Source: a virus
Taxonomy: Duplodnaviria; Heunggongvirae; Uroviricota; Caudoviricetes
Direction: 5' to 3' (one strand)
Virus record (IMG/VR): IMGVR_UViG_2579778797_000012
DNA length: 33,919 bases
This document shows, in pieces, positions 1 to 33,919 of this stretch. Below the pieces are notes generated by a model. It saw only the letters and a list, made by a program, of their open reading frames with translations, was not told the DNA's origin and made no database searches. Made by a program: the position numbers and the translations under genes. Numbering within the stretch: position 1 is the stretch's first letter; every line of letters starts with the position of its first letter.

Positions 1-182
1 CGGGAGACTTTTTCGGAACGACTGCCGAAGTTCATCCGGCGGAGTTTATCCAGCTGCGCCTGCAGATGGTCTATTTCGCGCTCCCGGTTGCTCAGCTTTT
101 CCTGCAGGGCGTGGATCAGCGCTTCCTGTTCGGCCAGGCGCTGTTTCAGCAGGAAGATGTCGTCAGAAGAGATGTCGTTCAT
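1..182 (-). CDS. IS66-family transposase TnpC, N-terminal fragment (5' partial in window)
   Basis: Minus-strand ATG at 182-180 opens MNDISSDDIFLLKQRLAEQEALIHALQEKLSNREREIDHLQAQLDKLRRMNFG..., a recognisable IS66/ISEc8-type transposase N-terminus. The ORF runs off the window start. Confidence 0.75.
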   Translation of the reverse strand, partial: MNDISSDDIFLLKQRLAEQEALIHALQEKLSNREREIDHLQAQLDKLRRMNFGSRSEKVS

Positions 183-231
183 AAGCCCGTATTTTACCGG
201 GCTTATTCTGTGACAACCAGGATAAAGAGAT

Positions 232-579
232 TTACAGCATGGTCAGGGAGGTCAGCAGCCGCTTGGGCTGTCGCCAGTCGATACCTTCCAGCAGCATCGC
301 CAGCTGCGCCTGTGTAAGGAACACTTTGCCATCACGGGCTGACGGCCAGGCGAAGCGCCCACGCTCCAGCCGTTTGGTCAGGAGGCACAGTCCGTCACCG
401 GTGGACCACAGCAGTTTAACCTGACTGCCGCTGCGGCCCCGGAAGATAAAAACGTGACCTGACATCGGATCGTCTTTCAGCGCCGTCTGTACTTTCGCAG
501 CCAGGCCGTTGAAGCCATTTCTCATATCGGTGATACCGGCAACCAGCCAAATTTTGGTCCCGGAAGGTAACGGGATCAT
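232..579 (-). CDS. IS66-family accessory protein TnpB (Orf2)
   Basis: 115-aa ORF (MIPLPSGTKIWLVAGITDMRNGFNGLAAKVQ...) characteristic of IS66 Orf2. Its start overlaps the tnpA stop (576-579). Confidence 0.8.
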   Translation of the reverse strand: MIPLPSGTKIWLVAGITDMRNGFNGLAAKVQTALKDDPMSGHVFIFRGRSGSQVKLLWSTGDGLCLLTKRLERGRFAWPSARDGKVFLTQAQLAMLLEGIDWRQPKRLLTSLTML

Positions 580-977
580 CGCTTCAGTTCCTGTATCAGC
601 AGAGTCAGGAGCTTTTCGCTGACATTGCCATTGAAGCGGAGCGTCCCGTGCCGGAACGTTACCTCACAGCTGATACTGAGGGTTTTCGGGTCCTCTGCGA
701 GCGATTCTGGCTGTTCGGCAGCTGCATCGAGAGTCACAGGAAGTAGCTGGGGGCTCTCTGAAGAAGGTAATAGCAGCTTTCCCTCGCGCCATTGTTGTCG
801 CCATTTGAACAACAGATTGGCGTTAATGCCATTTTCAAGAGCAAGTTTTGAGATGGATATCCCGGGTTCACAGGAGGCAGCAACGAGCTGCTGTTTAAAT
901 TCGGGAGGATAATTAGGGCAGCCTTTTCGCCTGCCGGGAGTCACATTTTTCTGCATATCTGACACTTTGGTTCCCAC
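576..977 (-). CDS. IS66-family accessory protein TnpA (Orf1); true start may be an internal Met
   Basis: 133-aa ORF with a helix-turn-helix-like segment (ISKLALENGINANLLFKWRQQW), the first gene of the IS66 triad. Confidence 0.7.
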   Translation of the reverse strand: MGTKVSDMQKNVTPGRRKGCPNYPPEFKQQLVAASCEPGISISKLALENGINANLLFKWRQQWREGKLLLPSSESPQLLPVTLDAAAEQPESLAEDPKTLSISCEVTFRHGTLRFNGNVSEKLLTLLIQELKR

Positions 978-1044
978 TACTTATTTGGTGGACACCACTT
1001 TGTCTAATTCGTCAGATTCTGACCAGACGGTTCAGGCTGTACGC

Positions 1045-1452
1045 TTACACTGCTTCAGGAATTTTCCACGCATTTTTTGCCGGAACCACGGCATATTCAC
1101 TGAAACCACCGTCAGCGTGCACACCTAATACAGCCAGTGTCGTACAAACGTTCGGTTTACCTATAGAGCACGGATAGCAATGCCCACAGCTGACCACCGG
1201 ATCGACAGCAACACGTTCACCGACTCTGGCGCTTTCCACGCCTTCACCCACTGCATCAATGACGCCAAAGAATTCATGACCAATGACGCGCGGATATTTC
1301 GCAAAAGGATTATGCCCACGATAAATATGGCTATCTGAACCACAAATTCCGGCAAGTTTCACTTTTACTCGTACTTCACCCGCTGACGGGGTGGGTATTT
1401 CACGTTCGACAATCGCCAGTTGATTCGGTTTTTCAATTAATATGCTTTTCAT
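1045..1452 (-). pseudogene. rspB: rspB (starvation-sensing zinc-dependent dehydrogenase), 3'-truncated by the IS66-family element
   Basis: Translation MKSILIEKPNQLAIVEREIPTPSAGEVRVKVKLAGICGSDSHIYRGHNPF...KNAWKIPEAV matches the first ~135 residues of E. coli RspB (339 aa in K-12, from memory). The frame stops inside the IS terminus. Start taken at the internal Met (MKSIL). Confidence 0.8.
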
Positions 1453-1463
1453 TATCTTACTCC

Positions 1464-2677
1464 TTACCAGTTCCACAGCGTGCCATCTTCCAGACGTGCG
1501 ACTGGTAGATAAGCAGGTTCATAGGGATATTTCGCCGCCAGCTTTTCATCGAATTCGATACCAAGACCCGGTTTGTCTCCCGGATGCATATAGCCGTTAT
1601 CGAAAGTCCAGTTGTGCGGGAAGACTTCGAGCATTTGTTCGGAATAACCCATGTATTCCTGGACACCGAAATTGGGGACCCACAGATCAAAGTGCAGCGC
1701 CGCAGCCATGCAGACTGGTGACAAATCGGAAGGACCGTGTGAGCCAGTACGTACCTGATACAGCGAAGCAAAATCGGCAATCCGGCGCATACCGGTAATT
1801 CCGCCTGCATGGGTCAGCGTGGTGCGGATATAATCGATGAGTTGCTCTTCAATCAGTTGTTTGCAGTCCCAGATGCTGTTGAAGACTTCACCACTGCGAT
1901 GGGTGTGACGGTATGTTGGCGAATGAGACGGAAGCATTCCTGGTTTTCCGCAGGCGTCGGGTCTTCCATCCAGAACATGCGATAATCTTCAATGCTTTTA
2001 CCAAAGCGCGCCGCTTCAATAGGCGTTAAGCGATGGTGCAAGTCATGCAGCAGATGTTCATTAAAACCAAACTTGTTACGTACCGCGTCAAACAATTTCG
2101 GCATGAAATCGAGGTATTTCTCCGTCGACCACAGCTGCTCTTCCGGCCACTGTCCTTTGGTTGCGGGTTCATAAGCCAGACCTTTACCTTTCGACATGCC
2201 GTAGGTGGTTTTCATACCTGGGATTCCGCACTGCACGCGGATGGCTTTGAATCCCAGCTCCTGATGACGGGCATAATCATCCAGAGCTTCATCAATACTG
2301 TGACCGGTGGTATGGCAATAAACCATCACCCCTTCACGAGACGCGCCGCCGAGTAACTGGTAAAGCGGCATGTTGGCAGCTTTGGCTTTAATATCCCACA
2401 GCGCCATATCAACCGCTGAAATGGCCGACATCGTAACCGGACCGCGACGCCAGTAAGCACCTTTATAGAAAAACTGCCAGATATCTTCGATACGGTGCGC
2501 ATCGCGACCAATAAGCTGCGGACAAAGGTGATCCTGCAAATAAGAGGCCACGGAAAGCTCACGTCCATTGAGGGTGGCATCCCCAAGGCCCGTAATACCG
2601 TCCTCAGTGGTGATTTTTAATGTGACGAAATTACGCCCCGGACAGGTAACAAAAACTTCAGCCTTTACGATCTTCAT
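1464..2677 (-). pseudogene. rspA: rspA (mannonate/galactonate dehydratase-family enolase-superfamily protein) with an apparent 1-bp frameshift near 1890-1893
   Basis: Two overlapping minus-strand ORFs (1853..2710 and 1464..1937) together cover RspA ([30 protein letters not shown]... then ...[21 protein letters not shown]...[13 protein letters not shown]). The frame changes after ...TPIAV. The span is 1214 nt where 1215 is expected. Confidence 0.75.
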
Positions 2678-2882
2678 GTTCGATTCCTTGCATCGCTTGT
2701 CGTGATGCATGAAATCTACGCAACTGAGCCACTACCATACAAGTATGAAGATCGAAAAAAGCCGGAGTGATCACAAAAAAAGGCGTATATTTGCGCTGTG
2801 AATGGTTGACAAAAGATGAAATAGAATACCTTTTGTCAGCTGACACTTCCTCGTATCTTATTGATAAAATGGATTTATGTTC

Positions 2883-3209
2883 CTACGTGCGCCCCCAGCC
2901 CGCAACAATGATCAACATGCCGCAAAGCGCAATCAACGCACCCGTCCAGTCATAAAGAGTCAGTTTCACGCCATCCACAACGCGCAGCCACATCAACGCC
3001 GTGCAGACATAAACGCCACCATAAGCCGCGTAAACACGCCCACTCGCCGCAGGATGCAACGTTAACAACCAGACAAACAGCGCCAGTGAAATCCCCGCCG
3101 GAAGCAACAGCCAGATACTGGCGTTTCGTTTTAACCACAACCAGGGCAGAAAGCATCCAATAATTTCACACAGCGCAGTAGCAAAAAATAGTAACGTTGT
3201 TTTAATCAT
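2883..3209 (-). CDS. ynfA: YnfA, UPF0060-family inner-membrane protein
   Basis: [33 protein letters not shown]..., 108 aa from the internal Met. Hydrophobic four-helix pattern. Conserved K-12 neighbourhood (rspA-ynfA-ynfB-speG). Confidence 0.85.
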
Positions 3210-3343
3210 CTTTGTCACTTATTGACATCATGTATAGTTATAGGGCGACATAATATCATCAATATAAACACCCTCCTGGTACGTTTTGCGTTCGCAGTGG
3301 ATGGTGTAGAATCACCTTTAATCATTCATACAGGGAATGAATT

Positions 3344-3685
3344 ATGAAAATCACTCTCAGCAAACGAATCGGCCTGCTCGCTTTTCTGCTGCCTTGCGCA
3401 CTGGCATTGAGCACAACTGTTCATGCCGAAACTAACAAACTGGTGATTGAGTCTGGCGACAGTGCACAAAGCCGCCAGCACGCCGCTATGGAAAAAGAGC
3501 AATGGAATGACACGCGCAATCTGCGTCAGAAAGTGAATAAACGCACTGAAAAAGAGTGGGATAAAGCCGACGCCGCTTTTGATAACCGCGATAAATGTGA
3601 GCAAAGCGCCAACATCAATGCCTACTGGGAGCCCAATACTTTGCGCTGCCTGGACCGTCGAACTGGCCGCGTTATTACCCCCTAA
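3344..3685 (+). CDS. ynfB: YnfB, UPF0482-family secreted protein
   Basis: 113-aa ORF with signal peptide ([28 protein letters not shown]), matching K-12 YnfB. Confidence 0.85.
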
Positions 3686-3719
3686 CCTGTTATTGATTTA
3701 AGGAATGTAAGGACACGTT

Positions 3720-4280
3720 ATGCCAAGCGCCCACAGTGTTAAGCTACGCCCGCTGGAGCGTGAAGATTTACGCTATGTACATCAACTCGACAATAACGCC
3801 AGTGTGATGCGTTACTGGTTTGAGGAACCCTACGAAGCCTTTGTTGAACTCTCTGATCTGTATGATAAGCATATTCATGATCAGAGCGAACGGCGCTTTG
3901 TGGTGGAATGTGACGGCGAAAAAGCCGGTCTGGTGGAGCTGGTGGAAATTAACCATGTTCATCGCCGCGCAGAATTTCAGATAATTATCTCCCCGGAGTA
4001 TCAAGGGAAAGGTCTGGCAACCCGTGCCGCCAAATTAGCAATGGACTATGGCTTCACCGTTCTCAATCTCTATAAGCTGTATCTGATCGTTGATAAAGAG
4101 AATGAAAAAGCGATTCACATTTACCGCAAGCTTGGCTTTTCGGTTGAAGGTGAATTGATGCATGAGTTCTTTATTAATGGTCAATATCGTAATGCCATTC
4201 GCATGTGTATATTCCAGCATCAGTATCTGGCAGAGCACAAAACACCGGGTCAGACTCTCCTGAAGCCGACCGCACAATAG
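3720..4280 (+). CDS. speG: Spermidine N1-acetyltransferase SpeG (GNAT family)
   Basis: 186-aa ORF ([41 protein letters not shown]...) with a GNAT motif-A-like [18 protein letters not shown] segment. Confidence 0.9.
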
Positions 4281-4282
4281 CA

Positions 4283-4993
4283 TTAATAATAATCGATCGT
4301 ATTTTTGATGGTGTAAACCCGTTCGACGGCGGGTTTTACTCCTTCATCAACAATGATCAGCTGACAGTCCACCGGATTGGCGTGACTGTCATATTCACAG
4401 CTCTGTTTTACATTACCAACTCGTTGATTATTCAGTAAAGTAACCGCTGTGTAATCTAATTTTTTGATCGGGTCCGTTGATGGCGTGGCGCTGACAGATA
4501 ATGTTTTGTCGTTACTTTTCGTGGTTTTACCCAGTGGATAACCCTGATCATCATAGCGATATTCCATCTGCATTTGTTTGCTGCTGGCTTTAATCACGAA
4601 GCCATTATCATCGGTTTCCCAACTCACCCCGGCAGAAGGTAATTCTGCTAGCTGGCATTTTCCCTGTAAACGTACTCTCTTCTCCAGCGTCTCGGCATCA
4701 CGGTAATAATTGGCGTCCAGTACCAGAGCGACCACGGTATTATTTTCCAGATCCAGTAATTCGAGTGAATCAAAACAGCCTTCTTGCGACAAAGTCCCAG
4801 AAACACGTTTCGTCACTTCACCTTGCTCATCCATTAATGTCTGAGTGAAATCTTTTACCGGACCACGCAGCGGATCAAAATCGAATTCATTAGAGAAACT
4901 GGCCATCTCAGGGGTAAATGAAAGTGTTACCTCTGTGCGGTCACATCCTGTGAGGAATATCGCGAGTAAGCATGGTAGTAATTTGTATTTCAC
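4283..4993 (-). CDS. ynfC: YnfC, UPF0257-family lipoprotein
   Basis: Lipobox LTGC after a signal peptide (KYKLLPCLLAIFLTGCDRTEV). Start assigned to the GTG giving a 236-aa product as in K-12. The ATG 36 nt upstream is an alternative. Confidence 0.8.
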   Translation of the reverse strand: MKYKLLPCLLAIFLTGCDRTEVTLSFTPEMASFSNEFDFDPLRGPVKDFTQTLMDEQGEVTKRVSGTLSQEGCFDSLELLDLENNTVVALVLDANYYRDAETLEKRVRLQGKCQLAELPSAGVSWETDDNGFVIKASSKQMQMEYRYDDQGYPLGKTTKSNDKTLSVSATPSTDPIKKLDYTAVTLLNNQRVGNVKQSCEYDSHANPVDCQLIIVDEGVKPAVERVYTIKNTIDYY

Positions 4994-5100
4994 AACAGTC
5001 ACCAGAGAGTAGAGATGATTCTCAATCATAGTAGCAAATACAGTACTTTACACGTTAAATGCTATGCTTAAAGAAGTTATCTTCGCGTAAGGAGCTTATG

Positions 5101-5406
5101 ATGAAACTCTCAACCTGCTGTGCCGCGCTTCTGCTCGCCCTCGCCTCACCCGCAGTACTCGCCGCGCCGGGATCCTGTGAGCGCATACAGAGCGATATAT
5201 CACAGCGCATTATCAATAATGGCGTACCCGAAAGCAGCTTCACATTAAGTATTGTACCCAATGACCAGGTTGATCAGCCTGATTCCCAGGTCGTCGGGCA
5301 TTGTGCTAATGATACGCATAAAATTCTCTACACCCGCACCACCAGCGGTAACGTCTCTGCTCCCGCGCAGTCTACCCAGGATGGCGCGCCTGCCGAACCG
5401 CAGTAA
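5101..5406 (+). CDS. ynfD: YnfD, DUF1161-family secreted protein
   Basis: MKLSTCCAALLLALASPAVLAAPGSCERIQ..., 101 aa. AGGAG ribosome-binding site at 5089-5093. Confidence 0.8.
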   Translation: MKLSTCCAALLLALASPAVLAAPGSCERIQSDISQRIINNGVPESSFTLSIVPNDQVDQPDSQVVGHCANDTHKILYTRTTSGNVSAPAQSTQDGAPAEPQ

Positions 5407-5604
5407 TACATTATCGACTGAACGCCGGATACGACACATCCGGCGATTTGAACATACAACATAATCCCACCTTATTACTCATACCCTTCTATTGATATGG
5501 ATTAATAATTCTTAACCCAAAATGGGTAGACTCCCTCTATTGTTAGCGCGCTAAATATTCAATATATAAACTTTTATATAACGATAAAGAACAGGGAGTG
5601 AGTT

Positions 5605-8031
5605 ATGTCCAAAAATGAACGAATGGTGGGCATCAGCCGCAGAACACTCGTTAAATCTACCGCGATAGGTTCTCTGGCGCTGGCTGCAGGCGGTTTTTCT
5701 TTGCCGTTTACCCTGCGCAGTGCAGCAGCAGCGGTACAACAGGCCCGCGAAAAAGTGGTCTGGGGTGCCTGTTCCGTCAACTGTGGTAGCCGCTGTGCAC
5801 TTCGTCTACATGTTAAAGATAATGAAGTGACCTGGGTGGAAACTGACAATACCGGCAGCGATGAGTACGGCAACCATCAGGTACGCGCCTGTTTGCGCGG
5901 TCGCTCCATCCGCCGGCGTATTAATCATCCCGATCGCTTGAATTACCCAATGAAACGCGTGGGTAAACGCGGTGAAGGCAAATTCGAACGGATTAGCTGG
6001 GATGAAGCCCTGGATACTATCGCCAGTAGCCTGAAAAAAACCGTCGAACAATATGGCAATGAGGCTGTATATATTCAGTACTCTTCGGGGATTGTTGGCG
6101 GCAATATGACCCGCTCTTCGCCATCAGCCTCGGCGGTCAAACGCCTGATGAACTGCTACGGCGGTTCACTCAATCAGTATGGCTCCTACAGCACCGCGCA
6201 AATTTCCTGTGCCATGCCCTACACCTACGGCAGTAATGATGGCAACAGCACCACGGATATTGAAAACAGCAAGCTGGTCGTGATGTTTGGTAACAACCCG
6301 GCAGAAACCCGCATGAGCGGCGGTGGCATCACTTATCTTCTTGAAAAAGCGCGCGAGAAATCGAACGCCAAAATGATTGTTATCGATCCGCGATATACCG
6401 ATACGGCTGCTGGTCGTGAAGATGAATGGCTTCCTATTCGCCCGGGCACCGATGCCGCGCTGGTTGCGGGGATTGCCTGGGTATTGATTAACGAAAATCT
6501 CGTTGATCAACCTTTTCTCGATAAATACTGCGTCGGCTATGACGAAAAAACCTTACCCGCAGATGCACCCAAAAATGGTCACTATAAAGCCTATATTCTT
6601 GGTGAAGGTGACGATAAAACAGCGAAAACGCCGCAGTGGGCTTCGCAAATTACCGGTATCCCGGAGGACCGTATCATCAAACTGGCGCGTGAAATTGGCA
6701 CAGCAAAACCCGCTTATATCTGCCAGGGCTGGGGGCCACAACGCCAGGCAAACGGCGAACTGACTGCACGCGCTATTGCTATGTTACCTATTTTGACGGG
6801 CAATGTCGGCATCAGCGGCGGAAATAGTGGCGCGCGTGAATCGACCTATACCATTACCATAGAACGCCTGCCGGTGCTGGATAATCCGGTCAAAACGTCA
6901 ATCTCCTGCTTCAGCTGGACAGATGCTATCGATCATGGTCCGCAAATGACGGCAATCCGCGACGGCGTCCGCGGCAAAGATAAACTGGATGTGCCCATTA
7001 AGTTCATCTGGAACTACGCGGGAAATACCCTCGTTAATCAGCATTCTGACATCAACAAAACGCATGAAATTCTGCAGGACGAATCGAAATGCGAAATGAT
7101 TGTGGTCATCGAAAACTTTATGACCTCATCGGCAAAATATGCCGACATTCTGCTGCCAGACCTGATGACCGTTGAGCAGGAAGATATTATTCCTAACGAC
7201 TACGCCGGTAACATGGGATATCTCATTTTCCTCCAGCCTGTCACCAGCGAAAAATTCGAACGCAAACCGATTTACTGGATCCTGAGTGAAGTCGCGAAAC
7301 GTCTTGGACCTGACGTCTATCAAAAGTTCACAGAAGGTCGCACGCAGGAACAATGGTTACAACATCTGTACGCCAAAATGCTTGCCAAAGATCCGGCGTT
7401 ACCGTCTTACGACGAACTGAAAAAAATGGGTATCTATAAGCGTAAAGATCCCAATGGCCATTTTGTCGCCTACAAAGCATTTCGTGACGACCCCGAGGCA
7501 AATCCACTTAAAACGCCTTCCGGTAAGATTGAAATTTATTCCAGCAGGCTGGCGGAAATTGCCCGTACCTGGGAACTGGAAAAAGATGAAGTGATAAGCC
7601 CATTGCCAGTTTATGCCTCAACCTTTGAAGGCTGGAACTCCCCTGAACGTAGAACCTTCCCACTGCAACTGTTTGGTTTCCATTACAAATCCCGTACTCA
7701 CTCGACCTACGGCAATATTGATCTCCTGAAGGCTGCCTGCCGTCAGGAGGTGTGGATCAACCCTATAGATGCGCAGAAACGTGGGATTGCCAACGGCGAT
7801 ATGGTGCGGGTGTTTAACCATCGTGGCGAAGTTCGGCTACCAGCCAAAGTAACACCACGTATTCTCCCTGGAGTTAGCGCTATGGGCCAGGGAGCCTGGC
7901 ACGAGGCCAATATGTCTGGCGATAAAATCGACCATGGCGGCTGTGTGAATACGCTAACCACTCTGCGCCCTTCACCACTGGCGAAGGGAAACCCGCAGCA
8001 CACTAATCTGGTCGAGATCGAAAAAATATAA
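5605..8031 (+). CDS. ynfE: YnfE, Tat-exported DMSO-reductase-family molybdoenzyme catalytic subunit (putative selenate reductase)
   Basis: 808-aa ORF with a twin-arginine signal (SRRTLVKSTAIGSLALAAG), a Cys-rich N-terminal cluster (CSVNCGSRC) and full-length similarity to DmsA-type subunits. Confidence 0.9.
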   Translation: MSKNERMVGISRRTLVKSTAIGSLALAAGGFSLPFTLRSAAAAVQQAREKVVWGACSVNCGSRCALRLHVKDNEVTWVETDNTGSDEYGNHQVRACLRGRSIRRRINHPDRLNYPMKRVGKRGEGKFERISWDEALDTIASSLKKTVEQYGNEAVYIQYSSGIVGGNMTRSSPSASAVKRLMNCYGGSLNQYGSYSTAQISCAMPYTYGSNDGNSTTDIENSKLVVMFGNNPAETRMSGGGITYLLEKAREKSNAKMIVIDPRYTDTAAGREDEWLPIRPGTDAALVAGIAWVLINENLVDQPFLDKYCVGYDEKTLPADAPKNGHYKAYILGEGDDKTAKTPQWASQITGIPEDRIIKLAREIGTAKPAYICQGWGPQRQANGELTARAIAMLPILTGNVGISGGNSGARESTYTITIERLPVLDNPVKTSISCFSWTDAIDHGPQMTAIRDGVRGKDKLDVPIKFIWNYAGNTLVNQHSDINKTHEILQDESKCEMIVVIENFMTSSAKYADILLPDLMTVEQEDIIPNDYAGNMGYLIFLQPVTSEKFERKPIYWILSEVAKRLGPDVYQKFTEGRTQEQWLQHLYAKMLAKDPALPSYDELKKMGIYKRKDPNGHFVAYKAFRDDPEANPLKTPSGKIEIYSSRLAEIARTWELEKDEVISPLPVYASTFEGWNSPERRTFPLQLFGFHYKSRTHSTYGNIDLLKAACRQEVWINPIDAQKRGIANGDMVRVFNHRGEVRLPAKVTPRILPGVSAMGQGAWHEANMSGDKIDHGGCVNTLTTLRPSPLAKGNPQHTNLVEIEKI

Positions 8032-8091
8032 CCCACGACAACCATAAATTCTGGCATGACATTTTGTTTGAAAAGCAATAAGTGAGTAATG

Positions 8092-10515
8092 ATGAAAATC
8101 CATACCACAGAGGCGCTCATGAAGGCTGAAATCAGCCGTAGAAGTCTGATGAAAACCTCCGCACTTGGCAGTCTTGCGCTGGCAAGCAGTGCTTTCACTC
8201 TGCCATTTTCCCAAATGGTCCGGGCGGCAGAGGCTCCGGTAGAAGAGAAAGCGGTCTGGAGTTCCTGCACCGTTAACTGCGGGAGCCGCTGTCTGTTACG
8301 TTTGCATGTGAAAGATGACACCGTGTACTGGGTGGAGTCTGATACGACAGGTGACGACGTCTACGGTAATCATCAGGTTCGAGCGTGTTTACGCGGGCGC
8401 TCTATCCGCCGACGGATGAATCATCCTGATAGGTTGAAATATCCCATGAAGCGCGTCGGCAAGCGCGGTGAAGGTAAATTTGAACGGATAAGTTGGGACG
8501 AAGCCCTGGATACCATCAGTGATAATCTTCGGCGGATCCTGAAAGATTACGGCAATGAGGCTGTACATGTCCTGTACGGAACAGGCGTAGATGGCGGAAA
8601 CATCACCAACTCAAACGTCCCGTACCGTCTGATGAACTCTTGCGGTGGTTTTCTCAGTCGCTATGGCAGCTACAGTACCGCACAGATCAGTGCCGCAATG
8701 AGTTATATGTTCGGTGCCAATGATGGCAACAGCCCGGATGATATCGCCAATACGAAACTGGTCGTTATGTTCGGAAATAACCCGGCAGAAACGCGGATGA
8801 GCGGCGGTGGTGTCACTTACTACGTCGAGCAAGCCCGCGAACGTTCAAACGCACGCATGATCGTCATCGATCCACGTTATAACGACACTGCTGCCGGGCG
8901 TGAAGATGAATGGCTGCCCATTCGCCCTGGCACCGATGGCGCACTGGCCTGTGCGATTGCCTGGGTACTGATTACTGAAAACATGGTCGATCAGCCATTT
9001 CTCGACAAATATTGTGTTGGTTACGATGAAAAAACGCTGCCCGCCAACGCACCACGTAACGCGCATTATAAAGCCTATATTCTGGGCGAAGGGCCTGACG
9101 GCATAGCTAAAACGCCGGAATGGGCAGCAAAAATCACCAGCATCCCGGCAGAAAAAATTATCCAGTTGGCACGAGAGATCGGTTCAGCAAAACCTGCTTA
9201 TATTTGTCAGGGTTGGGGGCCACAACGACATTCCAACGGCGAGCAAACATCCCGCGCTATTGCCATGCTTTCCGTTCTCACCGGCAACGTCGGCATAAAC
9301 GGCGGCAACTCAGGCGTACGCGAAGGTAGCTGGGATCTGGGGGTAGAATGGTTCCCGATGCTCGAGAATCCTGTTAAAACGCAGATTTCCGTCTTTACAT
9401 GGACAGATGCCATCGACCATGGTACGGAAATGACCGCGACCCGTGATGGTGTTCGTGGAAAAGAAAAACTGGATGTCCCCATCAAGTTTTTATGGTGCTA
9501 CGCCAGTAACACATTGATCAATCAACATGGCGACATCAATCACACCCATGAGGTGCTTCAGGATGACAGCAAGTGCGAGATGATTGTTGGCATTGACCAC
9601 TTCATGACGGCCTCGGCTAAGTATTGCGATATCCTGTTGCCCGACCTGATGCCAACAGAGCAAGAAGACCTTATCTCTCATGAATCTGCAGGGAATATGG
9701 GCTATGTGATCCTCGCCCAACCCGCAACCTCAGCAAAATTTGAACGCAAACCCATCTACTGGATGCTGAGTGAAGTCGCCAAACGCTTAGGACCAGACGT
9801 TTATCAAACCTTTACTGAAGGTCGCAGTCAGCATGAATGGATCAAATATCTCCATGCGAAAACGAAGGAACGTAACCCTGAGATGCCCGACTACGAGGAG
9901 ATGAAAACGACCGGGATCTTTAAGAAAAAATGCCCGGAAGAACACTACGTCGCTTTCCGCGCATTCCGTGAAGATCCACAGGCAAACCCGTTGAAAACAC
10001 CTTCGGGGAAAATCGAAATTTATTCTGAACGACTGGCGAAGATTGCAGATACCTGGGAATTGAAAAAAGATGAAATTATTCATCCCCTTCCTGCGTATAC
10101 CCCAGGTTTTGATGGCTGGGACGATCCCCTGCGGAAAACCTATCCACTGCAGTTAACGGGCTTCCATTACAAAGCGCGTACCCACTCCAGCTACGGCAAT
10201 ATTGATGTGTTACAGCAGGCCTGCCCACAAGAGGTGTGGATCAACCCCATTGATGCTCAGGCACGCGGTATCCGTCATGGCGATACCGTGCGGGTATTTA
10301 ACAATAATGGAGAAATGCTGATTGCCGCAAAAGTGACTCCGCGTATTCTGCCTGGCGTTACCGCCATCGGGCAAGGTGCGTGGCTTAAAGCGGATATGTT
10401 TGGTGACCGGGTCGATCACGGCGGCAGTATCAATATTCTGACCTCTCACCGCCCTTCACCGCTGGCAAAGGGAAACCCGTCGCACAGCAATCTTGTCCAG
10501 ATCGAAAAGGTTTAA
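8092..10515 (+). CDS. ynfF: YnfF, Tat-exported DMSO-reductase-family molybdoenzyme catalytic subunit (paralog of ynfE)
   Basis: 807 aa from the second Met. Twin-arginine signal (SRRSLMKTSALGSLALA), CTVNCGSRC cluster, collinear with YnfE throughout. Confidence 0.9.
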   Translation: MKIHTTEALMKAEISRRSLMKTSALGSLALASSAFTLPFSQMVRAAEAPVEEKAVWSSCTVNCGSRCLLRLHVKDDTVYWVESDTTGDDVYGNHQVRACLRGRSIRRRMNHPDRLKYPMKRVGKRGEGKFERISWDEALDTISDNLRRILKDYGNEAVHVLYGTGVDGGNITNSNVPYRLMNSCGGFLSRYGSYSTAQISAAMSYMFGANDGNSPDDIANTKLVVMFGNNPAETRMSGGGVTYYVEQARERSNARMIVIDPRYNDTAAGREDEWLPIRPGTDGALACAIAWVLITENMVDQPFLDKYCVGYDEKTLPANAPRNAHYKAYILGEGPDGIAKTPEWAAKITSIPAEKIIQLAREIGSAKPAYICQGWGPQRHSNGEQTSRAIAMLSVLTGNVGINGGNSGVREGSWDLGVEWFPMLENPVKTQISVFTWTDAIDHGTEMTATRDGVRGKEKLDVPIKFLWCYASNTLINQHGDINHTHEVLQDDSKCEMIVGIDHFMTASAKYCDILLPDLMPTEQEDLISHESAGNMGYVILAQPATSAKFERKPIYWMLSEVAKRLGPDVYQTFTEGRSQHEWIKYLHAKTKERNPEMPDYEEMKTTGIFKKKCPEEHYVAFRAFREDPQANPLKTPSGKIEIYSERLAKIADTWELKKDEIIHPLPAYTPGFDGWDDPLRKTYPLQLTGFHYKARTHSSYGNIDVLQQACPQEVWINPIDAQARGIRHGDTVRVFNNNGEMLIAAKVTPRILPGVTAIGQGAWLKADMFGDRVDHGGSINILTSHRPSPLAKGNPSHSNLVQIEKV

Positions 10516-10525
10516 GGAGTAGCCC

Positions 10526-10639
10526 ATGACCACACAATATGGATTTTTTATCGATTCCAGCCGCTGTACTGGCTGTAAAACCTGCGAACTGGCGTGCAAA
10601 GATTTTAAAGTTGGTTACGTATCGTTTAAAATCAATTAG
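10526..10639 (+). pseudogene. ynfG: ynfG (4Fe-4S ferredoxin-type subunit), 5' fragment only; similarity ends about 10609
   Basis: MTTQYGFFIDSSRCTGCKTCELACKDFK matches the YnfG/DmsB N-terminus. The frame then reads VGYVSFKIN-stop instead of the expected DLGPEVSFRRIYEY..., and no remainder of ynfG is present downstream in the window. Confidence 0.85.
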
Positions 10640-10683
10640 ATAGCCCGTCATTTCTGCGCTCACACGTCCCAACATTGAAAAAC

Positions 10684-10717
10684 ATGCAAAGCTTTGTAAG
10701 CCGATGCAAAGCTTTGT
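10684..10717. promoter_or_regulatory. Two copies of ATGCAAAGCTTTGT (10684-10697, 10704-10717), each containing the 10-bp palindrome CAAAGCTTTG; candidate protein-binding sites
   Basis: Exact 14-bp direct repeat spaced 20 bp start to start, in non-coding DNA about 75 bp inside the ynfG junction. Confidence 0.35.
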
Positions 10718-11054
10718 GTGTCTCACTTTTGTCCCAATACCAATCCGAATCCACCCTTTGTCATCATTGAGAAATGGCAAGGAAGAAAAGGATGTTACTG
10801 CACGATTTGACAAATCCGCCAGAGCTATCGCATACTGATCGCACTGAACAAATAAGCGGTCTCCGCACCCGATAGCTTTGCGGCTTTTTTATGCCTGCAA
10901 TTTGGCATAGTTACATCCGTACAAAGGTCGGGTGGAGAGGCGTAATACAACACCCGCAAGGGGAATATGCCCAGAGCTTCTTATTTGGCTCAGTTGACAC
11001 CCGACCGCCAGCTACTAACTGGCGGTTATAAACTAAACAAATAAGGAGGTCATC

Positions 11055-11339
11055 ATGACCAGTCAACTCATCCCCGTATTCAACGGTTCTATCTCAAACC
11101 AAGCAGCCCTTCTATGCAATGCTCGCAATCTACACGCTTTCCTTGGGGTTGGTAAACGCTTTGCATCGTGGATAACAGAACGTATTGCTGAATATGGTTT
11201 CGTTGAAAATCAGGACTATATGATTGCTTCCCAAATTCGGGAAGCAAAAGGTAGAGGCGGTCACAACCGCAAGGAATACCACCTCACCCTCGACACAGCC
11301 AAAGAGCTTGCGATGGTTGACGACTGCGTCCAATACTGA
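11055..11339 (+). CDS. Short AntA/AntB-type antirepressor-domain protein (94 aa), paralog of the next gene
   Basis: MTSQLIPVFNGSISNQAALLCNARNLHAFLGVGKRFASWITERIAEYGFVENQDY... resembles the AntA N-terminal domain. Strong RBS (AAGGAGG, 11043-11049). The C-terminus (YHLTLDTAKELAMV) is shared with the downstream paralog. Confidence 0.5.
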   Translation: MTSQLIPVFNGSISNQAALLCNARNLHAFLGVGKRFASWITERIAEYGFVENQDYMIASQIREAKGRGGHNRKEYHLTLDTAKELAMVDDCVQY

Positions 11340-11588
11340 CTATACTCCGCGCCGAGGCCTCGAAAACCTCCCAAAAGCGGATTAAACCAACCCCGTCAGT
11401 GTTGGATTTTTTATGCCTGTTATTCAGTGATAGCACAGTGTGCGGTCACATCCCCGATCAATGTCGGGAGGGCGACGAATACAACACCCGCAAGGGGAAT
11501 AAGTCCGCGGTATCTTTTGGGCCGTTTCGAGCCTCCCGGCACCACATCTTGTGGTGGCATTTCTCGAAAAAAGCCAAAGGAGGTCATC

Positions 11589-12218
11589 ATGACCACTCAA
11601 CTCATCCCTGTGTTTGAAGGTACAATCTCAAATGAACCTACGCTTCTGGTGAACGCGCGTGATTTGCATGGATTTTTAGAGGTAGGTAAAGATTTTTCTA
11701 ACTGGATACGGGCCAGGCTAAACGAGTATGGATTCGTAGAAAATTTAGACTACATTCTATTTTCGCCAAATTTGGCGAAAACTCCAGGCCGCCGCCGCAA
11801 GGATTACCACCTCACCCTCGACACAGCCAAAGAGCTTGCGATGGTTGAACGTAACGAAAAAGGCCGCCAGATACGCCGCTACTTCATCGAGTGCGAAAAG
11901 AAACTTCGCAACATTCAGCCAGTACAAGCAGAACCACAGCCGCAATTCACAGCCGAGGAAATAATCCTCCTCTGCTACATGCAGCTCTGGATGGAAAAAG
12001 CCCAGGACCTTAGCAAGCAGCTGTACCCCATAATGAAAGAGCTGAACTCCTCATACACGAACAAGCTGTATGACATTGCGTTTGAGACTATCTACATGGT
12101 GACGAAGAACAGAGATGTGCTACTGAGAGAGGCGGCACGGCTTGACCAGTCGAGTTTCGTAGTTCAGCGGGCCAGACCAATGCTGAAAAGCCTGCGGGCA
12201 AGACAATTTGAATTCTGA
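11589..12218 (+). CDS. AntA/AntB-type antirepressor-domain protein (209 aa from the RBS-supported start)
   Basis: MTTQLIPVFEGTISNEPTLLVNARDLHGFLEVGKDFSNWIRARLNEYGFVENLDY... RBS AAAGGAGG directly upstream of the ATG at 11589. The track ORF starting at 11427 is an RBS-less upstream extension. Confidence 0.55.
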   Translation: MTTQLIPVFEGTISNEPTLLVNARDLHGFLEVGKDFSNWIRARLNEYGFVENLDYILFSPNLAKTPGRRRKDYHLTLDTAKELAMVERNEKGRQIRRYFIECEKKLRNIQPVQAEPQPQFTAEEIILLCYMQLWMEKAQDLSKQLYPIMKELNSSYTNKLYDIAFETIYMVTKNRDVLLREAARLDQSSFVVQRARPMLKSLRARQFEF

Positions 12219-12222
12219 TACC

Positions 12223-12247
12223 AAAGGAGCTTCGGCTCCTTTTTTTA
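12223..12247 (+). terminator. Rho-independent terminator after the second antA-like gene
   Basis: GGAGC-TTCG-GCTCC hairpin (12226-12239) followed by a 7-T run. Confidence 0.7.
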
Positions 12248-12414
12248 TACCTGAACGACAACGCCGCTGAAATCGAAGAGTTAATACAATAAAGAGAAGA
12301 GCTCAGTACATTAGATAAACATTTTTTATCATTATCTCATTGCCTTTATTCAAAAAAATAGTTACATAACGTTACTAGGTAAAATGCAAACCCTCGCTAT
12401 TTTTATCAGATTGT

Positions 12415-13641
12415 ATGCCGGTAACTATAACAAAAATCAGAACTGGAGAAGATGTTTTGTCAGCAGCCATTCACCGCATTGAATGGTTGTTTGAAACATT
12501 CTCTTCTGTATGTTTATCTTTTTCTGGCGGTAAAGATTCCACTGTACTTTTCCATCTTGTAGCCGAAGTGGCCTACAGGAAGAAACGTCGTTTTTCTGTA
12601 TTGTTCATTGACTGGGAAGCCCAGTATCAATGCACCATTGATCATATACAGAAGATGCGGATGATGTACCAAGATGTAACAGATACCTTTTACTGGGTTG
12701 CACTTCCCCTGACGACAGTAAATGGTGTCTCGCAGTTTCAGCCTGAGTGGATATGCTGGGAGCCCGGTGTAGAGTGGGTTCGACAGCCACCGGAAGATGC
12801 TATTACTGATATGGCGTATTTCCCCTTTTACCGCTACGCCATGACTTTTGAAGAATTTGTCCCAGCTTTTTCTTCCTGGTTCGCAAGTAACCAATGTAGC
12901 GTGGCAATACTGACTGGAGTCCGCGCGGATGAATCTCTTAACAGATTTATGGGACTGGTTTCCCAACGAAAACTGAGATATGCAGATGATAAACCCTGGA
13001 CCACGGCGTCACCTGAAGGTTTTTACTACACCATGTATCCGCTGTATGACTGGAAAACCAACGATATCTGGGTATATAACGCTAAAACCTGTGCAATCTA
13101 CAATCCTCTGTATGATTTGATGTACCGTGCAGGCATTCCTCTACATAATATGCGTGTCTGTGAGCCTTTTGGCCCGGAACAGCGTAAGGGACTATGGCTT
13201 TATCATGTTCTGGAGCCAGAAACTTGGGCACGGATGTGTGAACGAGTATCTGGTGCTGCCAGTGGGGCTCTTTATGCCAATGAAAGCGGGGCCTATTTTG
13301 CCCTGCGTAAACGGATGTCAAAACCATCCCATCATACATGGCGCAGCTATGCGTTCTTCCTGCTGGACGTAATGCCGGAAAGAACGGCTGAACACTACCG
13401 CAACAAGATAGCAGTCTACCTGCGCTGGTATCAGAACCGGGGATTCCCGGATGATATCCCGGATGAACAGGAAAATGATCTGGGCTGCCGGGATGTTCCC
13501 TCCTGGCGACGTATTTGTAAGACTCTCATAAAGAATGATTTCTGGTGCCGAACGCTCTCCTTCAGCCCCAACAAACCCCGGCACTATGAACGTTACCTGC
13601 AGCGTATGAATGAAAGGAGGAAGGAATGGGGAATTCTGTGA
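12415..13641 (+). CDS. ibrA: PAPS-reductase-like (PP-loop ATP pyrophosphatase fold) protein, IbrA/YbdN-like
   Basis: 408-aa ORF with the PP-loop motif SFSGGKDS near the N-terminus and a long C-terminal extension. Overlaps the downstream ParB-like gene by 16 nt. Gene symbol assigned by family resemblance only. Confidence 0.6.
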   Translation: MPVTITKIRTGEDVLSAAIHRIEWLFETFSSVCLSFSGGKDSTVLFHLVAEVAYRKKRRFSVLFIDWEAQYQCTIDHIQKMRMMYQDVTDTFYWVALPLTTVNGVSQFQPEWICWEPGVEWVRQPPEDAITDMAYFPFYRYAMTFEEFVPAFSSWFASNQCSVAILTGVRADESLNRFMGLVSQRKLRYADDKPWTTASPEGFYYTMYPLYDWKTNDIWVYNAKTCAIYNPLYDLMYRAGIPLHNMRVCEPFGPEQRKGLWLYHVLEPETWARMCERVSGAASGALYANESGAYFALRKRMSKPSHHTWRSYAFFLLDVMPERTAEHYRNKIAVYLRWYQNRGFPDDIPDEQENDLGCRDVPSWRRICKTLIKNDFWCRTLSFSPNKPRHYERYLQRMNERRKEWGIL

Positions 13642-14270
13642 CACCAGAGGTGGAGGTGCTGAGCAAGATGATTCGACAGTACTTCAGTCAGGAACAATCT
13701 GAAGAGAAAACCATACAGGCCCTGAACCATCTCCGCTGCGTACTCCATGAGATCAGCCCCTTTGCTCAAGAACCAGTGGACTGTGTGCTGTGGGTAAAAG
13801 CGGATGAAATTGTCGCTAACGATTATAATCCCAATGTCATGGCCCCAAGCGAAAAAAAATTACTGAAACAATCTCTGGAAAAAGACGGTTTTACTCAACC
13901 AATTGTTGTTTCGGAAGAAACAAGCCATTACCTGGTGGTGGATGGTTTTCATAGGCAGTTACTAGGTAGAAGAACAGTTACTGGAAAACGCCTGAAAGGC
14001 TGGCTACCAGTAACCTGTATTAATCCAGACCGAAAGGGACAAACCTCACGTATTGCCGCGACTATCCGACATAACAGAGCCAGGGGGAAACACCAGATAA
14101 CCTCAATGTCTGATATTGTCAGAGATCTTTCACGTCTTGGCTGGACTGATGAACGTATCGGAACAGAACTGGGGATGGACCAGGATGAAGTTCTGAGGTT
14201 AAAGCAGATTAGCGGGCTAACGGAGTTATTTCAGCAGGCAGATTTCAGCCCTGCATGGACTGTTACATAA
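13626..14270 (+). CDS. ibrB: ParB/sulfiredoxin-fold (ParB-like nuclease domain) protein, IbrB/YbdM-like
   Basis: 214-aa ORF with a DGFHR motif (VVDGFHRQLLG) typical of ParB/Srx-fold proteins. Strong RBS AGGAGG at 13615-13620. Translationally coupled to the upstream gene. Confidence 0.6.
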   Translation: MGNSVTPEVEVLSKMIRQYFSQEQSEEKTIQALNHLRCVLHEISPFAQEPVDCVLWVKADEIVANDYNPNVMAPSEKKLLKQSLEKDGFTQPIVVSEETSHYLVVDGFHRQLLGRRTVTGKRLKGWLPVTCINPDRKGQTSRIAATIRHNRARGKHQITSMSDIVRDLSRLGWTDERIGTELGMDQDEVLRLKQISGLTELFQQADFSPAWTVT

Positions 14271-14358
14271 AGTTAGGTTAGGCCTGTGGAGCCGGGGAAT
14301 CGGAATTAAACATCTTCCCTCCCCGGTAAATACAAATAAGGGCTGAACATCATCCCGA

Positions 14359-14883
14359 CTACCTCAGATCACCTAATAATATATCAAGATTATTTTGCGC
14401 ATTAATGCTATTCGCCATTACTGTTGCTGCTTCTGGCAACTTTCCAAGAGCAATAAATATATTCTTAAGGCTGATTGGAATTGATGAACCATGCGGATCG
14501 CGCCACTCACCGCAAATTCTGTGAGTTTCATCACAAAGCCTGAACGCATCCCAACCTCCATATTGACCAAAAATTATGTCCATTGACTCTATTTCTGCGG
14601 GCGATAACTCCCCCAGCTCATCAACAGAAGAAAATGTACGCCACATTTCAACCTTATGATCCGCTACATCAGATATCCATGATTCCCACGGACTGTACTC
14701 GTTTTCACTTCCATCCTTAACCAAAGAATATGTCTGCGATAAAACGGGTCCTTTGTTCATAGAGAAATAATGATCACCACTAATGGGAAAACCATACAAC
14801 TCCATTGCTTTGCGGTCAGAGAGATACATCAGCTTAATGAAACGCATAGATCCGCCATGTTTTTTCAGCAAATACGCTGCCAT
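14359..14883 (-). CDS. DUF4065 (Panacea/SocA-like) domain protein
   Basis: 174-aa ORF. FIKLMYLSDRKAMELYGFPISGDHYFSMNKGPVLSQTY fits the conserved KLqKLLY...GPV core of DUF4065 antitoxin-like proteins (from memory of the family profile). No strong RBS at the annotated start. Confidence 0.5.
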   Translation of the reverse strand: MAAYLLKKHGGSMRFIKLMYLSDRKAMELYGFPISGDHYFSMNKGPVLSQTYSLVKDGSENEYSPWESWISDVADHKVEMWRTFSSVDELGELSPAEIESMDIIFGQYGGWDAFRLCDETHRICGEWRDPHGSSIPISLKNIFIALGKLPEAATVMANSINAQNNLDILLGDLR

Positions 14884-15033
14884 TTACGCAACTTTTTCTT
14901 CATTAAACATAAATCGGCTCTCTGTCTCACATGAAATACTCTTTCTGACTATATGTTAATAGCTCCGGTTATTACAGGTTAATGTGTGTTTATTTCTTAA
15001 TCAGCCCCGCACTTCCGTACGGGGCCATTTCTG

Positions 15034-18000
15034 TTAATCCACTCCCACTTTTTTGTTGTACTCGCGGTTAAAGCGATCCACGGCAACCTTCATATCCCGC
15101 TCTACCGATTTCACCATCGCCGCCTGCTGCGCCAGACTGAGAGAACTGTCGGCATAAATGGCATCGCGCTGTTTGCGCAAATCCTTCAGTCTCTTCCGGG
15201 TATCCTGCATAAGCCCGTTCATCAACAATTTTCCGTTGTTCTCGTCAATGAACGCCGTTCTTTCTGCACCGGTCAGACTCTTCAGCTCTGCGTGATACTG
15301 CGCAACCTCTGTCATCCGGTCGTACATCTTCTGCTGGTCTGCATACGGCATCACCTCACCCGAAATTTTCCCCAGGAAGGGCACCTGCTGCTCCGGTATA
15401 TCAATACCGTTCAGCGATTTCACCGCCGCATCTGTGGTTTTGGAAATGAAGCGCCCTGTCCCTCCGGAGATATAGTCAATCCAGAATTTCAGCGATTCCG
15501 GTGTGATATCCACCGCGCCGGGACGATACTGGCTGCCACCTGAGAACGCATTCAGCCAGGATGCAAACGCCTTGTACGCCTCAGGCGTTGAACGTCTGCC
15601 CAGCTGGCTGTCCGGTTTCGGTGTGCCAAATGGCATGTTCTCCTGGTAAATCTGCGCCCCCATGAAGTTTTCATTCATGGCAAGGTTCGCAAACGGACGC
15701 AGAATGGTCGGCGCTGCATTTTTCAGCAATGCCCCGGACAGTGTTTCCGACGTTTCACTGCCCACAGGACTGAATGCCCCCAGGATACCACCGACAACAT
15801 TACCGGCAGCACGTGAAGCAGTCAGGTCGCCCGCTGCCACACCTTCAGCAGTATGCCCGAGCAGGAAGAAAACGTTGTACCCGTAAGGCAGAGGAATACT
15901 CCAGTACTCTCCGGCCTTGCCCCCGAACACCGATTTCATAATGACGAGGTTACGCTCTTTCACATGAGACGGCACCTTGTCATACCAGTTAACCCCGTCA
16001 TCATCCTCCCCCGCAACACTGCGGTTAAGCGAGCCAAGCAGATAACCCGCTCCCACAGCTGCAAGCGCGATTTTCTGCGGTACATTGAGATTCTTCCAGC
16101 GAAGGCGCTCCGGTAACGGCCCGTCGCCATTAAGATGTCCGAGCGTTCTCACCAGGTTTGCGGTCCCCTGAATGCTGGCGTTGGCAAACATATACAGCGA
16201 GTTCATCAGCGCTCCCTGCTCACCACGACGGTTAAAGTTCACCGTCATGTTTTTGGCAAGAGATGCCGCCTGCTGGCGTGACAAACCGGCATCACGGGCG
16301 TGTTTATAGGCAGAAAGACGCAGAGCGTTTTCAACCGCGCCGTTGGCATCCTCGACCAGGTTCAGGAACGAATGCCATGCACCGATACTCTGGCCTTTCC
16401 ATCCTCCCTTCGCCAGCGATACAAGGCGATCCATTTCCTTCTGCTGGCCTTCAAGGTCACCCATGTTAAACCAGCCGGTTTTACCTCCGTCCTCAACAAA
16501 CTCTTTCCACACCTTCTGCCACTGCGCACCGTTGCCCGTGAGGGTTTTACCACGCAGACTGGCGTATACGGCAGACATGGCAGACCGGCTGTCTTTCACC
16601 ACAGCCAGGGCGGATAAGTTATCCAGCCCTTTCAGTTTACCGTCGCTCCTTCCCTGCTCCGCCTTCAGGTTCATCACCGCCGTCTGCACGTCACGGATGA
16701 AGTTACTGACCAGGAATTCCGGGTTATACGACGTGTTCACCGTTGCCAGGAAGCGGTTAACTTTCCCCAGCGTGCGGATTACGGCGTTACTGGTTTCCGG
16801 TCCCATATTCTTCATCGCACGCATCAGGCGCGGATCATGGAGTTTGATGTAGTACGTTTTGCCGTTCTTTTTGGTGGTGAAGTACCGGTCTGCCATCATT
16901 GCCATCGGTACAGGACGTTCGACAACTTCGTGACGGGTTTCACCGGTTTCCGGAACAACACGCTCTGCAATCGCACGCATGGTGTCCGGTCGCTCATTGG
17001 TGAATACCTGCCAGTAATCCTTGTCTGGATTATCCTGTACCAGTTTCAGGAAGGCGTTACCTACTTCATTTTTGCGATTGCGGATCAGCGATTCGCTCAA
17101 GTCCTGTATCGCCTGAGTGGACGGAGACTGTGCGCGGGATGCACGCCCCATGGCCTGCCTGCTTTCACGTCCGCCGATAGTGAAGCCTTTACCTGTACGG
17201 GGCAGTGACACCACACCGTCAACATCCTGGCCTTTCAGAGGAACGTAGTAACGGTAGGCGTTCTGCCAGGCATCCACCACACCGCTCTCTTCCAGTCCGG
17301 CCTCACGGATAAGCTCACGGCGACGGGCCAGCATATCGTCAACAATCCCTGCCAGACGGTCATACTGTGCCTGTTTGCCACTGTTACGCACACGCTGCAT
17401 GATTTCCGCCGCTTCCGCGTTGGTCATCCCCGAACCGCCGTCCGGCATTTTCGGGTTGATTTTCGCGATATGCGCGTTACGTTCCGGCGCGTGACGGGCG
17501 TAGAGGTACTCATCCAGATCGGCCTGCGCAATTTTGTAGTCCGCCAGTAATTTAGCCAGCGGCTGAACATAGCGCTCCTTCATCACGTTCAGGTCGTTTT
17601 CCGCCTTCCCGTGGAAGAGTTCTTCCGCCATATAAGCGTTGTTACTGTCGTCTATTTTTCCGCCAGTTTTACGGATATTCTCCTGAACAGCTTTCAGCAC
17701 CTGGAATTTATCCTGCATCTGGCGCACAAAACGCGATGCAATTGTCTCTTCCGGTGTCAGACTGCTGGTACGGGAGTAATGCGGCCCCTTGCGAATATCT
17801 TCAGGATAGAGTATTTTATCCGCAGAGCCGCGATAAGAATGTTCCCCTTTGGGCAATTGGAGTCCTCTGTGCAGAAGGTTATCGCGGCTTAATTTTTCTC
17901 TCCGGTACAACGTTAACCCGGTCATTTCCATACTCTTCAGTTTTTTTCCATTTTCTGTACCGTAAACAGAAGCTACCTTGTTGATTTCCAGACGCGACCG

Positions 18001-21000
18001 GACAGCCTTCATGTGTACCGCTGACACCACCGGATCACCATTTTTATCCACGGCATCAAGCAGCATCACAACCGCATTTCTTTCTGTCGCTGAGTGGTAA
18101 ATTGCATCCGGATCGTGCATCAGTTCCGGTAGTCTCTCGATAACATCCATCGGCACCACATGTTTCACACCATTGGTGGCCTTACGCACAGTGTCGCGGG
18201 AGATAACCAGCGGCAAATCTGGTGCGCCAAGGTGACGCAATACCGGCGGCGTACGCCCGATGTTTACCGTTAAATCCGTTGAGCGCAGAGACTTCATCAT
18301 TCTGGCAAGGTCATCACGATAACGCTCGCCCTCACCTTCCGGCACTTTGAACGGATCAGGCTTACCGCTACGGGAGTACTGAGACGATGCGCCAGCGCCA
18401 TCCTCACGCGGCGTGTAACCTTCCCGCACACGCTGGCCTAACGTGCGAATAGTTTCGCGAACAAGTCTGATATCGTTCAGCTCTGTCGGCTTCAGTAACC
18501 CCGTGCGACGCAGTACCCCTTTGACCAGGGCAACAACACGCTCCCACGCCGCCACAAATTTATTCGGCTGTTTCTCCGCCATATGTGCCAGAAATTCACC
18601 CGCCTGCACTTCCGGTGATTCCTTACCATAAGACGCATCAACCTTACGCCAGGCTTCACGGATGGTGGCGTTATCACTGTCACGGGTTTTCAGCACGGTC
18701 TTAATAATCGTCTGATATTCCGCTGGCGTGACTACATGCTCCATTGCATGGTGGATAATCTCGTGACGCAGCTTCTCGCGAACGGTCCGCCCGTCAGGAA
18801 TGTTATCCGCCACCAGGACAATTTCACGTTTATCCGGACGATAGAACGCATGCCCCCTGCCGTAACCGTCGAACGATTCACCCGCCAGCGCTTCAGCCTC
18901 TTTCTGTGACTTCACCACGCGGACCTTCAGGTCACTGTCCTTAATGCCACTCATCACGCCACGGGCAACCGCTTCAACCTGCGGGACCGGGCTGCCTTTG
19001 GCTTCCGCACTGCGGTTAACATCCGAAATGAGATTGCCTTCAGGTGTGCGGGTCACGCCCTTACGGGAATAAAACGCAACGCCCTTGTCCGTCTCACGGG
19101 TTTTCAGCGTACTGAACAGGTGATCGAATGCATCACGAATACCGCCATCCAGTTCCGCATTCGTCGGATAAGCCCAGGTGTTATCTGTGTTGTGCTCAGG
19201 TGCCTTACGGATATTGACCAGATAATCATTCTCCACGCCAGCCGTACGCGCTTTATCCTGAACATAACGCTCAAAGGCACGCGCCGCCATTTCAACATCC
19301 GTTGACCAGTACGGTTTTGAGCGCACCTCATCGAGAAGCGCTGAACGACGCGGCATGTCACTGCTGTTGATCGCTTTCATCACGCCTTTAAACGCGTCGT
19401 AAACCTCCTGACGTACCGGATATTCCGCATCAACATATCTGCCGTCTTTAAATACGCGCCCGGCACGCTGTGCTTCCGTCATATAGTCGCCACCTGACGT
19501 GATCTTCCCGTCAGTGGAAACATCATAACGACCAAAATAATTATCCAGTGAATGGAACCATTCGTGGGCCAGCGCCCCCGGTCCGTTACCTTTTGTCAGG
19601 TTGATTGCCACCTCACCCGGCTCATAGTGTGCCGCCGCCTTACCCTTACCACGGGCACCAAAAGCAAGCCCAAGACGACCGTTCAGAGAAAGCGCTTTTG
19701 TCGGCACGTTCAGCACATCAGCCAGGTCATGCAGCGAGTCATAAGCCCGGTTCAAATCAGCCTGACGACGCGGACCTTCCACATAATTACCAAACTGCAC
19801 ACCACGAAAACCAAACGCATCACTGAACTGCTCCGGCGAAACATCCCCCTTGCGGCGTTCTGGTCCGGTACGATCGCGGTTGGTGGCGTTACGCTGCTCC
19901 TCACGCGAAATCTCCCGCATCTCCTTCACATGACGAACAAGCTCATCACGATGTGAATCAATGTACTTACGCGCATCACTGGCTGACTTAAAGCCACCTC
20001 TCACCCGCATTTTGTTTTTGCCATAAGCGATAAAAATATCGCCACTGCGGGTATTCCGGTAAACGTCAAAGCGGATTTTGTCATCCGGTGACGGTGCCGT
20101 TTTTTCATCTCCTTTCGCCTGTGACTTTTCCTCCAGCTCTGCAAACCAGACTTTCGCCTTTGTCAGTAATTCATCCCTGCTTTCCGAGAAAAAGAGGTTA
20201 GTCCCCTTATTGTCCTTATTGCGCAGTGAATAAAGTTTCTGTGGCGGATCGTAACGCTTCCCTCCTGCCGCCTGATACACACCCGATACCACCCGATAAG
20301 CAGAAGCCTTGTCCATCTGTGAGGGTGGCAGAGTGCGTAACAGTTGCCAGGTATCCGCGTAACGGGAGGGCATTCTGCCTTCCATCCATTCTGCGAGGCG
20401 TTTCGCGCTGACCGTTCCGTTCAGCATTTCCGATACACTGTGTCGTACTTTTTTTACGCTCTCCCCCCAGCCAGCCGTATTGTGTTTCGTCTTCGCCGGA
20501 ATATCGCTACGATACAGCGCTATCATTGCCAGGGTGTCAGCATCAGCCCCTTCGCTCGCCAGTTTTGCGTAGTCCGGTTTCGGGAACAGTTTGCTCAGCG
20601 GCTGCGTGGCATAATCCCTGTCTTCCAGCGTTTTACCCAGTGTTTCAGCAAGCTGTGCATAACGGTGTTTTGCCGCGCCCTTAATTTCTTCACCAAAGTC
20701 TTCAATTTTCGCACCACGCGCCTGCTGGTGAGTGCTCGGTTTATCTACCGGCATCGGCACCTCAGTATCCGGAACATCGGTTATGGTCTGGCGATTATCC
20801 CCGGTCTGTCTGCGTGCTTCTGCCTGCTGTGCCAGTTCCGGAAGGGAGTCACGAACCATACGAGGGAGTGATTCAGGCTGTGGCATATCAACCCCACGCT
20901 GACTTTCAGGTGCAGGAAGTCCTTCACGCACTGGTGCTGTGGCGTTCTGCTCATCCGGTGACGGCAGACCACGACGAACCGGTTCGCCCTCCAGTATTTC

Positions 21001-23397
21001 CCCCCGGCGACCAGCGGCATTTTCCGGTGCCTGCGCACGTCCTTTCTGGAAACTCTGGCCCTTCACCTCACCGGTTGTGGTAAAACGACCACCACGTCCG
21101 GCCTGATTTTCATCCGGCGTACGCGCCACTTCTCCCGGTAACGGATATCCCTGTCCGGGATGAATATCGCCGGGAGCGGGAAGGCGTGGACGCTCAGTTA
21201 ACTCCTGAGCTGTCGGACCGGCATCACCTTCAGCCATCTGTGAACGCACCAGCTCTTCCGCCGTCGGCACGTTGCCACGGGCAAGGCGGGCCTGCACTTC
21301 TGTATCATCTCCCGTAAAACCCCGGAATCGCGGGTCACGCATGAACGCTGGCTGCTCCATCGGATCAGCATCAGCAATACGCTCTCCGTCAGCCAGGGTG
21401 TTAATGGTTTCCGTTGCCACATCTTCAGAGAACGCAGGATTATCCATTTCAACGGCATACTGATTCTCACCTTTCTTCACTACGGACGGTTTCAGGCCGG
21501 TGGCGCTGGCATTGCGAAAAACATCGCTACCCATGGCGCTTTTCTCATCCGTGAAATAACGGTTGTCCGGACGCACCTTTTCAATGCGTTCTGCTGGTCT
21601 GGACGCACCACTCCCGTTAATTTCAATACGAACTTCATCCGGATCGCGGAACCGCACCGTCGGGTAAATACTCCCGTCGCCATCATCCGCATTTTCCGGC
21701 TGTGGCTGTGCCTCCGGTCTGGCCTCCTGCTGAGGGCGAAGCACATCACGGATAGCCTGTAACTGCTGCTCTTCAGTATCAGTACGCCCTTCCTTCAGGC
21801 TGAGTTTTCGGTATTCCTCAAGCAGTTCAGGGCGCGGCTTCGCCTTCAGCTCATCCATTACCGCCTGTCGCTTCGCCTGTTCATCCAGTTCATTCAACAG
21901 CTGGCTGGCGGCTTCCCGGCGATGAACGGCAGACGTGTCTCCCTCATGTGCCATATCCGCATCAGCATACTGTTCCAGAAGCTGCTCGCGATTCATCCCC
22001 TGCATGGATTCACGATGCTGTGCCACCGGATCAACCGGTTCGGGTTGCGGGGCTGCGTCGTCCTGCTGCACGGTTTCAGCATCACGCATGGCTGCTTCTT
22101 CTGCGGCCTGACGTCTGCCACGATATCCGGCAACCGCACCGAATGGAGCCCCCATCGCAGCACCAAAGGCTGCACCTTCGATCGTTGCGTCAGCCACGCC
22201 CTCCCACGGTGACACATCCATTCCGGCGGTCTCACGCAATGCCGTGTTTTCCTGATAGCGCGAATAGGCGTTCTGTGCCCCGTTAATTACGCCCTGTTCC
22301 GTGGCATTTCTGACAATGCCGCTTTTAACGGTCTTCGCTGTGCCTCGTGTCACCAGATTAAACAGTTGTGCGTCACCCAGTTTTGCCGCCATGGCATTCA
22401 CAGCCAGCAATTCAGGATCGGTTGCCAGCTGCGCGCGCACCTCATCGGCAACACGCTCTTTTGCCAGGTCCATTTTCTGGCGATCAGTAAGCTGTGCGTG
22501 CTGTGGATCTGCATCAATTGACAAAAACGTCTGCTGAAATTTCGGTGACTGCGCCAGCTCAGCGTAATCCGCATTAAGAACAGCATCTGCTGCCGACATT
22601 GCACTCTGCCCCTGTGCACTGGCTGTGGAATGGGTGATCAGGCCCGCATGGAAGAAATCCGTCATTTTTTTATCGACAGCTTCTGCTGCCAGTGCCGTGG
22701 CTCTTTCCGGCTGCACTCCTGCCGCGATGTATTTTTTCTCCAGCCCGGCGGTCAGCGTTCTTTTCAGTGCGACCTGTCCCACCTTTCTAACCACACCGCC
22801 AGCAACCAGATCAGGTACAAGCGCACCAATCAGGTTTACACCCTTCGTCAGCAAGACCGCAGAATCATCATAGCCTTCACTCATTGGCGTGTTCAGCGCA
22901 CGAACAGCACCCGGCGACATCTGATCTGTCAGCCATTCATCCGAGGCTTTGGCACCATCACTGACTGCCTTACCGGTTGCTTTCAGACCTTCACCGACAG
23001 TATCAGTGACCGCGTTTTTACCTGTTCCATCGGGAATGTTTTTAATCGCATCTCCAACAGAAGGTGGCGCGCCCAGTTCCTTTTGCGTGGAGGAAGGCGG
23101 CATGTAAACATCCGTCATGAAAGACGACAACCCGGCAAGCGTTTTTACAGGATTATTTACAAATCCATCACCGAGTCCACGGACCATCTCCCCTGTTCCC
23201 CGGACGGACTGGGCGAAACCTTTACCCATTGTTGGCAATACATCACCGAGGCTGAACGATGTGCTGTGATCAATGGCATTCTGCGGGTTGCTGAAAAAAT
23301 CCTGCCAGTAATTTTCTCCCGGCTGCTTAATGTTCAGGCTGCTGCGGTTCTGGTTACCCAATTGCGCTTCAGGGCGCTGCTCATCTGAAAAAGCCAT
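15034..23397 (-). CDS. Giant multidomain protein (2,787 aa) with two HExxH metallopeptidase-like motifs; putative phage polyvalent or effector protein
   Basis: Single uninterrupted ORF with GGAG 8 nt upstream of the ATG. HEWFH at nt 19552-19566 (about residues 1278-1282) and HEIIHH at nt 18748-18765 (about residues 1545-1550). Low-complexity A/Q/E/P-rich N-terminal third. Function inferred only. Confidence 0.6.
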   Translation of the reverse strand: MAFSDEQRPEAQLGNQNRSSLNIKQPGENYWQDFFSNPQNAIDHSTSFSLGDVLPTMGKGFAQSVRGTGEMVRGLGDGFVNNPVKTLAGLSSFMTDVYMPPSSTQKELGAPPSVGDAIKNIPDGTGKNAVTDTVGEGLKATGKAVSDGAKASDEWLTDQMSPGAVRALNTPMSEGYDDSAVLLTKGVNLIGALVPDLVAGGVVRKVGQVALKRTLTAGLEKKYIAAGVQPERATALAAEAVDKKMTDFFHAGLITHSTASAQGQSAMSAADAVLNADYAELAQSPKFQQTFLSIDADPQHAQLTDRQKMDLAKERVADEVRAQLATDPELLAVNAMAAKLGDAQLFNLVTRGTAKTVKSGIVRNATEQGVINGAQNAYSRYQENTALRETAGMDVSPWEGVADATIEGAAFGAAMGAPFGAVAGYRGRRQAAEEAAMRDAETVQQDDAAPQPEPVDPVAQHRESMQGMNREQLLEQYADADMAHEGDTSAVHRREAASQLLNELDEQAKRQAVMDELKAKPRPELLEEYRKLSLKEGRTDTEEQQLQAIRDVLRPQQEARPEAQPQPENADDGDGSIYPTVRFRDPDEVRIEINGSGASRPAERIEKVRPDNRYFTDEKSAMGSDVFRNASATGLKPSVVKKGENQYAVEMDNPAFSEDVATETINTLADGERIADADPMEQPAFMRDPRFRGFTGDDTEVQARLARGNVPTAEELVRSQMAEGDAGPTAQELTERPRLPAPGDIHPGQGYPLPGEVARTPDENQAGRGGRFTTTGEVKGQSFQKGRAQAPENAAGRRGEILEGEPVRRGLPSPDEQNATAPVREGLPAPESQRGVDMPQPESLPRMVRDSLPELAQQAEARRQTGDNRQTITDVPDTEVPMPVDKPSTHQQARGAKIEDFGEEIKGAAKHRYAQLAETLGKTLEDRDYATQPLSKLFPKPDYAKLASEGADADTLAMIALYRSDIPAKTKHNTAGWGESVKKVRHSVSEMLNGTVSAKRLAEWMEGRMPSRYADTWQLLRTLPPSQMDKASAYRVVSGVYQAAGGKRYDPPQKLYSLRNKDNKGTNLFFSESRDELLTKAKVWFAELEEKSQAKGDEKTAPSPDDKIRFDVYRNTRSGDIFIAYGKNKMRVRGGFKSASDARKYIDSHRDELVRHVKEMREISREEQRNATNRDRTGPERRKGDVSPEQFSDAFGFRGVQFGNYVEGPRRQADLNRAYDSLHDLADVLNVPTKALSLNGRLGLAFGARGKGKAAAHYEPGEVAINLTKGNGPGALAHEWFHSLDNYFGRYDVSTDGKITSGGDYMTEAQRAGRVFKDGRYVDAEYPVRQEVYDAFKGVMKAINSSDMPRRSALLDEVRSKPYWSTDVEMAARAFERYVQDKARTAGVENDYLVNIRKAPEHNTDNTWAYPTNAELDGGIRDAFDHLFSTLKTRETDKGVAFYSRKGVTRTPEGNLISDVNRSAEAKGSPVPQVEAVARGVMSGIKDSDLKVRVVKSQKEAEALAGESFDGYGRGHAFYRPDKREIVLVADNIPDGRTVREKLRHEIIHHAMEHVVTPAEYQTIIKTVLKTRDSDNATIREAWRKVDASYGKESPEVQAGEFLAHMAEKQPNKFVAAWERVVALVKGVLRRTGLLKPTELNDIRLVRETIRTLGQRVREGYTPREDGAGASSQYSRSGKPDPFKVPEGEGERYRDDLARMMKSLRSTDLTVNIGRTPPVLRHLGAPDLPLVISRDTVRKATNGVKHVVPMDVIERLPELMHDPDAIYHSATERNAVVMLLDAVDKNGDPVVSAVHMKAVRSRLEINKVASVYGTENGKKLKSMEMTGLTLYRREKLSRDNLLHRGLQLPKGEHSYRGSADKILYPEDIRKGPHYSRTSSLTPEETIASRFVRQMQDKFQVLKAVQENIRKTGGKIDDSNNAYMAEELFHGKAENDLNVMKERYVQPLAKLLADYKIAQADLDEYLYARHAPERNAHIAKINPKMPDGGSGMTNAEAAEIMQRVRNSGKQAQYDRLAGIVDDMLARRRELIREAGLEESGVVDAWQNAYRYYVPLKGQDVDGVVSLPRTGKGFTIGGRESRQAMGRASRAQSPSTQAIQDLSESLIRNRKNEVGNAFLKLVQDNPDKDYWQVFTNERPDTMRAIAERVVPETGETRHEVVERPVPMAMMADRYFTTKKNGKTYYIKLHDPRLMRAMKNMGPETSNAVIRTLGKVNRFLATVNTSYNPEFLVSNFIRDVQTAVMNLKAEQGRSDGKLKGLDNLSALAVVKDSRSAMSAVYASLRGKTLTGNGAQWQKVWKEFVEDGGKTGWFNMGDLEGQQKEMDRLVSLAKGGWKGQSIGAWHSFLNLVEDANGAVENALRLSAYKHARDAGLSRQQAASLAKNMTVNFNRRGEQGALMNSLYMFANASIQGTANLVRTLGHLNGDGPLPERLRWKNLNVPQKIALAAVGAGYLLGSLNRSVAGEDDDGVNWYDKVPSHVKERNLVIMKSVFGGKAGEYWSIPLPYGYNVFFLLGHTAEGVAAGDLTASRAAGNVVGGILGAFSPVGSETSETLSGALLKNAAPTILRPFANLAMNENFMGAQIYQENMPFGTPKPDSQLGRRSTPEAYKAFASWLNAFSGGSQYRPGAVDITPESLKFWIDYISGGTGRFISKTTDAAVKSLNGIDIPEQQVPFLGKISGEVMPYADQQKMYDRMTEVAQYHAELKSLTGAERTAFIDENNGKLLMNGLMQDTRKRLKDLRKQRDAIYADSSLSLAQQAAMVKSVERDMKVAVDRFNREYNKKVGVD

Positions 23398-23409
23398 ACA
23401 GACTCCAGT

Positions 23410-23437
23410 AAAAAAAAGCCCGACACGATGGTCGGGC
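23410..23437 (-). terminator. Rho-independent terminator 13-40 nt upstream of the giant ORF start
   Basis: Minus-strand GCCCGAC-CATCGT-GTCGGGC hairpin (23418-23437) followed by T8 (complement of the A-run at 23410-23417). Confidence 0.7.
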
Positions 23438-23482
23438 GTAAGTGAACGATATTAACGGGGAGCGCGTTACTGCCGCGTAACT

Positions 23483-24745
23483 TTACTTCATCCAGCCTCT
23501 GATCTCTTCGGCTGATGCAGCAGCGCTATAATTCTTCGCTTTTTCCTGTTCGGCTTTTTTATCCCGGAGGTGATTCTGGTACCAAATTTCCAGTTCCTTT
23601 TCACGCCCCGGTTCCAGCAAGGCTGGCATATTGGCGGCAGTCGCTTTGACAAACTCCAGTTTGACCGGATCGCCCTCCGCCCAGGTCTGCCCCTTCTGTA
23701 AAAGCTGTTCAAATTTCTGTTGCTGAATTTTCTGCTGATATTCCGGTAAACCATGCGCAGCTAAAAATTCATCCCTCGCAGCCTGAGCATTACCGCCGTT
23801 CTTGATCGCTTCCGCTGCTACCTGGCTGGCTTCTTTCTGAATATCTTTCAGAGAAAGCCCCTCCTGCTTCGGCGTGAAATAACCGAAATTTTTCGAAATT
23901 TCCGCGAATTTACTGCGATCCCTGACAAGCTCAACAGCCTTATCAACAGGCACCGCCAGCACGGTTTGATCATCAGGGTGCGCACTGCCGTATTCTGTTA
24001 CAGGTTTATGCGCGGTGGAGCCATCGCTGTATGTGAGATCAAGGCCAATAAGTACGTACCCTTCCTGCTGCGCCGGTACGATACTGCCAATCCTGGCCTC
24101 TTTTATCGTTTTTTCCCCGGTTGAATCAGGCATGCCAATACGCTGTTGTAGTTCCGGGGCAAACACGCCGGAAAGCACATCGAGATTTTCCGGGGTATTC
24201 AGCGAAGCAATCGCCCTGTCCGGCTTATCATCAAAGATTTTCTGCAGGTTGTTCACGGCCTGACCCGCTTTCGCAGCATAGCCTACCGTTGACATCATCT
24301 TAAGCGGATTGGCGTCCGATAATTTACCGAACAGATGAGAAGCCGCATCATGGTCACCCGCATCAATCGCTTTTCCCAGCGCCGCCATCACAGGCTGATC
24401 GCGCGCCAGCATATCGTTATACTCAAGCCGTCGCTGGTTGTATTTCTGCAACTGGAGTCGTTGCTGTTCCATCCCCAGCGACGCATTCCGGTAATTCTGG
24501 TTGGCGTTAAACTCCCTTTCCTGCAGTGTGTAATTGCGGTCATCAACTTTGGCTCTGTAATCAAAGTTCCGCTGATCAACGTCTTTATTATGTTCAAACT
24601 GAGACTGCGCAAATTCAAAATCGCGCTCGTTATTTTTCTGTTGCTGAGCAAGCTGTGCTTCTCGCAAACCAAGCTCCTTACGACGGGTCATTGCCTGGTC
24701 AACAGTGCTGAATCCGGCAAGTAACCCCTGTGCAAATCCGCTCAT
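23483..24745 (-). CDS. Hypothetical protein, Q/E/K-rich coiled-coil-like (420 aa)
   Basis: Long ORF, tightly packed with neighbours. Composition (QQQK, EQEKAK runs) suggests coiled coil. No recognisable catalytic motif. Confidence 0.45.
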   Translation of the reverse strand: MSGFAQGLLAGFSTVDQAMTRRKELGLREAQLAQQQKNNERDFEFAQSQFEHNKDVDQRNFDYRAKVDDRNYTLQEREFNANQNYRNASLGMEQQRLQLQKYNQRRLEYNDMLARDQPVMAALGKAIDAGDHDAASHLFGKLSDANPLKMMSTVGYAAKAGQAVNNLQKIFDDKPDRAIASLNTPENLDVLSGVFAPELQQRIGMPDSTGEKTIKEARIGSIVPAQQEGYVLIGLDLTYSDGSTAHKPVTEYGSAHPDDQTVLAVPVDKAVELVRDRSKFAEISKNFGYFTPKQEGLSLKDIQKEASQVAAEAIKNGGNAQAARDEFLAAHGLPEYQQKIQQQKFEQLLQKGQTWAEGDPVKLEFVKATAANMPALLEPGREKELEIWYQNHLRDKKAEQEKAKNYSAAASAEEIRGWMK

Positions 24746-24755
24746 TCACCACTCC

Positions 24756-25007
24756 TTAAAACAACGAACCAGCAAGACCACCGATGACTGCACCAATAGC
24801 GGCACCGGGAAGGCCACCAACGGCAGCCCCCACAGCAGCACCGCTACCAATTCCCGTTCCAATATTCTGCTTGTGCTGTGCTTTCTGTTGCGCCGCCATC
24901 ATCTTGTTTGACGCCTCAATTTCTTCACGTCGTCTGTCTGCATCACTTATTCCCTGTAATGCCTCACGCCGTGACTGATTCGCAATATCCAGTAAACCGT
25001 ATCCCAT
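24756..25007 (-). CDS. Hypothetical small protein with C-terminal glycine-zipper membrane segment (83 aa)
   Basis: C-terminus GIGSGAAVGAAVGGLPGAAIGAVIGGLAGSLF is a glycine-zipper-type hydrophobic segment. 9-10 nt gaps to both neighbours. Confidence 0.45.
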   Translation of the reverse strand: MGYGLLDIANQSRREALQGISDADRRREEIEASNKMMAAQQKAQHKQNIGTGIGSGAAVGAAVGGLPGAAIGAVIGGLAGSLF

Positions 25008-25016
25008 ATTTCCTCC

Positions 25017-25469
25017 TTACGCTGACACCAGTTGTCCGCCAACACTCAGTTGCTGTCTTGCAGGTGCAGAAGCCCCCGTCAGTATGTTCATCTGACGATC
25101 CTGCTCTGCTTCACGGATACCATTTTTCGCGCCAGCAATTGCCAGGGCATTACGTAACCCCAGCGTATTACTGTTGGGATTATCAGGTCGGTTAACGCCA
25201 TATCGTGCCATCTGGTTATCCTGCGCCATCTGCGCTGTACGGAGACTGGAAGTGGCAAGGCCGCCCACCCGGGCAAGCTGCGCATTCATCAGGCTGTTGT
25301 TCTCGCCAAGGTCAGCCAGCCTTGCCACGCGGGGCAAATATCTGGTTCGCCAGTCGTCGTATTGTTGGCGTGTCAGCGCTGCTGACGTCTGCCAGTCACC
25401 CTGTGGGCGGGCTGCGCCTGAATAACCAGCCCTTGCGAGAGTTTCGTATTTACCGTACTCCATAATCAC
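25017..25469 (-). CDS. Hypothetical protein (150 aa), Q/A/R-rich
   Basis: ORF overlapping the start of the upstream gene by 4 nt (translational coupling). No recognisable domain. Confidence 0.4.
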   Translation of the reverse strand: MIMEYGKYETLARAGYSGAARPQGDWQTSAALTRQQYDDWRTRYLPRVARLADLGENNSLMNAQLARVGGLATSSLRTAQMAQDNQMARYGVNRPDNPNSNTLGLRNALAIAGAKNGIREAEQDRQMNILTGASAPARQQLSVGGQLVSA

Positions 25470-26122
25470 AGTCTCCAGTTCTGAGCCTGATGCTGAATGG
25501 CATTAGCGCCGGTGCCAGGTGTTTTAGCACCGCCACTTCCTCCGCTACCGCCAGCCTTATGCATCGCATATGCACCAACCGCACCCAGACCAGCGCCAAC
25601 AAGAGAGGCTCGCCCCTGCTGTTTCGTAAACGCAGCCTGTGCGTCCGATTTAGCTTTTGCCAGACTGCTGTCTGCCAGCGAGTTAAAACTCTGTAACGCA
25701 TCTGCCTTCTGACCGGAACCGAGAGCCGCAACATCCTGTAGCCCGGCAATATATTTATCTGCCTGCGATACCTGCCCCCGTGTGGTCGTGTCAATCTGCC
25801 CGATCACCTGGTCGCTTTGATTTGCATCCATTACTGCATTAAAACGACCACTGGATGGGTCAACGCCGGACTGAGCAAGATTACCCGCCAGCTCCCTTCG
25901 CGCTTCACCAAACTGTTTCTGATACCCAAGATTTGTTGTGCCTGCGATATTTTCGTACTGCTGCTCACTGTTAAGGTCATCGACCTTTTTCATGAAGTTA
26001 TCTTCTGCCGGACGGAGAATATTTTTGTAATCCTGCCACCCTTTCCAGGCCACCTCTTCCTGTGCTATTTGCGCTGCTGTTGGTTTTACTTTGGTATCAC
26101 CACCACCTTTACTTCCGCCCAT
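25466..26122 (-). CDS. Hypothetical protein (218 aa), G/A/Q-rich with Gly-rich termini
   Basis: Starts MGGSKGGGDTK and ends in a GAGLGAVGAYAMHKAGGSGGSGGAK segment. First gene of a tightly packed four-gene set. Confidence 0.4.
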   Translation of the reverse strand: MGGSKGGGDTKVKPTAAQIAQEEVAWKGWQDYKNILRPAEDNFMKKVDDLNSEQQYENIAGTTNLGYQKQFGEARRELAGNLAQSGVDPSSGRFNAVMDANQSDQVIGQIDTTTRGQVSQADKYIAGLQDVAALGSGQKADALQSFNSLADSSLAKAKSDAQAAFTKQQGRASLVGAGLGAVGAYAMHKAGGSGGSGGAKTPGTGANAIQHQAQNWRL

Positions 26123-26140
26123 AATGGCTCCTCAGATAAC

Positions 26141-26162
26141 AAAAAACCCTGCCGGAGCAGGG
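26141..26162 (-). terminator. Rho-independent terminator downstream of the 133-aa gene
   Basis: Minus-strand CCCTGC-TCCG-GCAGGG hairpin (26147-26162) followed by T6 (complement of 26141-26146). Confidence 0.65.
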
Positions 26163-26215
26163 TCAGAATGTGAATTGCAATGTGGGTTTACGCTCGATGA
26201 TGAATACAGTGGCAG

Positions 26216-26617
26216 TCAGACTGCTATCCTGAACACCATGAAGCCATCCTCATCATCCGGCATTCGCTCAAAGCCCAGACGTTTTCCCAGCCGGATAAAT
26301 CCTCGTCTTGCCGTATGAAATTCGGCCCAGCGTCCGCCAGCCAGGCGGGTTAATGTCTTCACCTCCGGCAGATAACGCTCAACACTCTTACTCCCCGTAC
26401 ACACGCCCAGTAACACCAGAACATAAGGGATACCATCGTCACTGAGCACAGAACGCAGCACCAGAAAACCATCCGGCGCTTCAAAGCAAAACGCCTGCTT
26501 TTTAAGGCAGGCGTCTTTAACTTCATTCATAAATTCAGGGTTGCGGGAATTTCTCACAACACGCTGCATATACCGGAGAATTTTGTCGTCCATTCTCTCA
26601 CCTGAAACGGGTGCCAT
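26216..26617 (-). CDS. Hypothetical protein (133 aa), independently transcribed moron-like gene
   Basis: ORF bracketed by intrinsic terminators on both sides. No signal peptide and no recognisable motif. Alternative start at the internal Met (MDDKILRY). Confidence 0.45.
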   Translation of the reverse strand: MAPVSGERMDDKILRYMQRVVRNSRNPEFMNEVKDACLKKQAFCFEAPDGFLVLRSVLSDDGIPYVLVLLGVCTGSKSVERYLPEVKTLTRLAGGRWAEFHTARRGFIRLGKRLGFERMPDDEDGFMVFRIAV

Positions 26618-26995
26618 ATCGGCTGAACCTCAGCAACCAGTTGACGGGGACTTTCGTCCCCGTCGCGGTTTTCCTACTGCTTACACTGTAAGAACGCCGC
26701 AAACTCCGCTCCCCACAAATTCAGCCGGAACTCACACAACGAGCCGTGTAACATCCAGATGGTGAAGATTACCGTCATACAAATTGTGACGGTGATGAGC
26801 GATTTTTGCGACATAACGCTTGTCTCCTGAGTGGAGAGGCGCTAACCTACTACTTGTGAAGGTTGTACGGTCAGGGCCTCGGGTTAACATTAAAGTTGAC
26901 TCGGGGCCTTTCCACATCAGGCCTTCAGGTTCACCTTCCAGCCATCAGCCGAAAGGCACCCGCGCATAATCTACGATTTTTGCCCTGCACGGGCA

Positions 26996-27021
26996 ACAAA
27001 AAACCCGCCATCACAGCGGGT
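26996..27021 (-). terminator. Rho-independent terminator downstream of the lom-like gene
   Basis: Minus-strand ACCCGC-loop-GCGGGT hairpin (27003-27021) followed by a T-run (complement of the A-run at 26996-27002). Confidence 0.65.
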
Positions 27022-27044
27022 TATGACATGTTGTCGGATACAGA

Positions 27045-27776
27045 TCAGAATTTCAGGCCAATACCTACAACAACCCCGCTCGTGCGCCAGTCACCAGATC
27101 CGGAGCTTTCATACGCGACATCCATAGCAACACTTTCATTCAGGTTAAATTGTGCACCAGCAGCCCATGCAAGTGCTGTTTTTTTCGTACTGTTGCTTTC
27201 AGAAAATCCACCGGTACTGTTAATGTTGTCCTTAATTTTCAGGTCAGCGGTAACTTTAGCTACGCCCATACCAGCCATTGCATACACACTGAGGTATTCG
27301 TTAAACCGCCACGAAGGACCCGCTAACAGGCTCCAGTAATTCGCTCTGATATCTGTTCTTCCTGAAGCTGCCGGATTTTTAACCTCTCTGGATTCATCTC
27401 CTGGGTTAATATCAATAAATGCCTGCGCATTAGTCATAGAACGCGCCCATGTAAAAGATGTTATAACACCAATCTCATCCGTTATCTCATAACGATACCT
27501 GATGCTCATCCCCTGAGGAGATTTGCCTTTGCCATCATGCCCCCGGACAGAAGCATCTGCATATTCGCCTGAATTGAAGTAGTGTCTGTTTGTAAAACGG
27601 TTAAAAGTATCAAGATTATAAAGACTTAAATCCTTAACAAAATTGTTCAGTCCAGAGAGCTGAAGATGAGCGTATCCGAAAGAAACTGTACTGTCACCTT
27701 GTGCTGCACAGGCAGGGGCTGCTACAAAACTCATCACAAAAGTTGTGCACGCAAAAATAATTCTGGTATGTTTCAT
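27045..27776 (-). CDS. lom: Lom/Ail/PagC-family outer-membrane beta-barrel protein
   Basis: Signal peptide (MKHTRIIFACTTFVMSFVAAPACAAQG) and a C-terminal ...YESSGSGDWRTSGVVVGIGLKF closely resembling the lambda Lom / Ail-family terminal strand. Confidence 0.75.
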   Translation of the reverse strand: MKHTRIIFACTTFVMSFVAAPACAAQGDSTVSFGYAHLQLSGLNNFVKDLSLYNLDTFNRFTNRHYFNSGEYADASVRGHDGKGKSPQGMSIRYRYEITDEIGVITSFTWARSMTNAQAFIDINPGDESREVKNPAASGRTDIRANYWSLLAGPSWRFNEYLSVYAMAGMGVAKVTADLKIKDNINSTGGFSESNSTKKTALAWAAGAQFNLNESVAMDVAYESSGSGDWRTSGVVVGIGLKF

Positions 27777-27862
27777 TTTTAGACTTTTCCTATAATAAAA
27801 TAACCCCGTATTATCTAAGATGAATTTAGTTTTATTACTTAATATTCATACTGACAGGCATA

Positions 27863-28489
27863 TCAGTCATACATTGATGAATTAATGACCAACACTTTAT
27901 CTATATACGGCTTCCGAATATCCCATGTTGCACGACCGGAATAATGCTCACAGGAATATATTTTATTTCCTGTAGCCCCCGTTGATGTGGTGTAAATCGG
28001 TCGGTCATAAGGTGTACGCTGCCAGTTATAATACCCAACCAGTGCAGGCATAATTGCGCATGGATATCCAAGATCCTTCTCAAACTTGATATCAACTGGT
28101 ATTAACTTCGCGTCAAGCAGCATCATTTCGCCATGGTAAATCATCTCACCCGACGGGTTATACATGGCAATACCATACTCAGAAGGTTGAGTAACCATAT
28201 TCGCAAAAGCATAAACAGTCGTAACACCAGGATTCGTTCCCCTGACAATTTGATGAAGCCTTAAGGCATGATATCCATCAATCTGTTCATGTGTGTACAT
28301 GACATCGGCCTTTTTCTCTGTTCTGATAAAGAAAAAACAACTTTTTCCTGACGGGATTGATGTTTTAAAAAAAGCCTTCTCAGTCGCCGGAATAGTTCCC
28401 TTATTGATCAGACACTGAGGCGTAAACCCCGGGCTTATCCACAAGCTGCCATCTGGTTTCGTAATGCTTAAACCATACATACAACTCAC
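27863..28489 (-). CDS. Hypothetical protein (208 aa)
   Basis: ORF overlapping the upstream 93-aa gene by 4 nt. No recognised domain. Confidence 0.4.
   Translation of the reverse strand: MSCMYGLSITKPDGSLWISPGFTPQCLINKGTIPATEKAFFKTSIPSGKSCFFFIRTEKKADVMYTHEQIDGYHALRLHQIVRGTNPGVTTVYAFANMVTQPSEYGIAMYNPSGEMIYHGEMMLLDAKLIPVDIKFEKDLGYPCAIMPALVGYYNWQRTPYDRPIYTTSTGATGNKIYSCEHYSGRATWDIRKPYIDKVLVINSSMYD

Positions 28490-33919: not shown

Follow-up and report, generated by a model that had tools for sequence, protein, structure and literature searches.

A putative hok/sok cassette beside a conserved virion-module gene of predicted GNAT fold in a Sepvirinae-type podophage

The hok/sok loci of plasmid R1 and of E. 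coli chromosomes and prophages, together with hokW/sokW of phages 933W and Sp5, encode a Hok/Gef peptide of 50-52 residues from an mRNA that folds back on itself through its tac and fbi elements, lies opposite an antisense Sok promoter and stem-loop at its leader, and carries, behind its stop codon, a stem-loop that protects it. The locus described here is alike in its Hok/Gef peptide, its predicted fold-back and its post-stop stem-loop, and a Sok promoter and stem-loop are predicted opposite its leader. Its Hok is, however, only 46 residues long, its mok frame is not conserved, and its mRNA, with no terminator after fbi, is predicted to run on into the gene behind it. The related hokW/sokW, which is functional in Sp5 (PMC8621323), is a separate locus situated elsewhere in the phage genome, the HokW of 933W being 37% identical to the Hok of our sequence.

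The next gene in line corresponds, by DNA identity of 95-97% and by the same neighbours (lom, ORF76-ORF80), to L0129 of 933W, ORF75 (ECs1237) of Sp5 and phrog_610, in each case without a difference of substance and listed as hypothetical. Small genes located immediately 5′ of ejection or internal-protein genes have been described in other podophages, namely gene 13 of T7 (138 aa) and gene 14 of P22 (151 aa; DUF2824, "virion stability factor"). Their products are accessory rather than strictly structural. In Sp5, ORF75 has been deleted singly and in-frame; the mutant still forms plaques and lysogenises and does not figure with those found essential or defective, and deletion of the adjoining ORF76 reduces infectivity (PMC5155283). 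ORF75 appears dispensable under laboratory conditions, K-12 being the only host of the published assays.

The window, i.e. the whole stretch of 33,919 nucleotides that was analysed (IMG/VR record IMGVR_UViG_2579778797_000012), contains upstream of this gene a lom gene matching Pfam Ail_Lom (7.9e-33). A preliminary description of the interval had reported an independently terminated ORF of 133 aa behind a 427-bp non-coding leader with an additional hairpin (CGGGGAC/GTCCCCG), and had read this as the layout of a phage moron. The ORF is indeed present on the minus strand at 26216..26617, the two bracketing terminators are found as terminator-like sites at 27022..27002 and 26164..26145 (minus strand), the hairpin lies at 26642..26665, and the gap from the lom stop (27045) to the annotated ATG of the ORF (26617) measures 427 bp. 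Terminator-like sites are frequent in this region (9, versus 2.4 +/- 1.7 in shuffles). Far from being a non-coding leader, the gap encodes a Hok/Gef ORF of 46 aa (26814..26674, minus strand) and hok/sok RNA elements. We consider, with a probability of about 75%, that two unrelated elements make up the interval, a portable hok/sok cassette and a conserved core gene of the Sepvirinae-type podophage virion module. The features of the first part are as follows.

27002 to 27022, minus strand: intrinsic terminator of the lom/ail gene (27776..27045), with a stem of 8-9 pairs and a U-run, -12.2 kcal/mol
26968 to 26996, minus strand: predicted hok promoter, -35 TTGCCC (26996..26991), 17-nt spacer, -10 TAGATT (26973..26968)
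26955 to 26961, minus strand: tac element GGGUGCC, the predicted 5′ end of hok mRNA and start of the match to the Rfam sok/hok-leader model
26952 to 26945, minus strand: UCGGCUGA, second part of the closing helix, adjoining tac and pairing with UCAGCCGA
26855 to 26912, plus strand: predicted Sok antisense RNA of about 58 nt, whose terminal stem-loop spans 26873..26910
26820 to 26848, plus strand: predicted promoter of Sok, -35 TTGTCT, 17-nt spacer, -10 TAACCT
26732 to 26917, minus strand: mok-like ORF of 61 aa, overlapping the hok start in another frame
26674 to 26814, minus strand: hok toxin gene, 46 aa, from Pfam HOK_GEF, PHROG 251 and existing annotations
26642 to 26665, minus strand: stem-loop just 3′ of the hok stop, from the terminator/hairpin scan and RNAalifold
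26626 to 26619, minus strand: UCAGCCGA, near fbi, pairing with 26952..26945
26609 to 26615, minus strand: fbi (fold-back inhibitory) element GGCACCC, which takes in the G of the annotated ATG (26617..26615) together with codons 2-3

The 46-aa ORF scores above the cutoff of Pfam HOK_GEF (PF01848; 33.2 bits, cutoff 22) and matches PHROG 251, "MokW-like host killing" (2.8e-24), while the NCBIfam models match it below their cutoffs (HokA, 38.4 vs 89; Hok, 22.7 vs 73). PGAP calls the same ORF a Hok/Gef family protein in near-identical genomes (e.g. H21), and hok was also annotated by the depositors of phage Lyz12581Vzw. The gene is frameshifted in some related copies (L042, L044 and L058); that of the window is intact. 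At its gathering thresholds Rfam gives no match in the interval, and the sok/hok-leader model (RF01794) is seen only in a relaxed search (35.6 bits, E = 4.4e-6; gathering score 59), where it covers the leader region of hok to which the predicted Sok RNA is complementary. Other matches of the relaxed search (Trp and Leu leaders, isrK, and Hrs1 at the lom terminator) were dismissed as chance hits on a terminator hairpin.

In the minimum free energy fold tac pairs with fbi (z = -5.16). The RNAalifold consensus built from 27 distinct copies retains the closing helix (columns 1-7 with 378-384, and 10-15 with 368-374), of which each pair holds in at least 24 of the 27, with changes of the wobble type only; compensatory changes occur at 17 pairs outside this helix. 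A Salmonella hok copy has a compensating tac/fbi pair, GGGUGCUUU / AAAGCACCC. The support for a helix that is nearly invariant within this hok subfamily consists of conservation, wobble-compatible changes and one compensation across subfamilies, and not of rich covariation. In silico, the long-range tac/fbi pairing is predicted to close the full-length hok mRNA. Three pairs of the stem-loop that follows the hok stop show compensatory changes (AU to GC in three copies, CG to AU in four, and GC to AU in one). This stem-loop corresponds to the one with which truncated hok mRNA ends and by which it is shielded from 3′-5′ exonucleases (PMC9841398). The predicted hok promoter, located 7 nt 5′ of the conserved GGGTGCC, is kept in both Sepvirinae-type and P2-type copies (TTGCCG-17-TAGATT in the P2-type, from the alignment). 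On the other strand, the complement of the Sok promoter, AGGTTAGCGCC, is invariant in all 27 copies, and the predicted Sok RNA folds at -26 to -29 kcal/mol.

Judging by the sequence, a hok/sok type I toxin-antitoxin cassette that would be complete from promoter to fbi occupies the gap at about 26996..26609 (minus strand), its promoters, Sok RNA and 3′ processing being predicted. By analogy with R1, and with the mechanism of hok/sok taken from PMC9841398, a constitutive promoter would give rise to a hok mRNA in which the pairing of the 5′ tac with the 3′ fbi enforces translational silence. Once trimmed from its 3′ end as far as the stem-loop behind the stop codon, the mRNA would open, whereupon Sok would trigger its destruction or, after decay of Sok, the membrane toxin Hok would be made. 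The mok-like frame runs past the hok start in only five of the 27 copies; mok was for this reason rejected as a conserved feature, and the role of the ORF here is doubtful. Since the mok frame is needed for hok translation in R1, the regulatory details may differ from those of R1.

Homologous cassettes are present in 1750 of 5426 complete E. coli genomes (about one third). P2-like prophages carry the same cassette, with its own terminator, at the prophage end; these copies, approximately 80% identical, align only to 26981..26609 of the window, the homology stopping exactly at the end of fbi at 26609. Their terminator lies about 25 nt 3′ of fbi, whereas the Sepvirinae copies lack it; a terminator after fbi is also present in a Salmonella locus (L006). 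In the window none follows fbi on the minus strand from 26609 to 26164, save for weak intragenic hairpins. We surmise that this hok copy has lost its post-fbi terminator, in which case hok transcripts should run through the next gene to 26164..26145. As no terminator follows fbi, the 133-aa ORF may be co-transcribed with hok in the lysogen, and its expression there through read-through from hok is possible. In five loci (L059-L063) cargo of about 1.65 kb has been inserted 4 nt 3′ of fbi, between hok and the ORF. The remaining features are those of the ORF and its downstream partner.

26595 to 26602, minus strand: Shine-Dalgarno sequence GGTGAGAG for a start at Met9, retained beside the gene in the five cargo-bearing loci
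26216 to 26593, minus strand: likely coding region of the protein of predicted GNAT fold, a 125-aa product beginning at Met9 (annotated start 26617, 133 aa)
26145 to 26164, minus strand: intrinsic terminator after this gene, -16.5 kcal/mol, the first terminator 3′ of the hok promoter
25466 to 26122, minus strand: downstream partner o218, 218 aa, MGGSKGGG... (Sp5 ORF76), first gene of the internal-protein cluster

Because fbi overlaps the annotated ATG, and because the gene starts at Met9 in the five cargo-bearing loci, the real product is probably a protein of 125 aa beginning at Met9, the first eight annotated codons being most likely the fbi region of hok. In those five loci the only start, a GTG with the same Shine-Dalgarno sequence, is found at the Met9 position, and the segment with Met1 has remained next to hok, about 1.65 kb away on the upstream side. 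The PHROG family profile and the homologs likewise begin at residue 9 of the annotated protein, and in L016 codons 2-8 differ at three of seven residues, as against 12% across the whole protein. Contrary to a start at Met9, the frame from Met1 is open in all copies of the E. coli clade, about half of the wider family has an N-terminal segment of 10-17 residues, and AlphaFold2 (AF2) models residues 2-4 as a strand resembling beta-1.

The ORF is found in the same slot in 84 of 84 mapped related loci, from E. coli, Salmonella, Yersinia and metagenomic phages (50-100% identity); it follows the tail-tip genes and immediately precedes the conserved genes for internal proteins. The order tail-tip ... 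o133-o218-o150-o83-o420 is kept in these loci save for a few that are truncated or incomplete, and o218 directly follows the ORF in 83 of them, an o218 match not being reported for L028. Three more distant loci (L103, L112 and L114), recovered by a back-translated motif search, preserve the o133-o218 pair, the two genes lying 20 nt or 8 nt apart or overlapping by 4 nt; three single distant proteins have no relatives in IMG/VR. The ORF often ends 4-20 nt before the next conserved gene. The spacer of about 96 nt with its terminator, which follows the ORF throughout the E. coli clade, is absent in many of the divergent loci, in which 5-20 nt separate the two genes, and the Yersinia copies of the ORF overlap the upstream tail gene. 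The lom and hok genes are variable cargo, confined to the E. coli clade and arranged in another order in Salmonella.

These data bear upon the reading put forward in the preliminary description, in which the ORF is a moron expressed autonomously in the lysogen from its own promoter in the non-coding leader and has a host-interaction or exclusion function. The interval is bracketed by terminators, a promoter-like site is present upstream of the ORF, and cargo genes insert on both sides of the ORF in a neighbourhood rich in morons, all of which would suit such a gene. However, the presumed leader is the hok/sok cassette, which owns the promoter: a terminator does lie downstream of the ORF, but the only conserved promoter-like site upstream of it is that of hok. 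Autonomous expression in the lysogen would thus apply to the cassette and not to the ORF as a unit of its own. Sporadic presence among syntenic relatives is not observed, for in all related loci examined the ORF keeps its place, often in tight coupling with the core gene that follows. Nor is its base composition deviant, its GC (about 0.52) being that of the downstream core genes (0.50-0.58) and not that of lom (0.33-0.46). PADLOC, moreover, gives no match, and nothing else found here supports a host-interaction or exclusion role. Synteny already largely refutes the moron reading, which is very improbable. A very improbable reading, too, is that hok and the ORF form one functional unit, in which the ORF product modulates Hok/Sok or the tac/fbi fold controls translation of the ORF, even though fbi reaches into the annotated ATG, the lack of a terminator between the genes predicts a bicistronic transcript, and the two are so arranged in about 400 E. 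coli genomes and 185 phage records. Yersinia, the L016-type E. coli prophages and all divergent loci have the ORF family without hok, lom sits between hok and the ORF in Salmonella, the P2-like prophages have the same cassette without the ORF, and an insertion of cargo can part the two. On this synteny a toxin-antitoxin or regulatory pair was rejected. By position and composition, we assign the 133-aa gene to the conserved core of the Sepvirinae-type podophage virion module rather than to the morons.

The preliminary description could place no motif in the protein, which holds at the level of sequence: it has no match in Pfam, NCBIfam, PADLOC, or PDB sequence and profile searches, Pfam has none for 51 relatives either, and the PDB searches return no acetyltransferase. 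It does not hold at the level of the fold. The structure prediction that had been proposed there as a check gives an AF2 model with a pLDDT of 87.9, rising to 94.4 with a deeper alignment, and a Foldseek search of the PDB with this model returns GNATs. The protein is predicted to have a minimal GNAT (acyl-CoA N-acyltransferase) fold, with a V-shaped beta4/beta5 core and helices alpha3 and alpha4. The nearest members of the superfamily are small N-alpha-acetyltransferases (Naa20, Naa10/Ard1, Naa50 and RimI) and the mini-GNAT AcrVA5, at 9-18% identity; GNATs are, however, typically 150-170 aa in length and the phage protein only 125-133 aa, its motif A is degenerate, and no profile of the superfamily matches it. 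Motif A (the CoA pyrophosphate loop, beta4-alpha3) has the consensus Q/R-x-x-G-x-G/A in GNATs and reads C-T-G-S-K-S in the window protein. In the family as a whole it is S-x-x-G-x-(A/G), with the G present in 17 of 51 members and the A/G in 35 of 51. The most conserved residues (F100, T/S102, R104, K105, G106 and R109) cluster at the beta5-alpha4 junction, where GNATs contact CoA.

Our best guess is that the protein serves as an accessory acyltransferase or chaperone for the neighbouring ejection-type proteins, which have conserved Met-Gly N-termini. It would be an accessory factor of the internal/ejection module, expressed mainly from the late operon, and would most likely either modify its neighbours by acyl or acetyl transfer or chaperone them. 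Were ORF75 required for o218 function, its deletion should mimic that of ORF76, and no such defect is reported (PMC5155283). A non-catalytic pseudo-enzyme of GNAT-like fold, acting only as an assembly chaperone or adaptor for internal/ejection proteins, a role ascribed to small genes of like position in other podophages, is unlikely though by no means negligible. The loop is degenerate with respect to the canonical motif, no GNAT profile matches, deletion of the gene is tolerated, and the gene lies directly 5′ of the ejection genes in a position equivalent to those of T7 gene 13 and P22 gene 14. Yet the conserved residues cluster at the presumed CoA contact, and many family members keep G-x-A/G at the motif A position. 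The likeness to T7 gene 13 and P22 gene 14 is, furthermore, positional only: homology was rejected on hhalign probabilities of 0.2% for gp13 and 2.8% for gp14, and of 2.1% for gp14 in a profile-profile comparison. A small acetyltransferase directed against a host or defence target, in the manner of AcrVA5, or a tRNA-acetylating toxin like TacT or AtaT, is improbable. The protein resembles these enzymes no better than generic GNATs, no antitoxin-like gene is adjacent, PADLOC gives no match, and the gene is coupled to a virion gene within the late structural operon instead of residing in an early or accessory region.

A more specific form of the accessory-factor proposal, itself a long shot, would have this mini-GNAT act as a phage N-terminal acyl- or acetyltransferase on the exposed glycine of co-encoded internal/ejection proteins. 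The o218 product, of about 220 aa, is Gly-rich, and Met-Gly N-termini are conserved in the o218 and o83 families; were the proposal correct, candidate targets would be o218 (MG(K/G)GGG...), o83 (MGYGL...) and, in some clades, o150 and o420. Such acylation, if true, would tune the membrane insertion or stability of internal proteins during DNA delivery and would parallel, in a bacterial virus, the N-myristoylated penetration proteins known from animal viruses. Literature searches on the locus names and on ejection-protein acetylation found nothing relevant.

Stx-type prophages would accordingly carry a second putative hok/sok locus beside the studied hokW/sokW. This locus is unannotated in the 933W record and not mentioned in the paper on Sp5 morphogenesis (PMC5155283), and it is relevant to studies of prophage maintenance and induction-linked lysis in EHEC. 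Moreover, a hypothetical protein of wide occurrence (WP_000035556, L0129, ECs1237) has an annotated start that probably falls inside a regulatory RNA element of the neighbouring gene, and deletions or tags built on that start may disturb hok control. The sequence-orphan family phrog_610 (217 representative clusters) gains a predicted fold and a fixed genetic partner, and with them a concrete and testable idea for a conserved but dispensable gene of medically important phages. Current understanding is not overturned by these findings.

Two minor observations may be added. The DUF2824 profile weakly matches the acetyltransferase PseH (E = 0.17), its members having no GNAT signal in Pfam. The window is not collinear with strain S1-CAM-02-A to the left of approximately 23.4 kb, and the giant gene that is truncated by IS3 in that strain is intact in the window, so that we do not call the prophage of the window defective.

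Every gene of the window between 23.4 and 33.9 kb is carried by the minus strand. Stx-converting short-tailed phages (Sepvirinae, 933W-like) and E. coli prophages match the region at 95-99.9% identity. The interval studied here spans 961 bp, and 185 phage records as well as 402 of the 5426 complete E. coli genomes contain 80% or more of it. Read along the coding strand, the interval follows the tail-tip gene, genes of 93 and 208 aa, and lom/ail (27776..27045); after it come genes of 218, 150, 83 and 420 aa (o218, o150, o83 and o420) and a giant gene of 2787 aa (15034..23397).

The preliminary description regarded the 133-aa ORF at 26216..26617 (o133; L0129 of 933W, ORF75 of Sp5, phrog_610) as an autonomous moron behind a 427-bp non-coding leader. 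The ORF is present as claimed, and two minus-strand terminator sites, 27022..27002 and 26164..26145, bracket it; the region has 9 terminator-like sites versus 2.4 +/- 1.7 in shuffles. The hairpin placed near 26647-26663 also exists (26642..26665). The leader was measured correctly, but it is not non-coding, for it contains a 46-aa Hok ORF and hok/sok RNA elements. The original finding exists in the sequence, but its interpretation was wrong: the interval consists of hok/sok, an already annotated kind of element, and a conserved, dispensable virion-module gene. For o133 the analysis newly predicts a GNAT fold, indicates that the annotated start is probably wrong, and shows that the gene is constantly paired with genes for Met-Gly proteins. 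The features of the interval are as follows.

26996..26968, minus strand: predicted hok promoter, TTGCCC-17-TAGATT
26961..26955, minus strand: predicted hok mRNA 5′ end, GGGUGCC, first position of the Rfam sok/hok-leader match
26814..26674, minus strand: hok ORF, 46 aa (Pfam HOK_GEF, 33.2 bits vs a cutoff of 22; PHROG 251 match)
26820..26848, strand opposite to hok: predicted Sok promoter, TTGTCT-17-TAACCT
Downstream of the Sok promoter: predicted Sok RNA, ~58 nt, with a 16-bp stem-loop
26665..26642, minus strand: stem-loop directly after the hok stop codon
26615..26609, minus strand: fold-back inhibitory element (fbi), GGCACCC, exact complement of the GGGUGCC 5′ end
26593..26591, minus strand: ATG of the probable Met9 start of o133, with Shine-Dalgarno GGTGAGAG at 26602..26595

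The 46-aa ORF had already been annotated as Hok/Gef by PGAP and in one phage record. The elements listed around it correspond to the RNA anatomy of plasmid R1 hok/sok (PMC9841398). The Rfam sok/hok-leader match scores 35.6 bits (E = 4.4e-6), under the family gathering score. Both ends of the 366-nt hok RNA are paired in the fold (z = -5.16), and RNAalifold, applied to 27 distinct copies that are 74-100% identical, retains this closing helix in its consensus. Outside the helix, compensatory changes occur at 17 pairs, three of them in the post-stop stem-loop. Within the helix, a divergent Salmonella copy reads GGGUGCUUU...AAAGCACCC, in which the seventh pair is altered in a compensating manner. 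In R1 a post-stop stem-loop caps the processed hok mRNA (PMC9841398), and the supposedly additional hairpin therefore corresponds to that stem-loop. The mok frame of R1 is the feature that lacks conservation: a mok-like frame overlaps hok in the window, yet does so in only 5 of the 27 copies. Changes in the length of a G-run near hok codon 35 frameshift the Hok C-terminus in three loci (L042, L044, L058), which suggests recurrent Hok inactivation; the run could be a phase-variable tract.

The hokW/sokW of 933W/Sp5 is a separate locus near attR, 37% identical to the window hok. The 933W record annotates hokW, mokW and sokW there, yet leaves the corresponding hok/sok cassette in the 429-bp gap between lom and L0129 (L009 7429-7857; record 45428-45856) unannotated. 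In P2-like prophages a ~80% identical copy of the cassette forms the terminal gene, behind ogr and beside differing attachment sites (serS, ihfA and yidD in L010-L012 and L014, at about 1500-1960); the L012 leader has a 20-nt tandem duplication. The P2-like copies align to window 26981..26609 only, the alignment stopping at the last fbi base, and have their own strong terminator ~25 nt beyond fbi. In Sepvirinae copies GTTTCAGGTGAGAGA-ATG comes after fbi instead, and no terminator intervenes before position 26164.

The analysis shows in silico what the cassette is, that it is complete, where it ends and that it lacks a terminator, as well as the synteny and the o133 fold. Following the R1 model and work on hokW, hok transcription would be constitutive, pairing of the 5′ element (tac) with fbi would silence the mRNA, 3′ trimming would activate it, and Sok would direct its decay. 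The anatomy suggests that in the lysogen the hok promoter transcript reads through into o133, and that upon induction o133 would be expressed from the late operon, whose transcript we assume passes the local terminators via Q-type antitermination. Speculatively, the o133 protein might transfer acyl groups to neighbouring internal proteins or chaperone them.

The G of the annotated o133 ATG (Met1; 26617..26615) is also the first base of fbi. Four lines of evidence make it probable, at roughly 65-70%, that o133 proper starts at Met9. The phrog_610 profile begins at this position, as do 123-124-aa homologs from Salmonella, Yersinia, Pectobacterium, Brenneria and Chania, and no ATG stands at the Met1 place in P2-type copies. 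In L059-L063 a ~1.65 kb insert with a YadA/Eib-like adhesin gene lies 4 nt past fbi, and the only possible start of their o133 (95% identical) is a GTG at the Met9 position with the same Shine-Dalgarno. Three loci without hok and lom (L016-L018) keep a 22-nt remnant of the cassette 3′ end with a decayed fbi, and 3 of 7 residues differ in codons 2-8 vs 12% overall. Translation may nevertheless begin at Met1, since a 10-17-residue N-terminal segment is present in about half of the wider family and residues 2-4 form a beta-1-like strand in the AF2 model. The adhesin, inserted between the hok cassette and o133 in these five related prophages (L059 6702-7898; also L060-L063), is a 398-aa YadA/Eib-like trimeric autotransporter with its own terminator.

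Ten window proteins were placed on 84 loci, 80 of them from IMG/VR. The succession tail-tip ... o133-o218-o150-o83-o420 is constant, and o133 is 50-100% identical; the exceptions to the order are a few loci that are truncated or incomplete. Its fixed slot, and a GC content (0.52) like that of core genes (lom, 0.33-0.46), contradict the moron reading: o133 is a core gene, not cargo. The genes lom and hok are confined to the E. coli clade and, in the order hok-lom-gene, Salmonella; Yersinia has neither, and there o133 shares 26 nt with the tail gene that precedes it. The gap from o133 to the o218 homolog is 5-20 nt in many divergent loci, and three more distant relatives have gaps of 20 nt and 8 nt and a 4-nt ATGA overlap. 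Upstream cargo comprises hok, lom and the adhesin. Downstream, L016-L018 (2946-3547) carry a Fic/Phd-type toxin-antitoxin pair on the opposite strand, between o133 and the o218 homolog; therefore both flanks are cargo insertion points.

The ortholog in Sp5, ORF75 (ECs1237), has been deleted singly and in-frame, and falls outside both the nine essential genes and the two reduced-infectivity mutants, one of which is ORF76, the o218 homolog; tail formation needs ORF79 and the giant ORF80 (PMC5155283). According to the primer table, the deletion retains ATG-GCA-CCC, the hok fbi element (PMC5155283), so hok folding should be undisturbed and the mild phenotype should reflect the protein only.

Sequence methods did not detect a GNAT relationship for the o133 protein, which is 9-18% identical to the matched GNAT structures; many of the closest structural matches to its model are N-terminal acetyltransferases. 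In the motif-A segment S-x-x-G-x-(A/G) is the family pattern, but the window protein reads CTGSKS. The best-conserved residues (F100, T/S102, R104, K105, G106 and R109) lie in the predicted structure at the beta5-alpha4 junction, which we take to be the site of CoA contacts in GNATs.

N-termini of the downstream proteins were surveyed in the window (25466-26122 and 24756-25007) and in L004, L006, L065-L099, L103, L112 and L114. Gly after the initiator Met is retained across clades only 44-59% identical. The o218 family, of pattern MG(K/G)GGG..., has MG and a Gly-rich stretch in 22 of 23 distinct N-termini, the odd one (MNMGKGGG) probably being mis-called; one distant homolog begins MSKGGGS. 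The o83 family, MGYGL(L/I)D, has MGYGL in 17 of 19. In o150, MGQASD, MGYASD or MGVASD is found in the majority of loci that lie outside the E. coli clade, and one clade has MGVQGL in o420. Among 14 right-hand CDSs of the window prophage, only o218 and o83 have MG starts. Circumstantially, this conservation, the N-terminal acetyltransferase matches and the tight gene coupling raise the idea that the mini-GNAT acts on Met-Gly N-termini of its neighbours, which we consider improbable; the mild ORF75-deletion phenotype disfavours a strict requirement for such action.

The sizes and order of o218, o420 and the giant protein are similar to those of the gp14/gp7-like, gp15/gp20-like and gp16-like ejection proteins in other podophages (PMC8954989). 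The place of o133 is taken by gene 13 in T7 and by gene 14 in P22, neither of which has detectable homology to o133. The DUF2824 profile (P22 gp14, "virion stability factor") weakly matches the N-acetyltransferase PseH (4xpk_A; ~95 residues, E = 0.17), and from this profile match P22 gp14 might also be GNAT-like. The o83 protein (24756-25007) has a glycine-zipper-like C-terminal tail (GTGIGSGAAVGAAVGGLPGAAIGAVIGGLAGSLF), and PGAP labels it "bacteriocin" in a near-identical genome. Within a cluster of virion internal proteins, it is more likely a membrane-active ejection component than a bacteriocin.

Elsewhere in the window, Rfam sRNA-Xcc1 (RF02221) matches the plus strand at 10926-11014 and 11463-11548 (69.1 and 73.4 bits, above the gathering score). 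The second match falls within the beginning of an ORF of 263 aa (11427..12218), and the corresponding ORFs in a related, non-collinear genome are annotated as antA/AntB antirepressors.
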